A DNA stretch of 64,000 nt from an uncultured Propionibacteriaceae bacterium (GTDB lineage Bacteria; Actinomycetota; Actinomycetes; Propionibacteriales; Propionibacteriaceae). A program made the position numbers and the translations under genes. The notes below the pieces were generated by a model. That model was not told the origin of the DNA and did no database searches. It was given only the letters and a program-made list of their open reading frames with translations. How positions within the stretch are numbered: position 1 is the stretch's first letter; each line of letters starts with the position of its first letter. The DNA is taken from positions 2,355 through 66,354 of the forward strand of contig CALBCJ010000032.1 in assembly GCA_937926975.1 (NCBI GenBank), in the 5' to 3' direction. Positions 1-64,000 of this stretch are shown here, in pieces.

Positions 1-2462
1 TCCCCGACAACACCGTCGGGCCGCTGCTCGGCGCTCTCGGTGCCGAGCCGAGGATCGTCGAGGCCGCTGCCAAGGGGGCCATCACCAGGCTCCCGTCGGC
101 TCAGGGCAGCTCGGTCGCCCAGCCCAACATGTCGGGCGCCCTGGCCCGGGTGCTGGCCGACGCCGAGACCCGGGCTCAGCAGCTGGGCGACCAGTTCGTC
201 GCCACCGAGCACCTGCTGATCGCCCTGGCCGCGGTCAGCTCCGATGCCCGCCGGATCCTCACTGACCTGGGCGTCAGCGCCGACCAGATCACCCAGAAGT
301 TCAACGAGACCCGCGGCAGCCGCCGGGTCACCTCCGCCGAGCAGGAGGGCGGCCAGTCGTCGCTCGACAAGTACTCGGTCGACCTCACCCGCACCGCCCG
401 CGAGGGCCGGCTAGACCCCGTGATCGGGCGTGACGCCGAGATCCGCCGGGTGGTGCAGGTGCTGGCCCGGCGTACGAAGAACAACCCGGTCCTGATCGGC
501 GAGCCCGGAGTCGGCAAGACCGCCGTGGTCGACGGGCTGGCGCAGCGGATCGTGGCCGGTGACGTCCCGGACTCGCTCAAGGGGCGCCGGCTGGTGGCGC
601 TGGACCTGGCCAGCATGGTCGCCGGCGCCAAGTACCGCGGCGAGTTCGAGGAGCGGCTCAAGGCCGTCCTCAAGGAGATCGCCGAGGCCGAGGGCCAGAT
701 CATCACGTTTATCGACGAGCTGCACACCATGGTCGGCGCCGGCGCTACTGGCGACTCGTCGATGGACGCCGGCAACATGCTCAAGCCGATGCTCTCGCGC
801 GGCGAGCTGCGGATGATCGGCGCCACAACCCTCGATGAGTACCGGGAGCGGATCGAGAAGGACCCGGCCCTGGAGCGGCGCTTCCAGCAGGTGTACGTGG
901 GGGAGCCCTCGGTTGAGGACACGATCGCCATCCTGCGAGGGCTGCGGGAGCGGTACGAGGCGCATCACAAGGTCCGGATCACGGACGGCGCCCTGGTCGC
1001 CGCGGCCCAGCTGTCGAACCGGTACATCACCTCCCGCCAGCTGCCGGACAAGGCCATCGACCTGGTCGACGAGGCCGCGTCGCGGCTGCGGATGGAGATC
1101 GACTCCTCCCCGGAGGAGATCGACAAGCTGCGTCGCCAGGTCGACCGGATGACGATGCAGCAGCTGGCCCTGGAGAAGGAGGACGACCCGGCCTCGGTGG
1201 ACCGGCTGGCCCGGCTGCGGGCCGAGCTGGCCGACAGCCAGGAGCGGCTGCGCTCGCTGGAGCAGCGCTGGCAGGCGGAGAAGTCCGGGCTGAACCGGGT
1301 CGGCGAGCTCAAGGAGCAGATCGACCGGCTCCGGATGGCGGCCGAGCGGGCCCAGCGCGAAGGTGACCTGACCAAGGCCTCCGAGATCCTGTACGGGCAG
1401 ATCCCCACCATCGAGGCCCAGATGGAGGAGGCTGCCCAGGCCGAGAACCAGTCTCGGATGGTCTCCGACGAGGTCGCCGCCACCGATATCGCCGAGGTGG
1501 TGTCGAGCTGGACCGGGATCCCGGTGGGCAAGATGCTGGAGGGCGAGTCGGAGAAGCTGCTGGCGATGGAGGAGCGGATCGGGGAGCGCCTGATCGGTCA
1601 GGAGACGCCCGTGAAGGCGGTCTCGGACGCGGTCCGCCGGGCCCGGGCCGGGATCTCGGACCCGAACCGGCCGACCGGCTCCTTCCTCTTCCTGGGCCCC
1701 ACCGGCGTCGGCAAGACCGAGCTGGCGAAGGCCCTGGCCGGCTTCCTCTTCGACGACGACCAGGCCATGGTCCGCATCGACATGTCCGAGTACTCGGAGA
1801 AGTTCGCCGTGTCCCGGCTGGTCGGGGCGCCCCCGGGGTATGTGGGGTACGAGGAGGGCGGTCAGCTGACCGAGGCGGTGCGGCGCCGTCCGTACTCGGT
1901 GGTGCTGCTGGACGAGGTCGAGAAGGCTCACCCGGAGATCTTCAACATCCTGCTGCAGGTGCTCGACGACGGTCGGCTCACCGACGGCCAGGGCCGGACC
2001 GTGGACTTCCGCAACACCATCCTGATCCTGACCTCAAACCTGGGCTCGCAGTTCCTGGCCGACCCGACGATGGTCCCAGAGCTGAAGCAGGACGCCGTGA
2101 TGGGCGTGGTCCGCAAGGCCTTCAAGCCGGAGTTCCTGAACCGGCTCGACAACGTGGTGATGTTCGACCCGCTGACCCGCGAGGACCTGACCCGGATCGT
2201 CGGGATCAACCTGGCCCGGCTGAACACCCGGCTGGCCGAGCGGCGGATCACCGTCGACACCACCGACGCTGCCCAGGACTGGCTGGCTGACAAGGGCTTT
2301 GACCCGCTCTACGGGGCCCGCCCGCTGAAGCGGCTGATTCAGACCGCGATCGAGGACCAGCTCGCCCGCCAGGTGCTGGGCGGCGAGGTCCGCGACGGGC
2401 AGACGGTGGTCTTCGACGTCACCGACGACCGGGAGGGGCTGCGGGTCAGCGAGGTCCGGTGA
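1..2462 (+). CDS. clpB: ClpB-type AAA+ disaggregase, N-terminus cut by window edge
   Basis: Two AAA+ modules (Walker A GEPGVGKT and GPTGVGKT), long coiled-coil middle domain, C-terminal GARPLKR motif. The reading frame stays open upstream of Met129 to base 1 and encodes N-domain-like sequence. Confidence 0.95.
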
Positions 2463-2813
2463 GCACGGGCGCGTCTGGTGCTGGCTCGGAGCAGGCCACG
2501 AGAGGCAGGTCCAGCAGCACCAGGCGCGCCGCGGTGCCGGCCGGGTCGGCGCCACTTCCTGCGGGGCGTGCTGGCTGACGAGCCGGCGCCACTTCTCGTG
2601 CACCAGGTGGTTCCGGCGCTGCCCGGACCGGCGGGGCCGGAGTGAAGGCGACGTGTCACCTGGCCAGTGCTTGGCCTTGTGAGGGCCGAGTCGGTCGTCT
2701 GCGTACGACATCGCCGGGATCTCGGGCTGACCAGGATGCTTGCGAAGAAAGCATGCTTGCCTTAGCCTGATGTTGCGTGTCCGACCGGAGTGGGCACGGG
2801 AAGGAGAGCGGTT

Positions 2814-3103
2814 GTGCACGGTGACCTGGCCCAGCTGCCACCGGCGACACTGGCGGTCCTGGTGGTCGCCGGCCTGGCGCAGGTCGGCCTGATGGTGGTC
2901 TCGCTCGTGGTGTGCTTGAAGACCGAGGAGGCGCGGCTCACGCTGCCGCGCCTGGCCTGGTTGGCGATCGTGGTCCTGGTCGGGTTTGCCGGCCCGCTGG
3001 CATTCCTGGTCGTCGGCCGCCGCGCCGGGGCCCAGCCCGCGGCCCAGGCGGCGAGCGCGGCGAGTGTCGCCGCCGCTGTCGGCGACCTGTACGGGGAGGG
3101 CCG

Positions 3104-3107
<4 letters not shown>
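2814..3107 (+). CDS. small two-TM membrane protein, PLD-nuclease N-terminal (PLDc_N)-like
   Basis: GTG at 2814 lies 7 nt after AAGGAG (2801-2806). Two hydrophobic helices with LPRLAWLAIVVLVGFAGPLAFLVVGRR, typical of PLDc_N small proteins. Its stop overlaps the start of the next gene (GTGA). Confidence 0.6.
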
Positions 3108-4020
<913 letters not shown>

Positions 4021-4024
<4 letters not shown>

Positions 4025-4776
4025 CCGGTTTCACCGCACTGCTGCGCAAGGAGCTGCTGGAGATCGTCAGCACCTGGCGGGTCTGGGTCGTCGGCGGCCT
4101 GCTGCTGGGCATGGCGGTCCTCAGCGCCCTGACCGGGCGCTACCAGAAGGAGCTCATCGGCTCGCTGCTCGCGGCCGGGATCCAGATCACGCTGCCCGAC
4201 CCCACCTGGGCCGACTCCTTCGCCCAGTGGGCCAAGAACCTGACCGAGATCGGCCTGCTGATGGTGGTCCTGACCACCGGGGGGCTGATCAGCGCCGAGC
4301 GCAGCCAGGGCAGCCTGGTCCTGGTGCTCACCAAGCCGGTCTCACGGACCGCCTACGTTGTGGCGAAGTTCCTGGCCCAGGCCGGCTTCCTCGCCGTCGC
4401 GACGGCTCTGGCGGCCGGCGCTGAGCTGGCCCTGACAGCAGCGCTGTTCCCGGCCGTCGAGGCCGGCCCGGTGATCGCGGTGACCGGCGCCTGGCTGGTG
4501 CTGGCGATGCTGCTGATGGCCTGCACCCTGGTCGGCTCTGCCGGCCTGGACCGGGGCCTGGCCGCTGCCGGGACCGGCCTGGCAGGCCTGGTGGTCCTGC
4601 TGGTGCTGGGGCTGTGGGAGCCCGCGACCCGCTACAGCCCGGCCGGTCTCTACCAGGCGGTCGGCGCCCTGGCAGCGGGCGGGCAGGTCTCCGCCTGGCC
4701 GGTCGTGACCGGCCTGGTCGCCACGGCTGTGCTGGTGGCCGCGGCGGCCGGGGTCATGAGTCGCCGGGAGGTCTGA
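4021..4776 (+). CDS. ABC-2 type transporter permease
   Basis: ATGA overlap with the ATPase gene. Six predicted hydrophobic segments. Confidence 0.75.
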
Positions 4777-4862
4777 GCCGCCCTGGCCGTAGGTGGTATA
4801 CCTACGGGGACTGCTCGCGCCCGTACGCGGGGCAGGGATGAGCACACGGACCAGGAGGTGGC

Positions 4863-6059
4863 GTGCCTGAGTCTGGGCTGGTCGGGCTGCTGCGCGGCGC
4901 TGGTGCGTCCTTCGTCGGGCTCGGGCTGTTCGCCCGGCTCCCGCCGGCCATGCTCTCGCTCGGGCTCACCCTGTACGGCTACGCCCAGCTCAACAGCTTC
5001 GCCGCCGCCGGCAGCATCGTGGCCGGGGTGGCGCTCGGAGTCGCGGTCGGCGGGCCGGTCGTCGGTGCTGCGGCCGACCGCTGGGGGCAGCGGCGGACCG
5101 GGATCGTCGCCGCCTCGCTCACCACGGTCGCGCTGGCTGCGCTGGTCTGGGCGCTGCGTCCCGGGACCGGCCTGGGCTGGCTGGTGGCGCTGGCCTTTCT
5201 GACTGGCGCCGGGAACCCGCAGGTCGGGGCGATGGCCCGCGGACGCTGGGCCGCCAAGGCCCGTCAGCGGCCCGACCGGGCCCGCTACACCGGGCTCGCG
5301 ATGGCGTACGAGGGAGCGATCGACGAGGGTGCCTTCGTGGTCGGCCCGGTCCTGGTGAGCCTGCTGACGCTGGTGCACCCGCTGGCTGGGCTGGGGGTGG
5401 CGCTGCTGCTCGGGCTGGTGCTGCCGGTCGCCTTCGCGCTGCACCCGACTGCGCTGCCACCAGGGCGTACGCACCAGCCCAGCGATGACGAGCCGACTCG
5501 GGTGCCGTGGGCGCGGCTGGTGCCGGTGGGGCTGGTGTGCCTGTCGATCGGGGTGGTCTTCGGCTCCTCCTCGACCGGGATCACCGCCTGGCTGACCGAG
5601 CTCGGGCTCGGCGGCTGGGCCGGGGTCGTGTACGGCGGGATGGGCGTCGGCAGTGCCCTGTCAGGGCTGGCCACGACCCGGCTCCCGGTCAGCTTCGGCC
5701 AGGAGCAGCGGCTGGTGGTGTTCGGCCTGGGGCTCCTGGTGGTCTCCCCGGGGCTGGTGCTGGCCGGCTCGCCGCTGCTGCTGGCAGGGGCCTGCTTCCT
5801 GTGCGGCTGCTGCCTGGCGCCGGCGCTGATCGCGTCGTTCGCGATGGGGGAGCAGCGCTCGCCGCTGGCCCAGATCTCGACGGTGATGACTGCCCTTGGC
5901 GCCTGTGTAACGGTCGGGGTGGCGGCTGCCTCGTCGCTCAGCGGGCTGCTGGTCGACTCCCGGGGGGCCAGCAGCGCCCTGCTGGTCCCGATCGGGGCCG
6001 CGGCGGTGGCCGCCGTGACGGGTCTGGCGAGCTGGGGGTCAACCAGGTCCCGCGGCTGA
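4863..6059 (+). CDS. MFS transporter
   Basis: About 12 hydrophobic helices, and a GxxADRWGQRR motif in loop 2-3 typical of the major facilitator superfamily. Confidence 0.8.
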   Translation: MPESGLVGLLRGAGASFVGLGLFARLPPAMLSLGLTLYGYAQLNSFAAAGSIVAGVALGVAVGGPVVGAAADRWGQRRTGIVAASLTTVALAALVWALRPGTGLGWLVALAFLTGAGNPQVGAMARGRWAAKARQRPDRARYTGLAMAYEGAIDEGAFVVGPVLVSLLTLVHPLAGLGVALLLGLVLPVAFALHPTALPPGRTHQPSDDEPTRVPWARLVPVGLVCLSIGVVFGSSSTGITAWLTELGLGGWAGVVYGGMGVGSALSGLATTRLPVSFGQEQRLVVFGLGLLVVSPGLVLAGSPLLLAGACFLCGCCLAPALIASFAMGEQRSPLAQISTVMTALGACVTVGVAAASSLSGLLVDSRGASSALLVPIGAAAVAAVTGLASWGSTRSRG

Positions 6060-6063
6060 CACA

Positions 6064-6867
6064 ATGGCCGGCATGCTGGTGAGTGACCGGGACACGCCGG
6101 GGGCCTTCCTGGTGCGCGTAGACGGGGCTGACCAGTCGTTCGTGGACCCGGAGGACCCGACCCGGCTGGAGTTCGACTACGCCCAGCGGATCGGGGACGT
6201 GATCGACACGATGCGTCCGCCGGGGGAGCGGATCCGGGTGGTGCATGTTGGCGGCGGCGGGATGACCCTGGCCCGGTACGTGGCGGCGACCCGGCCGACC
6301 TCGGCCCAGATCGTGCTGGAGCCGGACGCCCAGCTGACTGCTCAGGTACGGGCTCGGCTGCCCCTGCCGCGGCAGTCAGGGATCAAGGTCCGCCCGGTCG
6401 ACGGGCGCACTGGCCTGGCGGCCCTGCCGGACGACTACGCCGACCTGGTGGTCCTGGACGCCTTCGCCGGTGCCCGGGTGCCCGCCGAGCTCACCACGTC
6501 GCAGTGGTGGGGCGAGGTGTCGCGGGTGCTGGTACGCGGCGGCACCGTGACCGCCAACATCACCGACCGGGTGCCGTTCTGGTACGCCAAGCGGGTCACC
6601 GCCGGGATCGCGGACCGCTTTCAGCCGGTGGTCTGCGCGGCCGAGCCGGCCACTCTCAAGGGGCACCGCTTCGGCAACCTGGTGGTCTCGGCCGGGGGTG
6701 GGATCGACCATGCCCGGCTGGAGCGCCTAGCGCGCCAGGCGGTCTTCCCGTACCGGGTGATGGGCGGGCTGCACCTGGCCCGCTGGGTCGGCCACGCCCC
6801 GGCCTTCACCGACGACGACGCCGAGCAGTCCCCACCGCCCCCGGGAGGTCCGACCACCTTCCGCTGA
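6064..6867 (+). CDS. spermidine-synthase-like SAM-dependent methyltransferase-fold protein
   Basis: VVHVGGGGMTLARY glycine-rich SAM loop and VVLDAF acidic motif. Starts 4 nt after the MFS gene. Confidence 0.7.
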   Translation: MAGMLVSDRDTPGAFLVRVDGADQSFVDPEDPTRLEFDYAQRIGDVIDTMRPPGERIRVVHVGGGGMTLARYVAATRPTSAQIVLEPDAQLTAQVRARLPLPRQSGIKVRPVDGRTGLAALPDDYADLVVLDAFAGARVPAELTTSQWWGEVSRVLVRGGTVTANITDRVPFWYAKRVTAGIADRFQPVVCAAEPATLKGHRFGNLVVSAGGGIDHARLERLARQAVFPYRVMGGLHLARWVGHAPAFTDDDAEQSPPPPGGPTTFR

Positions 6868-6882
6868 CCCGCTGGACGCGGA

Positions 6883-7539
6883 TCAGCTCATGGTGATGTC
6901 GCCCATGACGGTGTGGGGGCTGAGCTGGGCGAGGAGTGCGACGTGGGTGGTGGCGTCGGCGATCTCGATGTGGTCGACGTCGAGGGGGCCGCCGAGGTGG
7001 TAGGCGGGGACGAAGGTGTACATGGTGTCGGGGCCGACGGGGCCGTGCTTCTTCAGCGCCCGGGCGAACAAAGGCTCCCCGTCGGAGCCCAGCATGTCCG
7101 CCTCCATGATGGGGTCTCCTGACAGCTCCGTTTCGATCTGGATGTCTCGGTCCGCTTCGGTCTCCATCATCTCGATGGAGGATGCTGTGGGATAGATGTG
7201 GCCCAGCACAGGGTCGATGCTGAGGCTGGCCCCGGTTCGCTCGCCCCAGAGGAAGAGCTCGCCGAAGGCTGTGCGGACGATGGCATGCCAGGTATCGGTG
7301 CCCATAACGAGGTCGAGGTTGGCGGTCCAGGCCTCGACGACAGGCTGCCACTCAACCGGATCGCACAGCCAGTAGCGGCCGTCGTTGAAGCCGGCGAAGC
7401 CGTAGGTCTCCCAGAAGCGGAAGAGCAGGGGCGGGAAGATGTGGGCGTACTGGTCGTAGCGCTCGGGGGGTACGGGCTTGGTTGCTGTGGGCTCGCCCAG
7501 GTCGGCCTGGATGTCGGCCCAGTCCTCATCACTAGTCAT
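6883..7539 (-). CDS. Tdi1-like immunity protein (GAD-like + DUF1851), distal copy
   Basis: Paralog of 7532..8200. N-terminal 43 aa are identical, the central segment diverges and the C-terminus is conserved. FWETYGFAGFNDGRYWLCDP and AFGELFLWGERTG blocks. Confidence 0.75.
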   Translation of the reverse strand: MTSDEDWADIQADLGEPTATKPVPPERYDQYAHIFPPLLFRFWETYGFAGFNDGRYWLCDPVEWQPVVEAWTANLDLVMGTDTWHAIVRTAFGELFLWGERTGASLSIDPVLGHIYPTASSIEMMETEADRDIQIETELSGDPIMEADMLGSDGEPLFARALKKHGPVGPDTMYTFVPAYHLGGPLDVDHIEIADATTHVALLAQLSPHTVMGDITMS

Positions 7540-8200
7540 GGCTGCGGCCGATGGTGATGTCGCCCATGACGCGGTGGGGGCTGAGCTGGGCGAGGAGGGC
7601 GACGTGGGTAGTGGCGTCGGCGATCTCGATGTGGTCGACGGTGAGGGGGCCGCCGAGGTGGTAGGCGGGGACGAAGGTGTACATGGTGTCGGGGCCTACC
7701 GGTCCGTGCTTCTTCAGCGCCCGGGCGAACAAGTGCTTCCCGTCGGAGCCCAGCAGGTCAGCCTTCATGATGGAGCCTCCCGACACGGCTACCTCGATCT
7801 GAATGTCGCGACTACGCTCACTGGCCATCCGGTCATGCGAGCCCACAGCGGGGTAGATGTGTCCGTAGACCGGGTCGATGCTGAGGCTGCAGCCGGTTCG
7901 CTCGCCCCAGAGGAAGAGCTCGCCGAAGGCTGTGCGGACGATGGCGTGCCAGGTGTCGGTGCCCATGGCGAGGTCGAGGTTGGCGGTCCAGGCGTCGACG
8001 ACGGGCTGCCACTCGGCGGGGTCGCAGAGCCAGTAGCGGCCGTCGAGGAACCCGGCGAAGCCGTAGGTCTTCCAGAAGCGGAAGAGCAGGGGCGGGAAGA
8101 TGTGGGCGTACTGGTCGTACCGCTCGGGGGGTACGGGCTTGGTTGCTGTGGGCTCGCCCAGGTCGGCCTGGATGTCGGCCCAGTCCTCATCACTAGTCAT
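7532..8200 (-). CDS. Tdi1-like immunity protein (GAD-like + DUF1851), toxin-proximal copy
   Basis: Starts 1 nt after the toxin stop and overlaps the next copy by 8 nt. Same conserved blocks as the distal copy. Confidence 0.75.
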   Translation of the reverse strand: MTSDEDWADIQADLGEPTATKPVPPERYDQYAHIFPPLLFRFWKTYGFAGFLDGRYWLCDPAEWQPVVDAWTANLDLAMGTDTWHAIVRTAFGELFLWGERTGCSLSIDPVYGHIYPAVGSHDRMASERSRDIQIEVAVSGGSIMKADLLGSDGKHLFARALKKHGPVGPDTMYTFVPAYHLGGPLTVDHIEIADATTHVALLAQLSPHRVMGDITIGRSHD

Positions 8201-8201
8201 G

Positions 8202-8852
8202 TCACTCCAGAAGGAAGTCGATATTCAAAGGCAAGCCACCCTTGTCTGATGACTGCAGCTGCGTGGCGAAGGCCTCCAGGGCGTCTCGGCGAGCCTTCCA
8301 CTGGCTCCCGATCGATGAGTTCACGTACTTATCACCCATGCTCGGCAGCCCGTCGGAGCCAACGCCGATCACGTCCTTGCCGCCAGCCACGATATCGGGC
8401 TCGTGCAGGGCCGCGAGGGTCGACATCTGCTTCTTGGCCTCAGCCTCGGCCGCGGCCTTGGCCTCGCGGCGGCCCAGGCCCTGGTTGCGATAAACGTCTT
8501 CTAGGTCGCTCGCGAGCTGCCTCTGGAACTTCTCACGGGCTTCTCGCTGGGCGAGCCCCCCGCGCTTGACCTCGGCCAGGTTCTTGAGAAGGTCGTCGGC
8601 GGTCATGCTCTTCAGGCCGTCCATCTGGCGGCGGAGCTGCCGGACGTACTCGTCAGTCTTGCCAGCCAGGTTCTTGGTGCTTCCGGCCTTGAAGACGACG
8701 AGGTGCTCAGCCTTGGCCACGTCATCACCAACGCCCTTGAGGACCTGGTTCGGGTTGAGCTCGTGGCCACTCTTCTTGGCGACCTTCAAGATGTCGTCCA
8801 GCATCTCTCCGAAGATGCCCTTCAGGGCCGCCGCCTTGCCCTTAGGCATCAC
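8202..8852 (-). CDS. polymorphic toxin, Ntox15 (Toxin_43, Tde1-like HxxD nuclease) domain
   Basis: C-terminal AALHEPDIVAGGKDV (HxxD) block followed by Tdi1-like immunity genes. GGGAGG RBS. ATG at 8849 (or GTG at 8852) overlaps the TGA of the upstream ORF. Confidence 0.7.
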   Translation of the reverse strand: MMPKGKAAALKGIFGEMLDDILKVAKKSGHELNPNQVLKGVGDDVAKAEHLVVFKAGSTKNLAGKTDEYVRQLRRQMDGLKSMTADDLLKNLAEVKRGGLAQREAREKFQRQLASDLEDVYRNQGLGRREAKAAAEAEAKKQMSTLAALHEPDIVAGGKDVIGVGSDGLPSMGDKYVNSSIGSQWKARRDALEAFATQLQSSDKGGLPLNIDFLLE

Positions 8853-9346
8853 TGGCCTCCCATCAGCTTCTCCAGGGCCAGGTTCAAGGCCAGCTGCAGC
8901 AGCCGCCGGGCGATCTCCTTCGCGACCGGGATCCAGGCCAGGGACGCACCGAACGTCGCAGCCGCGGCTGCGACCGCCTGAGCAATCTGGATCGCCAGGA
9001 GGACCAGGTTGACCACGAAGGCGATCTTGAGCGCGATCACGGCGACCCCGACCACGAGCAGGCAGCCGCCGGTGATACTGCCAGCCAGGGCCAGCTTCTG
9101 GGCGACGTCAGCGACGCCGTCGATCTCGTCGAACGCCTTCTGGAAGGCTTCCATCGCGGGGCCGGAGCTGGTCGACAGAGCGTAGCTCTTGGCCTGATCA
9201 GCCAGGCCAGTGGCTGAGCCGACCTCCCCGGCGTACGACATCCACCGGTTCGCGTAGTCGAAGATCCGGTCCTCGTTGCCCTCGGGCCACTCAAAGCCCA
9301 GCATGTTCAGCAGGTACGACACCTCGCCGGGGAGCATGACCGCCAT
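8849..9346 (-). CDS. T7SS-signal / WXG100-like N-terminal domain protein with hydrophobic C-terminal half
   Basis: LPGEVSYLLNMLGFEWPEGNEDRIFDYANRW matches the N-terminal signature of actinobacterial ESX-dependent polymorphic toxins, followed by 2-3 hydrophobic helices. ATG at 9346 sits 1 nt after the upstream stop. Confidence 0.65.
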   Translation of the reverse strand: MAVMLPGEVSYLLNMLGFEWPEGNEDRIFDYANRWMSYAGEVGSATGLADQAKSYALSTSSGPAMEAFQKAFDEIDGVADVAQKLALAGSITGGCLLVVGVAVIALKIAFVVNLVLLAIQIAQAVAAAAATFGASLAWIPVAKEIARRLLQLALNLALEKLMGGQ

Positions 9347-9347
9347 C

Positions 9348-9665
9348 TCAGCCTCCCAGGATCGCGTCAGACGCCTGGACCGCGGCATCCTCGGTCGCGG
9401 AGTAGATCTCGGCGGCAGCGCCGAGACGCTGGCTGTGGGCCCCGTACTCCTCAGCAACCGAGTCGACGGTCTCCTGGACCCGCGCCAGCACCGCTGAGTA
9501 CAGCATGGACGCGACCCCGCCCAGGGTGTCGTTGGTGCCGAGGGCAGACACGTCACCGACCTCGCCCATCAGGGCCTGGGTCTTGGCGAGCAGGTCCTGG
9601 ACCGCCTCGTCCATCCCGCCGGCGGCCCGGCGCAGCGCGCTCGGCTCGAACTGGATGTCGCTCAC
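9348..9665 (-). CDS. small helical-hairpin protein, WXG100/ESX-secretion-associated-like
   Basis: 105 aa, two predicted long helices with a central turn. GTGA overlap with the upstream gene. Position is typical of ESX substrate or chaperone partners. Confidence 0.5.
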   Translation of the reverse strand: MSDIQFEPSALRRAAGGMDEAVQDLLAKTQALMGEVGDVSALGTNDTLGGVASMLYSAVLARVQETVDSVAEEYGAHSQRLGAAAEIYSATEDAAVQASDAILGG

Positions 9666-10069
9666 TGCTTCACCTGCCGCAGCATCTGGAGCATCGAGTC
9701 GGTGTACGCGTCCAGTGACCGGATCGAGTCCTCCTGGATCTGGCGGACCTGGTCGCGGACCGCGCCCAGGTCGGGAGACAGCTGGGACAGCTGGGCCATC
9801 AGCGCGGTCTGGTACGCCTCCAGGGCGTTGTTCACGGCCTCGGCAATGTGGTCACCCAGCTCGGCGTTGCTGAGTCGCAGCAGCTGCGGCTGCAGGCTGA
9901 CTTCCTGAACTCGGCCGTTGGTCACCGTCACCCGCAGCCGCTCGTCAGCGGCTGTGCCCTCCGCCGTGACCGGGCTGGACTCCAGGTCCGGGCCCGGCGA
10001 CGGGGCCTCAGCCCGAGCCAGCTGCGCATCCAGATCGGCAAACACCTGCCGCAACGATTCCATGGTCAT
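9662..10069 (-). CDS. YbaB/EbfC-like protein (ESX-locus associated type)
   Basis: LRVTVTNGRVQEVSLQPQLLRLSNAELGDHIAEAVNNA matches the YbaB-fold core. GAGGAG RBS lies 6 nt before the ATG at 10069. Confidence 0.6.
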   Translation of the reverse strand: MTMESLRQVFADLDAQLARAEAPSPGPDLESSPVTAEGTAADERLRVTVTNGRVQEVSLQPQLLRLSNAELGDHIAEAVNNALEAYQTALMAQLSQLSPDLGAVRDQVRQIQEDSIRSLDAYTDSMLQMLRQVKQ

Positions 10070-10249
10070 ACGGGCTCCTCGCCTGGGGTACTCATCAGCA
10101 TAGGCGTTCCAGAGCCATGGCGCGCTGCTTCTCACGAGAACTCGTCAGCAGCCGGCTTGACGACTCGAGTGTGCCCGCCTGATCCGCAGGGGATGGTGAC
10201 GACTACCCGGAACAGCCCGTGACCTGCGTACGCCAAGGGGCGGCGCAGC

Positions 10250-11074
10250 TTGGCCGGTGCTGTGCCCACCGGCCACAATGGGGGGATGGCACCAGGAGAC
10301 AGCAGCGCAGAACAGCCGCACCAGCAGGGGGTGATCGCGGACACCGACCAGGCTGGGCCAGACCAGCCGGCCACACCCACACCTCGGCGCCGCGGGCCCG
10401 GGATCGCGATGGTCCTCGGCATTCTCCTGATCGCGGTCGGCCTGGCCACCCTGGGCTGGATGGGGTACCAGTACTTCGGCACCAACGGTCCGTCGAAGGA
10501 GGCCGCAGCCTCCGAGATCAGCCAGCTGGAGCAAGAGTGGTCCAGCGGCGCCCAGACTCCGGCCCCAGCTGCCAGCAGCCCGACGCAGGCGGGCACCCCC
10601 CAGGCCGGGCCGAGCTACAGCCAGGCCCAGCTCGACAAGGCGGTGGCGATCCTGCGGATTCCGGCGCTGGGCGAGACGTACAAGGTGCCGGTCATCAGCG
10701 GGGTCAGCGACTACGCCCTGGCCCGCGGCGTCGGCTGGTACCCCGGAACGGGACAGCCCGGGCAGGTCGGCAACTTCGCTCTGGCCGGCCACCGGGTCAC
10801 CCACGGTGAGCCGTTCGCCCGGCTCCTGGAGCTCAAGCAGGGCGACCAGGTGATCGTCGAGACCAAGACCCACGTCTACACGTACGTCCTGGACCAGGCG
10901 CCGTCGCAGGTGACCGTCAAGGACGTCGACACCTGGGTGCTGGACCCGGTCCCCGGCAAGAAGAACGCCACGCCCACCCAGGCCCTGATCACCCTCACCA
11001 CCTGCCAGGACCTGTTCCACTCGCCCGACCGGTCGGTGGGCTTCGGGCACCTGGTGGAGGCCAGGCAGAAGTAG
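10250..11074 (+). CDS. class E sortase
   Basis: N-terminal TM anchor, LAGHRVTHG and LITLTTC catalytic motifs. Start codon uncertain. Confidence 0.85.
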   Translation: MAGAVPTGHNGGMAPGDSSAEQPHQQGVIADTDQAGPDQPATPTPRRRGPGIAMVLGILLIAVGLATLGWMGYQYFGTNGPSKEAAASEISQLEQEWSSGAQTPAPAASSPTQAGTPQAGPSYSQAQLDKAVAILRIPALGETYKVPVISGVSDYALARGVGWYPGTGQPGQVGNFALAGHRVTHGEPFARLLELKQGDQVIVETKTHVYTYVLDQAPSQVTVKDVDTWVLDPVPGKKNATPTQALITLTTCQDLFHSPDRSVGFGHLVEARQK

Positions 11075-11084
11075 CGGCCTTAGG

Positions 11085-11633
11085 GTGACCAGCATGAGCG
11101 ACCGCGACACGCTGATCGACCTGATGACCCGGCTGGCTGTGGTCCGGGGAAAGGTCACCCTCTCCTCCGGGGCCGAGGCCGACTACTACGTTGACCTGCG
11201 GCGCGTGACGCTGGACGGCGCGGGCGGACCCGTGGTCGGGCGGGTGATGCGCGAGCTGACCCGGGACTGGGACTACCAGGCCGTGGGCGGGCTCACCCTC
11301 GGTGCCGACCCGGTGGCGACCAGCATGCTGCACGCCGCTGCCGCCGACGGGGAGCGGCTGGACGCCTTTGTGGTCCGCAAGCAGGGCAAGGCCCACGGGC
11401 TGCAGCGCCGCATCGAGGGACCGTCCATCGCCGGACGCCCGGTGCTGGTGGTCGAGGACACCTCCACCACCGGCGGCTCGGTGGCGACGGCGCTGGAGGC
11501 GGTCCTGGCCGAGGGAGCGCAGGTGGCCGGGGTTGCGGTGATCGTGGACCGCGGCACCGGGGCCCAGGAGCGGATCGAGGCCCTCGGCTACCCGTACCGG
11601 TACGCCCTGTCGCTGGCCGACCTGGGACTGTAG
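11085..11633 (+). CDS. pyrE: orotate phosphoribosyltransferase
   Basis: PRPP loop VLVVEDTSTTGGS and LSSGAEADYYVD motif. Confidence 0.9.
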   Translation: MTSMSDRDTLIDLMTRLAVVRGKVTLSSGAEADYYVDLRRVTLDGAGGPVVGRVMRELTRDWDYQAVGGLTLGADPVATSMLHAAAADGERLDAFVVRKQGKAHGLQRRIEGPSIAGRPVLVVEDTSTTGGSVATALEAVLAEGAQVAGVAVIVDRGTGAQERIEALGYPYRYALSLADLGL

Positions 11634-11697
11634 AGCCCGCCGCGGACCACCCGAGCGGTTAGTCTGAACCACGTCCCTCAGACACGGAGGTAGCTCA

Positions 11698-12537
11698 ATG
11701 GGTGGTGGGCCCGTCATCATCGTCCTGGTCGTCGTCGTCCTGATCCTGGTCGCGCTGGCGGCCTACGGCATCAGCGCGTACAACTCGCTGGTGCGGCAGC
11801 GCAACCTGGTCGAGGAGTCCTGGCGCCAGGTGGACGTCGAGATGAACCGTCGCTATGACCTGATCCCGAACCTGGTCGAGACCGTCAAGGGCTACGCCAA
11901 GCACGAGAGCGGGACCCTGGAGTCGGTGGTGAAGCTCCGCAACCAGGCGGTCTCGCTGGCCGGTGGGGCGACTGCCAGCCAGGACCGGGCCGGGGTAGAG
12001 GAGCAGCTGACCGGGGCGATCCGCCAGCTGATGGTGACCGTCGAGGCGTACCCGGACCTCAAGGCGAACAGCAACTTTGTCGAGCTGCAGCGCCAGCTCA
12101 CCGAGACCGAGGACCGGATCGCGGCCGGGAGGCGCTACTACAACGCCAACGTCCGCAACTACAACACCCGCATCGAGTCCTTCCCCACCAACCTGATCGC
12201 CAACATGGGTGGGTTCCGGCGGGCCACGTACTTCGAGGTCAACGACGCCGCCGTGCGGCAGGCGCCGACGGTGAGCTTCGACCAGGCTCCGGCCGTGACG
12301 CCGAGAACCGACGAGACCCCGGCGATCAGCGCGTACGAGTCGCCGAACTTCTCGGTCCGCTCCGGGACCCAGGACAGCGTCGCCGCCCAGACCGACCCGG
12401 CCCAGGCCGGCGGCACCCAGTTCGGCTACCAGCCGGCCGAGCAGCCGGTGACCCCGCCGCAGCAGGCAGCGCCCGGGTACGGGCAGGCCGCCCCGCCGTA
12501 CGGGCAGGGCGGCAGCGGCTACGGCCAGCAGGTCTGA
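11698..12537 (+). CDS. LemA family protein with low-complexity C-terminal tail
   Basis: N-terminal TM, NRRYDLIPNLVETVKGYAKHE and AGRRYYNANVRNYN LemA blocks. C-terminal Q/P/G/Y-rich extension. Confidence 0.85.
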   Translation: MGGGPVIIVLVVVVLILVALAAYGISAYNSLVRQRNLVEESWRQVDVEMNRRYDLIPNLVETVKGYAKHESGTLESVVKLRNQAVSLAGGATASQDRAGVEEQLTGAIRQLMVTVEAYPDLKANSNFVELQRQLTETEDRIAAGRRYYNANVRNYNTRIESFPTNLIANMGGFRRATYFEVNDAAVRQAPTVSFDQAPAVTPRTDETPAISAYESPNFSVRSGTQDSVAAQTDPAQAGGTQFGYQPAEQPVTPPQQAAPGYGQAAPPYGQGGSGYGQQV

Positions 12538-12658
12538 GGTCGGACCTGGACGGCGGCAGGCAGAAGACAGCGCACCCCGAGCTCGGCTACCGGGAGCAGC
12601 GCGCACGAGCGCCGCGGCGTTGAAGGCCCCTGGGGCACTCGTCTCCAGGCCGCGGGCC

Positions 12659-13378
12659 TCAGCTCGGGTCGGCCGGGAGGACCGCCTTCTCCTGCCGACG
12701 GTGGTTGAGGTACTCGATGATCATCGGCAGCAGCGAGACCAGCACGATCAGGACCAGGGCGGCGTCGATGTTCTCCCGGATGAAGGTGATCTGCCCCAGG
12801 AAGTAGCCCATCAGGGTCACCAGCACCACCCACAGCACGCCGCCGACGGCGGTGTAGGTGATGAACTGCCGGAAGCTCATCTTGGCGACCCCGGCCACCA
12901 AGGTCACGAAGGTCCGCACCAGCGGCACGAACCGGGCCAGGATCAGGGCCCGGTTGCCGTACTTCTCGAAGAAGTCGTGGGTCTTGTCGACGTACACCGG
13001 GTTGAACAGCTTGCGGCCCACCCAGGAGGTGCGGGGCTTGAAGATCGGCGGCCCGATGACTCTCCCGATCCAGTAGCCGGAGATGTTCCCGAGGATGGCG
13101 GCGAGGACCAAGGTGACGAAGACCACGACCATCGTCGTCCCCACCGAGCCGCCGTACGAGATCACCGCGGTGCCGGCGCCGGTGTGGACCGCCATGAACA
13201 TGCCGACGGTGAACAGCAGGGAGTCGCCGGGCAGGATCGAGAAGATCCCGCACTCGGCGAAGATGATCAGCGCTACGACGGGTAGCGTCCAGGGTCCAGC
13301 CTTCTCAATGATGTAGGCGGGATCGAGCCAGTCAGGCATCAGCAGGGGCGTCAGGGCCAGGGCGGCGGTTGGCGTCAC
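12659..13378 (-). CDS. DedA family membrane protein
   Basis: PGDSLLFTVG and ARFVPLVRTF motifs. An alternative start at 13339 is possible. Confidence 0.85.
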   Translation of the reverse strand: MTPTAALALTPLLMPDWLDPAYIIEKAGPWTLPVVALIIFAECGIFSILPGDSLLFTVGMFMAVHTGAGTAVISYGGSVGTTMVVVFVTLVLAAILGNISGYWIGRVIGPPIFKPRTSWVGRKLFNPVYVDKTHDFFEKYGNRALILARFVPLVRTFVTLVAGVAKMSFRQFITYTAVGGVLWVVLVTLMGYFLGQITFIRENIDAALVLIVLVSLLPMIIEYLNHRRQEKAVLPADPS

Positions 13379-13401
13379 CCGGACAGGGTAGCGTCACCAC
13401 C

Positions 13402-14067
13402 ATGACCGCTTCGGACGGTTCCGTTGAGCCCGGCGACTCGCCCTACCCCCCGTACGCGGAGGCTGGCGTCGGACCGCACCCCGAGCCCTGGCCCAGCGGC
13501 GACCAGTACGACCCGCAGCTGCTCGCTGCCGGCGACCGGCGCAACGTCGCCGACCACTACCGCTACTGGACTGTGGCTGCGATCGTTGCCGACCTCGACA
13601 CCCGCCGGCGCCCGCTGCACGTGGCGATCGAGAACTGGGAGCACGACTTCAACATCGGCTCGATCGTGCGGACCGCGAACGCCTTCAACGTGGCTGGTGT
13701 CCACATTGTGGGCAGGCGTCGGTGGAACAAACGGGGAGCCCTGGTGACCGACCGCTACCTGCGGGTCTGGCACCACCGCGATGCCGCCGAGCTGGCCGAC
13801 TGGGTGGCGCAGCGCCAGATCGAGCTGGTCGGGGTGGACAACACCCCCGGGTCGGTGCCGCTGGAGACCACCGAGCTGCCGCAGCAGGTGTGCCTGCTGC
13901 TCGGCTCCGAGGGGCCCGGGCTGAGCGAGCTCGCCAGCCGGCTCTGCTCCCGTACGGTGGCGATCAGCCAGGCCGGCTCCACCCGGTCCATAAACGCCGG
14001 CGCGGCGGCCGCGATCGCCATGTACCACTGGGCGCTGCGGTGGGCTGAGCCCGGCGCGGGCGGCTGA
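13402..14067 (+). CDS. TrmH/SpoU family RNA 2'-O-methyltransferase
   Basis: NIGSIVRTANAF, LLLGSEGPGLS and SINAGAAAAIAMY motifs. An ORF-track start at 13369 would overlap DedA. Confidence 0.8.
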   Translation: MTASDGSVEPGDSPYPPYAEAGVGPHPEPWPSGDQYDPQLLAAGDRRNVADHYRYWTVAAIVADLDTRRRPLHVAIENWEHDFNIGSIVRTANAFNVAGVHIVGRRRWNKRGALVTDRYLRVWHHRDAAELADWVAQRQIELVGVDNTPGSVPLETTELPQQVCLLLGSEGPGLSELASRLCSRTVAISQAGSTRSINAGAAAAIAMYHWALRWAEPGAGG

Positions 14068-14084
14068 GCCGTACCATTCCAGCC

Positions 14085-14612
14085 ATGGAGGCAGAGCTCG
14101 TCGTCGGGTACAACCCTCTCCCCGCCGCCGAACGGGTTGCCCACTACCGCCAGGCGGTCCGCTCTCGCCTGGTCTGGCTCCTGGTCGGCCTGGTGGTCGT
14201 GATGGTGATATACGTCTGGCAGCGTGACGTCCTGGACGCGGTGGCGACGGCGCTGCTGTTCGTCGTCGGACTGGGCTTCGCGGTGGCCTGGCTGGCACTG
14301 TCGACGGTCCAGTGGTGGCTCGCGAGGCGCCAGCTGTCACGAGTGAACACCGTCCAGGGGGTGGCGCTGCGGATCTCGGTCGAGGGGATCGAGATCGCCG
14401 ACCGGCAGCTGCCGTGGGAGAGCATCGCCCGGGTGCACACCGCGAAGGGGCCGCCCGGGGCCGGGGTGCAGCTGGCGGTTACCGACAGCGAGGGCCAGAC
14501 CTCGACCGTACCGCTGACCTACCTCGACTCGATGCCGGGAACGCTGGACTCGGCCGTCCGGGCGTACTCGGGGGGCCGGCGCTGGCTCGATACCAGCGGG
14601 CTGGGCAACTGA
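14085..14612 (+). CDS. hypothetical membrane protein (two TM plus PH-like C-terminal domain)
   Basis: Open frame with genome-typical codon bias and two hydrophobic helices. No family recognised with certainty. Confidence 0.5.
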   Translation: MEAELVVGYNPLPAAERVAHYRQAVRSRLVWLLVGLVVVMVIYVWQRDVLDAVATALLFVVGLGFAVAWLALSTVQWWLARRQLSRVNTVQGVALRISVEGIEIADRQLPWESIARVHTAKGPPGAGVQLAVTDSEGQTSTVPLTYLDSMPGTLDSAVRAYSGGRRWLDTSGLGN

Positions 14613-14687
14613 CAACATCCGGTCCGGTGCTGCCATCTGCGCCGGTCTTTGACACACTGGCCAGTGACCACTCGTTCTGGAGGACAC

Positions 14688-15713
<1,026 letters not shown>

Positions 15714-15722
15714 CGCTCTGCT

Positions 15723-15756
15723 CACTGGCCCGGGCTCGCTGGGGTCCGGGCCAGTG
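15723..15756 (+). terminator. hairpin after fbaA
   Basis: Perfect 11-bp inverted repeat CACTGGCCCGG / CCGGGCCAGTG with a 12-nt loop, 10 nt after the stop. No U tract. Confidence 0.4.
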
Positions 15757-15828
15757 GCGTGCCTGGTGCTCGCTGTGGCCCCGGCGGGCGTGCCAGGATG
15801 GCACCAGCCGAGGAAGGGAGAGATCCTG

Positions 15829-16020
15829 ATGGGAATGTTCGACGAGCTGAAGGACAAGGCCACCGAGGCCGCTCAGGAGGCGCTGGCGGACGAGGCGAAG
15901 ACCGACGCCGTGCTGGACCAGGCCCGTGACTTTGCCAACGAGAAGACCGGCGGCAAGTTCGAGGGCCAGATCAACCAGGTCCGCGACCTGGTCGACGGGC
16001 AGGTCGGCGACAAGGCCTGA
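15829..16020 (+). CDS. small MT0933/Rv0909-like (antitoxin-annotated family) protein
   Basis: GMFDELKDKA...GKFEGQINQVRDLVDGQVG resembles the conserved small actinobacterial family. GGAAGGGAG RBS upstream. Confidence 0.6.
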   Translation: MGMFDELKDKATEAAQEALADEAKTDAVLDQARDFANEKTGGKFEGQINQVRDLVDGQVGDKA

Positions 16021-16032
16021 CCCCCGAGCGAC

Positions 16033-16061
16033 GGCCCCGGCGCCCTGGTGGTGCCGGGGCC
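16033..16061. terminator. bidirectional hairpin between convergent genes
   Basis: GGCCCCGGC / GCCGGGGCC 9-bp inverted repeat with an 11-nt loop. Confidence 0.4.
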
Positions 16062-16086
16062 GGGCTGTGTCTTGGGTGCAGCCGGG

Positions 16087-16281
16087 TCAGCTGGGGTGCG
16101 CGGCGCGCTCGGCACTGACCTCGGGGTGGACACTGCCGTCCGCGTCGCGCGGGGTCCAGGCCTGGCTGGCCACCCACTCGGAGCGGCAGCCGCCGCACCG
16201 GAACAGCCGGTAGCCCTCCCGTACCTCCTTGGTGGGCCGCCAGTGGCAGGCACCGACACAGTCGTTGTGAGCGAGATCCAT
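16087..16281 (-). CDS. small Cys-rich (zinc-ribbon-like) hypothetical protein
   Basis: 64 aa from the ATG at 16281. Cysteines are arranged Cx3C ... CxxC. The longer ORF-track version has an implausible N-terminus. Confidence 0.4.
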   Translation of the reverse strand: MDLAHNDCVGACHWRPTKEVREGYRLFRCGGCRSEWVASQAWTPRDADGSVHPEVSAERAAHPS

Positions 16282-16436
16282 GACGCTAGCCTGCCACCGG
16301 TTCTGGGCACCAGGCGGGCGGGTACGCCAGCAGGTGGGACGTTTCCAGAGCTCACCGTGGCCAGTGCCCGACTCCTCGGTGACCAGCAGCTGGCTCGCGG
16401 CGGCACAGACAGCCGAGACCGCGCCCACAAGGCGTA

Positions 16437-16466
16437 TTGTCAAGCCTCTTTGGGAGGGGTTAGCGT
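16437..16466 (+). promoter_or_regulatory. candidate promoter of bacteriocin gene A
   Basis: TTGTCA, 18 nt spacer, TAGCGT. The same arrangement is conserved upstream of gene B. Confidence 0.45.
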
Positions 16467-16470
16467 GAAG

Positions 16471-16493
16471 GGTCAAGGCTATCGGCCTTGACC
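16471..16493 (+). promoter_or_regulatory. 5' leader hairpin or operator (GGTCAAGGC-N5-GCCTTGACC)
   Basis: Perfect 9-bp inverted repeat beginning about where transcription would start. Conserved in copy B. Confidence 0.5.
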
Positions 16494-16522
16494 GGGGGGC
16501 GTTCGATGGAGAGGAGAAGACT

Positions 16523-16834
16523 ATGTCCGGACGAGTTCGCAGGTCGTTGACGGGAGTCGCTCTGGCAGCCGCCCTGACCGTGAGTCTCGCCCCAGCGGCG
16601 CAGGCGACGGTGCGTCACGTGGGAGGCGGCACCTGGGACTACGGCATCGCGAGCCTTCGCCCCTCGTGGAACTGGTCGAACTACCACCACCCCAGCCGGC
16701 GGCACAGGTCGAGCGTCACAGGGGACGGGCTCCTTGTCTCCTCTAGGTGCACCGCGCCGGGAGAGTGGAGCCGGTCTCGGGCCTGGGACAGCAGACCGTG
16801 GGTCATCGACGAGGCCTTCTGGACGTACTGCTGA
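16523..16834 (+). CDS. lactococcin 972 family bacteriocin precursor, copy A
   Basis: Sec signal ending AAQA, then VGGGTWDYG...WSNYHHPSRRHRSSV, matching the GTW..G...SNY.H....H.S.V core of Lcn972. Confidence 0.8.
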   Translation: MSGRVRRSLTGVALAAALTVSLAPAAQATVRHVGGGTWDYGIASLRPSWNWSNYHHPSRRHRSSVTGDGLLVSSRCTAPGEWSRSRAWDSRPWVIDEAFWTYC

Positions 16835-16853
16835 CCTGCTGAGGCTGACAGGA

Positions 16854-16885
16854 GCGGGGGTGCGGTCCTCGCGGCCGCGCCCCGC
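16854..16885 (+). terminator. imperfect GC hairpin after bacteriocin gene A
   Basis: GCGGGG...CCCCGC with an internal GCGG/CCGC pairing. Positionally equivalent to the hairpin after gene B. Confidence 0.35.
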
Positions 16886-17209
16886 GCACCTAGCCAGGAG
16901 GCTATTCGCGTGCCTGGTCTCGTGGCTGGCCCGGCGGCACCGAGAGGGGAAGAACGTCTTTGCGGGTCTGCTGCGACCACCGGCGCTGGGTGCCGAGGCG
17001 GCCATCTCCAGCCAGCGAGGCGGGTAGTGTGATCGCGACTCTGGATGGTCGCAGCGGCGATCTGTAGCGACCTGCGAGGCGCACCGGGAGCCGGGGCCAG
17101 ACTGGTGCGGGCTCCGGCGGCTGATCGGGACTGGTGACCTGGAACTGCTCCAGGTCACACCTGTGGCGGGGCTGCTCGGTCTCGGGTCAACAGCTTTCTC
17201 GCGAAGGTA

Positions 17210-17238
17210 TTGTCAACCCTCTTCGGAAGGTCTAGTGT
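17210..17238 (+). promoter_or_regulatory. candidate promoter of bacteriocin gene B
   Basis: TTGTCA, 17 nt spacer, TAGTGT. Duplicated copy of 16437..16466. Confidence 0.45.
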
Positions 17239-17243
17239 GAGGG

Positions 17244-17265
17244 GTCAAGGCTAATCGGCCTTGAC
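17244..17265 (+). promoter_or_regulatory. 5' leader hairpin or operator, copy B
   Basis: GTCAAGGC-N6-GCCTTGAC inverted repeat. Confidence 0.5.
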
Positions 17266-17295
17266 TGGGGGGCGCTCGATGGAGAGGAGAGGGCT

Positions 17296-17607
17296 ATGTC
17301 CAGACGAGTTCGCAGGTCGTTGGTGGGAGCCGTTCTGGCAGCCGCGCTGGCCGTGGGTGTCGCCCCAGCGGCGCAGGCGACGGTAGTTCACGTGGGAGGC
17401 GGCACCTGGAACTACGGTGTCGAGAGCATCTTCCCCTCGTGGAACTGGTCCGACTACTACCACCCCAGCCGGCGGCACAGGTCGAGCGTGACCGGTGACC
17501 AGGGGCTCGTCCGGTCCAGGTGCACTGCGCCGGGGCAGTGGAGCCGGGTTCGGGCCTGGGACAGCAACCCGTTCCGCATCGACCACGCTTACTGGTCGTA
17601 CTGCTGA
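17296..17607 (+). CDS. lactococcin 972 family bacteriocin precursor, copy B
   Basis: Roughly 70% identical to copy A, with the same signal peptide, GGGTWNYG and SDYYHPSRRHRSSV blocks and the same two Cys positions. Confidence 0.8.
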   Translation: MSRRVRRSLVGAVLAAALAVGVAPAAQATVVHVGGGTWNYGVESIFPSWNWSDYYHPSRRHRSSVTGDQGLVRSRCTAPGQWSRVRAWDSNPFRIDHAYWSYC

Positions 17608-17612
17608 CAGGA

Positions 17613-17642
17613 GCGGGGTGCGGCTGGACGGCCGTACCCCGC
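17613..17642 (+). terminator. 12-bp stem hairpin between bacteriocin gene B and the membrane-protein gene
   Basis: GCGGGGTGCGGC / GCCGTACCCCGC with a 6-nt loop. Likely an attenuator or transcript stabiliser inside the operon. Confidence 0.5.
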
Positions 17643-17668
17643 ACACCCCCACCTGAGAGGAGGTCCTC

Positions 17669-19651
17669 GTGCAGAGGGCGAGCCGGCTGGCATACCTGAT
17701 TCTCCTGAGCTACTCGTGCCTACTGGCTGGGCTGGTCGTCCAGCGGGTCGACGAGTTCGCGCCCCTGGGCGGCGACTGGGTCCTGCAGGTTTCCGGCGAG
17801 CTGAACGCACCAGCCGCCGAGATTACGGCGGCGCTACGGCAGGCGGCTACCGAGCAAGGGGCAGCGCTGGTGCAGATCGAGAGCGACATCCGCGACCCGG
17901 GCGGGCTTCGGCACGCGCACGTGGTCGCTGCCCCGGCCGGGTCGGAGCCGACCCGGTGGCTCGAGTCCGGCTACCCAGCCTTCTCGCGGCGGATGCGGAC
18001 CGAGATGCACCCGGAGGCCGCCCCTGACCCGCGCGGCTTCTACCTGGTCTTCGGTAGTGAGGCGGCCCTAGCCCAGCTGAGCGACGTGATGCGCGCTCAC
18101 GGTCTGGTAGCTCACACCCAGGCCTTCTACGAGCCAACCGCGTTCATCCCGTGGCTGATGCTGCGGCCACTGGGGTACAGCCTGGTGATCATGACCTTGC
18201 TCTGCGCCCTGCTGGTCGGGGTGAGCGTGGTCCTGGATGTGCTGCGGTACGCGGTGCAGCGGCTGCACGGGGCCGGGTTCGGCAGGCTCGTGCTCGGTGA
18301 CCTGCTCGGCGCCGGCCGCTTCCTTCTGGTCGCGGCCCCGGCGGTCTGGGCCGGAGCCGGAGTGATCCTCTGGGCCTACAACGGTGGGCACCACGGTCTG
18401 GCGGTCGCCGGCTGGGCGGCCTGCTTCACGCTCGCCATGGCGGTGGTGGTGGCTGTGGCCCACCTGGTCGCCCTGGTCACCGTGACCAAGCTGGCGATCC
18501 TGGAGTCGCTCAAGGGCAAGGTGATGACGTCGTGGGGGATGGCGCTGGTGTACGGGATCCGGGTCCCGGCTGCGGTGCTGGCGGCGTCCACCCTGGTGGT
18601 GCTGTGGGGCCAGGCCGTCCAGCTGCACGCGTACGACCGAGCCCGGGCCGCCTGGGCCGCCGCTTCTGACACCGTCTCCATCGGCTTCAGTGCCCGGGTC
18701 GGTGTCGAGGAGCAGGACCGGCTGTCGCTCGAGGTTGGGAGGTGGCTGGTGGCGGAGGAGCAGGCCGGCCGGACGATCCTGTGCCACCAGGAGCAGCTGA
18801 CAGACCTGGCGGGGTCGGCAGACCGACCCCTGCTGCTGGTGAACGACGCCTACCTTCGCCGGCACGAGGTGCTCGACGAGCACGGGACCCCAATCCGCTC
18901 AGCCCCCCCGGGACAGGTGCTGGTCCTGGTGCCGACGGCACTCGCCGCCCACACTGACCAGGTCCGAGACAGAGTCGCGGGCAGCCTCCTGGAACCGGAC
19001 GTGAACGTCGTGACTGGCCAGACCCGCGACGGGCAGAGCCTGTTCCGGTACGGGGCGGTCCGCCTCCGCAACCTGGACGCCTTCGCCGTCGACCCGATCG
19101 TGGTCGTCGCCAACAGCACGACCGGCGCGATCCGGCTGGGCGACTACATGTCCTATGCCAGTCAGGGCGGGGTCCTGCTGACCGACTGGGAGACCAGCGC
19201 CAGGGCAGCCAACGACTACGGACTGGCCAGCTTCATCCTGGCCTACACTCCCGTCTCGCGAGACGCGGCCAAGGTCCTGGCCGAGGAGGTGCGCGAGCTG
19301 CGGGTCACTGCGACCAGTGAGATGGTGGCGGTGGTGGTCCTGGTGGCGACGGCGATCGGGGCGGCCACCCTCTACACCCGGTCCCGTTACCAGCGGACCT
19401 TCGTGCGCTACCTCAGCGGCTGGACGTTCGCCGCGACCCACCGGCTGCTGCTGGTGGTGGAGCTGGGGGTCGTGCTGCTCGTGGTCGGGACTGGGATTGT
19501 CTGGGCCCACATCCATTCGAAGTGGGAGCCGATCAGCCCCTGGACTGTGCCCTCGGTCGCCGGGCTGGGACTGGCTGGTTTCGGGGTTGTGGTGGTGGCG
19601 CTGGCGGTGGTGGCGCGGCGTCTGGTTCGTACTCGTTCGTCGGAGGCATGA
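17669..19651 (+). CDS. bacteriocin-associated integral membrane protein (Lcn972 ORF2-like, DUF1430/FtsX-like)
   Basis: 660 aa with an N-terminal TM, a large extracytoplasmic domain and two clusters of TM helices. Its position between Lcn972-type genes and the ABC ATPase mirrors the lactococcal operon. Confidence 0.75.
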   Translation: MQRASRLAYLILLSYSCLLAGLVVQRVDEFAPLGGDWVLQVSGELNAPAAEITAALRQAATEQGAALVQIESDIRDPGGLRHAHVVAAPAGSEPTRWLESGYPAFSRRMRTEMHPEAAPDPRGFYLVFGSEAALAQLSDVMRAHGLVAHTQAFYEPTAFIPWLMLRPLGYSLVIMTLLCALLVGVSVVLDVLRYAVQRLHGAGFGRLVLGDLLGAGRFLLVAAPAVWAGAGVILWAYNGGHHGLAVAGWAACFTLAMAVVVAVAHLVALVTVTKLAILESLKGKVMTSWGMALVYGIRVPAAVLAASTLVVLWGQAVQLHAYDRARAAWAAASDTVSIGFSARVGVEEQDRLSLEVGRWLVAEEQAGRTILCHQEQLTDLAGSADRPLLLVNDAYLRRHEVLDEHGTPIRSAPPGQVLVLVPTALAAHTDQVRDRVAGSLLEPDVNVVTGQTRDGQSLFRYGAVRLRNLDAFAVDPIVVVANSTTGAIRLGDYMSYASQGGVLLTDWETSARAANDYGLASFILAYTPVSRDAAKVLAEEVRELRVTATSEMVAVVVLVATAIGAATLYTRSRYQRTFVRYLSGWTFAATHRLLLVVELGVVLLVVGTGIVWAHIHSKWEPISPWTVPSVAGLGLAGFGVVVVALAVVARRLVRTRSSEA

Positions 19652-20284
19652 ATGCTGCAGATCACAGGGCTGACGAAGCGTTTCGGTAGTCGTACGTTGT
19701 GGCAGGACCTGGAGATGGAGGTTGGGGCTCGCCAGATGGTGGCTCTGACGGGTCCGAGTGGTTCGGGTAAGTCGACGCTGCTGAACTGTATTGGGCTGCT
19801 GGAGCCGGTGTCGGCGGGGCGGGTGCTGTTCGGTGGGGTTGACCTGGTGGGCCTTCGGGGCGGCCGGGCCCGTCGGTTCCGAAGGGACCAGATGGGGTAC
19901 CTGTTCCAGAACTATGCCCTGATCGACAACACCTCCGTCCTGCGGAACCTGCTGGAGGCGGTCGGGGCGAAGCCGCGGCGCAGCCGGCCGACCCGAGCCG
20001 ACTGCGAGCAGGCGCTGGAGCAGGTCGGCCTCGAAGGCCGGGGCCCCGACCCGACCTACCAGCTCTCCGGCGGGGAGCAGCAGCGGGTGGCCCTGGCCCG
20101 GCTCATCGTGCGCCGTCCGTCGCTGGTGCTCGCTGACGAGCCCACCGGTGCCCTCGACCACGCCAACGCCGACATGGTGATCAACACGCTGCGGGACTTC
20201 GCCCGAGCCGGGGCAACAGTCCTGATCGCCACCCACTCCGACCGGGTGGTCGCTGGCTGCGACCGAGAGTTCAGCCTGGTCTGA
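19652..20284 (+). CDS. ABC transporter ATP-binding protein (bacteriocin export/immunity)
   Basis: Walker A GPSGSGKST, signature LSGGEQQRVA, Walker B LVLADEPTGALD. TGAATG junction with the upstream gene. Confidence 0.9.
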   Translation: MLQITGLTKRFGSRTLWQDLEMEVGARQMVALTGPSGSGKSTLLNCIGLLEPVSAGRVLFGGVDLVGLRGGRARRFRRDQMGYLFQNYALIDNTSVLRNLLEAVGAKPRRSRPTRADCEQALEQVGLEGRGPDPTYQLSGGEQQRVALARLIVRRPSLVLADEPTGALDHANADMVINTLRDFARAGATVLIATHSDRVVAGCDREFSLV

Positions 20285-20299
20285 GACGCCCAGACCAGG

Positions 20300-24861
<4,562 letters not shown>

Positions 24862-24895
24862 GCGGCCGCGGCCCTGCAGGCCTATCCTGACGGGT

Positions 24896-25240
24896 ATGAC
24901 CGACCCCCGACTTCACCGGCCAGTCACGGCTGAGGACACGAGTGAGCCCGTCGGGCTGGCGTCCGACTGGGAGTCCGGGCCGTACGCCCCGGGGGCCGTG
25001 GCCCCGTTCAGCCTGGCTCATCGCGTCCAGCGCCCCGGCCGCCCGGTGAGCCCGGGACGAGTGCTCGCGATCATGCTGCTGCTGGTGGCCAGCGTGTTTC
25101 TGGGCCTGCTGTCAGCGGTCAGCATCGCGCTGCTCACCGAGCGACCAGGTGATCTGGTCGGCTGGTACATGACCACGGGGATGCTCTGCCTCACCGGGGT
25201 CAGTGTGTGGGGTGTCATCCACCTGGGGCGCAAGGCCTGA
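24896..25240 (+). CDS. hypothetical two-TM membrane protein
   Basis: Open frame with two hydrophobic helices. No family recognised. Confidence 0.45.
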   Translation: MTDPRLHRPVTAEDTSEPVGLASDWESGPYAPGAVAPFSLAHRVQRPGRPVSPGRVLAIMLLLVASVFLGLLSAVSIALLTERPGDLVGWYMTTGMLCLTGVSVWGVIHLGRKA

Positions 25241-25363
25241 TCAGCGGGTGCCGGGCTGCCGCTCGGGCACGCGTCAGCGACGCCGACCTTGCCCTGTCGG
25301 TTGGCGGCCCGTCGTGAGGGCCGGTCCTCCCGCCGGCAGCGCCGGTTTGGCTAGGGTCGTCTC

Positions 25364-26632
25364 GTGACCACCGTTCTCGTTCTTGGTTCTGGCGGGCGTG
25401 AGCACGCCCTGGCCCGGGCTCTCGCGGCCGACCCCGCTGTCACCGCCGTCCACGTTGCCCCCGGCAACCCCGGGTCGTGGCGGGTCGCGACCCGCCACGA
25501 CGTCGACCTGCTCGACCCGGCGGCGGTGGCCGGGCTGGCGCGCGAGACCGGCGCCGACCTGGTGGTCATCGGGCCTGAGGCGCCGCTGGTTGCTGGGGTC
25601 GCCGACGCGGTCCGGGCCGCCGGGACCGCCTGCTACGGCGCCTCTGCCGCGGCGGCCCGGCTGGAGGGGTCGAAGCAGTTCGCCAAGGAGGTCATGGCTG
25701 CCGCCGGGGTCCCGACCGCCGGCTGGCGCTGGTGCACCAGTCCTGAGCAGGTCGCCGCCGCGCTTGACGACTTCGGTGCCCCGTACGTGGTCAAGGCCGA
25801 CGGGCTGATGGCCGGCAAGGGCGTCGTCGTGACCGGCGACCGGCAGGCCGCCCTCGACCACGCCGCCGCCTGCGGCGAGGTGGTCGTCGAGGAGTACCTG
25901 GACGGGCCCGAGGTGTCGCTGTTCGTGGTGACCGACTCGGTCACCGCGGTGCCGCTGCTGCCGGCCCAGGACTTCAAGCGGGTCGGCGACGGCGACACGG
26001 GTGCGAACACCGGCGGGATGGGGGCGTACGCGCCGCTGCCCTGGGCACCGGCCGGGCTCACCGACGCGGTCCTGGAGCAGGTTGTCCACCCGACCCTGGC
26101 CGAGATGCGCCGCCGCGGCACCCCGTTTGCGGGGCTGCTGTACTGCGGCCTGGCGCTGACCTCCCGGGGGCTGCGGGTGGTGGAGTTCAACGCCCGCTTC
26201 GGCGACCCCGAGACCCAGGCCGTGCTGGCACTGCTGGAGTCGAGCCTGTACGAGCTGCTGCTCGGCGCCGCCACCGGCACCCTGGCCGCTCTCGACCCGC
26301 CCCGCTGGCGCCCGGGGGCTGCGGTGACGGTCGTCGCCGCCGCCGAGGGCTACCCGGGCCGGCCCCGTACGGGGGGAGTGATCAGCGGGCCTGGGCTAGA
26401 GCAGGACGACGCCCAGGGCCACCTGATCCACGCCGGCACTGCGCTCGACGGCGACCGGCTGGTCGCAGCCGCAGGGCGGGTCCTGGCCGCCGTCGGTCTC
26501 GCCGACGACCTGGCCGGGGCCAGGAACAACGCGTACCGGGTACTCGAGCAGACCGACTTCCCGACGGGCTTCTGGCGCACCGACATCGCCGCCCGGGCAG
26601 CCGCTGGTCAGATCGCCACCCCGACCCTGTGA
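25364..26632 (+). CDS. purD: phosphoribosylamine-glycine ligase
   Basis: VLVLGSGGREHALA start and ATP-grasp blocks EEYLDGPEVS and NARFGDPETQ. Confidence 0.95.
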   Translation: MTTVLVLGSGGREHALARALAADPAVTAVHVAPGNPGSWRVATRHDVDLLDPAAVAGLARETGADLVVIGPEAPLVAGVADAVRAAGTACYGASAAAARLEGSKQFAKEVMAAAGVPTAGWRWCTSPEQVAAALDDFGAPYVVKADGLMAGKGVVVTGDRQAALDHAAACGEVVVEEYLDGPEVSLFVVTDSVTAVPLLPAQDFKRVGDGDTGANTGGMGAYAPLPWAPAGLTDAVLEQVVHPTLAEMRRRGTPFAGLLYCGLALTSRGLRVVEFNARFGDPETQAVLALLESSLYELLLGAATGTLAALDPPRWRPGAAVTVVAAAEGYPGRPRTGGVISGPGLEQDDAQGHLIHAGTALDGDRLVAAAGRVLAAVGLADDLAGARNNAYRVLEQTDFPTGFWRTDIAARAAAGQIATPTL

Positions 26633-26767
26633 GTCGGCGCGACAGCCTGGCCCGCAGCGGGTCTTCGAGCGGTCCGACATGATCTGGAACAAGATGCGCT
26701 GCGACACTGGCGGGCTGCGGACCGACCCCGCGCCGACGGCCGAACCGCTACCGATCCAGGAGGACCG

Positions 26768-28201
26768 ATGACCATTCCCAACGTGCTGGCGGCCCGGTAC
26801 GCCTCACCCGAGATGCGGACCCTGTGGTCGCCCGAGCAGAAGGTGGTCGACGAGCGCCGGCTCTGGCTGGCGGTGCTGGAGGCCCAGCGTGACCTGGGGG
26901 TGGACTTCGGCGGTGACGACCCCGACCAGGTCCTGGCCGACTACCGGCGGGTGCTGGAGCAGGTTGACCTGGACTCGATCACGGCCCGGGAGCGCGTCAC
27001 CCGCCACGACGTCAAGGCCCGGATCGAGGAGTTCAACGCCCTCGCCGGGCACGAGCACGTCCACAAGGGGATGACCTCGCGGGACCTCACCGAGAACGTC
27101 GAGCAGGCCCAGATGCTGGGCTCGCTGCGGCTGGTCCGGGAGCGGGTGGTGACGGCCCTGGTGGGGCTGAGCCGGCTCGCGGTCCAGTACGTGGCGCAGC
27201 CGGTCGTCGGCCGCTCCCACAACGTGGCCGCCCAGGTCACCACCCTCGGCAAGCGGTTCGCGACGGTTGCCGACGAGCTGCTGATCGCGTACCAGCGTCT
27301 CGACGAGCTGATCGCCCGGTACCCGGTGCGCGGCATCAAGGGGCCGGTCGGCACCAGCCAGGACATGCTCGACCTGCTCGGCGGTGACACCTCCCGGCTC
27401 GCCGAGCTGGAGCGGCGGGTAGCGGCGCACCTCGGCTTCGAGCAGGTGCTGACCTCGACCGGGCAGGTGTACCCCCGCTCGCTGGACCTGGACGCGGTCA
27501 CCGCCCTGGCCCAGGCTGCCGCCGCCCCGTCGAACCTCGCCACCTCGATCCGCCTGATGGCGGGCGCCGAGCTCGTCACTGAAGGCTTCCGGCCTGGCCA
27601 GGTGGGGTCGTCGGCGATGCCGCACAAGATGAACACCCGGTCCTGCGAGCGGGTGAACGGCCTGGCGGTGGTGCTGCGGGGGTACGTGTCGATGGTCGGC
27701 GAGCTGGCTGGTGACCAGTGGAACGAGGGCGACGTGTCGTGCTCGGTGGTGCGGCGGGTGGCACTGCCGGACGCCTGCTTCGCGGTCGACGGGCTGTACC
27801 AGACCTTCCTCACCGTGCTCGCCGACTTCGGGGCCTTCCCGGCGGTGATCGAGGCCGAGCTGGCCCGCTACCTGCCGTTCCTCACCACGACCAAGGTGCT
27901 GATGGCGGCCGTACGGGCGGGGACCGGCCGGGAGGTCGCGCACGAGGCGATCAAGGAGCACGCGGTGGCGGTGGCGCTGGCGGTGCGGGAGTCTGGGGCC
28001 AGCGGCAACGACCTGTACCGGCGGCTGGCGGCCGACTCCAGGCTCGGGCTCAGCCAGGCCGAGCTGGAGGCGGTGGCGCAGGCGCCGCTGGAGCTGACCG
28101 GGGCTGCCGCGCAGCAGGTGCGTCAGGTCTGCGACCGGGTGGAGGAGATCGCCCGAGCCTACCCGCAGGCCGCCGCGTACCAGCCGGGGCAGACTCTCTA
28201 A
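26768..28201 (+). CDS. purB: adenylosuccinate lyase
   Basis: NVLAARYASPEM start and the fumarate-lyase signature SSAMPHKMNTRSCE. Confidence 0.95.
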   Translation: MTIPNVLAARYASPEMRTLWSPEQKVVDERRLWLAVLEAQRDLGVDFGGDDPDQVLADYRRVLEQVDLDSITARERVTRHDVKARIEEFNALAGHEHVHKGMTSRDLTENVEQAQMLGSLRLVRERVVTALVGLSRLAVQYVAQPVVGRSHNVAAQVTTLGKRFATVADELLIAYQRLDELIARYPVRGIKGPVGTSQDMLDLLGGDTSRLAELERRVAAHLGFEQVLTSTGQVYPRSLDLDAVTALAQAAAAPSNLATSIRLMAGAELVTEGFRPGQVGSSAMPHKMNTRSCERVNGLAVVLRGYVSMVGELAGDQWNEGDVSCSVVRRVALPDACFAVDGLYQTFLTVLADFGAFPAVIEAELARYLPFLTTTKVLMAAVRAGTGREVAHEAIKEHAVAVALAVRESGASGNDLYRRLAADSRLGLSQAELEAVAQAPLELTGAAAQQVRQVCDRVEEIARAYPQAAAYQPGQTL

Positions 28202-28363
28202 CGGGCTTCTGCTCGGGGTTGTGCCGCTCCAGCGGTACGCGGCCGCCCGGGCGCCAGGGGCTGCGGGCTGCTCGGCGAGGACTGAGAGGCTTCTCATGGG
28301 TGGTGCGGTGGGGGCGGCCGCCAGCCATCCTGGACCGGTCCCCCTGAGTCGAGGAGCACACGG

Positions 28364-28990
28364 ATGCCTGTCGGTCGTTACCTGGCCACAGCGGTCGCCC
28401 TGGCCGCGCTGTCTGGCTGCAGCCTGCTGGCCGAGGCGGGGATCGAGATCGAGACTCCCGACTTCCTGCTGACCCAGCAGGTCCGGACCCGGGCCGGCTC
28501 CCAGCCGCAGCTGGCCGGCCTGCCGATGCCCGGCTGGGCCGCCATCGGCCCTCACCCGGCCGACAGCGCCGAGCCCGGCTCGGGCGCCGTGCAGCGGTAC
28601 ACGGTCAGCGACGCGTCCTGCGTGGTCGAGACCCGTACCGTGGTTGCGACCAGCACCTGGGGACGCGGTGACGACCGGTACCTGAGTGACCAGCTGGTGA
28701 AGCGCTTCGTCGCCGCCCACACCCAGGGCACCCCGATGGCTGGGATCGAGAAGAGCCTCAAGATCAGCGAGGTCACCCTGAGGGGCGACCGGGGAGCGGT
28801 CTCAGTCCGCGAGGGGGCCGCCAAGATCACCGGGTACGAGCAGCGCGTGGTGGCCCGGGTCGCGGAGACCAGCGGCCAGGCGATCCTGATCTCCTACACC
28901 TGCCAGGGCCCGGTTGACTACGCCAAGTGGACCGCCCTGAAGGACGCCACCACCGTGGTCGGCTTCCTGCCGGAGTCCTTCGCTGACTGA
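28364..28990 (+). CDS. hypothetical lipoprotein
   Basis: Lipobox LAALSGC near the N-terminus. No family recognised. Confidence 0.6.
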   Translation: MPVGRYLATAVALAALSGCSLLAEAGIEIETPDFLLTQQVRTRAGSQPQLAGLPMPGWAAIGPHPADSAEPGSGAVQRYTVSDASCVVETRTVVATSTWGRGDDRYLSDQLVKRFVAAHTQGTPMAGIEKSLKISEVTLRGDRGAVSVREGAAKITGYEQRVVARVAETSGQAILISYTCQGPVDYAKWTALKDATTVVGFLPESFAD

Positions 28991-29119
28991 CCCGTACGGT
29001 CAGGCCCGCCGGTCGACCATCACGGCGCCGGCTACGACGAGCGGCAGAACCCGCGCTCGGCGATAGCGTGGGCAGCATGAGAGAGCTGGCGGAGGGCCAG
29101 TCGTGCTGAACCGGGTGTC

Positions 29120-29491
29120 ATGGCGGGTGCAGTCGACAGTGCTGTCTGGGGGCAGATCACCCAGGCGCTGGGAACGGATCCGACCTCCTGCCGCGGCAAG
29201 GGGCGACTCGTGAGCAGTCGACGACCTGGTGGGCCAGTCCACGGGCACACGACCCGGGTTCGACGGGAGGCGTCCCACGACATCGATTGGCGGCTGCTCG
29301 ACTCGCCAGTACTGCGCAACGTGGACCAGGTTCGGGCCCTGGACCCAGCGGCACGGGTGGACCTCGTCTGCATGGCCTGTGGGGCGGAGACTGGGTCGAT
29401 GGTCCAGATCGAGGCGAGCGTTCTCGCTGCGCTCGGCAACGCCGGCTGCGGGATCCTCCTCGACATCTATGACAGTGATGATGAGGACTGA
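29120..29491 (+). CDS. hypothetical protein with acidic tail (weak call)
   Basis: Only frame here without off-frame-like Arg/Pro/Ser bias. Third-position GC is about 77% by my count, which appears lower than the neighbouring genes. No homolog recognised. Confidence 0.3.
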   Translation: MAGAVDSAVWGQITQALGTDPTSCRGKGRLVSSRRPGGPVHGHTTRVRREASHDIDWRLLDSPVLRNVDQVRALDPAARVDLVCMACGAETGSMVQIEASVLAALGNAGCGILLDIYDSDDED

Positions 29492-29686
29492 CCTGCGGGA
29501 CTCTCCAGACAGAGACCGAGGGTTCCGGGATGTGCAGCATTCCCCAACGGATGTCTACGGGGGAGTCCCAGCAGCCTCGTGATGGCCTGAGTCTGGAGCG
29601 AGAAGGTCGTCCGGCTGGAGGGCCACGAGATCTTCGAGGGCTTCCCCGCGACACCGGAGCAAAGAACCTCTGACCAGGCAGAACGC

Positions 29687-30946
29687 TCATCGCAGTCGAG
29701 CGGGTCCCGGTCTGGTCCGGTCCTCTCGGGCCGGGCCGTCGGCGCTGACCAGGACCGGGATTCCGGTCGCCGCCAGGGCGTCGAGTGCAGAGCCGGTGAC
29801 CGGGCGGGGCCGGGCCCGCCGTACCTGATCGGTGAGCTGCGACCGGGCCTCCAGGTCGTCTGGGTCGCTGACCGGGTGCCAGTCGCCGGAGTCGACCACC
29901 GGCAGGTCGACATCGGCGTGGGTGACCGCCAGCCAGTCCGGGCGGGCGGCGCGGACCGCGTACCGCAGCATCCCCAGGTCCAGCCTGCCGAGCCGGAAAG
30001 CACCCTGGAACTCGCCCTCGCCGTTGTGGCGCTCGCCCACGTCCAGCGCTGAGTCCTCCGACGGGAACGGCCCGGCGCCGTGGCGGCTGTGCAGCGTACG
30101 GGCCACCCCGACCACCTGCGCCGGCTCGTCGGTGACCCGGGCCAGGAGCTCGCGGGCCGGGCCGGGCAGGGTCGTGGACCAGGTGGTGTGCGGGTGGAAG
30201 CCGACCCGCTCATCCAGCAGCGCCCCCTGGGCTCCCTCGAAGACCACCTCCCCGCGGCCCACCCAGTCCGCGAGCGGGTCGCCGACCTCGACCGTACGGC
30301 CGAAGTCCAGCAGCAGCCCCGCCATCTCGGCCACGCTCGGTACGTCCGTCGTGACCGGGGCGTAGAAGCGGACCAGGTCGTCGAGGCGGGAGACCAGCCG
30401 GCGGCGGTTCTGGGTGTCCACGGCCCGGGGCGCCACCCCGACCGCGTCGGAGGGGCAGCGGGTGTCCCCGTACGACTGGCCAGCTCGCAGCCCCCGGGCC
30501 GTGGCGCCGGCATAGAAGACGGTCTCGCCGATCCCGAGCCCGGTTGACCCGTGCCGGGCGTCACCACGGGCCCGCTCCCGGGCCTGGTTGGCCGCCACGT
30601 GGACCGGGGTCACCAGCAGCGCCGCCGGGTCGACACTCACCGTCGCCAGCGGGTTCGCCACCCCCAGCCGCTCCAGCTGGACCGCCTCAGCAGCCAGCAG
30701 CTCGGCGTCGAGCAGGTGGTGGCGCGACAGGTGGGTCGGGACCCCGGCCAGAGTGCCCGAGCCGAGCTGGCGAAAGGTGTGGTGCCGACCGGCGGCGACC
30801 ACGTTGTGGGCGGCCTGGGCGCCACCGTTGAACCGGACCACACCGGCCACGCCACGACCGGTGCGACCGCCGACCGAGCACAGCCAGTCGACGGTCGCCC
30901 CCTTGCCCTCGTCACCGAAGCCGAGGCCGACCACGATCGTGTGCAC
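29687..30946 (-). CDS. divergent adenylosuccinate-synthetase-fold protein (PurA paralog, altered substrate motifs)
   Basis: GFGDEGKGA P-loop, AAHNV, GLGIGET, FEGAQGALLD and HGAGPFPSE are retained. The TTGRPRR loop is replaced by GAFRLGR and TKLD by THAD. GTG start lies 6 nt after the vWA stop. Confidence 0.8.
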   Translation of the reverse strand: MHTIVVGLGFGDEGKGATVDWLCSVGGRTGRGVAGVVRFNGGAQAAHNVVAAGRHHTFRQLGSGTLAGVPTHLSRHHLLDAELLAAEAVQLERLGVANPLATVSVDPAALLVTPVHVAANQARERARGDARHGSTGLGIGETVFYAGATARGLRAGQSYGDTRCPSDAVGVAPRAVDTQNRRRLVSRLDDLVRFYAPVTTDVPSVAEMAGLLLDFGRTVEVGDPLADWVGRGEVVFEGAQGALLDERVGFHPHTTWSTTLPGPARELLARVTDEPAQVVGVARTLHSRHGAGPFPSEDSALDVGERHNGEGEFQGAFRLGRLDLGMLRYAVRAARPDWLAVTHADVDLPVVDSGDWHPVSDPDDLEARSQLTDQVRRARPRPVTGSALDALAATGIPVLVSADGPAREDRTRPGPARLR

Positions 30947-30952
30947 TGCTGG

Positions 30953-31870
30953 CTACCAGGGGCGGGTGAGGTCGCGCCCCATGGCCCGGTGGACCACCGC
31001 CGCCGTCCCCGAGACCGACTCGACATCGTCCAGGGCCGCCGACAGGTCGATGGTCTGCTCCTCGACCCCGATCGTCACCGCGATCAGCTCGCTCACCGCC
31101 GACGGGTCCTCCAGCCGCAGGAACCGCTGGCCCAGCAGCGAGCGCCAGTGCTGGTCGATGTCCCGGTCGTTCCAGTGCGCGGTCATCCGGGGCAGGATCA
31201 TGTAGACGTTCCAGTGCTGCTGCAGGTCGATGTACAGCTGGGTGACGTCCACGTCCTCCACGGTCTCGACTCCCAGCACCTCCCGCAGGTGGCGGGCCTT
31301 CAGCACCGGCTTGTTCAGCTCGTCACCGATGATGAACAGGTACCCCTTGCGGTGGTGCCTCTCGATGGCGTCGGCGAGGACCCGGTTCGCGATGAACCAC
31401 GCGGCCAGCTCGTACGACTCGGACTTCTGGCCGCCACCACCGCCCTCCAGGAAGATCTGCCGCAGCTGCTCGTCCATCCGGTTGTCGGACTCGAACTGCC
31501 CGACCTGCAGCGGCACCCGGTCGCAGTCGGCGTCGCCGATCGCCCCGAACATCAGCTGCGGGTCACTGACGTAGCGCCCCTGGAGCAGCAGCTCTAGCAG
31601 GGTCGGCAGCCGCTGCTGAAGCAGCCGCGGCACCCGCTGCATCGACCCGGTCACGTCGAAGAGCACCGCGATCGGCGTGGAGTACGGGTGCTCGGCGCTG
31701 TCGCGAGCCTCCCGTACGGCACCGAACGGCTCTAGCGCCGGCGCCGCCCGCCACTGGCTGGGGTTCTGCCGCTGGGTCTGCGCGTTGTAGGCGAACCCGT
31801 CGATCCCTCGCGCCCGCCGGTACGCCTCGGCCGCCTCGTAGCCGCTGGTGCTCCACCTGCCCTGTCCCAT
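30953..31870 (-). CDS. von Willebrand factor A (vWA) domain protein
   Basis: MIDAS-like DVTGSM, followed by GAIGD and LFIIGDE strands. AGGAGG RBS lies 7 nt before the ATG at 31870. Confidence 0.75.
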   Translation of the reverse strand: MGQGRWSTSGYEAAEAYRRARGIDGFAYNAQTQRQNPSQWRAAPALEPFGAVREARDSAEHPYSTPIAVLFDVTGSMQRVPRLLQQRLPTLLELLLQGRYVSDPQLMFGAIGDADCDRVPLQVGQFESDNRMDEQLRQIFLEGGGGGQKSESYELAAWFIANRVLADAIERHHRKGYLFIIGDELNKPVLKARHLREVLGVETVEDVDVTQLYIDLQQHWNVYMILPRMTAHWNDRDIDQHWRSLLGQRFLRLEDPSAVSELIAVTIGVEEQTIDLSAALDDVESVSGTAAVVHRAMGRDLTRPW

Positions 31871-31895
31871 TCTCTGCCTCCTTGCCTTGAACCTG

Positions 31896-31926
31896 TATGT
31901 AGTACATAACACTAGTAATGATTACT
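31896..31926. promoter_or_regulatory. two palindromes in AT-rich divergent promoter region
   Basis: TATGTAGTACATA (31896-31908) and AGTAATGATTACT (31914-31926), in the only strongly AT-rich stretch of this region. Confidence 0.4.
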
Positions 31927-32601
31927 CAAGAGGGGTCGGAGGTCCGAGAGGTGATACGAGCCATGACGGCGCAGGCCCGCGCTGAGGCGGCGGATAGGGT
32001 GCCGGGCGTGGACTCCCTGGTATCGGTCGACGTGCTGGCGGTTCGACTGGCCGACGGCGAGGTCCGGTTCGCGGCCGTACGGCGCCAGACCGAGCCCTTC
32101 GCTGGGGAGTGGGCGCTGCCGGGGGTGCTGCTGCTGGAGGGGGAGCGGCTGATAGAGGCCGGGCAGCGGGCCCTGCGCGACAAGGCCGGCCTGGTGGCGA
32201 CTGAGCTGGGGCAGCTGATCGTCTTCGACGAGCCGCTGCGCGACCCGCGCGGCGCCACCCTCTCAGCAGCCATGTGGGCAGTGCCGACCGGCGACCCGGC
32301 CGGGGTGGAGTGGCGCCCGGTCGACGACCCCGCAGACCTGGCCTTCGACCACCACACCATCGTCACCAGCTGCCGCCCGATCCTCGCCCGGATGCTGTGG
32401 AACGACTTCTGCTTCACAAAGTCCCTGATGGGGGTGGAGTTCAGTGTGGGAGACGCGATTGGGGCCACCGTCTCGCTGACGGGAGCGATGCCCGACCGGG
32501 GCAACCTCAACAAGAAGCTCGCCTCGCTGCCCGGCCTCGAGCGCGCCGGGTACGGAACGGGGCGCGGCCGCCCCTCCCGCTGGCGCTGGGCGGACGGCTG
32601 A
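31918..32601 (+). CDS. NrtR-like regulator: non-catalytic Nudix domain fused to C-terminal winged helix
   Basis: Nudix fold with a degenerate box (GERLIEAGQRALRDKAG, catalytic Glu pair lost). C-terminal FDHHTIV...NLNKKL...GRGRPSRW resembles the NrtR wHTH. The true start may be the ATG at 31966. Confidence 0.75.
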   Translation: MITQEGSEVREVIRAMTAQARAEAADRVPGVDSLVSVDVLAVRLADGEVRFAAVRRQTEPFAGEWALPGVLLLEGERLIEAGQRALRDKAGLVATELGQLIVFDEPLRDPRGATLSAAMWAVPTGDPAGVEWRPVDDPADLAFDHHTIVTSCRPILARMLWNDFCFTKSLMGVEFSVGDAIGATVSLTGAMPDRGNLNKKLASLPGLERAGYGTGRGRPSRWRWADG

Positions 32602-32694
32602 GCCCGGCGCGCGGCACCCGGTACGCGACCGGTCCCGGCGGCACTGCCCCCGGGTAAGGGCTCATATCCTGCCTTCCGGCACTAGACTCCCCAC

Positions 32695-35043
32695 GTGCCC
32701 ACGTCACACCTTGACCTGCCCCTCGCCCACGCCGGGAAGGTGCGCGAGCTGTACGCGACCGACCGCGACGACCAGCTCCTGCTGGTGGCGACCGACAGCA
32801 TCTCGGCCTTCGACCGGGTGCTGCCGACACCGGTCCCCGACAAGGGGGCGGTGCTCACCCAGCTCAGCACCTCGTGGCTGGGCCAGCTCGCCGACGTCGT
32901 ACCGAACCACCTCGTCAGCTCGCAGGTGCCACCACCTGTGGCCGGACGGGCGGTGGTCGTGGAGCGCCTGGAGATGGTCCCGGTGGAGTGCGTGGTCCGC
33001 GGCTACCTGGCGGGGTCCGCCTGGAAGGAGTACCGCGAGACCGGGCTGGTCGCCGGGATGGAGCTGCCGCGCCAGCTGCTGCAGGGCGAGCGGCTGGAGC
33101 GGCCGCTGTTCACCCCCGCCCGCAAGGCGCCGCAGGGAGAGCACGACGAGAGCATCACGTACGCCCAGCTGGCGCACAGCGTCGGGCCGGACCTGGCCCG
33201 CCAGCTCTGGCTGGCCTCCATGAAGCTGTACGTCCGGGCCGAGCGGATCGCCCGCTCGCGGGGCCTGATCCTGGTGGACACCAAGTTCGAGTTCGGCCGT
33301 CGCGCCGACGGCACCCTGGTGCTGGCCGACGAGGTGCTGACGCCGGACTCGTCGCGGTACTGGTCCGTGGCCGACTACCGGCCCGGGCAGGAGATGCCCG
33401 CCCTCGACAAGCAGCTGCTTCGGGACTGGCTGGCGACCGAGTCGGGATGGGACCCCGACAGCGGGCAGCCGGCCCCCGAGCTGCCGGCGGCGCTGGTGGC
33501 GGCGCTGCGCGACCGCTACACCGACCTCTTCCGGCGCCTCACCGGGTACGACATGACCCCGGCCGAGCCGTGGGTAGCACGGGCCGCCGCAGGGCAGGCA
33601 GCGTCAGCAGCGCCACCGGCTGGCGCCAGTGCTGTCTCGGGCCAGCCGGGAGACGACCTGGCTGAGAGCGCGACCCCCGCCCCGGAGGCTCAAGGCGCCG
33701 GCGCCCACCTGGACCCGGCCCAGGGCGAGTTCGCGTCCGGGCCCGGCACCCAGGGCGGGCTCGTCCCTCCAGCCCCCGACCCGGCGCTGAGCGGTGCTGG
33801 CGCCCCGGACGAGACGCCCGGTGGACCGGGTGCTGGTGCGGTCGGACCGCCTGTCGACCCGACCCTCGCGGACGAGCCGGCGACCGGCGGGCCGGAGCCA
33901 GCCACAAAGAGCGAGGCAGGCCCGCTGACCGGTGGTGCCGAGATCGAGCAGGCGCACGCGGAGGCCCGTGCGGCCGCCGACCTGCTGGACAACGACCTGA
34001 CGGTGGGGCTGGGAGGCGGCGCCGCTGCCGGCCCAGGTGCCGAGACGCTGCCGGCGCCGGCCGCCGGCGAGGCCATCAGCCAGGACCAGCTCGTCCCAGA
34101 CCAGGTCGCAGGGACAGGCCAGGTAGCCCAGCAGGGCCCGGAGGCTGCCGGTGAGCCCCTGGGTGGACCCGAGGTCGGCGAGCCGGCCGCGTACGAGACG
34201 GCAGACGGCCCCCTGGAGGCTGTGACTCAGGAGGTGGTGAGAGCAGAGGGCCTGGAAGGGCTCATCGACGGTGAGCCCGCGGCGGCTGAGCCGGAGCCCG
34301 GGCCGGCCGCTGGCGCCGCCGAGCTGGAAGGCAGCCCAGGCCAGGGTGTGCCGACGAGTGGTGCCGCGGTCGCCGCGCCACCACCTGACGCCGACCTGGT
34401 GGCGGGCGCCGGGGCAGACGAGGACGCCGCGTACAGGGCCGCTGCGCTCCCGCCCGCCGAGGGCCTGGCGCCAACCGGTGAGGTCCTGCCCGTCGCGGCT
34501 GAGGCCCCAGCCACCGCGGAGGGTGCAGGCGAGCTGCCGGGAGCGGCCGGGGTGCCGGTGGTCGGGCCGGGAGCGGCCGAGGAGCCGGCGGGTGCTGAAG
34601 CGGCGGCTGGAGCGGACGTGGCTGAGGCTGCTGGGGCGGACCATCCGTACCAGGTGGCGGCCGGACCGGCGGGTGCTGAGGGCTCGGTGGCAGACGAGAC
34701 CAGGACGGGTCCGGCCGAGCCGGACGCCCGCTACGACCACCGCGCCACGCAGGAGGCGGGGGTCGCCCACGACAGCAGCGGACCGACCACGACCCTCGTG
34801 GTCGAGGTGATGCCGAAGCCCGAGATCCTCGACCCGCAGGGCAAGGCCGTCACCGGGGCCCTGCGCCGGCTGGGGTTCGGCGGGCTGTCGGTCCGGCAGG
34901 GCAAGCGCTTCGAGGTCGTGGTCGACGGCGAGCTGAGCGACGACCTTCTCCAGCAGGTACGGCAGGCGGCTGAGACCCTGCTCGCGAACACCGTGATCGA
35001 GGACTTCAGGGTCGTCGTGCCCGAGGAGCAGGGGCAGGCATGA
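32695..35043 (+). CDS. purC: SAICAR synthase fused in frame to PurS through a roughly 400-aa low-complexity linker
   Basis: aa 1-295 are PurC ([28 protein letters not shown]). aa 701-782 are PurS ([17 protein letters not shown]). There is no in-frame stop between them. Confidence 0.8.
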
Positions 35044-35711
35044 AGGTCGGGGTCGTCACCTTCCCCGGGTCCCTCGACGACCAGGACGCGCGGCGCGCGG
35101 TCCGGCTGACGGGGGCCGAGGCGGTGCCGCTGTGGCACGCCTCCGACTCTCTGCACGGGGTGGACGCCGTGATCCTGCCGGGCGGCTTCACGTACGGGGA
35201 CTACCTGCGCTGCGGCGCGATCGCCCGGTTTGCCCCGGTGATGACCGCGGTGGTCGAGGCCGCCGAGCAGGGACTGCCGGTGCTGGGGATCTGCAACGGC
35301 TTCCAGGTGCTCTGCGAGGCCCACCTGCTGCCGGGGGCGCTGACCCGCAACGTGGGGCGGACCTTCATCTGCCGCGAGCAGCGGCTGCGGGTCGAGACCC
35401 GCGACACGGTCTGGACCAACCAGTTCGGCCGGGGCGAGGAGATCACCATCGTCCTGAAGAACGGCGAGGGCTCCTACCAGGCCTCCGCCGAGACCCTGCG
35501 CCAGCTGGAGGAGCAGGACCAGGTGGTCATCCGCTACCTGGGCAACCCGAACGGCTCCGCCCACGACATCGCCGGCATCACGAATGCCCGGGGCAATGTC
35601 GTCGGGCTGATGCCGCACCCGGAGCACAGCATTGAGGAGCTGACCGGGCCAAGCCTCGACGGGCGGCGCTTCTTCGAGTCCCTGTACGCCTTCCTCGCGG
35701 TCGCTCGCTAA
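35040..35711 (+). CDS. purQ: phosphoribosylformylglycinamidine synthase, glutaminase subunit
   Basis: GICNGFQ catalytic Cys and MPHPEH motif. ATGA overlap with the purS stop. Confidence 0.95.
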
Positions 35712-36056
35712 GACCGGGCGGCGAGGACCAGCACCCAGAGCTCGCCTCGCCCGGTGGGAGGCTCTGGCCCAGGAGCAGGCCAGACCCGAAGCCTGGGAGC
35801 CCTCCGGGGCGGCCGGGGGAGGCGCCCCTGCCTGAGAGCCCTCGGCGAGTCGCGTGAGCCTGGCGGGTCTGCCCGTGAGACGCCGACCGCCGCCCCGCCG
35901 ACCTCCCAGCCCGGGCGATCTCTTTCTGGCAAGGGAAGACGGAAGATCACTGACCCGAGGTCAGAGCACTGGATGAGGTGTCGCTCACCTTCAACTTGAC
36001 ATGCTCCGAATTCCTGAGAAGATCTCAGCGTCCAGGTACGTGGAGGTTGGGGATCC

Positions 36057-36914
36057 GTGGTGACAAAGCGCCTGCTGGGTGTCGTGCTCGTGGCCCTGCT
36101 GGTGCTGGGTATCGCCACCCTGCCCCCGAGCGCCAAGGCTGAGGAGTCCGGGAAGGTGATCATCCCGGCGCCGTGCCCGCTGACGAAGCCGTACAACGCG
36201 AAGGCCTCGATGAGCGAGCTGCGCGACGGGATCGCCGAGAACTGGGGGTTCCGGATGGTTGGCTCCATGTGGACCGACTCCAGCTACCGGCCGCTGGTGA
36301 AGACGATCTGGCAGACCCTGGACGCGATCAGCTGCACCCCGTACCTGACCACCCTCATGAAGACCATGAACGGCCAGCTGACCCTGAACGCGACCTCGAT
36401 CCCGGGGTGGCCGGCCGGCGACTACGGGCTCACCATGGGCGGCGCGGTCAGCCTCGACTTCCCGCAGCTGCTGACCTCGTACCAGTCTGACCCGGGCCAC
36501 GTCTCGCGCCTGTTCGTGCACGAGCTGACCCACGCCTACACCTCGAACCGGTTCTCCAACCCCGAGTACTGGACCGAGTTCAGCAAGATCTACGGCAAGC
36601 TGGGCAAGTTCGGCGGCTACGGCGACGACCAGTCCGAGGCCTTCAGCGAGGTCATCGGCTTCTACGTGGCCCGCTGCGCGGAGCACAACCCCTACACGCC
36701 ACGCGAGGCGGCGTACTACGAGTACGCCAAGAAGATCTTCGGTGGCAAGGAGTTCGGGCCGGCGCTGGGCAAGCCGCTGGTCTGCGACGCCAAGAAGCTC
36801 GCCGAGCAGACCGCCGCCGAGGAGGCCGCCCGGTACGCCGAGTCCCGGGCCGTCGCTGAGCAGGTGGCGGCGCAGCGTGAGGCCGTCCGGGCCCAGATCG
36901 AGAAGCACAGCTGA
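36057..36914 (+). CDS. secreted zincin-like (HExxH) hypothetical protein
   Basis: Signal peptide ending AKAEE and a VHELTHAY motif. TTGACA (about 35993) with a possible -10 lies upstream. Confidence 0.6.
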   Translation: MVTKRLLGVVLVALLVLGIATLPPSAKAEESGKVIIPAPCPLTKPYNAKASMSELRDGIAENWGFRMVGSMWTDSSYRPLVKTIWQTLDAISCTPYLTTLMKTMNGQLTLNATSIPGWPAGDYGLTMGGAVSLDFPQLLTSYQSDPGHVSRLFVHELTHAYTSNRFSNPEYWTEFSKIYGKLGKFGGYGDDQSEAFSEVIGFYVARCAEHNPYTPREAAYYEYAKKIFGGKEFGPALGKPLVCDAKKLAEQTAAEEAARYAESRAVAEQVAAQREAVRAQIEKHS

Positions 36915-36921
36915 TGGTGCG

Positions 36922-37614
36922 TCACCGCTGCGCCTGACCGCCCGGGCTCGGGTTCGCCTGGGCTCCGCGGCCGTCACCACAGCTAAGCTCCACCAAGCAG
37001 CAGCCGGGGCGGACGAGGGGCCGCAGGCGGGCACGTCCGCCGACCTTTTCCAGCGCCCCGTCCAGCAGGCCCTGGTGCAGGCTGCACAGCGCCCGCAGGT
37101 CGGGGTCGGTGTGGGCCAGCGGGCAGCCCCAGAGCTCGACCGGGTCCTCGCCCCGAGGCTCGTACCCGAGCCGCTCCAGCACCTGCCAGAGGACTTCCTG
37201 AGGTCCACCGGAGCAGCCCTGGGCCAGGGTCCGGCCCCAGTACCGCCCGATCGCTGCCGCCTGGTCGAGGCGGCCACTCTCGGACAGGTAGCCCAGCACC
37301 ATCAGAGCGAGCTGGCGGTGGTCGGTGTCGGGGCCGTCGAGGGCCCGCCGTCCGGCCGGGGTGATCGCGTACACGTGAGGCGGGCGTCCCTGCCCAGCCG
37401 GCGGGCTCGGGGCCACCGTCACCAGGGCCAGGCGGGCCAGAGCCTCCAGGTGCTGCCGGGTGGCATTGGGATGGCCCCCCAAGGTCGCGGCCAGCAGCGA
37501 GAGGGGCGCCGGGGAGAGATCAGCGAGAAGCAGCAGCACCCGGCGCTGGGCGGGCGTCACCGGCGGGACCGCCGCAGCCGAGGGAGCGTCTGGCACGGCC
37601 CTCCTTGATGACAT
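36922..37614 (-). CDS. ArsR-like winged-helix transcriptional regulator
   Basis: RRVLLLLADLSPAPLSLLAATLGGHPNATRQHLEALARLALV is an HTH typical of ArsR/SmtB-like proteins. Confidence 0.65.
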   Translation of the reverse strand: MSSRRAVPDAPSAAAVPPVTPAQRRVLLLLADLSPAPLSLLAATLGGHPNATRQHLEALARLALVTVAPSPPAGQGRPPHVYAITPAGRRALDGPDTDHRQLALMVLGYLSESGRLDQAAAIGRYWGRTLAQGCSGGPQEVLWQVLERLGYEPRGEDPVELWGCPLAHTDPDLRALCSLHQGLLDGALEKVGGRARLRPLVRPGCCLVELSCGDGRGAQANPSPGGQAQR

Positions 37615-37740
37615 GTCGGCACCTGGCCCCGAACCCTACCCGGTGATGGTGACCTGCGCGCCTCGGCACGGCGGAGGGTCAGGCACAGCCCGCCGCGGCG
37701 CAGACCGCGGCCATGAGACGCAGCCGGTAGCGTAGCCCCC

Positions 37741-40008
37741 GTGACGACTGACACCGTGGCCCGCGCCGCCGAGACCCCCGAGCTGGAGCAGCCCTGGGCA
37801 GCGCTCGGGCTCAAGGAGGACGAGTACCAGCGGATCCGCGGCATCCTCAACCGTCGACCTACCGCCTGCGAGCTGGCGATGTACTCGGTGATGTGGAGCG
37901 AGCACTGCTCGTACAAGTCGAGCAAGGTGCACCTGCGGCTCTTCTCCCAGATCCCGCAGCAGACCCCGCGCGGGCCGCTGCTGGCCGGGATCGGCGAGAA
38001 CGCCGGCGTGGTGGACATCGGCAACGGCTGGGCGGTGACCTTCAAGATCGAGTCTCACAACCACCCCAGCTACGTCGAGCCGTACCAGGGCGCGGCGACC
38101 GGGGTCGGCGGGATCGTGCGCGACATCCTCGCCATGGGCGCCCGGCCGGTCGGGGTGATGGACTCGCTGCGGTTCGGTCCGCTGGACGCGCCAGACACGG
38201 CTCGGGTGCTGCCCGGGGTAGTCGCCGGGGTCGGCGGGTACGGCAACTGCCTGGGCCTGCCGAACATCGGCGGCGAGGTGGTCTTCGACGCCTCGTACGC
38301 GGGAAACCCCCTGGTCAACGCGCTCTGCGTCGGGGTGCTGCGGCACGAGGACCTGCACCTGGCGCACGCCTGCGGAGTCGGCAGCAAGGTGATCCTGTAC
38401 GGGGCGGCGACCGGCGGTGACGGGATCGGCGGCGCCTCGATCCTGGCGTCGGAGACCTTCGACACCGGTGGCGCTACCAAGCGGCCCGCGGTGCAGGTCG
38501 GTGACCCCTTCCTGGAGAAGCTGCTGATCGACTGCACCCTGGAGCTCTTCTCGACCGGGATCATCACCGGGATCCAGGACTTCGGCGCCGCCGGGCTGTC
38601 CTGCGCCACCTCCGAGCTGGCGTCGGCCGGCGACGGCGGGATGCACGTGGTGCTGGACTCGGTGCCGCTGCGCGACACCACCTTGACGCCCGAAGAGATC
38701 CTGATGAGTGAGTCTCAGGAGCGGATGATGGCCGTGGTCCGGTCCGAGGACGTGGACCAGTTCCTCAGCATCTGCGCCACGTGGGACGTGCTGGCGACCG
38801 TGGTCGGCGAGGTCACCGACACTGGTCGGCTCCAGATCGACTGGCACGGCGAGCGGGTGGTGGACGTCGACCCGCGCACCGTCGCCCACGAGGGCCCGGT
38901 GTACGAGCGGCCGTACGCCCGCCCGTACTGGATCGACGAGGTGATGTCGCGCCGCGCCGAGGACCTGCCGCGGCCGGTCACCAGCGACGAGCTGCGCGAG
39001 ACCCTGATGCGGCTGGTCGCCTCGCCGAACCTGTGCGACAAGTCGTGGGTCACCGACCAGTACGACCGGTTCGTCCGCGGGAGCTCAGTGCTGGCCCAGC
39101 CGGAGGACGCCGGGATGCTGCGGATCGACGAGGAGACCGGGCTCGGGATCGCCCTGGCGACTGACTGCAACGCCCGCTACGCCTTCCTCAACCCGTACCT
39201 GGGAGCGCAGCTGGCGCTGCTGGAGGCGTACCGCAACGTCGCGATCACCGGCGCCGAGCCGGTCGCAGTGACCGACTGCCTGAACTTCGGCTCCCCGGAG
39301 GACCCGAGTGTGCTGTGGCAGTTCCGGGAGACGGTCCTGGGGCTGGTCGACGCCTGCACCCAGCTCGGGGTCCCGGTGACCGGCGGGAACGTCTCGTTCT
39401 ACAACCAGACCGGTGACCAGGCGATCCTGCCGACCCCGACCGTGGGAGTGCTCGGGGTGATCGACCAGGTCGAGCGGCGCACCAGCTCCGGCTTCCGCAG
39501 CCCGGGTGACCAGGTCCTCCTGGTCGGGGAGACCCGCGAGGAGCTGTCCGGGTCGGCCTGGGCCGATGTGGTCCACGACCACCACCTGGGCGGCTTCCCG
39601 CCGCACGTCGACCTGGAGGCGCACCGGCGGCTGGCGCAGCTGTTTGTGGAGGCCTCGAAGCAGCGGCTGCTGTCGAGTGCCCACGACCTGTCTGAGGGTG
39701 GTCTGGCGATGGCGCTGGTGGAGTCGGCGCTGCGCTACAACCGGGGGGTGCTGGTCGGGCTGCCCGACGGTGACCCGTTCCTGGCGCTGTTCTCCGAGTC
39801 AGCCGGGCGGGTCCTGGTCTCGCTGCCGCCGGACCAGGTCCCGGCCTTCACCGCGCTCTGTGAGCAGCACCAGCTGCCGTGGACCGTTCTGGGTGAGGTG
39901 ACCGAGCAGCCCGAGCTGACGGTGGCGGGGCAGCTCAGCATCCCGCTGGATGAGATCCGAACCGCCTGGCAGGCGCCGATCCCGGCCGCGCTGGGCCAGC
40001 ACGGCTGA
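37741..40008 (+). CDS. purL: phosphoribosylformylglycinamidine synthase subunit PurL
   Basis: [20 protein letters not shown] and RFGP blocks over 755 aa. Confidence 0.95.
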
Positions 40009-40116
40009 CGTCGGCTCGGGCCCTGGCCGCAGGTCTGCGGACGACCAGGCTCGGGGCCACGCTGAACGAGCGTCGGTGAGAACGAGCGTCGGTGAGGTCG
40101 GAGGCCTCGCTGAGAG

Positions 40117-40872
40117 TCAGGTCCAGACCCAGCTCGCGACCAGCTGGTCGAACCCCTGGGCGGCGGTCTCGGCGTCGGCTGGCTGAGACTCGGCGATCAC
40201 GATGAAGACCCGATCCTCGTGAGCGACACAGCGCATCATCTGGACCCGGGTCTTCCCTTCCATCCGGAACCCAGGAAAGTCCTCGCCCGACGGAAACGAC
40301 GCGGCCGGCAGCGGCGAGACCGTGCCCTCGGACCAGATGGCCGCCGAGCGAGCCTGCTTGTCGCAGAACGAGACCGGCGGGTTGCTGCTCACCCACGAGT
40401 AGACGATGATCTTGCTCTTGGTCTCAGAGTGGACCGCCCTGAGCAGGCTGCTGGGGTCGGATTCAAAGCTCCATCCGTCGGGCGGGGAGGCCGAGAACCC
40501 GGCCGAGACAGTGCTCGGCGCGGCGGTCGGGCGACGGACGGTCGACGTTGGGCTGGGGCTGTTCTGGGACACGGGGGTGGTCGTGGGCCAGCGCACCAGC
40601 ATCGTGACCACGATCCCGACCAGGACGACTGTGAGGGCGACCAGACTGACGGTGATGCTCAGGCGGAGCTGTCGTGGCTTCGGCGGGGCGGCGTAGCCGG
40701 TGGCGGTGTCTGCTTCGTACGGGCGCAGCGGAGGGGTTGGCGGGTTGGACCCGCTGGGGCCGACATAGGTGCTGGGGGACTGGTGCTCCGGGCCGCGACT
40801 GCTGTCGAGGTACGGGCCCTGTGGTGGCGTGCCGGTACCCGGCGGAAGCGGGGCATCTGGCTGGTGGCTCAT
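40117..40872 (-). CDS. single-pass membrane protein, paralog 1 (Pro-rich N-terminus, TM, extracytoplasmic domain)
   Basis: Shares the N-terminal GPYLDS..QSPSTYVGPSGSNPPTPPLRPY block with paralog 2 and the C-terminal Y.W...C...A...W.EGT...LP...FPGF...RC.AH..RV...VASW.W pattern with both paralogs. Confidence 0.6.
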   Translation of the reverse strand: MSHQPDAPLPPGTGTPPQGPYLDSSRGPEHQSPSTYVGPSGSNPPTPPLRPYEADTATGYAAPPKPRQLRLSITVSLVALTVVLVGIVVTMLVRWPTTTPVSQNSPSPTSTVRRPTAAPSTVSAGFSASPPDGWSFESDPSSLLRAVHSETKSKIIVYSWVSSNPPVSFCDKQARSAAIWSEGTVSPLPAASFPSGEDFPGFRMEGKTRVQMMRCVAHEDRVFIVIAESQPADAETAAQGFDQLVASWVWT

Positions 40873-40947
40873 GCTGCCTTCCTCAACGGTCCTGGTCAGG
40901 CAACCGCGCGAGGCGCGGTCCCGACGGTCTGTGTCGGTCGGGCCGGC

Positions 40948-42021
40948 TCATGCCCAGGACCAGCTGGCCACTACCTGGTCATAGGCCTGAGAGACGGCAT
41001 CGGCGTCCTCCGGGCGGGCCTCCGACTGGATGTTGTAGACCCGCCCGCCGTGGGCGAGGCAGCGATTCAGCTGGACGCTGGACGGGCTGTCCAGCCGGAA
41101 GCCAGGGAAGGGCTCGCCGGTCGTGAACGGCACCTCGGGCAGGGCCGTGATCGTGCCCTCGGTCCAGATCTGTGTCGCGCGGGTCTGCCTGTCGCAGAAG
41201 TCGATCGGCGGGCCGTCGGACTTCCACGAGTAGACGGTGATCTTGTTGTAGTTCCCGTCGATCAGCTTGACGTTGTTCCCGGCGCCCGTGTTGGGGTGGT
41301 AGCCCCAGCCGGGGGGCGGGGTGATCGAGAAGCCAGCGTCCGCGATCGTGGTGGGTCCGCCCTGGCTCACCTTCGTGGCCGGTGCCCTGGCCGCCGAGGA
41401 CGACCGGGCCTTGGAGGCAGCGGCCGACGTGCTGGCCTGAGCGGACGGGCTGGCCTGGGGTGCGGGCGCCGTCGCTGAGGCCGAGGGCCAGCGCACCAGC
41501 ATCGCGACCACGATCCCGATCAGGACGACGTTGAGAGCGAGGGCGACCAGGCCGACGGTGGTGCTCAGGTGGACCCGTCGTGGCTTCGACGGGGTGACGT
41601 ACCCCGTGGCGGTGTCTGCTCCGTACGGGCGCAGGGGAGGGGTTGGCGGGTTGGACCCGCTGGGGCCGACATAGGTGCTGGGGGACTGGTACTCCAGGCC
41701 GTGACCGCTGTCGAGGTACGGCCCAGACGAGGCACTGCGTCCACCGGGGCTCAGCGGCTCGGCTGGCTCGCTGGGGCCCTGCCCACCCGAGGTCAGTGGC
41801 CGGGCCGAGTCGCTGGAGCCCTGCCCGCCCGGAGCCGGCTCGCCCTGGCCGGGCGCCTGCTGGCCGGCCGGTGGGGGAGCCGCCGCCGAAAAGCGGTCGG
41901 GCTTGACGACAGTCGCGTCACGTCCAGGAGCGCTGGTCGGGCTCTGAGCGTCGGCCGCCCACGGAACCCCGCTACTCGATGGCGCTGCGTCCCGGGGTGA
42001 GTCACTTGGCTGCTGGTTCAT
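40948..42021 (-). CDS. single-pass membrane protein, paralog 2
   Basis: ATG at 42021 preceded by GGGAGG. Same architecture with a longer Pro/Ser/Gly-rich N-terminus. Confidence 0.6.
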   Translation of the reverse strand: MNQQPSDSPRDAAPSSSGVPWAADAQSPTSAPGRDATVVKPDRFSAAAPPPAGQQAPGQGEPAPGGQGSSDSARPLTSGGQGPSEPAEPLSPGGRSASSGPYLDSGHGLEYQSPSTYVGPSGSNPPTPPLRPYGADTATGYVTPSKPRRVHLSTTVGLVALALNVVLIGIVVAMLVRWPSASATAPAPQASPSAQASTSAAASKARSSSAARAPATKVSQGGPTTIADAGFSITPPPGWGYHPNTGAGNNVKLIDGNYNKITVYSWKSDGPPIDFCDRQTRATQIWTEGTITALPEVPFTTGEPFPGFRLDSPSSVQLNRCLAHGGRVYNIQSEARPEDADAVSQAYDQVVASWSWA

Positions 42022-42110
42022 GCTGCCTCCCGCGAGCAGTCTAGGCACGGTCAGGTCAACACGGAAACCGCGTTCAGGCAGCGTCCTGCGGGCAGGCTCG
42101 GGGTCGTGCC

Positions 42111-42836
42111 TCAGGCCCAGGCCCAGCTCGCCACGACCTCCGCGTACGCGGCGGCGACGGCGTCAGCGTCCTGCGGCACGGCTTTCGAGGTGAGGTTGAC
42201 GACCCGGCCCTGGTGCTGGGCGCAGCGCAGCACGTACCGGTGGCGTGGCCCGTCCAGCTGACTGCCGGGGAACGGGGTGCCCGCCACGGTGGCGTCTGGA
42301 AGGGCAGTGACGCTGCCCGCCTCGAAGGCCTGCACAGACCGAGCCTCGGCCAGGCACCGCTGCGCCGGGTCCTTCGTGGTGGTCCAGGAGTAGACAGTGA
42401 TGGTGTTGCCGTTCCCATCGACCATCTGGACGTCGTTTCCCTTGCCGCTGTCCGGGTGGAAGCCCCAGCCGGCGGGGGTTGTGACCGTGAACCCGGACGG
42501 CGAGGTGGAGGTGCCGCCCGCTGGCACAGGTACCGGCACGCTGCTGGAGACTCGCGGAGTGGACGACCTACTCGGGGCCACAGCGGCCGGCTGCCGGTCC
42601 TGCCAGGCCTGCCGGGCCCAGAGCGCCAGGCCAGCGGCCAGCAGGCCCAGCAGGACCACCGCGCCCACGACCCCGGTGATGACGACCCGCGCCGTACGGG
42701 GTGCCGCGGGCGGCTGCACGGGGTCCTGGACCTCGGAGGGTGCGTGACTGGCCTGGTGAGCCGGGGCTAGCCAGGCACTGGGAGGTTCCCGCGGGTCAGG
42801 GCGCTGCTGCTGGGGGCTGTGCTGAGGGTCGGTCAT
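42111..42836 (-). CDS. single-pass membrane protein, paralog 3
   Basis: ATG at 42836 (MTDPQHS). The rest of the 715-aa track ORF is antisense to the dipeptidase gene. Same C-terminal domain pattern ending VASWAWA. Confidence 0.6.
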   Translation of the reverse strand: MTDPQHSPQQQRPDPREPPSAWLAPAHQASHAPSEVQDPVQPPAAPRTARVVITGVVGAVVLLGLLAAGLALWARQAWQDRQPAAVAPSRSSTPRVSSSVPVPVPAGGTSTSPSGFTVTTPAGWGFHPDSGKGNDVQMVDGNGNTITVYSWTTTKDPAQRCLAEARSVQAFEAGSVTALPDATVAGTPFPGSQLDGPRHRYVLRCAQHQGRVVNLTSKAVPQDADAVAAAYAEVVASWAWA

Positions 42837-42992
42837 CGGCGTCTCCTGCAGGCTAGGACGGTGAACCCGCACGGTCAGTCGACGTTCTACCAGATCATCT
42901 GGCACCGCTGGCAGCGGGCGCAGAAAACGTACCCCGGTGAGGGAGCGGCAGGGCGGGCCCGGGTCACCAGGCCAGCGCCCTACAGTGGGGCC

Positions 42993-44321
42993 ATGAGCGA
43001 GCTTCACGAGGCAGTGGCCCAGCAGATCCCCCGCGCGCTGGAGGACGTCACCCGGCTGGTGGCGATCCCCTCGGTGAGCTCCCAGCCCGAGCACGCCGCC
43101 GACGTCGAGGCCACCGCGGCCCTGGTCGCGGAGCTGCTGCGCGACCTGGGCTGCCCGGACGTCCGGATTGTCGCCGAGGGTGGAAAGCCGGCCGTCATCG
43201 GCCGCTTCCCCGGCCCGGAGGGAGCGCCGCGGGTCTGTCTGTACGCCCACCACGACGTCCAGCCGGTCGGTGACCAGGCCGTCTGGCAGACCCCCGGGTT
43301 CACCGCGACTCGCCGCGGCGAGCGGCTGTACGGGCGGGGCACGGCCGACGACAAGGGCGGCATCGGCGTCCACCTGGCCGCCCTGCGGGCCTTCAGTGGC
43401 CGGCCGCCGGTCGGGGTGACGGTCTTCGTCGAGGGTGAGGAGGAGATCGGCTCGCCGAGCCTGGCGGCACTGATGGCGGCCCACCGCGACGAGCTCGCCG
43501 CCGACGTGTACGTGATCGCCGACTCCGGCAACTGGGAGGCCGGCCAGCCCACCTTCACGACGACCCTGCGCGGGGTCTGCGACTGCGTGGTCGAGGTCTC
43601 GACCCTGGACCACGCCCTGCACTCCGGCCAGTACGGCGGCGTCGCGCCGGACGCGCTCACCGCCCTGTGCCGACTGCTGGCCACCCTGCACCACGAGGAC
43701 GGCACGATCGCGGTCGCCGGGCTGCACGAGACCACCGCGGCCGACCTGGTCTACCCCGAGGACCGGCTGCAGCAGGAGTCCGGGATCCTGCCAGGTGTCT
43801 CCTACCTGGGTGACGGCCCGGTCGTCGACCGGCTGTGGACCAAGCCGTCGGTGAGCGTGGTCGGCATCGACGCCCCCACCGTGGCCAACGCGTCGAACAC
43901 CTTGTTCCCGACGGCCCGCGCCAAGGTCTCGCTGCGGGTCGCCCCCGGCCAGGACGCCGCCGAGGCCCTGGACCGGCTGGTCGAGCACCTCGAGTCGCAC
44001 GCCCCGTGGGGAGCCCAGGTGACCGTCACCCGCGGCAGCGCCGGCAACCCGGTCGAGCTGCCCTTCACCGGCCCGTACGCGGAGGCCGCCCACGCCGCCT
44101 TCGCCGAGGCCTGGGGCGTGGAGCCGGTGCTGGCCGGGCAGGGCGGGTCGATCCCGATGGCCGGTGACTTCCAGCAGGCCTACCCGCAGGCGACGATCCT
44201 GCTGACCGCGGTCTGTGACCCCGACTCGCGGATGCACGGCCCGAACGAGTCGCTGCACCTGGACGACTTCGCCAAGGCTGCCCTGGCCGAGGCGCTCTTC
44301 CTGGAGCGGCTGGCTCGCTGA
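42993..44321 (+). CDS. M20 family dipeptidase
   Basis: LYAHHDVQP, GRGTADDKGG and EGEEEIGS metal-site blocks. Confidence 0.85.
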   Translation: MSELHEAVAQQIPRALEDVTRLVAIPSVSSQPEHAADVEATAALVAELLRDLGCPDVRIVAEGGKPAVIGRFPGPEGAPRVCLYAHHDVQPVGDQAVWQTPGFTATRRGERLYGRGTADDKGGIGVHLAALRAFSGRPPVGVTVFVEGEEEIGSPSLAALMAAHRDELAADVYVIADSGNWEAGQPTFTTTLRGVCDCVVEVSTLDHALHSGQYGGVAPDALTALCRLLATLHHEDGTIAVAGLHETTAADLVYPEDRLQQESGILPGVSYLGDGPVVDRLWTKPSVSVVGIDAPTVANASNTLFPTARAKVSLRVAPGQDAAEALDRLVEHLESHAPWGAQVTVTRGSAGNPVELPFTGPYAEAAHAAFAEAWGVEPVLAGQGGSIPMAGDFQQAYPQATILLTAVCDPDSRMHGPNESLHLDDFAKAALAEALFLERLAR

Positions 44322-44477
44322 CTCCGCCCTGGGCCGCGCGCGGCAGACGGTGGAGACACTGACTGGGCGAAGCTCCCTCCACCCTGGGCCGCGCGGGGCA
44401 GACGGGCCGGGCTGATCTCGTGGCGGGTCTGGGCGTGGTCACGGCCAGCGCTCCGGCAGCGTAGGATGTGGCACGCA

Positions 44478-44612
44478 TGACGTGCTCCGGGGTCGGTGAA
44501 AGTCCGAGCCGGCGGTGACAGTCCGCGACCCGGACCGGCAGGACGCTGCTGGTCTGGCTGACCTGGTGGAACTCCAGGACCGACGGTGAAAGCCCGGATG
44601 GGAGGTAGCACG
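44478..44612 (+). promoter_or_regulatory. FMN riboswitch (RFN element)
   Basis: All conserved RFN blocks are present in order: GGGGUCGGUGAAAGUCCGAGCCGGCGGU, AGUCCGCGACCCGG, CCUGGUGGAACUCCAGG, GACCGACGGUGAAAGCCCGGAUGGGAGG. A TAGGAT -10-like hexamer lies at 44462. Confidence 0.75.
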
Positions 44613-44699
44613 GGCCTGCCGCGGCGTGACCGCTGCTCGGGCAGGCTTCGCGGCTCCGCGCCGTACGACCCCGGTCGCACGGCGGACCGGAGGAGCGTG

Positions 44700-45476
44700 A
44701 TGAGAACCCGACAGCCTCGACTGGCGCCGCGGCAGCGAGCTGTGGTCGCCCCGGTGCTGCTCTGTGTGGCGCTGCTCACGCTGTGGCTGGTGCTCGCGGC
44801 CCGGCTGCCGGACTTCCTGGTCCCCGAGCCGAGCGCGGTGGTCCACAAGCTGGTCTCCGGCTTCACCACCGGCACCACGCTCACCTTCCTGTGGCCCACT
44901 CTGGTCGAGGCCGGGCTGGGCTGCCTGGTCGGGGCCGGGGTGGCCCTGCCGCTGGCGATCATCCTGCGCTGGCCCTGGGCCGACGCCGCCACCCGCCCGT
45001 TCCTCGGCGCGACCCAGGCGATCCCCGCTGTGGCGCTGGCTCCGCTGCTCGTGCTCTGGGTCGGGTACGGGCTGTGGTCGATCGTGCTGCTGTGCTCCCT
45101 GATCGTCTTCTTCCCGATCCTGGTGGCCTCCTCCAGCGGTCTGCGCCACGTCGACCGGGCGGTGGTGGACGCCTCCCGGATCGACGGGGCCGGTAGCTGG
45201 CAGCGGCTGGTCCACATTGAGCTGCCGCTCGCCCTGCCCTGGCTCTTCGCCGGCCTGCGCAACGGTTTCACCTTGTCAGTGACCGGTGCCGTGGTCGGCG
45301 AGATGGTGATGGGAGGCCGCGGGCTGGGGATGGTGCTGACCTCCCAGCGTGACCGGGTCGACACCGCCGGAATGGTGGCGACGATCATCCTGCTCGCCTC
45401 GGTGGCCTCCGCCGCGTACCTGGCCCTGATGGCGCTGGAGCGCCGCTCGGCCATCGTTAGAAGCCTGACCGACTGA
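44700..45476 (+). CDS. ABC transporter permease (NitT/TauT-ThiX/RibX-like)
   Basis: Six TM segments and an EAA-like loop (ASRIDGAGSWQRLVHIELPLALP). GGAGGAG RBS before the ATG at 44700. Confidence 0.8.
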   Translation: MRTRQPRLAPRQRAVVAPVLLCVALLTLWLVLAARLPDFLVPEPSAVVHKLVSGFTTGTTLTFLWPTLVEAGLGCLVGAGVALPLAIILRWPWADAATRPFLGATQAIPAVALAPLLVLWVGYGLWSIVLLCSLIVFFPILVASSSGLRHVDRAVVDASRIDGAGSWQRLVHIELPLALPWLFAGLRNGFTLSVTGAVVGEMVMGGRGLGMVLTSQRDRVDTAGMVATIILLASVASAAYLALMALERRSAIVRSLTD

Positions 45477-45493
45477 CAGTGAAAGGACAATCT

Positions 45494-46510
45494 ATGCCCT
45501 GCTCTCGTCGTGGACTGCTGGCTGGTGCCCTGCTAGCGCTGGCCGGCTGCGGTACGGCCACCGGGCCGGGCGGCACTGCGAGTCCTGGTGCTGGAGCGTC
45601 CGGCACTGCGGCTCCCGGGTCCGCCAAGAAGCCGGTGATCGGGCTGACCTACATCCCGAACATCCAGTTCGCCCCGTTCTACTGGGGGGTCGCCAAGCAG
45701 CTGTACCAGCCGGAGGTCGAGCTGCGGCACCACGGGGAGCGGGAGGGCCTGTTCACCGCGCTCCTCACCGGGCAGGAGCAGCTCGTGGTCGCCGGTGGCG
45801 ACGAGATGCTGGCGGCCCGGGCCGAGAGCGACGCCGACCTGGTCACGGTCGCCACCCTGTACCGCACCCACCCGGTCCGGGCGATCGTGCTCCAGGACTC
45901 GCCGGTCACCAGCTTCGCCGACCTCAAGGGACGCAAGGTCGGGCTCCCGGGCCGGTACGGGGAGAACTGGTTCGCTCTCAGGCTGGGGCTGGCGAGGGCC
46001 GGGCTGGGCGAGTCGGACGTGGAGATCGTCGACATCGGCTACACCCAGCAGGCGGCGCTGGTGACGAGGAAGGTCGACGCGGTGATGGGCTTCGTCAACG
46101 GCGACGCGGTGCAGCTGAGCGAGAGCGGGAACCCGGTCCGGTCGCTGTCGCCGGGCGACCTGCCGCTGGTCAGCGCCAGCCTGGTCACCACCGGGGCGTA
46201 CGCCCAGGCCAACCGGGAGCTGGTCGCGGCTGTGGCCAGGGGCACTGTGGCTGGGATGCGGGGCGTGGTCGACCAGCCCGAGGAGGCGGTCGAGCTGGCC
46301 CGCGCGTACGTGCCGGCGCTGGCCGAGGCCGGTGCCGCGACGTACGCCCGGGCGGTGCTGCGGGAGACCGCGACGCTGTACCAGGACGCTGATCGCCAGA
46401 TCAGCGGCACGGTCGACACGGCCCGCTGGGACGAGATGAGCAAGACCCTGCACCAGGCCGGGCTGATCAAGAAGGACGTGCCAGCCTCGCAGTCGGTCTG
46501 GCAGGGATGA
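45494..46510 (+). CDS. ABC substrate-binding lipoprotein, NMT1/THI5-like (ThiY/RibY-like)
   Basis: Lipobox LALAGCG and periplasmic-binding-fold blocks (GLTYIPNIQFAPFY, GRKVGLPG). GAAAGGA lies before the ATG at 45494. Confidence 0.8.
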   Translation: MPCSRRGLLAGALLALAGCGTATGPGGTASPGAGASGTAAPGSAKKPVIGLTYIPNIQFAPFYWGVAKQLYQPEVELRHHGEREGLFTALLTGQEQLVVAGGDEMLAARAESDADLVTVATLYRTHPVRAIVLQDSPVTSFADLKGRKVGLPGRYGENWFALRLGLARAGLGESDVEIVDIGYTQQAALVTRKVDAVMGFVNGDAVQLSESGNPVRSLSPGDLPLVSASLVTTGAYAQANRELVAAVARGTVAGMRGVVDQPEEAVELARAYVPALAEAGAATYARAVLRETATLYQDADRQISGTVDTARWDEMSKTLHQAGLIKKDVPASQSVWQG

Positions 46511-46576
46511 GCGGCCCATGCGGCCTGCGGCGCCTCCTCGCAGTGGCTCAAGGCCTGGCCGGACTAGACTGGGCGG

Positions 46577-46650
46577 GCCCCTATAGCTCAGCTGGTTAGA
46601 GCAGCGTCCTTTTAAGTCGCGGGTCCTGGGTTCGAGCCCCAGTGGGGGTA
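46577..46650 (+). tRNA. tRNA-Lys (anticodon UUU)
   Basis: Cloverleaf by eye: acceptor GCCCCTA/TGGGGGT, D arm GCTC-AGCTGGTTA-GAGC, anticodon loop CTTTTAA, T arm CTGGG-TTCGAGC-CCCAG. One U-U mismatch in the anticodon stem. Confidence 0.85.
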
Positions 46651-46725
46651 CGTTTCAGGCGACGGCCACGGTGGCGCCGACAGCCCTGACCCCGTACGGG
46701 CGGACCGCTCTGGCACAGTGGGGCC

Positions 46726-47361
46726 ATGTCCTGGCCGTTGGTGGTTCTGGCTGCGGTGCTGGGCGCTGCAGCGCTGCTGCTCGCCGTGGTGCTGGACCGG
46801 CGCTCCCGCAGACGGCTGCTCGAGCCCCCGGACCGGACGGTCCCGGGCCTGCCGGCCGACGCCGCGGCACCGCACTACCTCTCAGCCGAGCAGGCCAGCC
46901 AGCCCGTCGCCGAGCGGACGGTGCCGAGCTCAGACGATCTCGACCTGGACCAGGCCCTGGCGCTGGAGGCCGGGTGGGCCGACCGCCGCTTCGCCCAGGA
47001 CCAGGTCCGGGCCGTGCTGCGGGACCCGGTGGTCGTGGTGGTGAGCGCGGTCGGCTCGGTCCGCGAGGCTCTGCCGCTGCTGGAGCACACCCGCGGCGAC
47101 CGGGGGCTGGTGCTGGTGGCCGGGGAGGTTGAGGCCGACACCCTGGAGACCCTGGCCGTGAACGCGGTCCGCGGCAGCCTCGAGGTGGTGGTCGTCCAGG
47201 CCGGGGCTAAGACTCGCCACGAGCTGGTCGAGACTCTGGGCTGCCGCCCGCTGGGCCGGGCAGCGCTGCAGTCGGGCTGGGCCCCGGCCGACGCTTTCTG
47301 CCTGGTCACAGCGTGGGTGAGTACCGACCAGACGAGCTGGGTGTGGGCACGGCCGAGGTGA
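46726..47361 (+). CDS. membrane-anchored protein with GroEL apical-domain-like region
   Basis: N-terminal TM. aa 95-200 align by eye to the GroEL apical domain (LPLLE...GLVLVAGEVEADTLETLAVNAVRGSLEVVVVQA versus LPVLE...[33 protein letters not shown]). Confidence 0.6.
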   Translation: MSWPLVVLAAVLGAAALLLAVVLDRRSRRRLLEPPDRTVPGLPADAAAPHYLSAEQASQPVAERTVPSSDDLDLDQALALEAGWADRRFAQDQVRAVLRDPVVVVVSAVGSVREALPLLEHTRGDRGLVLVAGEVEADTLETLAVNAVRGSLEVVVVQAGAKTRHELVETLGCRPLGRAALQSGWAPADAFCLVTAWVSTDQTSWVWARPR

Positions 47362-47368
47362 ATGACAT

Positions 47369-47384
47369 GGGTGTGATCACACCC
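47369..47384. terminator. perfect 16-bp palindrome between convergent genes
   Basis: GGGTGTGATCACACCC, 8 nt after the stop of 46726..47361. Confidence 0.35.
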
Positions 47385-47435
47385 AGAGTCTCCAGTGAGG
47401 CTTGAGGCTGAGCCAGAAAAAGTTGCTCCGACCGG

Positions 47436-47819
47436 TCAGTCCCAGCCCAGCTCGCGCAGCCGGTCGTCGTCGATCCCGAAGTGGTGGGCGACCTCGTGGA
47501 TGACGGTGACGGTGATCTCGTCGACCAGCTCGTCGTACGAGTCGCACATCGCCAGCAGCGGCTCGCGGTAGATGAAGATCCGGTCCGGCAGCACTCCGGA
47601 GTACCAAGAATCTCTTTCTGTGATTGGAATTCCGTCGTACAGACCGAGGAGGTCGGGCTGGTCCGGCGGGGGTGTCGGCTCGACCAGGACGACCGCGTTG
47701 TCGACCATCCCGGCGAGCTCGTCGGGCACCTGGTCCAGCGCCGCCGAGACCAGGTCGTCGAAGTCCTCGTCGCTCATCGAGACCGGCATGAGGTCATCGT
47801 AGGCGGCCTCGAATGACAT
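47436..47819 (-). CDS. metallopeptidase family protein (DUF1025 / minigluzincin-like)
   Basis: VIHEVAHHFGIDD zinc motif and small acidic N-terminal part. Confidence 0.8.
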   Translation of the reverse strand: MSFEAAYDDLMPVSMSDEDFDDLVSAALDQVPDELAGMVDNAVVLVEPTPPPDQPDLLGLYDGIPITERDSWYSGVLPDRIFIYREPLLAMCDSYDELVDEITVTVIHEVAHHFGIDDDRLRELGWD

Positions 47820-47993
47820 CAGTGTGACTGTGATTGCGGGGACCTGAGAGAAGCACCGGCTGGTTGTGCCCGATTCTCAGGGTCCGTACCTTCCGAGAGG
47901 TACCTGAGGCGGATGCGACTCATGGTTGCGAAGTGCAGACGTGACGACGGTTTTGGCGTTCTGCAGGCCGCTGGCCTGCCGATAGGGGGAGAG

Positions 47994-49328
47994 ATGAACA
48001 TCGTGCTGCGGGGCTGCCGCGTGGTCGCCGTGACGGCGGCTCTCGGGGTCAGTCTCTCAGGCATCACCGGGCTGGTGACGGGGCCGAGCGCCTCGGCCAG
48101 CGCTGTGATGACCGCGACCACGGCGGTGAACGTCCGGTCCGGTCCGGGCACCTCGAACGCGATCCTGGGGGTTCTGTACGCGGGCCACACCATCACCGCG
48201 ACCGGAGGGTCGGTGCGGGGCTGGACTCCGGTCAGCTACCGCGGCCGGACCGCGTACGTGTCGTCGCAGTACCTGCGGGGTGGCTCGGGTAACGCCCCGG
48301 TGGCGGCCGACAAGCGGTCGTCGCTGACCGCCCGGGCCCTGGAGGACGTCAACGTCCGAACCGGTCCCGGCACGGGGTACCCGGTGAGCATGGTCCTGCC
48401 GAAGGGCGGTACCTGCTGGCTGACCGGCGTCACCCGCAACGGCTTCTCGCAGCTGATCGACGGGCGCTGGATCTCCTCGGCCTGGGTGCAGCGCAGCGAC
48501 GCCCAGCCGGTCGGCGCCTCACCACAGCTGCCGGCGGTGAAGGGCCAGGTCCGGGCCACCGCGGCGCTGATGATCCGGACCACGTCGGGGTCAGACTTCC
48601 GCAACCTCGGCGACGTCCCAGCCGGGACCATCCTCAACGTCACCGGCGTAGTCCAGAACGGGATGGCACAGATCGTCTACCGCGACGCGGTGCGCTGGGT
48701 GAACGCCCGGTACCTGGCCCCGGCCAGTGCCTCCGGGCCGTCGGTCCCGGGGGCGCCGAAGGCGGCCGGGGTCCGGTACGCGACGGTCGCGCTCGACATC
48801 CGTACGTCATCCGACGGATCGGCGGAGACCCTGACCGAGGTCCCCAAGGGGACTGCGCTGGAGATCACTGGCGTGGTGCAGAACGGCCGCGCCCAGGTGA
48901 TCTACCGCGGAGCCGTACGGTGGGTGACCGCTCGCTACCTGTCCGAGACGGCGCCGACGGTCAGCACCGGAGACTCGAAGGGCCTGGAGGGGCTGAAGCC
49001 GCGGACCAAGACGATCGTCGCCGACTCCCGGTCGCGGTTCCCGATGATCACCACCTACTACGGCGTACGGCCCGACCCGCTGCCCGACCACCCCAGTGGT
49101 CGCGCGGTGGACATCATGATCCCGAGCTACCGCTCCAACACGGCGCTCGGCCAGCAGATCGCCGAGTACTACAAGGCGAACGCCGACCGGTTCGGGATCG
49201 AGTACATCATCTTCAACCAGCGGATCTGGAGCAAGGCCCGCGACCGTGAGGGCTGGCGCTTCATGGCCAACCGCGGCGGTGACACCGCCAACCACAAGGA
49301 CCACGTCCACATCACGGTGCTGAAGTAG
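47994..49328 (+). CDS. secreted protein with four SH3b-like repeats and a C-terminal conserved domain
   Basis: Signal peptide, then four copies of the pattern VNVR.GPG......VL..G......G...G..Q/PV.YRG...WV...YL. C-terminal domain ends GGDTANHKDHVHITV. Confidence 0.75.
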   Translation: MNIVLRGCRVVAVTAALGVSLSGITGLVTGPSASASAVMTATTAVNVRSGPGTSNAILGVLYAGHTITATGGSVRGWTPVSYRGRTAYVSSQYLRGGSGNAPVAADKRSSLTARALEDVNVRTGPGTGYPVSMVLPKGGTCWLTGVTRNGFSQLIDGRWISSAWVQRSDAQPVGASPQLPAVKGQVRATAALMIRTTSGSDFRNLGDVPAGTILNVTGVVQNGMAQIVYRDAVRWVNARYLAPASASGPSVPGAPKAAGVRYATVALDIRTSSDGSAETLTEVPKGTALEITGVVQNGRAQVIYRGAVRWVTARYLSETAPTVSTGDSKGLEGLKPRTKTIVADSRSRFPMITTYYGVRPDPLPDHPSGRAVDIMIPSYRSNTALGQQIAEYYKANADRFGIEYIIFNQRIWSKARDREGWRFMANRGGDTANHKDHVHITVLK

Positions 49329-49342
49329 TCCCCCCACGACCC

Positions 49343-49377
49343 CGGCCCGGGCGGAGACCAGGCTCCCGCCCGGGCCG
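49343..49377 (+). terminator. GC-rich hairpin after the SH3b gene
   Basis: CGGCCCGGGCGG pairs with CCGCCCGGGCCG (12 bp plus 2), 15 nt after the stop. The 3' arm is the first unit of the tandem repeat. Confidence 0.5.
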
Positions 49378-49462
49378 TGCCCTGTCCGCCCGGGCCGTGC
49401 CCCTGTCCGCCCGGGCCGTGCCCCTGTCCGCCCGGGCCGTGCCCCTGTCCGCCCGGGCCTGC
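49365..49462. repeat. 21-bp tandem repeat, about 4.7 copies
   Basis: Unit TCCGCCCGGGCCGTGCCCCTG repeated head to tail. First unit is 20 nt and the last is truncated. Confidence 0.9.
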
Positions 49463-49544
49463 CCAGCCGGGCCGCACCTTCCGCGGGCGGGGCTGAACGT
49501 GGTGACGACCGGGCGACGGTGTGGGCGGTCGGCTGCGCCCAGAC

Positions 49545-50189
49545 TCATCCCTGAAGCAGCGCCAGGACCGCCGTCACCCGGCGGTGAACAGCGGCGTCGG
49601 GCAGCAGACCGAGCTTGGCGAAGATGCGCTGCGTGTGCTTCTCCACCGCCCCCTCGGTCACCACCAGCCGCGCGGCGATGGCCGTGTTCGCGTACCCCTG
49701 CGCCATGAGATCGAGAACCTCCCGCTCGCGTGGTGTCAGGGTCTTGAGGGGGTCGTTGCGCCGTGCGGCACCCATCACGTGGGTCACCACGTCCGGGTCC
49801 AGGACCAGCTCGCCGCGCGCCACCCGCTCCACCGACTCCAGAAAGGAGTCGATGTCACTGACCCGGTCCTTGAGGAGGTAGCCCATCCCGCCTCCGCCGT
49901 CGGCCAGGAGCTCGGGCAGGTACCTGGCGACGACGTACTGGCTGAGCAGGAGAATCGGCGCGTCCTCCCACTGGGCGCGGATCCGGACCGCGGCCCGCAG
50001 CCCCTCGTCGGTGTGTGACGGGGGCATGCGGATGTCGGCCACGATCACCTCGGGACGCAGCGCCAGCGCCTGCGCTACCAGGGCCTCGCCGTCGCCGGTC
50101 TCAGCGACCACGTGGTGGCCGCCTTCGGCCAGGATCAGGGCCAGCCCCTGGCGCAGAAGGACCGAGTCGTCAGCGATCAGGACACGCAC
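49545..50189 (-). CDS. NarL/FixJ (LuxR-type) response regulator
   Basis: VRVLIADDSVLLRQG receiver start, phospho-acceptor region IVADIRMP and C-terminal LuxR HTH (LTPREREVLDLMAQGYANTAIA). GTG at 50189. Confidence 0.9.
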   Translation of the reverse strand: MRVLIADDSVLLRQGLALILAEGGHHVVAETGDGEALVAQALALRPEVIVADIRMPPSHTDEGLRAAVRIRAQWEDAPILLLSQYVVARYLPELLADGGGGMGYLLKDRVSDIDSFLESVERVARGELVLDPDVVTHVMGAARRNDPLKTLTPREREVLDLMAQGYANTAIAARLVVTEGAVEKHTQRIFAKLGLLPDAAVHRRVTAVLALLQG

Positions 50190-51418
50190 GGGATGACACC
50201 CTCCACCGTCGTGGGGCCGCCGGGCGGCGAGATGACGACCAGGCGCCCGTCGACGCCCTGCAGCCGCTCGGCCAGGCCAGCCAGCCCGTGCCCCTTGGAC
50301 TGCTCCGCTCCGCCGGCGCCGTTGTCCCGTACCCACACCCGCAGGCGCCCGTCGGTGACCGTGGCGCCGAGCTCGGCGCTCGTCGCGCCGGAGTGCTTGT
50401 TCACGTTGGTCAGGGCCTCGCTGGCTACGAAGTACGCAGCCTGCTCGATGTGGTCGGGCAGTCGGGGAACTGTGGTGTGGACGGTGACCGGGACACAGGA
50501 GCGGGCAGCGACCTCGCTCAGCGCCGCGGCCAGGCCTCGGTCCACCAGGACCGGCGGGGCGATCCCGCGTGACAGCGCCCGCAGCTCGTTGAGCGTCTGC
50601 CGGGTCTGGGTGATGGCGCTGTCGAGCAGGCCCTCGGCGGCTTCGGGGTTCGTACGGGCCCGCCGCTTGGCCAGAGCCAGGTCCATGCCGAGGCGTACGA
50701 GGCTCTGCTGCGGACCGTCGTGGATGTCGCGCTCCAGACGGGTCCGGGTGTCTGCCTCCGCCCGCTGGATAGCGGCCCGAGACGTCTCCAGGCGCTCAAC
50801 CCGGCCCGGTGCGCACAGGAGCGCACGGGACACGCTCACCCGGGCCCGGGCCAGGCTGCGCAGAACGGGCGGACCGGCCACCGCCATGACCACGATGACC
50901 ACCAGGTCCACCAGCGCTGTCCACGCCAGGGTGGGTGGCAGCCCGATCTGGCCGGCCAGGCCCGTACCGCCCCAGGACCGGATCACGCTCAGCCCCAGGG
51001 TTTCCAGAAGAGCACCGACCGGGGTCAGGACGACCGCCAGGGCGGCAGACCACGGGATCCCGCCCAAGGTCGCTCCCAGGAGCAGCCAGAGGGCGTCGAG
51101 CCAGCGCTGCGGGTCGCTCAGGACCGTCAGGTGCCGGCGCAGCCAGGACCGGCCCGGCTCGGCCACCCGGTAGGAGTCGGGGTAGTCGGTGCCGTCGGCC
51201 TGGGCGACGATGCTGCGCTCGCGAGACGCCAGGGACGAGGACACCCGCAGCCCGAGGGCCATGACCGGGATGCCCACCGTGATGACCGCTGTGCCCAGGC
51301 CCAGGCTGAGAAGAACCACCACACCCAGAAAGACGACGATCTGGGCAGGCCACGCCGTCAGCATGAAGGCAGCGTGGCGCCAGGCCTGGCGGTACCGCAG
51401 GAGGCTGTGTGTGCTCAT
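50177..51418 (-). CDS. sensor histidine kinase (HisKA_3 / NarX-DesK type)
   Basis: Multi-TM sensor region, RLERDIHDGPQQSL H-box and NVNKHSGA N-box. Overlaps the response regulator start by 13 nt. Confidence 0.85.
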   Translation of the reverse strand: MSTHSLLRYRQAWRHAAFMLTAWPAQIVVFLGVVVLLSLGLGTAVITVGIPVMALGLRVSSSLASRERSIVAQADGTDYPDSYRVAEPGRSWLRRHLTVLSDPQRWLDALWLLLGATLGGIPWSAALAVVLTPVGALLETLGLSVIRSWGGTGLAGQIGLPPTLAWTALVDLVVIVVMAVAGPPVLRSLARARVSVSRALLCAPGRVERLETSRAAIQRAEADTRTRLERDIHDGPQQSLVRLGMDLALAKRRARTNPEAAEGLLDSAITQTRQTLNELRALSRGIAPPVLVDRGLAAALSEVAARSCVPVTVHTTVPRLPDHIEQAAYFVASEALTNVNKHSGATSAELGATVTDGRLRVWVRDNGAGGAEQSKGHGLAGLAERLQGVDGRLVVISPPGGPTTVEGVIPCVS

Positions 51419-51538
51419 GTCTCCATCGTGGTGAGCGGGGCTGCGGCGCCCCAGCCTGCCACCTGGCGGAGTCAGTGTCGGGCTAGCCCGACACCTCACC
51501 TGAACCTGGGGCCGGGATTGCTGCCTGGGTGCCCGAGG

Positions 51539-52360
51539 TCAGTCGACCTTGGGTTCTGCCCTCTCGCCGAGCTCCCGTACGGCTCGCTCCAGGGACTTCC
51601 GGAACAGGTCGACCCGGGGATGCGCGGGGTCCAGCTTCTTCGCCACGGCGAGGTTCTCCCTGAACAGCTGGACCGCATCGCTTGCCCGCCCCGCATGCCA
51701 GGAAGCGACAGCGAGATTGTGACGGCTGGCCAGGGTGTCGGAGTGAGTGGGGCCAAGAACCCGCTCACGCTCGGCAGCAGCTCGCTCCAGCAGCTCGACC
51801 GCAGACTGAACCTGTCCGGCGGCGAGAAGTGCCAGGCCGAGAGTGGTGCTGCCCTGGATGCGATCGGGGGGCGAGTCGATCGTGCTGAGGGCAGCCTCGG
51901 CCTCGGAGAAGTGCCAGCAGGCGGCTAGCCAGCGCAGGTGCATCAGTCGGGCTGCCGGGGTGCCGAGCTCGGCGTCGAGGCGCTCGGCCCGGGCCAGCCA
52001 GGGATCGTTGGTATCGCCCAGCGGGACGTCGCCGACCTCGGCCAGGGCGGCGTCGAGCAGCCAGAGCCGGGTCGCGACCAGGCCGTCCGGCTCGCCCGCG
52101 CGCAGCTCGATCGCCTGGCGCAGGCTGCTCGGCAGGGCCATCACCGGCCCGGCGTCCCCGGTGCAGGCTGCGGCCAGGGCGTCCTCGACTCGGCCCAGCA
52201 GGTCCAGCGACGGGCGGCGCGACTCGGGCAGGGCGGTCAGCTGGCGAACCAGCCCGCCGACCTCGTCACGGTCGAGGGCCAGCAGGGCGGCCTGGCCGTA
52301 CTCGTTCTGGCTGGAGCGCAGCTGGTCGGGGTCGAACCAGTGGACCAGGAAGTCGACCAC
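51539..52360 (-). CDS. tetratricopeptide-repeat protein
   Basis: C-terminal TPR-like units (LGPTHSDTLASRHNLAVASWHAGRASDAVQLFRENLAV). GTG start lies 13 nt after the ATPase stop. Confidence 0.7.
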   Translation of the reverse strand: MVDFLVHWFDPDQLRSSQNEYGQAALLALDRDEVGGLVRQLTALPESRRPSLDLLGRVEDALAAACTGDAGPVMALPSSLRQAIELRAGEPDGLVATRLWLLDAALAEVGDVPLGDTNDPWLARAERLDAELGTPAARLMHLRWLAACWHFSEAEAALSTIDSPPDRIQGSTTLGLALLAAGQVQSAVELLERAAAERERVLGPTHSDTLASRHNLAVASWHAGRASDAVQLFRENLAVAKKLDPAHPRVDLFRKSLERAVRELGERAEPKVD

Positions 52361-52373
52361 CAGCGGCAGTGGC

Positions 52374-53534
52374 TCACCCTGGGAGGTCCTTGATCTGGAA
52401 GGCGAGCCGGGCCAGCGGCTCGGCCAGCTCGTAGTAGGTGCTGCGCCGGTCGAGCAGGTCAGCGAAGACCGTCGACACCGGGGTCAGCCAGCCCCGCTCG
52501 CGAAGGTCGCTCACCGCCTTGGCGACACTGCGCTGGTCAGCCCCGACCCGCACAGCCAGCTCCTTCACCGGCAGCGGCCGGTCGGCACCGGCCAACTCGG
52601 CCACAACGAGGCGCTGCTGGGGGGAGAGCCGGGCCAGCTGCTCTTGGTAGAAGGGCGTGAGGTCATCGAACCGGTTCAGCAGCAGCTCGCTCAGGTCGCG
52701 CAGGTCATCAACGGTGAGGGCACTGCCCAGGATCGCCCACAGCCGCGGCTGCCCACCGGCCAGGTGCGCGATGGTGTGGATCCGAGCCAGGTCCCGGTCT
52801 CCCTCCAGCCGCTGCCGCAGCTCGGTGCTGCCGGCCTCCTCGGCCAGGGCGCGCAGCATCTCCCGGGCCTCCTCCGGGGTGAACGGGAGCAGCCGGACCA
52901 CGTCGAAGAAGCCGAAGAACGGACTGTCATGGTGCGTCAGGCTGCGGTCGAGCCGGGTGGTGGTCGCGACCAGCAGCACCTCGGACTCGGTCTGCAGCAG
53001 GTGCCGCAGCTGCTGCTGGCCCTGGTCAGCGAGGCTGTCGAGAACCTGGTCGAGGTTCTCGGCCAGCACCAGCACCGGCCCGTGCTCATGGATGCTGGCC
53101 CGCAGCCTCGCCTCCAGCTCTGGCACGCCCAGCCCACGTGGCTCCGGCTCTCCGGTGATCTTCCCCAGCACAGCGGCCAGCAGCCGCCCGTACGAGACCA
53201 GCGTCCACGGGTCCTCCGGCAGCCACGCGACCTGGACCCGGTCGCCGACCAGCCGCCGGGTCCGGTGGTAGACCAGCGAGACCAGGTGCGTCTTGCCCGA
53301 GCCCCGCGGCCCGACCAGCAGCGTGTGGTGCGGGCTGGGGGTCTCGCCCAGCTCATCCACCCGGGCCATCAGCTGGTCGAGCACCGGCTGACGGACCACG
53401 AAGAGCCGCTCCAGCCGGTCTGCCGGCATGGTCGACGGAGTGAACCGGGAGAAGACGCTCGCCCCGCGCCGGTCTCGGCGGCTGTCGGTCATCGTTCCTT
53501 CCACCCCTTCACCCGGGCGCTGGTCGGCACTCAT
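52374..53534 (-). CDS. STAND/Orc-Cdc6-like P-loop ATPase with C-terminal winged helix
   Basis: FVVRQPVLDQL lead-in, Walker A GPRGSGKTH, Walker B VLVLAENLD. C-terminal MarR-like wHTH (LSPQQRLVVAELAG...LPVKELAVRVGADQRSVAKAVSDLRERGWL). ATGA coupling to the upstream ORF. Confidence 0.75.
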   Translation of the reverse strand: MSADQRPGEGVEGTMTDSRRDRRGASVFSRFTPSTMPADRLERLFVVRQPVLDQLMARVDELGETPSPHHTLLVGPRGSGKTHLVSLVYHRTRRLVGDRVQVAWLPEDPWTLVSYGRLLAAVLGKITGEPEPRGLGVPELEARLRASIHEHGPVLVLAENLDQVLDSLADQGQQQLRHLLQTESEVLLVATTTRLDRSLTHHDSPFFGFFDVVRLLPFTPEEAREMLRALAEEAGSTELRQRLEGDRDLARIHTIAHLAGGQPRLWAILGSALTVDDLRDLSELLLNRFDDLTPFYQEQLARLSPQQRLVVAELAGADRPLPVKELAVRVGADQRSVAKAVSDLRERGWLTPVSTVFADLLDRRSTYYELAEPLARLAFQIKDLPG

Positions 53535-53878
53535 GGCCGGTCCCACAGCCGACGGCTCCGGGCCCAGATGTACTGCAGAGCCGGGTAGCGCCACCGCAGC
53601 GACCGGCCGCGCTGCTCCAGGTAGTGGTCCCGGACCAGGTCATCGACGATCATCAAGGTCTCCTTCCGGTCGGGCAGCAGGTCGATCGAGACCCAGTCGT
53701 GGCTCCTGGTCACCACCGTGTCGAGGACCTTCATGGCGAGGTCACTGTGCTCGCCGTAGTAGGGCTTGACCCGGCGCTCGAAGTCGTCAAACCAGGCGAC
53801 TGCCCCTTCGTCGATGAGGTCCTCGAAGCAGACTCCGCTGGTGCCCGCGTCCGTACGCTGGTTCATGGCCGAGGCCAT
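53531..53878 (-). CDS. small hypothetical protein, first gene of the ATPase/TPR operon
   Basis: ATG at 53878 preceded by GGGAGG. 115 aa. No family recognised. Confidence 0.5.
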   Translation of the reverse strand: MASAMNQRTDAGTSGVCFEDLIDEGAVAWFDDFERRVKPYYGEHSDLAMKVLDTVVTRSHDWVSIDLLPDRKETLMIVDDLVRDHYLEQRGRSLRWRYPALQYIWARSRRLWDRP

Positions 53879-53892
53879 AGCGACCTCCCATG

Positions 53893-53934
53893 TACGTGAG
53901 ACTCCACGTACAAACATACGGGAGACTCTCCGTA
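53893..53934 (-). promoter_or_regulatory. two 18-bp operator-like repeats
   Basis: In the gene orientation: TACGGAGAGTCTCCCGTA, 6 nt, TACGTGGAGTCTCACGTA, ending 14 nt before the ATG. Each has TACG..CGTA arms and a GAGTCTC core. Confidence 0.45.
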
Positions 53935-54029
53935 CAGTGCCAGGACGTCGGGCGTACCGCAGTCACCGTGGGCGAGAGGATGTCGCGGGTGCTGGCGCCG
54001 GTGGTCGGTACACTGGGGCGCGCAGGACC

Positions 54030-54105
54030 AGTCCCCATCGTCTAGCGGCCTAGGACACCGCCCTTTCAAGGCGGTTGCGCCGGTTCGAATCCGGTTGGGG
54101 ATGCC
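54030..54105 (+). tRNA. tRNA-Glu (anticodon UUC), CCA encoded
   Basis: GTCCCCATCGTCTAGCGGCCTAGGACACCGCCCTTTCAAGGCGG...TTCGAATCCGGTTGGGGATGCCA. Anticodon loop CTTTCAA. Confidence 0.9.
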
Positions 54106-54251
54106 AGAAGCCCGCCACGGTTGTGGTGGTGGCTCGCGGTGAGCCTCGACCCGTGCTGGCCAGTGTCGGGCCTTGTCAGAACCGAGTGGCGCTGGCTGCT
54201 CCGGTCCGGCTATAGTTCTCAGGGCCCGGCAAGCCGGGTTGGTCTGCACAA

Positions 54252-54325
54252 GGCCCCGTGGCGCAGTTGGTTAGCGCGCCGCCCTGTCACGGCGGAGGTC
54301 GCGGGTTCGAGTCCCGTCGGGGTCG
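54252..54325 (+). tRNA. tRNA-Asp (anticodon GUC)
   Basis: GGCCCCGTGGCGCAGTTGGTTAGCGCGCCGCCCTGTCACGGCGG...TTCGAGTCCCGTCGGGGTCG. Confidence 0.9.
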
Positions 54326-54337
54326 CTTGGCAGACTC

Positions 54338-54411
54338 GGCCAGGTAGCTCAGCTGGTAGCAGCGTTCGCCTGAAAAGTGAAAGGTCGCCGGTTCGACCCC
54401 GGCCCTGGCCA
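54338..54411 (+). tRNA. tRNA-Phe (anticodon GAA)
   Basis: GGCCAGGTAGCTCAGCTGGTAGCAGCGTTCGCCTGAAAAGTGAA...TTCGACCCCGGCCCTGGCCA. The D arm pairs less cleanly than usual. Confidence 0.85.
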
Positions 54412-54607
54412 CTCCCTCTGCCCGTGGTGAGCTCCCGATCGTCCTCAGAACCCCGTCTGTGACGGTTATTTCAACCTGTACACGGATCTTCGGTTTTGCC
54501 GCCGGTCGGAGGGCCTGACCGAGTACCGGCTACCACGCTGACGCTGGTGCTCCGTACTCTTCATCTCCTTCTCACGAAGCACTAGTTGAACCTTGGATTG
54601 ACCTATC

Positions 54608-55381
54608 GTGAGGGACGTGGACGCAATTTTCTTGAAGACCAAGCCGGCGGGGCCGACCGCTTTCGAGTACGAGTCAGCCGGGCTGGAGTGGCTGCGGGCC
54701 GCGGGGGAGGACGCAGCTCACGTCGTACCGGTGATCCAGGTGTCAGCGACGAGGCTGACCCTGCGCCGACTCGACCACGCTGCCACCACCGAGGCCGCGG
54801 CCGTCGACTTCGGCCGCCGCCTGGCCCGTACCCATGACGCCGGAGCGGAGGCCTTCGGCAGCCCTCCGGAGGGCTGGGAAGGGGACGGCTGGATCGGGAT
54901 TCTGCCGATGCCGCTGGTTCCCGAGCCCACGTGGGGTCTGTTCTATGCGCGGCACCGCTGCCGCCCGTTCCTGGAGCGGGCCCGGGAGCGGGGAACGGTG
55001 GGCCCGCCGCAGCTGAAGGTCCTGGAGCAGGTACTGGCCAGGATCGAGGCGGGGGTCTTCGACGACCAGGCTCCTCCGGCGCGGCTCCACGGCGACCTCT
55101 GGTCGGGCAACCTGATCCCGACCAGCAACGGCTTCACCCTGATCGACCCGGCCGCCCACGGCGGGCACCGGATCACCGACCTGGCGATGCTCTGCTTGTT
55201 CGGGGCACCTCGACTGGAGAGCATCCTGAGGGGGTATGAGGCGGAGACCACCCAGCTGCCCCGTGACTGGCGCCGGCTGGTCCCGCTGCACCAGCTTCAC
55301 CCCCTGCTGGTGCATGCCGCCATCTTCGAGGACGAGGGCTACGCCGTCCGCGCCGCGGCCGGGGCTCGGCAGTACCTGTGA
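54608..55381 (+). CDS. fructosamine/ketosamine kinase family protein
   Basis: LHGDLWSGN catalytic-loop motif and LIDPAAHGGHRITDLAM block. Confidence 0.85.
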   Translation: MRDVDAIFLKTKPAGPTAFEYESAGLEWLRAAGEDAAHVVPVIQVSATRLTLRRLDHAATTEAAAVDFGRRLARTHDAGAEAFGSPPEGWEGDGWIGILPMPLVPEPTWGLFYARHRCRPFLERARERGTVGPPQLKVLEQVLARIEAGVFDDQAPPARLHGDLWSGNLIPTSNGFTLIDPAAHGGHRITDLAMLCLFGAPRLESILRGYEAETTQLPRDWRRLVPLHQLHPLLVHAAIFEDEGYAVRAAAGARQYL

Positions 55382-55420
55382 GCGGCGCCCGGCGCAGGCT
55401 CGGGCTCATCGCCGAGCCGC

Positions 55421-56428
55421 TCAGCGCAGGTAGGCGCCCTCCCAGCGGCGGACCTCGTCGAAGAACCGGGCCCGGACGGGAGGGGCAGACAAGGTGAGGT
55501 CGTGCACCCCGCCCTCCACCCGGACCAGGGTGAGGTGGCGCCCCAGGTTGGGGGCCTGAGCCGCCAGCCGCTCCACATCGAGAACGATGTCGCAGCGGCT
55601 CGGCTCATCGGACCAGCGCCGACGGAAGCTGGAGCGGGCCGAGACCAGCATCAGCACCGGGCAGTCGATCTGCAGCCCCTCGCTCACCCGGTTGTGGCCG
55701 TCCATCACCGCGCGCAGCCAGCCGGAGCGAACCGGCTGGGTGGGGTTGGTCTTCACGGTCAGGTCCCAGTCCCACTCGCCGCCGTGGCTGGTGTGCAGCG
55801 CACGGCCGTAGAAGCCGTTGTCGCGTGCCGGGATCGGCCAGGTCGCGGCCCGGGTGGCCAGGCTGCGGACGATGGGGGCGGCGATGGCGCGCACCAGGGC
55901 CGAGCTCTGCAGGTCGATCCAGGGTGAGTTGAGCACCACCCCGGTGACCAGCCCCGGGCGCCGGTGCGCCCAGAGCGCCCCGACCAGCCCTCCGGTGGAG
56001 TGGGCGCAGAGCACGACCTGGGCGTGGTGACGGTGCAGCCGGTCCACGGCCGCGTCGATCTCGAGGTCGTAGTCCTCAAGGTCGTCGACGTACCCGGGCA
56101 GCTCGCCGGGGTGCAGGCTGCGTCCGTACCGGCGAAGGTCGAGGGCGTAGAAGTCATAGCCCAGGTCGTCCCAGAAGTCAGCCAGGTGCGTCTGGAAGAA
56201 GTAGTCGTTCCAGCCGTGCAGGTACAGCACCGCCCGCGGGTGGCGGGGCCGGTTGCGCCGCACCAGGGTTGCGGTCAGGCAGCCGTCGCTCTCCTCGGGG
56301 TAGCGCCGGGCGGCGAGCAGCCTGAGGTCACGGCTGCGGTAGCCAGGGAGAAACCGGTCGTCCTGCCAAGAGTCCCAGCGCACCGAGTCGGCAGGGTCCG
56401 CCGACGGGTCGGGCCCGGTCGTCGACAA
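55421..56428 (-). CDS. alpha/beta hydrolase (lysophospholipase / S33-like)
   Basis: YLHGWNDYF oxyanion region and nucleophile elbow CAHSTGG. Confidence 0.85.
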   Translation of the reverse strand: MSTTGPDPSADPADSVRWDSWQDDRFLPGYRSRDLRLLAARRYPEESDGCLTATLVRRNRPRHPRAVLYLHGWNDYFFQTHLADFWDDLGYDFYALDLRRYGRSLHPGELPGYVDDLEDYDLEIDAAVDRLHRHHAQVVLCAHSTGGLVGALWAHRRPGLVTGVVLNSPWIDLQSSALVRAIAAPIVRSLATRAATWPIPARDNGFYGRALHTSHGGEWDWDLTVKTNPTQPVRSGWLRAVMDGHNRVSEGLQIDCPVLMLVSARSSFRRRWSDEPSRCDIVLDVERLAAQAPNLGRHLTLVRVEGGVHDLTLSAPPVRARFFDEVRRWEGAYLR

Positions 56429-56442
56429 CCGCGACGCCGGCG

Positions 56443-56673
56443 TCAGCCCGAGCGCCGCATCTGCAGCGCGTCGCCCTCGTCGTCGTCGCCCTCGTCGCTG
56501 TACGCCTCGTACTGAGCGGCGATGTCTGCGTACGCGTCGGGGATGCCCGGCTCGGGCATGTCGTCGGTACCACGGAGCTCACGCTCCAGGGAGGAGAAGT
56601 CCGTCGACACCGACCGGTACTTCAACTCGCGGGCAACCTTCGTCTGCTTCGCCTTCGCACGGCCGCGCCCCAT
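56443..56673 (-). CDS. DUF3073 family small protein
   Basis: MGRGRAKAKQTKVARELKY start and acidic C-terminus, a conserved actinobacterial family. Confidence 0.8.
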   Translation of the reverse strand: MGRGRAKAKQTKVARELKYRSVSTDFSSLERELRGTDDMPEPGIPDAYADIAAQYEAYSDEGDDDEGDALQMRRSG

Positions 56674-56897
56674 AGAGCCAGCCCCCTCGCCTGTCATCGC
56701 TCGCGGAGTGGCCGCGGCTCATGTCTGATTAGTTCGTGGGGCACAGATTACCGGGTCAGGCCCGATGATCCAACCTGAGCAGCCAGGATCGGGACGATGA
56801 CTTTGAACACGCCTCCGCGTCGCTGCGGGCCTGGTGGAGGAGCGCCCGTCAAGGCACTCACTGGCTGAGGGCCGCAGTTGGTCGTTGCCGGTGGACT

Positions 56898-59120
56898 TTG
56901 TACGCTGCACTGGTGAGCCAGCACGGGCAGGGGCCGGGCCGGGGAGCCGGCGAGCCGCAGTCCCCGACGAGTCCCGCGCCACCTCAGAAGACCCCCGGGC
57001 CGCTGTGGCGGCGGGTACGGGGGCGCCTCACAGTACCGAGTGCCCTGACCGGGCAGATTCCCCGAGCTCTGCGTCGTCTCCCTGTCGGTGAGGCCTGGCA
57101 GCAGATCCGCTCCGGCGTCGCCCGGGCGGGTTCTCGGCCGCACGCTGGGGAGGCCAGGGCGGTCCCTGAGGGCCAGCCCGCTCCAGAGAGGACCACTGGG
57201 CTCCCGGCCGTGACCCGGCCAGAGGCCGAGACTGCGGACCACTCGGCCCAGCCGCCCGAGCCGGAGACCGAGCAGTCGAAGACCGAGCCGCGTACGGAGC
57301 AGGGCCAGCCAGAGCCGGGTACGGACGTGGTCGAGCCCGCCGGTGAGGAGCCGGTGGCTGATGGTGAGCCGGAGCCTGACGGGAAGATTGAGCCTGCCGG
57401 TGAGGAGCCGGTGGAGCCTGGGGGGCTGGGTCCTGACGACGGTCCCGGGTCTGGTGGTGAGCCGGAGTCGGACGAGGCCCTCGGGCCCGACGGTGAGCCG
57501 GAGCCTGACGATGAGCCTGGGCCTGAAGGTGAGCCTGACGGGGAGGCCGAGCCTAGCGAGGAGCCCGAGGCTGAGGGGGAGCGGGAGCCCGACGACCAGG
57601 GTGTGGAGGCTGCCGGTGAGGTGCCGGACCTCGAGGGACCGGGGAAGCCCGGACCGGGCGAGAGCGACCCGGCTGATGCAGCTGGGGACAGCTCCGCCGC
57701 GGACGAGGGCGCCGAGTCCGACTCTCCCGACGTAGCCGACGACCGGGACCAGACGCCCGAGGACGAGCCGGACGCGGCTGCTGGCGGCCTGCCCGACTCC
57801 GAGACCGAGACCGGCACGAGCGATGGTGGCACGACCGGCGGTGATGACGACGACGCACCGGGGGAGAGCGACGCAGAGCCTGGCGCTGCCGTCGAGGTCG
57901 GGGCTGAGGCCGAGGGAGAAGAGCTCGAGGTCGGTGATGCCGAGGGCACTTCGAAGGTCCATGGCCCGGACGCTGAGGGTACGACCGGTGAGGAGGCCGA
58001 GGATGCCCTCGACACAGACGCCGGTGCCGCTGACGCCGAGGACGCCGGTGCCGAGGAAGCTGATGCCGAGGACGCCGCTGACACGAGCGAGACCGAGACG
58101 GAGGACGGGGCTGCGCTGACTCCCGTCCTGGCGGACGAGGTGGCTGTCGGCGAGGCAGAGGACCTCGTTGAGGAGTCGGGCTCGGCTGAGGAGTCGGACT
58201 CGGCTGAGGCCGTGGATGAGGTCGAGGCTGCGGATGAGGCGGAGGCCAAGACCGGTGATCGGGCCGCCGGTGCCGCGGCGGTCGCTGCGGCTGCCGACGA
58301 TGGCGCTGCCGGTGCTGGTGCGGCGGTGGAAGCCGGTACTGGTGCGGATGCCGTTGAGACTGGTGCCGCTGCCGAGGCCGTGGATGAGGCCGATCCCGGT
58401 GGTGTCGCTGAGGCTGAGGTCGAGCCCGGCGTCGCTGAGGACGTGGCTGATGGGGTCACCGACGTCGACGCGGATGTCCTTGCCGGCCTCGGCGCTTCGG
58501 CTTGGGGTGGTGCAGCCGATGACCCCGATGACGACACCAGTGACGAGTCAGGAGCCCAGGCCGCCTGGCCCGCGCTCCCCGGCGCGCCCGTCAGAGTCCC
58601 CGTACACCTCACCGCCCGGGCTAACCGGTCCTTCCAGCACCTGGTCTGGATCCTGCGGCTGGCCACAGGCGTTCTCCTAGTGCTGCTGGCCGTGGTCGGG
58701 TTCCTGACCCGAGCCGACTCCGGCGCGGTCGTGGTGACCCTGCTCGGCCTGGCGGCTCCGGCGTCACTGGCCTGGGTCCTGCTCCGGCTCCACCGGATCC
58801 AGCAGGCCCGTGACGACGGCCAGCCGCTGATGGTGCTCGACCGGGGCGGGATCACGCTCTTCGAGACCGAGGTGGTCTGCCGGATCCCGTGGACTGCCTT
58901 CTCCCACTCGCTCTGGCGGGCCAGCAGTGGCAGGCAGGTCCTGGTCCTCGTCCTGGACGACGAGCCCCGACGCCGGCTGCCGGGGCTGCAGTGCTCCTGG
59001 CTGCGGTTCCGTACCCTCCGGCGGGCTGGGGTCCAGATCGTCGAGGGCTCCACCGTCGAGCCGTTCGAAGACCTGGTCGAGGCGGTCTACCTGATGAGCG
59101 GAGGCCGGCTGGCCGCGTAG
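56898..59120 (+). CDS. very acidic low-complexity protein with C-terminal two-TM plus PH-like domain (start uncertain)
   Basis: About 480 aa of D/E/P/G/A-rich repeats (EPEPD, AEDA types). These are followed by hydrophobic helices (LVWILRLATGVLLVLLAVVGF, VVVTLLGLAAPASLAWVLL) and a globular tail. Only non-ATG start candidates (TTG 56898, GTG 56913). Confidence 0.45.
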   Translation: MYAALVSQHGQGPGRGAGEPQSPTSPAPPQKTPGPLWRRVRGRLTVPSALTGQIPRALRRLPVGEAWQQIRSGVARAGSRPHAGEARAVPEGQPAPERTTGLPAVTRPEAETADHSAQPPEPETEQSKTEPRTEQGQPEPGTDVVEPAGEEPVADGEPEPDGKIEPAGEEPVEPGGLGPDDGPGSGGEPESDEALGPDGEPEPDDEPGPEGEPDGEAEPSEEPEAEGEREPDDQGVEAAGEVPDLEGPGKPGPGESDPADAAGDSSAADEGAESDSPDVADDRDQTPEDEPDAAAGGLPDSETETGTSDGGTTGGDDDDAPGESDAEPGAAVEVGAEAEGEELEVGDAEGTSKVHGPDAEGTTGEEAEDALDTDAGAADAEDAGAEEADAEDAADTSETETEDGAALTPVLADEVAVGEAEDLVEESGSAEESDSAEAVDEVEAADEAEAKTGDRAAGAAAVAAAADDGAAGAGAAVEAGTGADAVETGAAAEAVDEADPGGVAEAEVEPGVAEDVADGVTDVDADVLAGLGASAWGGAADDPDDDTSDESGAQAAWPALPGAPVRVPVHLTARANRSFQHLVWILRLATGVLLVLLAVVGFLTRADSGAVVVTLLGLAAPASLAWVLLRLHRIQQARDDGQPLMVLDRGGITLFETEVVCRIPWTAFSHSLWRASSGRQVLVLVLDDEPRRRLPGLQCSWLRFRTLRRAGVQIVEGSTVEPFEDLVEAVYLMSGGRLAA

Positions 59121-59160
59121 CGGACCAGGCGGCGACCCTCCAGTGCTGGCCGCGTCCGGG

Positions 59161-60210
59161 CTACCCGACGGGGTGGCTGCCAGTCATCCGTACGCTGCCG
59201 TCACCCTCGCCGACCTCGCCCAGCACCCAGGAGTCGACGCCCCGCTCGGCGAGCAGCCGTACGGCCGGGTCGACCTGGTCGGCGGGCAGCACCACCGCCA
59301 TCCCGACGCCCATGTTGAGGGTCGCCTCCAGGTCCGGCTGGCTGACCTCACCCAGCCGCTGCACCAGGGAGAAGACCGGCGCCGGCGACCAGGTCGCCCG
59401 GTCCAGCCGGGCGGACAGGTGCTCCGGCAGCACCCGGGCCAGGTTGCTCGCCAGCCCGCCACCGGTGATGTGGCTCATCGCGTGCACCTCGACCGCGGCG
59501 GCCAGGTCCAGCACGTCCTTCGCGTACACCCGGGTCGGCTCCAGCAGCTCCTCACCCAGGGTCCGTCCCAGCTCCGGCAGGTGCTGGTCCAGCCGCAGCC
59601 CCGCCTGCTGCAGCAGCACCGCCCGGACCAGGGAGTAGCCGTTCGAGTGCAGCCCAGACGAGGCCAGCGCCAGCACCACGTCACCGGCCACCACCCGCTG
59701 CGGGCCGAGGACCTCATCAGCCTCCACCACCCCGGTGGTGGCGCCCGCAACGTCGTACTCGTCAGCGGCCAGCAGCCCCGGGTGCTCGGCGGTCTCGCCG
59801 CCCAGCAGCGCCGCTCCCGCCGCCGTACAGGCCGCCGCAATGCCAGACACGATCGCCGCCACCCGCTCCGGAACCAGGACCCCGCAGGCGATGTAGTCGG
59901 TGACGAAGAGCGGCTCAGCGCCCACCACGACCAGGTCGTCGACCAGCATCCCGACCAGGTCCCAGCCGATCGTGTGGTGGATGCCGAGCGCCTGGGCGAT
60001 CGCCACCTTGGTGCCCACCCCGTCGGTCGAGGTGGCCAGCACCGGCTTGCGGTACGAGCGCAGCGCGCTGGCGTCGAAGAGCCCGGCGAAACCGCCCAGG
60101 CCGCCCACCACCTCCGGCCGGTGGGTGGCGCGGACCTGCTCCTTCATCAGCTCGACGGCACGGTCACCGGCCTCGATGTCGACACCCGCCCGGGCGTACG
60201 CACTGGTCAC
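59161..60210 (-). CDS. purM: phosphoribosylformylglycinamidine cyclo-ligase
   Basis: YARAGVDIEAGD start, DGVGTK and AHITGGG-type block (SHITGGGL). Confidence 0.95.
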   Translation of the reverse strand: MTSAYARAGVDIEAGDRAVELMKEQVRATHRPEVVGGLGGFAGLFDASALRSYRKPVLATSTDGVGTKVAIAQALGIHHTIGWDLVGMLVDDLVVVGAEPLFVTDYIACGVLVPERVAAIVSGIAAACTAAGAALLGGETAEHPGLLAADEYDVAGATTGVVEADEVLGPQRVVAGDVVLALASSGLHSNGYSLVRAVLLQQAGLRLDQHLPELGRTLGEELLEPTRVYAKDVLDLAAAVEVHAMSHITGGGLASNLARVLPEHLSARLDRATWSPAPVFSLVQRLGEVSQPDLEATLNMGVGMAVVLPADQVDPAVRLLAERGVDSWVLGEVGEGDGSVRMTGSHPVG

Positions 60211-61676
60211 ATGGCCTCCTGAGAGATGCCGAGCTGCTCGGCAGCCCGGGAGGGGATCCCGACGGGGTAGTCGCCGTCGAAGCAGGCCCGGCAGAGCCGC
60301 TCGCCGGAAATCCCGGTCGAGGCGACCAGCCCCTCCAGCGAGCAGTAGCCGAGGCTGTCGGCCCCGATCGAGCGGCAGATCTCGTCGACGCTCATCCCAG
60401 GGGCGATCAGCTCGGCCCGGGTGGCGAAGTCAATGCCGTAGAAGCAGGGCCACTCGACCGGCGGCGACGAGATCCGGACGTGGACCTCCCGGGCCCCGGC
60501 CTCCCGCAGCATCCGGACCAGGGCCCGCTGGGTGTTGCCCCGCACGATCGAGTCGTCCACCACGACCAGCCGCTTGCCGCCGATCACGTCCCGCAGCGGG
60601 TTCAGCTTCAGCCGGATCCCGAGCTGGCGGATGGTCTGCGAGGGCTGGATGAAGGTCCGGCCCACGTACGCGTTCTTCACCAGGCCCATCCCGTACGGGA
60701 TCCTCGACGCCTCGGCGTAGCCGATCGCGGCCGGGGTGCCGGACTCCGGCACCGGGATCACCAGGTCGGCGTCCACCGGGTGCTCCATCGCCAGGGTCCG
60801 GCCGATCTCGCGGCGGACCTGGTGCACCCGCCGGCCAGAGATCACCGTGTCAGGCCGCGACAGGTAGACGTACTCGAACAGGCAGCCCTTCGGCCGGGAC
60901 TCGGCGAAGCGCTCCGAGCGCACCCCCTGAGCATCAATGGTGACCAGCTCTCCGGGCTCCACCTCCCGGACCAGGGCAGCGCCGACAATGTCCAGTGCGG
61001 CAGTCTCCGAGGCCACCACCCAGCCGGTCTCCAGCCGGCCCAGCACCAGCGGCCGGACCCCTTGCGGGTCACGCGCCGCGTACAGAGCGGTCTCGGTCAT
61101 GAAGACCAGGCAGTACGCGCCGCGCAGCCGGGGCAGCAGGTCCAGCGCCGCCTCGCGCAGACCCCGGTCGTGGTAGCTGCCGAGCAGCCCGGAGACCAGA
61201 GAGGTGTCGTTGGTGGAGTCCAGGGTCTGCTTGTGCGGGACCGGTTCGTCCGGGCTGCGCTCGGCCAGCATCTGCTCCAGCTGGTCGGTGTTGGTGAGGT
61301 TGCCGTTGTGGGCCAGGGCCAGCCCGCCGTCACCGAGGGCCCGGAAGGTCGGCTGGGCGTTGCTCCAGACACTGGCGCCGGTCGTCGAGTAGCGGGTGTG
61401 CCCGATCGCGATGTGACCGGTCAGCGACGACAACGTGGCCTCGTCGAAGACCTGCGAGACCAGGCCCATGTCTTTGAAGACCATGATCCGCTCGCCGTTG
61501 CTGACCGCCAGCCCGGCCGACTCCTGGCCCCGGTGCTGCAGCGCGTACAGGGCGAAGTAGGTGAGCTTAGAGACGTCCTCGTTGGGCGCCCAGACCCCGA
61601 AGACCCCGCACGCGTCCTGCGGGCCGGTGTCGTGGGGGTCGAGCTCCTGGGTCAACCGGCCGTCTCCACGCAGCAC
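60207..61676 (-). CDS. purF: amidophosphoribosyltransferase
   Basis: Ntn Cys in CGVFGV, the PRPP loop LVVVDDSIVRGNT and C-terminal Cys ligands. ATGA overlap with purM. Confidence 0.95.
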   Translation of the reverse strand: MLRGDGRLTQELDPHDTGPQDACGVFGVWAPNEDVSKLTYFALYALQHRGQESAGLAVSNGERIMVFKDMGLVSQVFDEATLSSLTGHIAIGHTRYSTTGASVWSNAQPTFRALGDGGLALAHNGNLTNTDQLEQMLAERSPDEPVPHKQTLDSTNDTSLVSGLLGSYHDRGLREAALDLLPRLRGAYCLVFMTETALYAARDPQGVRPLVLGRLETGWVVASETAALDIVGAALVREVEPGELVTIDAQGVRSERFAESRPKGCLFEYVYLSRPDTVISGRRVHQVRREIGRTLAMEHPVDADLVIPVPESGTPAAIGYAEASRIPYGMGLVKNAYVGRTFIQPSQTIRQLGIRLKLNPLRDVIGGKRLVVVDDSIVRGNTQRALVRMLREAGAREVHVRISSPPVEWPCFYGIDFATRAELIAPGMSVDEICRSIGADSLGYCSLEGLVASTGISGERLCRACFDGDYPVGIPSRAAEQLGISQEAM

Positions 61677-61732
61677 AAGGTCACCCTATCGGCCGCCCCT
61701 GACGAGGACTGCCAGTAGCCACTGCGGAGTCG

Positions 61733-62248
61733 CTAGCTCATGACCTTCTCGAAGCGGAGCATCTCGAACGGGATCCGGGGCTCTCCCGGTGGTGCCTGCT
61801 CGGCATGAGGGTCCGGGTGGTGCTCGTTGTAGAACTCCACCGCGTGGAAGCCGCACCGGTTGATGTAGAAGTGGACGTTGCGGCGGTCAAAGTACGGGGT
61901 GACCGTCTCCCAGACCCTCGTGGCGGGGTAGAGCGCCTCAATGGCGCTCCAGATCGCCTGGCCCAGGCCGCGGCTCTGAGCACCGTGCCGGACATAGAGG
62001 AAGTCGAGGTGGCTGCGCCCGGCAGCCGGGTCGGTCGTCACCACCGCCCCGCCCAGGATCTCGTCGTCCTCGACAGCGACCCAGGCGGCAGCCCCCGCAG
62101 CCTGCAGCGACTGGTCGATGTGCTCCTCAGGGAGGACGTCGTGCGCCTGCCCGAAGCTGTCGGCAGCGCCCAGCCGGAAGGCCTCGCGCAGGTCAGCCTT
62201 GAACCGGGCCAGCTGCTCATCTGCCAGTGGCTTGAGCGTCATCGTCAT
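61733..62248 (-). CDS. GNAT family N-acetyltransferase
   Basis: LYVRHGAQSRGLGQAIW acetyl-CoA motif A. ATG at 62248; the longer track ORF has an implausible N-terminus. Confidence 0.75.
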   Translation of the reverse strand: MTMTLKPLADEQLARFKADLREAFRLGAADSFGQAHDVLPEEHIDQSLQAAGAAAWVAVEDDEILGGAVVTTDPAAGRSHLDFLYVRHGAQSRGLGQAIWSAIEALYPATRVWETVTPYFDRRNVHFYINRCGFHAVEFYNEHHPDPHAEQAPPGEPRIPFEMLRFEKVMS

Positions 62249-62306
62249 CGGTAGTGTCCTTCCGGTGGTGGCATCCGGTGTGATCGGCGCCTGGTGGGTC
62301 GCGTGG

Positions 62307-62657
62307 TCACTCGCTGGGGTCGTCGCGGCGCAGCTCGCGCTCCCGGCGGCGCAGGTCCTCCTCCCAGGCCTCCAGCAGCCGACGGTCCTCCTCTTCCTGC
62401 CGCAGCCGGGCCAGGAAGGCGGGGTCGTCATCGGGCGCTGCCGGGGGCGGGGGCACCGCCGGTCGCGTGCCCTGGCCGCGCGCCGGGCGCCCGAAAGCCA
62501 GCCACAGGAAGGGGCCGAGAACCGGCAGGATGACGATCACCGCCAGCCAGGCCCAGCGGGGCAGGGTCCGTACCTCGTCGTCCCGGGTGGCCGAGCAGTC
62601 GAGGAAGCAGTACACCAGCAGCACGGCGGCGATGATCGCCGGCAGAAAGCGAAGCAT
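62307..62657 (-). CDS. PLDc_N-like small membrane protein with charged C-terminal tail
   Basis: LPRWAWLAVIVILPVLGPFLWLAFGR block, same family signature as 2814..3107. Confidence 0.65.
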   Translation of the reverse strand: MLRFLPAIIAAVLLVYCFLDCSATRDDEVRTLPRWAWLAVIVILPVLGPFLWLAFGRPARGQGTRPAVPPPPAAPDDDPAFLARLRQEEEDRRLLEAWEEDLRRRERELRRDDPSE

Positions 62658-62781
62658 CCAGACCCCTTGCAGTCGTGGCTATCGCTCTCATCGTACGGCG
62701 GCCAGGCGGCAGGGCGAGGTGGGATCGTCGACCGCGAGGACCGGTGGGCGCCGTCCGTCCGGGGACCGGGGCTCACGCAGG

Positions 62782-64000
62782 TCAGCCCCTCGGCCGGCGG
62801 TTCTGGCGCCACAGGTCCAGGGCCTGCTCAGCCACGGCCGGATGAGCAGCCAGGAACGGGGTCCCGGGCTCGGGGAACCACACGTCGTCGCCCTGGCGGT
62901 CCCAGACCACACCACCGGCCTCGCGGACCAGCAGCACCCCGGCCAGGTGGTCGATCGGGGAGAAGGAGTGGATCACGGCCGCCTGCCCCCAGCCGGCCGC
63001 GACCCCGGCCAGGCTCATCGTCCCCGAGCCCAGGATCCGCATCGTGACGTGGGCCCCGGCCGCCGCGGCGAACAGCTGCGGCATGCCCGGCCAGGGCTGG
63101 TGGGCGGCCAGCTCGGTCAGCACCAGCCGCAGCTCGGGGCGCCCGCTGAGCAGCAGCGGCTGCCCGTTGCGGGTCGCTCCCAGCCCGTACCCGGCCAGCA
63201 TGATCTCCCCTAGCCACGGGTGTGCTACCGCGGCCACGCAGGGCTGGTCGCCGACCGCCAGGGCCAGGCTGAAGCCGGTCCAGGGCAGCCGGTTGGCGAG
63301 GTTGGTGGTGCCGTCGACCGGGTCCAGGTACCAGGTCGGCCCGTCGCTGGGCTCGCCCCCCTGCTCCTCGCCGACCACCACGTGCCCCGGCAGCTCGGCC
63401 GCGATCACCTGCCGGACCCGGGCCTCCACCGCAGTGTCGACCTCGGTCACCACGTCGGCCTGGTGAGCCTTGACGGCCACCTCACCGAGCGGGGCGTCCC
63501 GGGTGTACGCGGCGGCCCAGTCCGCCAGCCGGCCCGCCACCGCCAGCGAGCGCCGCAGCTCAGCGGCCGGCAGCCCGTCGGGCAGGCTGACCGGGGCCGG
63601 GTGACGGGGCTGCTCGCGGAGGACGGCGCCCAGCAGCCGGAGCTGGTCGGTGGTGATCGCGTCGATCCCGGTCCCGGCCAGCCAGCGCATCACGGCCGCC
63701 TCGTTGACGGTCCAGGCCCAGGCCTGCAGCCCCAGCCCGTGGACCTGGGCCACCAGGGGCTCAGACCAGTCGGTCCACTGCGCGTTGACCGCGAACGGGC
63801 GGATCTGGGCCAGCAGCTCCAGGTCCAGCGGGCCGCCCGGGTGGTTGTACTGGAGCGGGGCGGCCGGGTACTCGCGGCGCAGCGCCAGCATCGCCTCGCG
63901 CGTCCCGCAGCCGGCGACCTCGATGGTCAGCGACATCGACGCCGCGACCTGAGCCGCGGTCAGCGCGTCCCGGGGGGTGGTGGAGTCGAGCAGCACCCGG
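62782..64000 (-). CDS. glycerophosphodiester-phosphodiesterase-like domain fused to inositol monophosphatase-like domain; N-terminus beyond window
   Basis: C-terminal half has IMPase motifs (VVVGEEQGG, WYLDPVDGTTNL). The preceding part has a GDPD-like C-terminal region (GIDAITTDQ). The frame is open to the window edge. Confidence 0.7.
   Translation of the reverse strand, partial: RVLLDSTTPRDALTAAQVAASMSLTIEVAGCGTREAMLALRREYPAAPLQYNHPGGPLDLELLAQIRPFAVNAQWTDWSEPLVAQVHGLGLQAWAWTVNEAAVMRWLAGTGIDAITTDQLRLLGAVLREQPRHPAPVSLPDGLPAAELRRSLAVAGRLADWAAAYTRDAPLGEVAVKAHQADVVTEVDTAVEARVRQVIAAELPGHVVVGEEQGGEPSDGPTWYLDPVDGTTNLANRLPWTGFSLALAVGDQPCVAAVAHPWLGEIMLAGYGLGATRNGQPLLLSGRPELRLVLTELAAHQPWPGMPQLFAAAAGAHVTMRILGSGTMSLAGVAAGWGQAAVIHSFSPIDHLAGVLLVREAGGVVWDRQGDDVWFPEPGTPFLAAHPAVAEQALDLWRQNRRPRG

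Follow-up and report, generated by a model that had tools for sequence, protein, structure and literature searches.

The stretch of DNA analysed here, 64,000 nucleotides long and referred to as the window, comes from an uncultured, high-GC human oral actinobacterium that is Propionibacteriaceae-like and nearest to Arachnia; the nearest named homolog of the carrier protein described below is from Arachnia propionica (85%). The minus strand of the window encodes a six-gene toxin-immunity operon of the polymorphic type, in which three genes of secretion type precede a putative DNase toxin and two immunity paralogs (Table 1).

No sigma-70-like promoter was found in a promoter scan, and a terminator scan returned one terminator-like match, no more than chance would give. 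The compositional signal of horizontal transfer is mild, with a GC content of 0.63–0.71 in the cassette versus 0.65–0.75 in the flanks and a GC3 of 0.84–0.90 (0.84 in the toxin gene) versus 0.90–0.96. No tRNA was found near the cassette and no prophage genes were found at it; a repeat search detected no flanking repeats, those of the 661-nt tdi duplication being the only ones present, and neither PADLOC nor PHROGs gave a match. Searches of phage and plasmid collections yielded one weak Streptococcus phage match for the toxin and one Streptomyces match for the carrier, neither of which is informative.

Table 1. Features of the toxin-immunity locus, in window coordinates.
Feature	Position	Strand	Basis
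YbaB/EbfC-fold (EspL-like) protein, 135 aa, operon gene 1	9662..10069	-	Pfam, gene call
Helical-hairpin protein (WXG100/EspC/PE-like), 105 aa	9348..9665	-	Sub-threshold Pfam, TIGR03930
Stand-alone WXG100_2 (CpnT-N-terminal-like) "carrier", 165 aa	8849..9346	-	PF25547, AF2/Foldseek
Recombination breakpoint zone	8880..9000	-	Sliding 60-nt identity versus L041
GGGAGG Shine-Dalgarno of toxin gene	8856..8861	-	Read from sequence
Tde-type Ntox15 putative DNase toxin, stand-alone, 215 aa	8202..8849	-	Pfam, phmmer, AF2/Foldseek
tdiA, Tdi-type immunity protein, 222 aa	7532..8200	-	Pfam, NCBIfam, phmmer
tdiB, second Tdi-type immunity paralog, 218 aa	6883..7539	-	Pfam, identity to tdiA

Identity of the toxin

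A first-pass annotation of this DNA had proposed that the open reading frame at 8202–8852 on the minus strand encodes a Tde1-type nuclease, on account of a C-terminal block with an HxxD motif. The reading frame is present, with the ATG at 8849 as its likely start, and the block, STLAALHEPDIVAGGKDVIGVGSDGLPSMGDKYVNSSIGSQW, corresponds to toxin residues 143–184 and does contain the motif (H149 encoded at 8405–8403 and D152 at 8396–8394). The Ntox15 profile (PF15604), which that annotation had named as a check, matched with an E-value of 4.3e-31 and 108.5 bits over profile positions 4–150 of 153; the curated cut-off is 22.5 bits, and the score is far past chance. Across 71 homologs no variation is seen in H149, P151, D152 and G157 or in the pattern VNSS.G..W, and the H149-E-P-D152 segment sits inside a PD(X)3GG motif, here PDIVAGG. 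The N-terminal leader, MPKGKAAALKGIF, is short and basic.

A phmmer search paired the toxin with 8FZZ_A at an E-value of 2e-10; in the alignment LAALHEPDIVAGG lies opposite LAALHNPDQIAGG, and the HxxD motif of the toxin falls on HNPD of 8FZZ and on the mutated ANPA of 8FZY and 8G0K. In a Foldseek search with the AF2 model of the toxin (pLDDT 93.3, pTM 0.88), the only significant PDB matches were chains of 8FZY, a Bacteroidales Tde1 (E 1e-6 to 1e-5, probability 1.0, TM 0.53–0.70 over 176–186 columns). The N-terminal helix of the model, residues 9–26, packs back onto the domain and is not free. The sequence matches and the predicted fold thus support the 215-residue protein as a true Ntox15/Tde-type toxin. 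By homology to the Tde1 proteins of A. tumefaciens and Bacteroidales it would be a Mg2+-dependent, non-specific DNase using H149 and D152; DNase activity that depends on Mg2+ has been reported for Tde relatives, as has its abolition by the substitution H279A (PMC10470768).

Immunity proteins

The gene following the toxin begins 1 nt past the toxin stop, as the earlier annotation had it (GAG TGA c ATG, with the stop at 8204–8202 and the ATG at 8200), and the Tdi architecture that it had assigned to the downstream proteins was recovered by Pfam in both tdiA and tdiB. The GAD-like domain (PF08887) was matched with E-values of 3e-26 in tdiA and 2e-26 in tdiB (92 bits versus a cut-off of 25), and the T6SS_Tdi1_C/DUF1851 domain (PF08906) with 4e-12 and 7e-13, respectively (46–49 bits versus 27.4). 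For tdiA there was also a partial match to the NCBIfam TaeI family (E 4e-30), and phmmer found A. tumefaciens Tdi1 Atu4351 (6ITW, E 2e-10) as the closest solved relative and 8G0K_B as a further match. These profile and sequence matches support both genes as true Tdi-type immunity genes, with tdiA presumed to be the cognate one.

Both proteins contain a P(Phi)4GG motif, PAYHLGG, located at residues 178–184 of tdiA (7669–7649) and at 7008–6988 in tdiB. The motif, whose definition and role have been described (PMC13556189), is found in all Tdi proteins of the clade, with PTYHLGG and PVPALGG as variants. Because PD(X)3GG in the toxin and P(Phi)4GG in the immunity proteins are both present, neutralisation by active-site mimicry is expected, as in Bacteroidales and Bacillota: by analogy, Tdi would bind the toxin with its PAYHLGG loop replacing the PDIVAGG active-site helix, splitting the toxin fold, and the Tdi proteins would shield the producer from its own toxin.

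The tdiB gene is a tandem 661-nt duplicate of tdiA, with direct repeats D1 and D2 at 661-nt spacing, and the two proteins are 87% identical. Most of the divergence lies in a variable patch at residues 112–156 (7867–7733 in tdiA, 7206–7072 in tdiB), where 25 of 45 residues are identical versus 163 of 173 outside; codons 101–153 differ by 19 non-synonymous and 12 synonymous changes. The second copy would broaden or back up immunity. The idea that tdiB is an orphan immunity gene for a P0003-type toxin allele was rejected, since in the patch tdiB is no closer to the immunity protein of that allele (26 of 44 identical) than tdiA is (25 of 44).

Genes upstream of the toxin

The first gene of the operon encodes a protein that matches YbaB_DNA_bd above the Pfam cut-off (E 1.5e-7). 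The 135-residue call is also made on an identical contig, the stop codon overlaps the start of the 105-residue gene, and the YbaB-like gene is likewise the first cassette gene in eight of the related loci, including that of the near-identical strain described below. The ESX-4/SigM regulon includes YbaB/EspL-like genes, and esxF-esxE-cpnT-ift provides a precedent (PMC13491425). The protein is a putative chaperone or accessory factor.

The 105-residue protein scores below the Pfam cut-offs for WXG100 (E 3e-5), T7SS_ESX_EspC (2e-4) and PE (3e-3), and below the TIGRFAM cut-off for TIGR03930 WXG100_ESAT6 (E 1e-6). Its C-terminus contains a YxxxE motif (EIYSATED, with Y88 and E92); in the family E92 hardly varies, and 9 of the 11 orthologues have a Tyr four residues ahead of it. 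The protein is predicted to be the export partner of the carrier. The carrier itself matches WXG100_2 (PF25547) with an E-value of 7e-13 and consists of an N-terminal hairpin with a W20-P-E-G turn, a hydrophobic stretch of about 59 residues (84–142) whose Kyte-Doolittle score peaks at 2.75, and a C-terminal helix that closes with LMGGQ*. Residues P6, G17, W20, P21, E25 and W35 are invariant in the family, as is the WPEG turn. The AF2 model is all-helical (pLDDT 80), and its best Foldseek matches are EsxA, WXG100 and EsxEF hairpins (TMt 0.74–0.86), with E-values of only about 0.1 because the fold is small. In UniRef the relatives of the carrier are named "outer membrane channel protein CpnT-like N-terminal domain".

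Taken together, the WXG100_2 domain, the YxxxE hairpin and the YbaB-like protein, as judged by Pfam, Foldseek and motif conservation, bear out the earlier reading of these genes as T7SS-substrate-type rather than T6SS-type. In Naumannella the YbaB-WXG-carrier trio occurs without a toxin, so these three genes may do something in their own right.

Separation of carrier and toxin

By treating the locus as a simple cassette, the first-pass annotation overlooked that the toxin is detached from the WXG100_2 trafficking domain, the two being separate open reading frames and the toxin having its own start. The carrier stop TGA (8851–8849) and the toxin ATG (8849–8847) share one A in a TGATG overlap, and the last codons of the carrier, ATG GGA GGC (M-G-G), form the Shine-Dalgarno sequence of the toxin gene 6 nt ahead of its ATG. 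As read from this arrangement, the toxin is a separate polypeptide that is translationally coupled to the carrier and not fused to it. Every relative that was examined has carrier and toxin apart; the farthest upstream start available to the toxin is between -7 and +5 nt from the carrier stop, and across the relatives all three frames are used, which excludes a conserved recoding fusion. A programmed frameshift or readthrough joining the two proteins was ruled out on the same grounds.

The separation is widespread. Close homologs of the toxin are all stand-alone proteins of 182–238 residues, the cassette recurs in at least three further genomic neighbourhoods with toxins that are 37–65% identical, and the carrier is 162–167 residues long in nearly all of its 98 close homologs. 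Among the best 150 of the roughly 2,000 representatives of the carrier family, 58 have 150–175 residues and 69 have 300 or more; in nearly all of these longer proteins the carrier domain is at the extreme N-terminus, starting at residue 1–10. Fused relatives carry Scabin-like, kinase-like and uncharacterised C-terminal domains. Elsewhere the carrier precedes EndoU, CdiA_C and Ntox24 toxins, each followed by a small open reading frame. A leader of the M-[PAG]-[KR]-x-G type is common to different toxin types; it is short and of low complexity. One trafficking module is thus found with variable toxins and matched immunity, as in polymorphic toxin systems; the covalent joining of toxin and trafficking domain that is classical for such systems is absent here. 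A search for the split WXG100_2 architecture in the literature available to us found nothing.

Comparison with a near-identical strain

A syntenic locus is present in the near-identical strain L041 (GCA_030535415.1). In sliding 60-nt segments the DNA identity to L041 is mostly 95–100% from 11100 to about 9001, with one segment (9180–9121) at 88%, and drops to 73–82% over the final ~150 nt of the carrier gene, and further, to 43–80%, within the toxin gene. The proteins follow the same course, with identities of 98–99.5% in the flanks, 97.8% for the YbaB-like protein, 99% for the 105-residue protein, 94.6–95% for the carrier, 58.6% for the toxin and 77–82% for the immunity proteins. L041 has three tandem tdi genes. 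The sharp breakpoint at about 9000 is a signature of a polymorphic toxin locus, in that toxin and immunity genes are replaced between strains at a fixed position. Recombination between strains would swap the 3' end of the carrier gene together with the toxin and immunity genes. The window and its sister strain provide a clean natural case of toxin-allele replacement with the crossover inside the carrier gene, at a locus with an expanding immunity array.

Relationship to known systems

Published T7SS polymorphic toxins, such as LXG toxins, CpnT and the PEST cassettes, have the toxin fused to a helical export domain. CpnT/TNT is exported with the help of ESX-4 and the EsxE/EsxF pore. The M. tuberculosis esxF-esxE-cpnT-ift locus has the same order as the window cassette, with small Esx gene(s), a CpnT-N-like WXG100_2 domain, a toxin activity and an immunity gene; moreover, the model of the carrier is similar to EsxEF of M. 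abscessus (4I0X), and the relatives of the carrier are named after the CpnT N-terminus. However, CpnT is a single protein of about 850 residues whose toxin, an NAD+ glycohydrolase, targets host cells, whereas the window encodes a putative DNase as a separate polypeptide, has one small partner rather than two, and belongs to a host without a mycolic-acid outer membrane.

Another parallel in Actinobacteria is provided by the PEST cassettes of mycobacterial prophages, each made up of a WXG100 effector, a polymorphic toxin and its immunity gene; among them is the McProf/MabR type, in which Ntox15 is C-terminal and the immunity Tdi-like. Prophages of M. abscessus and M. chelonae encode WXG100-Ntox15 toxins with GAD-like plus DUF1851 immunity (10.1101/2022.04.27.489733; PMC10654092). 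The PEST cassettes share with the window a T7SS-type context with a small WXG100-like gene upstream, the Ntox15 toxin and its type of immunity, the recombination of parts as modules, and an N-terminal WXG100-like secretion domain of ~165–173 residues; in PEST1 toxins the upstream WXG100 protein is the predicted partner of the N-terminal ~173 residues (PMC10654092). In the PEST cassettes, however, a single protein comprises secretion domain, linker and toxin, whereas the window has a 165-residue carrier and a bare 215-residue toxin. The window cassette also differs in being chromosomal without prophage genes, in its extra YbaB-like gene and in its two immunity copies. Ntox15 in Actinobacteria with T7SS had already been listed by Zhang et al. 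2012 (PMC3482391). The suggestion in the first-pass annotation that a toxin-immunity cassette had been re-plugged into a Gram-positive secretion route therefore stands insofar as the pair does lie amid T7SS-type genes, but it is not new.

The A. tumefaciens Tde1/Tdi1 pair (Ma et al. 2014) likewise consists of an Ntox15 HxxD toxin with GAD-like plus DUF1851/Tdi1_C immunity immediately downstream. There the toxin is a T6SS cargo, whereas here it lies among T7SS-type genes of a Gram-positive host. To cross the target membrane, A. tumefaciens Tde1 requires an N-terminal glycine-zipper region (PMC10240207); that region is absent from the window toxin. The proteobacterial homologs found are ~310–370 residues long, with an extra N-terminal part. 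The Bacteroidales Tde1/Tdi1 structures (8FZY, 8FZZ and 8G0K; PMC10470768) share the fold (Foldseek E 1e-6) and the aligned catalytic H and D, although identity to the window domain is only ~23–25% and the toxin of Bacteroidales is an Hcp fusion. The Bacteroidales and Bacillota pairs, the latter studied experimentally (PMC13556189), also have PD(X)3GG in the toxin and P(Phi)4GG in the immunity protein, and multiple or orphan tdi copies are common among them; they differ from the window in phylum and in neighbouring genes.

Export route and alternative explanations

No EccC/EssC, EccB, EccD or mycosin was detected among 27 open reading frames scanned in the 64-kb window, and a Pfam search of 20 large ones between 17.6 and 64 kb found no FtsK/EccC, EccB, EccD or mycosin; the latter set encodes purine biosynthesis enzymes, ABC transporters, a 5'-nucleotidase, a sensor kinase and similar proteins. 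We therefore infer the export route from the neighbouring genes only. A search for T7SS in Arachnia in the literature available to us found nothing; Esx systems and Esx substrates have been reported in Propionibacteriales (10.64898/2026.09.08.750141). Secretion of B. thuringiensis Tde1 did not require EssC and rose on EssC deletion (PMC13556189), so that association with a T7SS-type neighbourhood is not proof of T7SS export. Two features of Esx substrates are present, with a WXG100-type hairpin and its turn motif in the carrier and YxxxD/E in the 105-residue protein, the latter below profile cut-offs.

We consider it probable that the locus as a whole encodes a Tde-type toxin with Tdi immunity that is exported by an Esx system as a split cargo toxin and exchanged between strains. 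Export would use an Esx/type VII system. The 105-residue protein and the carrier would assemble into a helical bundle, similar to PE/PPE or to EsxEF, with a composite WxG plus YxxxD/E export signal, the YbaB/EspL-like protein would serve as accessory factor or chaperone, and the toxin would ride as non-covalent cargo, presumably via its basic N-terminal leader or the C-terminal helix of the carrier. The packing of helix 9–26 against the toxin domain in the AF2 model and the brevity and low complexity of the shared leader count against this reading. A more general proposal, which we put forward tentatively, is a "cargo-type" T7SS in which carrier, YxxxE partner and YbaB-like helper would non-covalently load swappable Ntox15, EndoU, CdiA_C or Ntox24 toxins through the leader or the carrier C-terminal helix, with the hydrophobic hairpin of the carrier providing membrane insertion or translocation. 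On the Gram-positive side it would correspond to the cargo effectors of the T6SS, in contrast to the fused "specialised" ones.

The same Tde/Tdi pair could instead be released independently of a T7SS, by lysis, by another pathway, or through an autonomous EsxE/EsxF-like membrane pore made up of the hydrophobic carrier and its partner, in which case the neighbouring genes would be a translocation module and not a secretion signal. Such release would agree with the EssC-independent secretion in B. thuringiensis, the lack of T7SS core genes among the scanned reading frames, the long hydrophobic stretch of the carrier, the naming of its relatives after a CpnT-like channel protein, and the toxin-less trio in Naumannella. 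We nevertheless regard it as unlikely, given that the WPEG turn and YxxxE are exactly the composite Esx-substrate signal and are both conserved, that Esx is on record for Propionibacteriales, and that the relatives with fused domains belong to the typical polymorphic toxins of the T7SS.

Two further explanations dispense with export of a functional toxin. The tight coupling of the toxin and immunity genes, the differing neighbourhoods of the cassette between genomes, which indicate mobility, and the proposed role in phage defence of related PEST cassettes in prophages (PMC10654092) would be compatible with an intracellular toxin-antitoxin, addiction or abortive-infection module, whose DNase is never exported and kills the producer on loss of immunity or phage attack. 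This is very improbable: PADLOC and PHROGs found no match, the cassette is without prophage genes, tRNA or flanking repeats, characterised Tde/Tdi pairs work between cells (PMC13556189, PMC10470768), strain-level toxin diversification with immunity arrays is a signature of inter-strain antagonism, and such a module would give no reason for the three secretion-type genes beside it. Hardly credible at all is decay, in which a stop or frameshift broke a fused WXG100_2-Ntox15 toxin and left the toxin frame as a non-functional remnant. Fused relatives are indeed common, with the carrier domain at residues 1–161, and one relative has a frameshift in the toxin leader, but the split persists over toxin identities between 100% and 37% and with other toxin types, the carrier length is fixed, and the toxin has its own ATG, Shine-Dalgarno sequence and start/stop overlap, intact and invariant catalytic residues and a high GC3.

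Significance

The Tde/Tdi pair itself is ordinary, and its presence next to T7SS-type genes in actinobacteria has been published. What could matter is the architecture, a large conserved family in which the export domain is a protein of its own, 162–167 residues long, with bare toxins of several kinds behind it. If the toxins are indeed non-covalent cargo, the rules of T7SS effector recognition would broaden, such that small toxins without an export domain would count as effectors, and the locus would offer a simple, swappable two-part system for studies of Esx cargo selection. Human oral Propionibacteriaceae would also gain an interbacterial weapon, the targets of which might be competing strains or Saccharibacteria epibionts.

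Toxin and immunity genes

The toxin ORF matches the Pfam Ntox15 profile with an E-value of 4.3e-31 and 108.5 bits (cut-off 22.5), which agrees with its first-pass annotation as an HxxD nuclease of this type. The block quoted there comprises residues 143–184, and H149, P151, D152 and G157 are invariant, together with VNSS.G..W, in alignments of 24 and 71 homologs. The sequence also matches the solved Ntox15 domains of Bacteroidales Tde1 (8FZZ, 8G0K and 8FZY; E 2e-10 to 6e-8), with LAALHEPDIVAGG aligned to LAALHNPDQIAGG and to the sequence of the H279A/D282A mutant. The AF2 model of the toxin is confident (pLDDT 93.3, pTM 0.88), and its only significant PDB matches are chains of 8FZY (E 1e-6, probability 1.0, TM 0.53–0.70, ~180 columns). 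From the model and these matches, the 215-aa protein is essentially a bare Ntox15 domain with an N-terminal helix of ~25 residues. The PD(X)3GG motif is present as PDIVAGG. Its relative Tde1 is a non-specific DNase that depends on Mg2+ and is rendered inactive by the H279A substitution (PMC10470768). Among species representatives, the toxins nearest to it (64–65%) come from an uncultured oral Propionibacteriaceae MAG and from an Actinomycetota MAG. One annotated protein of Nocardia sp. NPDC055053 (P0036, 367 aa) joins an N-terminally truncated Ntox15 to full GAD-like and Tdi1_C domains; it may represent a fusion of toxin and immunity protein, a remnant, or an artefact of annotation.

One base separates the toxin stop (8204–8202) from the ATG (8200) of tdiA, which encodes 222 aa and whose stop overlaps the start of its 218-aa paralog tdiB. 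Both match GAD-like and T6SS_Tdi1_C above the Pfam cut-offs, confirming the Tdi1 architecture annotated 1 nt after the toxin. TdiA matches A. tumefaciens Tdi1 (Atu4351, 6ITW; E 2e-10) and, more weakly, Bacteroidales Tdi. In relatives, the Ntox15 fold is split by Tdi, whose conserved P(Phi)4GG loop is inserted and displaces the toxin's PD(X)3GG active-site helix, which it mimics (PMC13556189); the motif occurs in all clade relatives and reads PAYHLGG in both Tdi copies. The two genes form a 661-nt tandem duplication with 87% protein identity, residues 112–156 being identical at 25 of 45 positions versus 163 of 173 elsewhere, and codons 101–153 carry 19 non-synonymous and 12 synonymous differences. 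On this comparison, residues 112–156 look like a specificity patch that is diversifying while the mimicry loop is kept. By sequence, tdiB was not assignable to any particular foreign toxin allele.

A toxin detached from its carrier

All junctions between cassette genes overlap or are 1–2 nt apart, so that the cassette constitutes one operon; the identical cassette is found on at least 13 contigs, human oral metagenome assemblies among them. The window has a GC content of 67–74%. The upstream genes had been described as WXG/YbaB/T7SS-signal-type, and this is confirmed; the matches of the 105-aa protein are sub-threshold.

Features of the window
Feature	Positions	Strand	Length	Match or remark
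Ntox15 toxin ORF	8202-8852	-	215 aa	likely start ATG 8849
WXG100_2 carrier	8849-9346	-	165 aa	Pfam
105-aa protein	9348-9665	-	105 aa	WXG100/EspC/PE, sub-threshold
YbaB-fold protein	9662-10069	-	135 aa	Pfam
MT0933_antitox (CsbD-like)	15829-16020	+	63 aa	directly downstream of fructose-bisphosphate aldolase
Two Lactococcin_972-family genes	16523-16834, 17296-17607	+	103 aa each	Pfam
~660-aa protein	17657-19651	+	~660 aa	no Pfam match
ABC ATPase	19652-20284	+		Pfam
True purA	23335-24861	+		Adenylsucc_synt, E 2e-175
Divergent adenylosuccinate-synthetase-like gene	29690-30952	-		Adenylsucc_synt, E 5.5e-50, profile 1-328 of 416
Open frame	32686-35043	+	785 codons	SAICAR synthetase residues 15-257, PurS residues 705-776
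Antisense open frame	33604-35055			antisense to SAICAR synthetase-PurS frame

The first-pass claim that a Tde1-type cassette was "re-plugged" into a Gram-positive secretion route is correct but not new, since Ntox15 with T7SS in Actinobacteria (Zhang et al. 2012; PMC3482391) and WXG100-Ntox15 toxins with GAD-like/DUF1851 immunity in M. abscessus and M. chelonae prophages (10.1101/2022.04.27.489733; PMC10654092) are published, and Gram-positive Tde/Tdi pairs have been functionally tested (PMC13556189). What it missed is that the toxin is detached from its carrier, an architecture for which no description was found in the literature searched. At its end the carrier reads ...EKLMGGQ-TGA; this stop shares its A with the toxin ATG, and the codons ATG GGA GGC supply a GGGAGG Shine-Dalgarno sequence 6 nt upstream of that ATG. 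The close toxin homologs are all stand-alone (182–238 aa), and other Propionibacteriaceae retain the gene order YbaB, WXG-like, carrier, Ntox15, Tdi at 37–65% toxin identity, in different chromosomal neighbourhoods. Because the most upstream possible toxin starts of relatives fall between −7 and +5 nt relative to the stop of the carrier gene, in all three frames, a recoding fusion of carrier and toxin was ruled out. In an oral metagenome contig (L025, 1251–1300, compared with L029, 1248–1300) the frame of the toxin leader is broken at a run of G (AAGGGGGGAAGG), so that the called toxin starts 17 codons later; possible causes are phase variation, decay or an error of assembly.

The length of the carrier is fixed within its family, at 162–167 aa in nearly all of 98 close homologs; its closest named homolog is from Arachnia propionica (85%), and in UniRef its relatives bear the name of the N-terminal domain of CpnT. 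Searching 1.8 billion cluster representatives with a profile gave 1,962 relatives; among the best 150, 58 measure 150–175 aa and 69 at least 300 aa, nearly all of the latter with the domain at the extreme N-terminus (start residue 1–10). In the fused forms examined, the C-terminal domains vary and include Scabin-like and PI3/PI4-kinase-like ones; in Nocardia, Tdi accompanies a fused Ntox15 toxin of 988 aa. Stand-alone carriers are followed by EndoU in Micromonospora and Actinoplanes and by CdiA_C and Ntox24 in Propionibacteriaceae bacterium Y1700, and by nothing in Naumannella. From their most upstream starts, these unrelated toxins share a short basic leader (MPKGKAAALKG, MAKGRAAAAEAKK, MGRRGKAGLF, MARGSGKLMRAAL), and in fused forms the carrier domain is directly followed by a similar linker, ...EKAKGLLKKV.... 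One polymorphic toxin family thus exists in two states, split and fused.

The Y1700 locus (L033, 5687–9900) holds two complete tandem split cassettes with identical carrier C-termini and nearly identical toxin leaders (MAKGRAAAAEAKK... and MAKGRAAAAGAKK...). In Naumannella (L034/L035, 3281–4495) the trio of YbaB-like, 107-aa and carrier genes runs into prmC with neither toxin nor immunity gene; the trio can thus exist alone and may function independently of the toxin. At L037–L040 (2087–4968) the same parts occur in a different arrangement: a stand-alone 156-aa AHH nuclease and a 184-aa partner lie upstream of the YbaB, 110-aa and carrier trio, and a second YbaB-like gene takes the place of the toxin.

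Strain-level exchange

In a near-identical sister strain (L041, GCA_030535415.1) the locus is syntenic: SpoU, VTT, LemA, PyrE and sortase, followed by the cassette. Protein identity is 99.5% for SpoU, 98.9% for LemA and PyrE, 97.8% for the YbaB-like protein, 99.0% for the 105-aa protein and 94.6% for the carrier (95 by BLASTP), 58.6% for the toxin and 77–82% for Tdi, of which L041 has three tandem genes. DNA identity is mostly 95–100% from 11100 down to ~9001 (one 60-nt window, 9180–9121, has 88%), 73–82% over the final ~150 nt of the carrier gene, where the protein is still 95% identical, and 43–80% across the toxin gene; in the mosaic tdi genes, segments of 95–98% alternate with segments of 58–68%. 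From this pattern in the aligned sequences, the exchanged unit comprises carrier 3′ end, toxin and immunity genes, with a crossover inside the conserved carrier gene.

That the split is merely a decayed fused gene is most improbable, since the split architecture is conserved, the toxin has its own Shine-Dalgarno sequence and start/stop overlap, and the catalytic residues are intact. An intracellular TA/Abi module is very unlikely as well: the cassette has no PADLOC or PHROGs match and no prophage context, and the polymorphism of the locus is of the antagonism type. Release independent of a T7SS, through a carrier pore or by lysis, is less remote than either, though still unlikely.

Other features of the window

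The genes at 16523–20284 are arranged as is usual for a lactococcin-972-type bacteriocin and its immunity/transport genes; ~8 kb from the Tde cassette, this would be a second interbacterial weapon. The purine-biosynthesis region holds both true purA and, 5 kb away, the divergent Adenylsucc_synt gene. In the SAICAR synthetase-PurS frame ~450 codons without a stop separate the domains; in this high-GC genome the frame may hold two separate genes rather than a fusion.

Secretion route

The AF2 model of the carrier is all-helical (pLDDT 80), and structurally it is most similar to WXG100 proteins (EsxA of Geobacillus and S. aureus, GBS1074, M. abscessus EsxEF; TMt 0.74–0.86), the small fold accounting for the weak E-values. 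An N-terminal LPxE...LG..WPE..E motif is invariant in 39 carrier homologs, and a hydrophobic stretch of ~59 residues spans 84–142. The 105-aa family keeps near its C-terminus a Y-x-x-x-E motif, the general Esx export motif reported by Daleke et al. 2012. In the SigM/ESX-4 regulon of M. abscessus, YbaB/EspL-like genes accompany Esx substrates, esxF-esxE-cpnT-ift being the classical analogue (PMC13491425), and the N-terminal 173 residues of mycobacterial PEST1 toxins are predicted to pair with an upstream WXG100 protein like PE/PPE (PMC10654092). With this fold, these motifs and these precedents, the context of the cassette is truly Esx-substrate-like. Since a scan of 20 large ORFs from elsewhere in the window found no T7SS core gene, and B. 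thuringiensis Tde1 does not need EssC (PMC13556189), export of the toxin by a T7SS is something that we infer.

Elsewhere, a 317-aa AAA ATPase and a Peptidase_S8 of >735 aa adjoin a second oral cassette with another toxin allele (P0003), beside ackA-pta (L006/L008, 5340–9176), and a Peptidase_S8 of >1,056 aa precedes the Actinoplanes cassette. A recent preprint (10.64898/2026.09.08.750141) shows Esx at work in oral Actinomycetota against Saccharibacteria epibionts and reports Esx substrates in Propionibacteriales; while this is not evidence for the cassette of the window, it makes these epibionts a possible alternative target.

Follow-up and report, generated by a model that had tools for sequence, protein, structure and literature searches.

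We analysed a 64-kb stretch of DNA from an uncultured Propionibacteriaceae bacterium (the window), in which a block of three genes lies between purB and purC, the latter fused to purS in this window (Table 1). Two of the genes form a minus-strand operon encoding a vWA protein and a protein with the adenylosuccinate synthetase fold (PurA-like), with 6 nt (CCAGCA) between the TAG stop codon of the first and the GTG start codon of the second; in other genera, these stop and start codons overlap. The third gene encodes a Nudix protein with a winged helix (Nudix-wHTH) and is transcribed divergently from the operon across an AT-rich spacer of 80 bp (48% GC versus approximately 71% for the window). 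The first-pass annotation had described the DVTGSM-containing vWA protein, the 419-aa PurA-like protein, the short gap, the divergent Nudix gene, the purB and purC flanks, the AT-rich spacer with two palindromes and a canonical purA gene 5 kb away, all of which we found in the sequence, with purA intact. It had also placed a second ATG of the Nudix gene at 31966, but this codon lies at 31963, and the likeliest start is the GTG at 31951, which is favoured because of a GGAGG motif at 31938–31942 and agreement with a 216-aa gene call in identical contigs.

Table 1. Positions of the three genes, their predicted control elements and the neighbouring pur genes in the window
Feature	Position	Strand	Description
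purA	23431-24861		Full canonical gene; Pfam 584 bits
purB	26768-28201		One flank of the three-gene block
PurA-like gene	29687..30946	-	419 aa, GTG start, second in two-gene operon
vWA gene	30953..31870	-	305 aa, ATG start, first in operon
Shine-Dalgarno-like GGAGG	31877..31881	-	6 nt upstream of vWA ATG, read from sequence
Predicted operator region	31896..31926		Two palindromes plus TAGT-N7-ACTA core; common to both divergent promoters
Palindrome TATGTAgTACATA	31896-31908
TAGT-N7-ACTA	31900-31914		Cross-genus core
Palindrome AGTAATgATTACT	31914-31926
Shine-Dalgarno-like GGAGG	31938..31942	+	8 nt upstream of GTG 31951, read from sequence
Nudix-wHTH gene	31951..32601	+	216 aa from the likeliest start (GTG), divergent from vWA/PurA-like operon
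Alternative Nudix-wHTH starts	ATG 31918, ATG 31963	+	ATG 31918 lies inside the operator
purC	32695 onward		Other flank of the three-gene block

Distribution and genomic setting

The vWA gene was followed by the PurA-like gene in all 80 genome loci, each from a different species, and the Nudix-wHTH gene was present in 75 of them; the neighbourhoods of homologs, which the first-pass annotation had proposed as a check of its vWA and Nudix linkage, thus keep all three together. We found the module in more than 500 bacterial species and hundreds of large phages. The vWA/PurA-like pair was present in 76 of 80 IMG/VR viral contigs (26–71% GC), and GenBank phages included 219 with the vWA gene and 225 with the PurA-like gene, with matching host distributions. 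Approximately 200 cluster-C mycobacteriophages carry the pair, as do Vibrio and Rhizobium phages (gene order was examined in phages I3, pv27 and TM30), and it is common in strictly lytic large phages. Alphaproteobacterial megaplasmids of A. vitis and Acetobacter also carry it, with a divergent Nudix-wHTH gene in A. vitis as here, and the M. abscessus copy lies on an ICE-like element. Elsewhere, the usual companion is a J-domain/kinase-like gene, whose product has an HPD J-domain and VHGA in place of HRD, with loss of the HRD aspartate; no kinase-like homolog was found in the whole window. The only conserved neighbours were the PurA-like, Nudix-wHTH and J-domain/kinase-like genes. The vWA/PurA-like core belongs chiefly to large phages, plasmids and ICEs, mostly in the company of a J-domain kinase-like protein. 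The first-pass annotation was right to see a conserved unit with an NrtR-like regulator, but it missed this mainly phage, plasmid and ICE spread.

In actinobacteria, the sites are stable within genera: apt–relA in 21–28 Nocardia loci, gcvH in eight of eight Amycolatopsis loci and purB–purC in three Propionibacteriales lineages. Sequence identity across orders was high, at 55–60%. Because a canonical purA is present and a pur context was found only in Propionibacteriales, we place the triad outside de novo purine synthesis, although it is stably located between purB and purC in this lineage.

Sequence features of the three proteins and the predicted operator

The vWA protein had no match in Pfam or NCBIfam (E ≤ 0.01) or among PDB sequences (E ≤ 10). 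Its AlphaFold2 model (pLDDT 78, pTM 0.84) matched integrin beta-I, the CD11b I-domain and the NorD vWA domain in Foldseek with a probability of 1.00 (E of about 1e-6 for integrin beta-I and NorD), and the best non-integrin structural match was NorD in complex with NorQ. The protein contains a complete MIDAS (D72-V-T74-G-S76, within DVTGSM at residues 72–77, together with E151-S152 and G182-D183-E184) that was invariant over 20 sequences; D72, G75, S76, E151, D183 and E184 were also invariant in a cross-phylum alignment. An EGGGGGQ loop and an N-terminal MGxGxW were likewise invariant; the N-terminus, with an invariant Met-Gly...aromatic pattern, is also conserved in phages. The protein matched phrog_2971 (6e-56). 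Some phage copies of the gene carry an intein at the MIDAS strand.

PurA-like matched Pfam PF00709 (E = 5.4e-50, 170.8 bits), over profile positions 1–328 of 416 only, and PDB entries of PurA at 1e-24 to 9e-27, with approximately 27–30% identity to PurA. By score, it fell far outside the curated purA equivalogs (104.5 bits versus a cut-off of 395.55 for TIGR00184, and 129.6 versus 402 for NF002223), consistent with the first-pass view that it stands apart from ordinary PurA, and it was also below the PurZ cut-off (25.7 versus 300 bits for NCBIfam NF038379). A further match was to phrog_1211 (9e-59). The GenBank label '2-aminooxy adenylosuccinate synthetase' that phage PurA-like copies bear derives from that family.

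We number functional residues as in E. coli PurA, where the aspartate loop comprises T300, T301, R303 and R305. PurA-like retains D13, K16, H41, Q224, D333 and the C-terminal GP.R, and the motifs GFGDEGKGA, AAHN and FEGAQG are kept in at least 90% of 121 bacterial family members, as well as in three GenBank phage copies and two alphaproteobacterial plasmid copies. The base-contacting residues of PurA (Q224, the TTWST segment and an S/T pair at 128–129) are kept, as is the catalytic base/acid pair. By contrast, the aspartate loop is replaced by F-Q-G-A-F-R in this protein and by F/Y/W-Q-G-x-x-R across phyla. Other differences from PurA include TKLD to THAD (K331 to His), V273 to His, N38 to Gln, approximately 20 extra aa following GIGET and a C terminus shortened by approximately 45 aa. 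In PurA, R143 reaches the IMP phosphate in trans; this Arg is not conserved here, and the alignment around it is unreliable. PurZ changes the catalytic-loop Asp to Ser and accepts the 2-amino group (bioRxiv 10.1101/2025.10.22.683976), whereas the PurA-like family retains Asp at this site in GDEGKG. Judged by these residues, PurA-like is catalytically equipped without an aspartate site and is neither degenerate nor a purA duplicate; the earlier label of a 'degenerate' PurA fold was misleading. Its first half-reaction is probably that of PurA, namely GTP-dependent 6-phosphorylation of an IMP-like nucleotide.

The Nudix-wHTH protein scored 24 bits against Pfam NUDIX, and Pfam did not pick up the winged helix of this copy. 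When 15 orthologs were combined into a profile, it matched AraR (5bs6; E = 1.8e-21, positions 9–208 of 210) and Shewanella NrtR (3gz5; E = 4.3e-17, positions 6–206) over their full length, winged helix included, in agreement with the NrtR-like assignment made initially, although the protein was far under the cut-off of the NrtR equivalog NF050029 (33.7 versus 400 bits). The Nudix box is inactivated, with RALRDK in place of REUxEE, and is dead in 15 of 15 aligned orthologs. These features predict an NrtR/AraR-family transcription factor that represses the divergent operon.

Apart from the two palindromes in the spacer, the window has no AT-rich perfect 6-1-6 palindromes. The spacer also holds the window's single TAGT-N7-ACTA, for which 0.01 occurrences were expected, and each of the 25 exact matches in the 80 genome loci (1.56 Mb) lies a short distance upstream of where the operon starts. 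M. abscessus has a further copy before the separately transcribed Nudix gene; Pseudonocardiales have a variant (GAGTC-N5-GACTC) ahead of the first gene of the operon; and the Nocardia motif overlaps the −10 element. In the two nearest relatives (L008 and L092), the Nudix gene is convergent rather than divergent and no operator was found before it. The conservation of this predicted operator argues for co-regulation of the triad, on which the first-pass reading depends.

A predicted ligand-switched module and its alternatives

Somewhat better than even, in our judgement, is the reading that the triad is a self-contained module, switched by a ligand, in which a repressor controls a two-protein enzyme system making an N6-substituted purine nucleotide or conjugate. 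Comparative genomics suggests that the Nudix-wHTH protein, a predicted NrtR/AraR-type repressor whose Nudix domain lacks the catalytic glutamates and would act as a sensor only, sits on the palindromic operator (core at 31900–31914) and controls its own gene and the vWA/PurA-like operon; its effector would be a ribose-containing nucleotide, most likely of the ADP-ribose type. The vWA and PurA-like proteins, co-produced across the 6-nt gap, would act as an obligate pair. Its residues suggest that PurA-like binds GTP and Mg2+, phosphorylates the 6-oxo group of an IMP-like purine nucleotide and joins an amine, yielding an N6-substituted purine nucleotide or conjugate rather than adenylosuccinate; an amine other than aspartate is proposed because every residue that holds L-aspartate is lost. 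More speculatively, the vWA protein might deliver or position the second substrate, or be the acceptor itself. The pair may be an ancient mobile unit common to large lytic phages, megaplasmids and an ICE-like element. On this overall reading, the triad, for which we found no published description in the literature searched, as the first-pass annotation had anticipated, would be an undescribed module that joins a re-tooled adenylosuccinate-synthetase-like enzyme to a metal-binding vWA partner.

Several points weigh against this reading: D13, H41 and K16 would be expected to persist in a pure GTPase as well; the Arg at R143 is not conserved in an unreliably aligned region; conflict systems would equally suit the mobile settings and the combination of vWA, kinase-like and Nudix transcription factor parts; the regulator is far under the NrtR equivalog cut-off, and Pfam misses its winged helix; and the nearest relatives have a convergent Nudix gene with no operator found before it. 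A more specific version, which we consider quite improbable, is that the vWA protein is the second substrate: after Met removal, the amine of its invariant N-terminal glycine would replace L-aspartate as the nucleophile, and the purine nucleotide would be attached through N6. This would leave an N-terminal modification of about +330 Da for IMP and would amount to a hitherto unknown protein 'N-terminal purinylation' in large phages and actinobacteria, with the J-domain pseudokinase recruiting Hsp70 or clients and the Nudix transcription factor sensing nucleotide state.

A role in anti-phage defence or conflict is unlikely. The vWA protein would sense a phage protein, PurA-like would alter or deplete the nucleotide pool or make a toxic or signalling nucleotide, and the Nudix transcription factor would silence the system until ADP-ribose-type signals arise; phage copies would then be decoys or counter-measures. 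Such a role would fit the ICE-like element of the M. abscessus copies and the megaplasmid copies, which adjoin an AbiEii toxin gene, T6SS VgrG and IS6, as well as the resemblance of the vWA and kinase-like proteins to TerY-P, a defence triad that pairs a vWA protein with a kinase. Nudix-HTH transcription factors and vWA 'chaperones' also occur in predicted actinobacterial ARG-centric conflict systems (PMC9503650). However, a PADLOC search with the three proteins returned no matches, no defence island or prophage setting, which the first-pass annotation had suggested looking for, was evident in the window, and the module contains no nuclease, pore or NADase effector. In addition, the genus-stable housekeeping sites in actinobacteria (apt–relA, gcvH and purB–purC), the strong sequence conservation across orders and the frequency of the pair in strictly lytic large phages speak against defence.

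We assign a similarly low probability to salvage or repair linked to NAD+ and ADP-ribose, in which ADP-ribose from NAD+ consumption would switch on the module for the recycling or repair of a purine nucleotide or of an ADP-ribosylated product; phages that keep it next to NAD+ salvage genes would do so to survive NAD+-depleting immunity. Characterized NrtR proteins sense ADP-ribose (PMC9503650), and the module adjoins NAMPT and a catalytically intact NrtR-like gene (Pfam NrtR_WHD, 1e-24) in jumbo-phage contigs, lies two genes downstream of a NADAR gene in Vibrio phage pv27 and follows Nudix, PRTase_3 and HAD genes in Rhizobium phage TM30. However, only approximately 10 of the 80 viral loci have NAD-related neighbours, and these loci probably represent one or two related lineages; most medium and jumbo phages carry some NAD or ADP-ribose gene anyway (PMC9503650). 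Moreover, NAD genes are absent from the flanks of the module here, and no obvious NAD-pathway step requires 6-oxopurine activation.

PurA is a P-loop NTPase, and its relatives in the SIMIBI/BioD group include metallochaperone GTPases. PurA-like could instead be a GTP-driven motor or switch without a nucleotide product, working with the vWA MIDAS, and with any J-domain protein present, as a chaperone pair of the MoxR–vWA kind (NorQ/NorD and CobS/CobT) whose task would be to mature or remodel a client protein or to insert a metal cofactor. The NorD–NorQ structural match of the vWA protein and the HPD J-domain partner of most other copies, which points to Hsp70 client handling, agree with this, but we give it little credence: the base-contacting residues and the catalytic base/acid pair are kept beyond the needs of a GTPase, and no client gene was conserved beside the pair in the genome or viral loci examined. 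Finally, a second adenylosuccinate synthetase isozyme of the surrounding pur operon is hardly credible despite the PF00709 match and a purB–purC placement kept in three related lineages, given scores three to four times under the purA cut-offs, the loss of the aspartate-binding residues and of approximately 45 C-terminal residues, an intact purA 5 kb away, modules located away from pur genes in other orders and an obligate vWA partner without a role in AMP synthesis.

Comparison with known systems

PurA-like shares with PurA (EC 6.3.4.4) the PF00709 fold, the P-loop GDEGKG, Asp13, His41, Gln224, the guanine-binding Asp of (T)KxD and the C-terminal GP; it differs in its constant pairing with a vWA protein, its replaced aspartate loop and its identity of only approximately 27–30%. 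PurZ/PurZ0 of the phage 2-aminoadenine pathway are likewise phage-borne PurA paralogs, and PHROGs places both kinds in phrog_1211. However, PurZ still uses aspartate, has Ser for the catalytic-loop Asp and lacks a vWA partner, and our module lacks the datZ, mazZ and dpoZ partners of that pathway.

Among vWA systems, TerY-P (the vWA protein TerY with a Ser/Thr kinase and PP2C; a validated defence system) is similar in that most copies of our module outside the window genetically link a vWA protein to one with a kinase fold, but the module has no PP2C, its kinase-like protein has a J-domain but no HRD aspartate, and PurA-like takes the third place. In MoxR–vWA pairs (NorQ–NorD, CobS–CobT and BchI–BchD), a MIDAS vWA gene also adjoins the gene of a P-loop NTPase, its presumed partner; here, the NTPase belongs to the PurA superfamily, with substrate-base-binding residues, rather than to AAA+, and no MoxR ATPase is adjacent. 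The ARG-centric Nudix/WYL-regulated systems (Iyer et al. 2022, PMC9503650) are also actinobacterial and combine a negative Nudix-HTH regulator with a vWA 'chaperone'. They are predicted to reverse ADP-ribosylation, with no PurA-like component mentioned, whereas the module has no ADP-ribosylglycohydrolase, rhodanese-phosphatase, Macro or REase genes; neither an ADP-ribosylglycohydrolase nor a phosphatase domain turned up in the three-gene block of the window or in the annotated neighbourhoods examined. The regulator resembles NrtR and AraR in its Nudix domain with a C-terminal winged helix, its inactivated Nudix box, a palindromic operator over the promoter of an adjacent target and autoregulation (both predicted here), but it represents a diverged subfamily whose predicted target is the vWA/PurA-like operon rather than NAD or arabinose genes.

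Conserved gene linkage and position of the module

The module comprises genes for a PurA-like protein (an adenylosuccinate-synthetase-fold protein distinct from the window's canonical PurA), a vWA protein and a Nudix-wHTH protein. ORF reading of the window, high-GC actinobacterial DNA (approximately 71% GC) whose nearest public relatives are Propionibacteriaceae metagenome bins, bore out the gene places in the first-pass annotation, including the position of the block between purB and purC with a complete purA nearby. The TAG stop of the vWA gene and the GTG of the PurA-like gene are 6 nt apart, and in Amycolatopsis the stop and start codons overlap. One start was revised: the second candidate ATG of the Nudix gene lies at 31963 rather than 31966, and the likeliest start is instead a GTG preceded by GGAGG, in agreement with a 216-aa gene call in identical contigs.

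Coordinates of features in the window and, where a locus prefix is given, in comparison loci
Feature	Coordinates	Strand	Details
Canonical purA	23431-24861		Pfam 584 bits
purB	26768-28201		Flank of block
Lipoprotein-like ORF	28364-28990	+	208 aa; between purB and module
Small ORF	29120-29491	+	123-129 aa; between purB and module; convergent with PurA-like gene
PurA-like ORF	29687-30946	-	419 aa; GTG start
vWA ORF	30953-31870	-	305 aa; ATG start, GGAGG 6 nt upstream
Spacer palindrome 1	31896-31908		Perfect 6-1-6
TAGT-N7-ACTA core	31900-31914		Bridges the two palindromes
Spacer palindrome 2	31914-31926		Perfect 6-1-6
GGAGG before Nudix start	31938-31942		
Nudix-wHTH ORF	31951-32601	+	GTG start; divergent from vWA/PurA-like pair
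purC-purS fusion	32695-35043	+	782 aa; other flank of block
FMN riboswitch	44480-44613	+	81 bits
tRNA-Lys	46577-46651		
tRNA-Glu/Asp/Phe cluster	54031-54412		
J-kinase-like gene	L088:9030-9998		Outside window
J-kinase-like gene	L005:5917-6996		Outside window
J-kinase-like gene	L094:3460-4590		Outside window
ORF right after PurA-like gene	L006:9362-9937		M. abscessus; not a Nudix homolog
Nudix-wHTH homolog	L006:10061-10699		M. abscessus; convergent gene
NADAR gene	L095:4137-4787		Vibrio phage pv27
Nudix, PRTase_3 and HAD genes	L096:798-3125		Rhizobium phage TM30
Divergent spacer	L178:5733-5853		A. vitis pRvVAT039a

A scan with the vWA alignment, taking one genome per species, confirmed at least 532 loci, and our linkage counts rest on the best 80 of these. 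The vWA gene was followed by the PurA-like gene in all 80, and a Nudix-wHTH homolog was found in 75, generally as the gene that follows in the same orientation; of the remaining five, the majority end at a contig edge. The vWA and Nudix neighbours proposed in the first-pass annotation are thus conserved. These 80 loci come from Amycolatopsis, Saccharothrix, Lentzea, Actinosynnema, Umezawaea, Kutzneria, Nocardia, Nakamurella, Antrihabitans, Mycobacterium and an uncultured Propionibacteriaceae bin, and a Gordonia copy was seen separately. In M. abscessus, the ORF directly after the PurA-like gene was considered as the Nudix homolog and rejected in favour of a convergent gene.

The position of the module is fixed within a genus. 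It lies between apt and relA in Nocardia (21-28 loci), beside gcvH in Amycolatopsis (8 of 8 loci) and between purB and purC-purS in Propionibacteriales (the window and comparison loci L008 and L092, with vWA identity of 70-75%). The shared site in these three loci indicates that the pur location is old in Propionibacteriales; the module at large does not share it. The gene order in L008 and L092 is purB, vWA (+), PurA-like (+), Nudix (-), purC; relative to this, the vWA/PurA-like pair in the window is inverted and the Nudix gene separately so, giving the divergent arrangement.

We also examined the surroundings of the block. The flanking purC-purS gene is a single ORF encoding a SAICAR_synt domain (residues 12-254) and a PurS domain (702-773) joined by a low-complexity linker of approximately 440 aa rich in Ala, Pro, Gly and Glu; identical contigs carry the same fusion (781 aa), and a more distant relative has a short-linker form (447 aa). 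The two ORFs between purB and the module matched no Pfam or NCBIfam family and neither is kept with the module elsewhere, the lipoprotein-like ORF being present in L008 too. Rfam and tRNA scans detected nothing in or beside the block, and placed an FMN riboswitch and tRNA genes farther along the window.

Protein features and a predicted operator

The PurA-like protein matched PF00709 (E = 5e-50), the match covering only profile positions 1-328 of 416; it scored 104-130 bits where the purA equivalog cut-offs are approximately 400, and reached 25.7 bits against the PurZ model, whose cut-off is 300. We compared E. coli PurA and the window's own PurA with 121 bacterial members of the family and three phage copies in an alignment that is unreliable near PurA R143, and read two plasmid copies directly. 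The family keeps the P-loop GDEGKG, His41 (E. coli numbering), Gln224 (FEGAQG), the Asp of T-K-x-D (as THLD or TCLD) and the C-terminal GP.R. By contrast, T300-T301-G-R303-R304-R305 is aromatic-Q-G-x-x-R everywhere in the family, V273 is His (TRHG), N38 is Gln and approximately 45 C-terminal residues are deleted. In E. coli PurA, T300-R305 make up the Asp loop. Residue logic suggests that the protein could carry out GTP-dependent activation of an IMP-like 6-oxopurine, but with a nucleophile that would have to differ from aspartate. The loss of the aspartate site together with an intact catalytic core points to an N6-purine ligation chemistry that may depend on the metal site of the vWA partner.

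The vWA protein had no sequence match in Pfam, NCBIfam or PDB, and its family profile returned nothing from PDB even at E ≤ 10. Its AlphaFold2 model (pLDDT 78, pTM 0.84) matched the integrin beta-I, CD11b I-domain and NorD vWA domains. The residues of the metal site (MIDAS), D72, T74, S76, E151/S152 and D183, are invariant across 20 family members and, save for T74 and S152 (at least 90%), in a cross-phylum alignment. An EGGGGGQ loop is invariant in actinobacterial alignments and nearly so across phyla. Although residues 1 to approximately 60 are predicted to be disordered, every lineage examined, Vibrio and Rhizobium phages and low-GC viral contigs among them, shares an invariant Met-Gly start and an aromatic sixth residue. 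That the invariant glycine serves as the amine acceptor is conceivable and, in our estimate, quite unlikely. Inteins commonly occupy sites critical to function, and in some Bixzunavirus vWA copies one interrupts precisely the strand with the MIDAS Asp. A 595-aa vWA homolog from a cluster C Mycobacterium phage (P0355) was considered as a fusion protein and rejected, its extra length being an intein/HNH-like insertion of approximately 260 aa between GRKGY and IFIGDE. Two apparent vWA-PurA-like fusions (P0247 and P0298) proved to be frameshifted read-throughs, and so provide no evidence of a physical complex between proteins that may nevertheless associate.

The first-pass annotation had recognized an NrtR-like regulator. 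The window protein itself matched Pfam NUDIX weakly, and a profile of 15 orthologs aligned end to end with AraR (5bs6, 1.8e-21) and NrtR (3gz5, 4.3e-17), both regulators combining Nudix and winged-helix domains. The Nudix signature REUxEE reads RALRDK in the window and is lost in all 15 aligned orthologs, suggesting that the domain can bind its ligand and cannot hydrolyse it.

The AT-rich spacer with two palindromes was likewise confirmed: the spacer is 48% GC, and a direct scan found these to be the only AT-rich perfect 6-1-6 palindromes in the 64 kb. In Nocardia, the sequence upstream of vWA reads TTGAC-N17/18-TA(C/G)ACT, and an inverted repeat, GTTTTAGT-N7-ACTAAAAC, covers the -10 element. 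Its TAGT-N7-ACTA core occurs once in the window (0.01 expected). The 1.56 Mb of genome loci contain 25 exact matches, each situated a short way 5' of the operon's first gene. Pseudonocardiales carry a variant, GAGTC-N5-GACTC, at the same place, and in M. abscessus, where the Nudix gene is transcribed separately, the motif occurs twice, before the operon and before the Nudix gene. This pattern is that expected of an autoregulated local repressor acting at the predicted site, and the putative repressor-operator pair offers a ready handle for identifying the inducing ligand. A scan of 29400-32750 for consensus sigma-70 promoters and terminators gave no sites, so promoter placement rests on the Nocardia comparison. 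In Agrobacterium vitis, two inverted repeats, GACTTAG-N13-CTAAGTC and TTAGAC-N11-GTCTAA, lie in the spacer that separates the divergent Nudix gene from the J-kinase/vWA/PurA-like operon; they share AGTC/GACT tetramers with the actinobacterial operator arms in reversed order (GACT left, AGTC right).

On these sequence features, we lean towards a model in which the NrtR-type repressor would sense a ribose-nucleotide, sensing would release the translationally coupled vWA/PurA-like pair, and the pair would make an N6-substituted purine nucleotide or conjugate.

Phages, plasmids and a fourth gene

The pair is also widespread on mobile DNA. Among GenBank phages, 219 matched vWA and 225 PurA-like, with the same host make-up: approximately 200 Mycobacterium cluster-C phages (Bixzunavirus), 10 Rhizobium and 6 Vibrio. 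In phages I3, pv27 and RHph_TM30, at most one small gene separates the two. Phage Bxz1 has counterparts of I3 genes 270-273, its vWA gene being gp248. IMG/VR yielded 516 viral contigs with a gene for a vWA relative; PurA-like lies downstream in 76 of the best 80, most of which are 100-500 kb long, with loci of 26 to 71% GC. The pair also occurs on Rhodococcus and Tsukamurella plasmids, among them pRHL1 of Rhodococcus jostii RHA1, on alphaproteobacterial megaplasmids, with a divergent Nudix-wHTH gene beside it in A. vitis exactly as in the window, and on an ICE-like element bearing FtsK/SpoIIIE in M. abscessus.

A fourth gene often accompanies the module. The encoded protein starts with a J-domain whose HPD is intact and continues with a kinase-like domain where the HRD aspartate is replaced (VHGA). 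In 46 of the 80 best genome loci this J-kinase-like gene comes before vWA, and in 57 of the 80 best viral loci the two are at most 6 kb apart; gene 270 of phage I3 is one example (phrog_3043). No homolog was found in the window. A comparison of Mycobacterium, Vibrio and Rhizobium phage neighbourhoods revealed no third gene family common to all three, though the Vibrio and Rhizobium copies share a small homologous ORF ahead of vWA.

Since lytic jumbo phages and their hosts both carry the pair, it probably bears on a nucleotide or NAD/ADP-ribose process of importance during infection. An NAD/ADP-ribose-linked salvage or counter-defence function would be partly compatible with the regulated ligase model. 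In one group of jumbo-phage contigs (L131, L137, L138, L140, L145 and L146 from IMG/VR), the module adjoins NAMPT and an NrtR-like Nudix-WHD gene that is catalytically intact; in pv27 it has a NADAR gene nearby, and in TM30 Nudix, PRTase_3 and HAD genes. Such neighbours occur in only about a tenth of viral loci, however, and we therefore treat the link as a lead; overall, we consider this function unlikely.

Alternatives and comparison with known systems

We consider a defence or conflict system just as unlikely. The parts list (vWA, kinase-fold and Nudix transcription factor) and the mobile copies resemble such systems, but the defence or prophage setting raised in the first-pass annotation was not found: PADLOC matched none of the three proteins, the module is without an effector domain, and its actinobacterial sites are stable and housekeeping-like. 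A cryptic prophage was rejected, as the block contains no phage genes, has normal GC and keeps its position in relatives. A GTPase-vWA chaperone seems to us very improbable. A plain PurA isozyme is the least credible reading. Databases nonetheless call the PurA-like protein 'adenylosuccinate synthetase', the '2-aminooxy' form (in PHROGs) or 'hypothetical', and its purine-operon location leads automatic annotation to count it as a second purA, almost certainly wrongly.

Our literature search on PurA-like/vWA/Nudix combinations, mycobacteriophages and PurZ returned no description of the module, in line with the earlier view that the triad is unlike any described system. Neither PurA nor adenylosuccinate nor a kinase-fused J-domain came up in word searches of a jumbo-phage review (PMC7824862) and a review of viral NAD-ADPr (PMC9503650). 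The gene set has no name, though it occurs in at least 532 species-level genomes, 516 IMG/VR contigs, approximately 200 mycobacteriophages and megaplasmids. In a 2026 PurZ survey, viral PF00709 proteins that are not PurZ count simply as further PurA homologs and serve to root the tree (PMC12884076). In PurZ, an Asp to Ser change at one site admits a 2-amino group (bioRxiv 10.1101/2025.10.22.683976), whereas the PurA-like family retains Asp there. The predicted ARG-centric actinobacterial systems of Iyer et al. use Nudix-HTH regulators and vWA chaperones but have no PurA-like gene (PMC9503650), unlike the window module. Each component falls within a known superfamily (a PurA/PurZ-type ligase, an NrtR-type switch and a vWA-NTPase pair), and the module as a system is undescribed and unusually widespread.

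Follow-up and report, generated by a model that had tools for sequence, protein, structure and literature searches.

A third branch of the PurA family with a remodelled substrate pocket and a near-constant vWA partner in actinobacteria and large phages

A PurA-like gene found in 64,000 nucleotides of contig from an uncultured Propionibacteriaceae bacterium (the whole stretch analysed, referred to below as the window) belongs to a distinct clade that adds to PurA and PurZ a third branch of their family, with a different conserved substrate pocket and a near-constant partner. In this clade the catalytic core and the aspartate that reads guanine are kept, the aspartate loop and the 5'-phosphate site are remodelled, and the gene is paired almost without exception with one for a vWA protein whose sequence begins Met-Gly. 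Our tentative reading, rather more apt to prove wrong than right, is that the enzyme couples a purine nucleotide, activated by GTP, to an amine other than aspartate, the likeliest being that of Gly2 in the vWA protein, and that the operon is under NrtR-like repression. Hundreds of clade genes are labelled "adenylosuccinate synthetase" or "2-aminooxy adenylosuccinate synthetase" in public databases, and the evidence presented here points to neither; full-text searches of the literature found nothing on the clade. Once solved, the reaction would bring to light either a novel nucleotide product or a novel protein modification, and would explain a three-gene module kept by large phages of very different hosts, the clade being a concrete second retargeting of a purine-biosynthesis fold.

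The gene occupies positions 29687..30946 of the minus strand (the strand was absent from the preliminary description of this DNA) and encodes 419 amino acids from a GTG start, with a GC3 of 0.90. It is intact and conserved, and a 99% identical copy is known from other samples; a 177-aa ORF that overlaps its stop codon (29157..29690) is Arg/Pro-rich, matches no family and was rejected as a gene. In Pfam searches the protein matches PF00709 (Adenylsucc_synt) with E = 5.4e-50, over profile positions 1-328 of 416 only, and in BLASTP it is 30% identical (E = 2e-20) to the canonical PurA encoded in the window, a similarity far above chance. The AF2 model (pLDDT 82) has the full PurA fold and compares in Foldseek with full-length PurA structures at TM 0.72 and E = 1.9e-23.

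Public annotation as adenylosuccinate synthetase, together with a location in a pur gene cluster that includes purB (adenylosuccinate lyase, 26768..28201, plus strand, with Lyase_1 and ADSL_C domains), would suit an ordinary second adenylosuccinate synthetase. Such an isozyme is nevertheless highly improbable. The protein lies far under every purA equivalog cut-off of NCBIfam (129.6 bits against 402 for NF002223, 104.5 against 395.55 for TIGR00184), the residues of the aspartate loop are all replaced or deleted, as described below, and the same clade occurs in phages, beside a vWA gene in 77 of 80 loci. Moreover, the window has a canonical purA at a distance of 5 kb (23578..24861, plus strand), which scores 585 bits over the full PF00709 profile, 607.9 bits with NF002223 and 528.4 bits with TIGR00184, and is the genome's real adenylosuccinate synthetase. 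A redundant isozyme was thus rejected on both the equivalog score and the aspartate loop. An Rfam search of the region from 20 to 38 kb of the window found no riboswitch.

Active-site residues were mapped onto E. coli PurA numbering for 161 clade members, of which 83 are bacterial and 78 viral; one sequence of each group has a gap at the D13 and K16 columns. The roles of the E. coli residues are those that we take from the structures of Honzatko and Fromm, matched here only by the titles of PDB entries (K16Q, R143L and R303L mutants). We take D13 to be the base, H41 the acid and Q224 a contact of the purine base, whereas N38, T129, T239 and R143' presumably hold the 5'-phosphate of IMP, T300, T301, R303 and R304/R305 form the aspartate-binding loop, and D333 reads N1/N2 of guanine, its recognition being assigned to the (S/T)KxD and C-terminal S-x-G-P elements. 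All clade sequences aligned at those columns have D13, K16, H41, Q224 and T239; the first four correspond to D12, K15, H47 and Q240 of the window paralog. The preliminary description, which proposed a conserved phosphotransfer core from seven pairs of motifs, is borne out on this point, and all seven pairs are present as written (on the paralog's side GDEGKGA, AQAAHN, STGLGIGETV, EGAQGALLD, HGAGPFP, GEFQGAFRLGRLD and VTHAD).

The aspartate loop had been described as lost, and across the clade T300 is replaced by Y/F/W, T301 by Q, R304 by A and R305 by F/W, while R303 is deleted (F, Q, a gap, A and F at T300, T301, R303, R304 and R305 in the window paralog). The replacement is itself conserved, as a clade-specific motif G-x-(Y/F/W)-Q-G-x-(F/W)-R that is one residue shorter than PurA's own GxTTGRRRR, and this argues for remodelling rather than decay; judged from the alignment, the new loop appears to have been stripped of carboxylate-binding side chains and yet to be under constraint. 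The contacts of the IMP 5'-phosphate, which the preliminary description overlooked along with the phage-shared cassette, are also changed: N38 becomes Q, T129 becomes C/T, R143 has no conserved counterpart and T239 alone is kept. Since three of the four contacts are altered, the purine substrate may not be IMP. Further changes in the clade are K18A, T42N, V273H and S240W.

The same description counted the guanine-specificity motif as lost, and here the alignment with PurA and PurZ tells against it: the aspartate contacts are not conserved, but guanine-reading D333 is, in 159 of the 161 members. The C-terminal element G416-P417-x-R419 is likewise kept in bacterial members, G416 being present in nearly the whole clade and P417 in 78/83 bacterial and 35/78 viral sequences; in the window paralog it reads VSADGPAR (residues 400-407) and lies beyond the end of the Pfam match. 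What has changed is K331, now His (His/Cys among viral members), and S414, which varies among G, A and S. These two changes, with K18 to Ala and T42 to Asn, imply that GTP binding could be weaker or altered, and together with a Pfam match that stops short of the C-terminal guanine element they would suit a paralog that has turned to ATP or some different NTP for its phosphate, like PurZ and as the preliminary description had offered as one option. However, the C-terminal domain is complete in the AF2 model, and phiVC8 PurZ, whose crystal structures were deposited with ATP, shows N in the D333 column of the alignment and F in that of K331 (and S at D13, with N38, T129 and R143 kept). Because the C-terminal Gly-Pro is kept and so is D333, the place of which is taken by Asn in phiVC8 PurZ, GTP probably remains the phosphate donor, and a donor switch is unlikely. 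Of the earlier proposal of a different donor and/or a different amine, the amine half thus agrees with the loss of the aspartate loop, and the donor half appears the weaker.

In phylogeny the clade is monophyletic, apart from both PurA and PurZ. With PurA (EC 6.3.4.4; PF00709, TIGR00184) the window paralog shares the full-length fold, the P-loop GDEGKG and the equivalents of the catalytic residues, T239, D333 and the C-terminal Gly-Pro-x-Arg; it differs in an identity of only about 30%, in the near-constant vWA partner of its clade and in coexisting with a canonical purA in one genome. PurZ/PurZ0, the phage N6-succino-2-amino-2'-deoxyadenylate synthase, is similar in being a phage-borne member of the PurA superfamily with altered substrate use, and in PurZ a Ser replaces the catalytic Asp13 (PMC12884076). 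PurZ differs in that it keeps aspartate as substrate and is about 340 aa long, whereas in the clade D13 and D333 remain, and it is the aspartate loop and the 5'-phosphate contacts that are lost. Identity of the paralog with PurZ was rejected, as Asp13 is kept and NF038379, with a cut-off of 300 bits, gives a score of 25.7.

The partner gene (30953..31870, minus strand) ends 6 nt before the start of the paralog and encodes 305 aa from the ATG at 31870, although the program-made ORF extends to a GTG at 31912. The protein has no significant match in Pfam, where no vWA model matches it, in NCBIfam, or by sequence profile search of the PDB, and a DUF444 match over its MIDAS strand is very weak (E = 0.21); it does match phrog_2971, of unknown function. 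Its fold is evident from the AF2 model (pLDDT 85), for which Foldseek returns the beta-I and alphaM I domains of integrins (E about 5e-7, probability 1.0), and a MIDAS-like motif, D72-V-T74-G-S76, is conserved as a metal site of the DxSxS type. The N-terminus is conserved as well: Met-Gly begins 83 of 83 sequences, and 133 of the 149 that represent the family after clustering at 50%, with a consensus M-G-(G/S)-(G/S)-x-(W/Y/F) that is predicted by AF2 to be a flexible tail followed by a helix at residues 8-21. No natural fusion of the vWA and PurA-like proteins was found; one long "fusion" (P0253) looks like frameshift read-through, and another candidate (P0363) has an intein-like insert.

The cassette is self-contained and common to actinobacteria and large phages. 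At least 599 genome stretches in a one-genome-per-species collection match the PurA-like clade, as do at least 309 viral contigs, mostly of phages of 100-400 kb; the clade is present in hundreds of actinobacteria and many large phages. Of 80 bacterial loci, 77 have the vWA gene directly upstream of the PurA-like gene and on the same strand, and those without it are cut near the PurA-like gene (L045, L071) or have too little upstream sequence (L077); in IMG/VR loci of 25-70% GC the PurA-like gene lies just downstream of the vWA gene in 77 of 80. The cassette also stands just downstream of purB in two related Propionibacteriales-like contigs (L088 and L089), and in Nocardia near apt/relA. A third protein, with a J-domain and a kinase-like domain that has no conserved catalytic residues, is often in the cassette and absent from this window; its HMM has no match in the window or in L088 and matches L089. 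Around the trio no further gene is conserved in the 80 viral loci, nor are the Z-genome phage genes associated with PurZ (dutZ, dmtZ), so that the cassette consists of one evident enzyme and two non-enzymatic proteins. Neither the paralog nor its vWA and Nudix neighbours match any anti-phage defence model of PADLOC.

This composition bears on whether the clade is catalytic at all. Cytoplasmic vWA proteins are known as partners of P-loop NTPases, in MoxR-vWA pairs and in YeaG/YeaH with DUF444, where a vWA/MIDAS protein is encoded beside an NTPase and a kinase-like protein. By analogy with such vWA-ATPase pairs, the PurA fold could be a switch-like GTP-binding module that acts with the vWA/MIDAS and J-domain proteins and carries out no new purine chemistry, which would suit both the non-enzymatic partners and the alteration of both the substrate-phosphate and aspartate sites. 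The cassette differs from those systems in that the partner is a PurA-fold enzyme in place of an AAA+ ATPase, and no significant sequence relationship was found. Residues that serve chemistry only (D13, H41 and Q224) are, however, invariant where aligned over 161 very divergent sequences, and PurZ, a proven enzyme, tolerates the loss of a D13 that the PurA-like clade never loses. A non-catalytic role is accordingly quite unlikely, and we infer that the clade catalyzes a reaction.

For that reaction we return to the tentative reading given at the outset. The enzyme would bind GTP and a 6-oxopurine nucleotide, as PurA does, and would transfer the gamma-phosphate to O6 by way of the equivalents of D13 (base), H41 (acid), K16 and Q224. 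An amine other than aspartate would then displace the 6-phosphoryl intermediate, and the amine most likely would be the free alpha-amino group of vWA Gly2, exposed by removal of Met, giving a purine nucleotide joined directly through N6 to the protein N-terminus. In its fuller form, which is possible if doubtful, the proposal describes a protein-modifying ligase that links C6 of the GTP-activated 6-oxopurine nucleotide to the Gly2 alpha-amine ("N-terminal purinylation"), used by large phages along with a J-domain pseudokinase as recruiter of Hsp70, and domesticated in actinobacteria under an NrtR-like repressor. A precedent exists in QueC-family protein deazaguanylation: in the QueC-like Cap9, Gly2 of the partner CdnD (N-terminus GGSGGSF) replaces ammonia, and a nucleobase is conjugated to the protein N-terminus. 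The resemblance to Cap9/CdnD and QatC/QatB is in logic only, namely the Gly2 alpha-amine of an operon partner with a flexible, Gly/Ser-rich N-terminus. Cap9 and QatC have the PP-loop ATPase fold of QueC and adenylate a carboxylate, as opposed to a PurA fold and a proposed phosphorylation of O6; they belong to defence systems, and conjugation is known for them and proposed here. Counted in favour of the Gly2 reading, besides the residue mapping, the fold, the phylogeny and the pairing with the vWA gene, were this precedent, the conservation of the vWA N-terminus, the match of the regulator to NrtR/AraR and the palindrome at the operon start; counted against it were the altered 5'-phosphate contacts and GTP-site residues, the MIDAS site, to which it gives no role, the absence of natural fusions, and a window operator unlike the consensus of other actinobacteria. 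The Met-Gly of the vWA protein could also have another purpose, such as binding or stability.

The same GTP-dependent activation of O6 would also serve a small-molecule synthase. Such an enzyme would take as nucleophile a small amine in free form, an amino acid other than aspartate, or ammonia, and would make an adenine-type nucleotide, N6-substituted or plain, as a metabolite or signal; the vWA protein would then have a regulatory or scaffolding role. A core that is kept beside an aspartate pocket rebuilt with aromatics and Gln suits a smaller or less charged amine, PurZ shows the same fold with a changed nucleotide substrate, an NrtR-type regulator points to a nucleotide-like ligand as the controlling signal, and purine genes lie around the cassette (a pur cluster in the window, L088 and L089, apt/relA in Nocardia). 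This too is a possible but doubtful reading, as the cassette has no second enzyme (lyase or amine supplier) in 80 viral loci and no glutaminase partner to supply ammonia, and as the near-constant pairing with the vWA protein and the N-terminal Gly of the latter would be left unexplained.

The bacterial cassette may be under regulation. Divergent from it lies a gene for a probable regulator of the NrtR family (31918..32601, plus strand; PF00293), the true start of which is probably the ATG at 31963, encoding a non-catalytic Nudix domain and a C-terminal winged helix. The protein matches the NtrR/NMNAT-Nudix models of NCBIfam weakly, aligns near full-length to Bacteroides AraR (5bs6) and by its Nudix domain alone to Shewanella NrtR (3gz5), and has RALRDK in place of the Nudix box REUxEE. 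It is 49% identical to the product of a gene just downstream of the Saccharothrix paralog, and an NrtR-type Nudix gene adjoins the cassette in most bacterial loci. The degenerate Nudix box, the C-terminal DNA-binding domain and the palindromes at the operon start all recall NrtR/AraR, whose known members control NAD or arabinose genes. The regulator would repress the operon through the promoter palindromes in response to a nucleotide-type ligand. In the divergent promoter region two adjacent 13-bp palindromes, AT-rich in a genome of about 70% GC and read directly from the sequence, form a candidate operator (31896..31926): TATGTA-G-TACATA at 31896-31908 and AGTAAT-G-ATTACT at 31914-31926. The exact window palindrome, ATGTANTACAT, is in none of the other loci compared for it, and the candidate operator differs from the consensus of other actinobacteria, where a strongly conserved palindrome, GTTT(G/T)AGTC-N5-GACT(C/A)AAAC, stands at the operon start. 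At the same place in L088 there is a 26-bp near-palindrome with GTAGTAC.

The paralog lies on the minus strand at 29687..30946 and encodes 419 residues, and every motif pair by which the preliminary description had compared it with the canonical purA (23578..24861) was found in the window, whose GC content is ~70%. Its PF00709 match (Pfam, E = 5.4e-50) covers profile positions 1-328 of 416 only; with the purA equivalog model, which has a cut-off of 402 bits, it scores 129.6 bits versus 607.9 bits for the canonical copy, to which it is 30% identical. The AF2 model of the paralog (pLDDT 82) superimposes on full-length PurA structures with a TM of ~0.72, and more poorly on structures of PurZ, a phage member of the superfamily; in a neighbour-joining tree all 161 paralogs form a single clade with PurA and PurZ outside. 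This clade makes up a third branch of the PurA family, hitherto uncharacterised, that is linked to a vWA protein and common to actinobacteria and large phages. Apart from a survey of 2026 in which ~147 of 481 phage proteins of PF00709 were assigned to PurZ/PurZ0 and the remainder left as "other PurA homologs" (PMC12884076), nothing was found on the clade in the literature.

The main new result is the genomic context. The gene for the vWA protein (30953..31870, minus strand) lies 6 bases upstream of the paralog on the same strand. A search for bacterial relatives with two clade-specific peptide patterns (one genome per species) gave at least 600 matching stretches; 599 of the 600 listed were confirmed, and the matches listed include Nocardia, Rhodococcus, Pseudonocardiaceae, Actinomadura, Nocardioides and some Mycobacterium. 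Of the 80 bacterial loci kept, 77 have the vWA gene directly 5' of the PurA-like gene; the other three are truncated near the PurA-like gene or include too little upstream sequence. Most loci encode, immediately downstream, a Nudix protein that shares 45-54% identity with the divergent neighbour in the window (31918..32601, plus strand). About half also have, 5' of the vWA gene, a fourth gene whose product combines a J-domain (HPD) with a kinase-like domain; this gene is absent from the window and from the related Propionibacteriales-like contig L088, and present in a second such contig, L089. The trio that includes this gene occurs in ~200 cluster-C mycobacteriophages (e.g. Bixzunavirus I3 gp270, a "kinase", gp271 and gp273), and the pair without it is carried by Vibrio phage pv27 and Rhizobium phage RHph_TM30. 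At least 309 IMG/VR contigs encode the vWA protein; among the best 80 of these (GC 25-70%, mostly 100-416 kb) the PurA-like gene is just downstream in 77 and the J/kinase-like gene just upstream in 57, or 70 by transitive clustering, and no further conserved gene was found around the trio. The kinase-like domain has no conserved catalytic Lys or Asp (e.g. L004:3460-4590, L002:6023-7021 and 70 viral loci), and the protein is probably a pseudokinase scaffold recruiting Hsp70.

Active-site residues were compared in an alignment of E. coli MG1655 PurA, the window's PurA, phiVC8 PurZ, and 83 bacterial and 78 viral paralogs. Their roles are presumably those given in the structural literature on E. 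coli PurA, whose numbering is followed; K16Q, R143L and R303L mutants named in PDB entry titles mark these as recognised active-site residues. D13, K16, H41 and Q224, the phosphotransfer core previously described as kept, are indeed unchanged in every paralog aligned at the column, as is T239; retention of purine O6 chemistry appears very likely from the alignment, and a non-catalytic GTP module improbable. The aspartate loop is lost, as had been proposed: T300 is aromatic, T301 is Q (159/161), R303 is deleted in all paralogs, and R305 is F, W, L, I or M. These changes, together with N38 to Q (159/161) and V273 to H (161/161), are specific to the clade in bacteria and viruses alike; T129 to C or V, K18 to A, S240 to W and P135 to E are found mainly in bacterial paralogs, and R143 is not conserved (H, A, Y or G). 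It is very unlikely that the amine substrate is aspartate, and highly improbable that the paralog is a redundant isozyme.

The reported loss of the guanine-specificity motif was overstated: K331 is changed mainly in bacterial paralogs, to H (H or C in viral ones), D333 is unchanged in 159 of 161 and G416 in nearly all, and P417 is present in 78 of 83 bacterial and 35 of 78 viral paralogs. phiVC8 PurZ, whose crystal structures contain ATP and dGMP, has S in place of D13, N in place of D333 and F in place of K331, and it retains N38, T129 and R143. Because guanine recognition is only partly changed, unlike in this ATP-binding relative, GTP would most likely still be the donor; a changed phosphate donor, the substitution at K331 notwithstanding, is a poor prospect. 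Only one of the four residues that contact the 5'-phosphate of IMP is unaltered in the clade, a point that the preliminary description had not seen, which suggests that the purine substrate may be other than plain IMP. We hold with considerable confidence that the clade is distinct, functional and non-AdSS, and that it works together with the vWA protein.

For the vWA protein of the window, Pfam and NCBIfam gave no match; its AF2 model (pLDDT 85) matched integrin I and beta-I domains, i.e. the vWA fold, and a MIDAS-type motif D-x-T-G-S is present. The family comprises 1,635 clusters (50% identity) at E <= 1e-10 in a library of 1.84 billion proteins. Conservation is stronger in the vWA protein than in the enzyme, with 58% versus 53% identity to the Saccharothrix homologue. 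The extreme N-terminus of the vWA protein, M-G-(G/S)-(G/S)-x-(W/Y/F), occurs in 83/83 locus sequences and in 133 of 149 diverse representatives, the exceptions being mostly fragments or mis-called starts; a flexible tail is predicted for this segment. The mycobacteriophage homologue P0363 carries a ~255-aa intein-like insertion (Cys first, Ser-Ser-Asn-Cys last; compare L004:4626-5648) placed exactly within a conserved strand, between GY and xFIGDE; inteins are usually located at functionally critical sites.

What the data show is that the catalytic core is conserved, that the amine pocket has been rebuilt and that the vWA partner is nearly constant. With GTP the enzyme would form a 6-phosphoryl purine intermediate, and the purine would then pass to an amine other than aspartate, for which the alpha-amino group of Gly2 in the vWA partner, the residue after its start Met, is our tentative choice, itself short of probable. 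Gly2 is favoured because the cassette has only one evident enzyme, the J/kinase-like protein lacking conserved catalytic residues; because the N-terminal motif is invariant and predicted flexible; because aromatics and Gln have taken the place of the residues that bind both aspartate carboxylates; and because of a direct precedent, the QueC-like Cap9, which takes Gly2 of CdnD (N-terminus GGSGGSF) in place of ammonia and links a nucleobase to a protein. The main rival, a small-molecule amine or ammonia as acceptor, is almost as likely. With Gly2 as acceptor, the cassette would offer a testable, possibly new, protein-conjugation mechanism.

The cassette sits within the pur cluster, a short way downstream of purB, in the window and in two related contigs; in the window this cluster comprises a 5'-nucleotidase-like gene (20300..23368, minus strand) and the core genes purA, purD (25364..26632), purB (26768..28201), purC and purS in one ORF (32695..35043, plus strand) and purQ (35040..35711). 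In Nocardia the neighbours of the cassette are an ABC-F gene together with secDF/apt at one end and relA at the other, and in Saccharothrix it adjoins PPK2. These contexts are purine-flavoured but lineage-variable, and none is found in phages; the pur-cluster position is therefore weak evidence for a metabolic role.

The divergent neighbour aligns with Bacteroides AraR over nearly its full length, and its Nudix domain also with Shewanella NrtR, both Nudix-related transcription factors; its Nudix box reads RALRDK versus REUxEE in catalytic enzymes. From these likenesses we infer that it may regulate the cassette. A 21-25 bp palindrome, GTTT(G/T)AGTC-N5-GACT(C/A)AAAC, abuts the operon's first start codon in most actinobacterial loci and is strongly conserved at L002:5990-6025 and ~40 others, some Nocardia loci having a second, related palindrome (TTTTTGTC...GACAAAAA) ~45 bp further upstream. 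It is not present in the window, which instead has two AT-rich 13-bp palindromes (31896-31908 and 31914-31926) in the stretch that separates the regulator from the vWA start codon (ATG at 31870, with AAGGAGG before it). In L088 a 26-bp near-palindrome occupies the equivalent place and has GTAGTAC in common.

In PHROGs the enzyme falls into phrog_1211 ("2-aminooxy adenylosuccinate synthetase"), a generic family that canonical PurA matches too, and the vWA partner into phrog_2971, of unknown function; PADLOC models gave no match for the cassette genes of the window. RefSeq and pharokka give the phrog_1211 name to every phage PF00709 protein (e.g. NC_067270.1 gp273 and OR413349.1 CDS0145). For the present clade, with Asp13 kept and the aspartate loop gone, it is likely misleading.

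Several minor features were observed nearby. The 5'-nucleotidase-like product is 1022 aa long and has a metallophosphoesterase domain and a 5'-nucleotidase C-terminal domain; its gene and the canonical purA are divergent. The purC/purS ORF encodes 782 aa with a ~450-aa Ala/Pro/Glu/Gly-rich low-complexity linker, overlapped by an antisense ORF of high GC3 (33604..34770) for which a family search gave no match; since a 447-aa gene call at L088:10871-12214 has both SAICAR_synt and PurS domains, fusion of PurC to PurS appears to be genuine in this lineage. Neither a convincing ORF nor an Rfam match was obtained for the ~700 bp (28991..29686) that separate the paralog stop codon from a predicted lipoprotein gene (28364..28990); the ORFs listed there are Arg/Pro-rich shadows, except 29120..29491 (plus strand), which has a CxxC inside and an acidic tail at its end.
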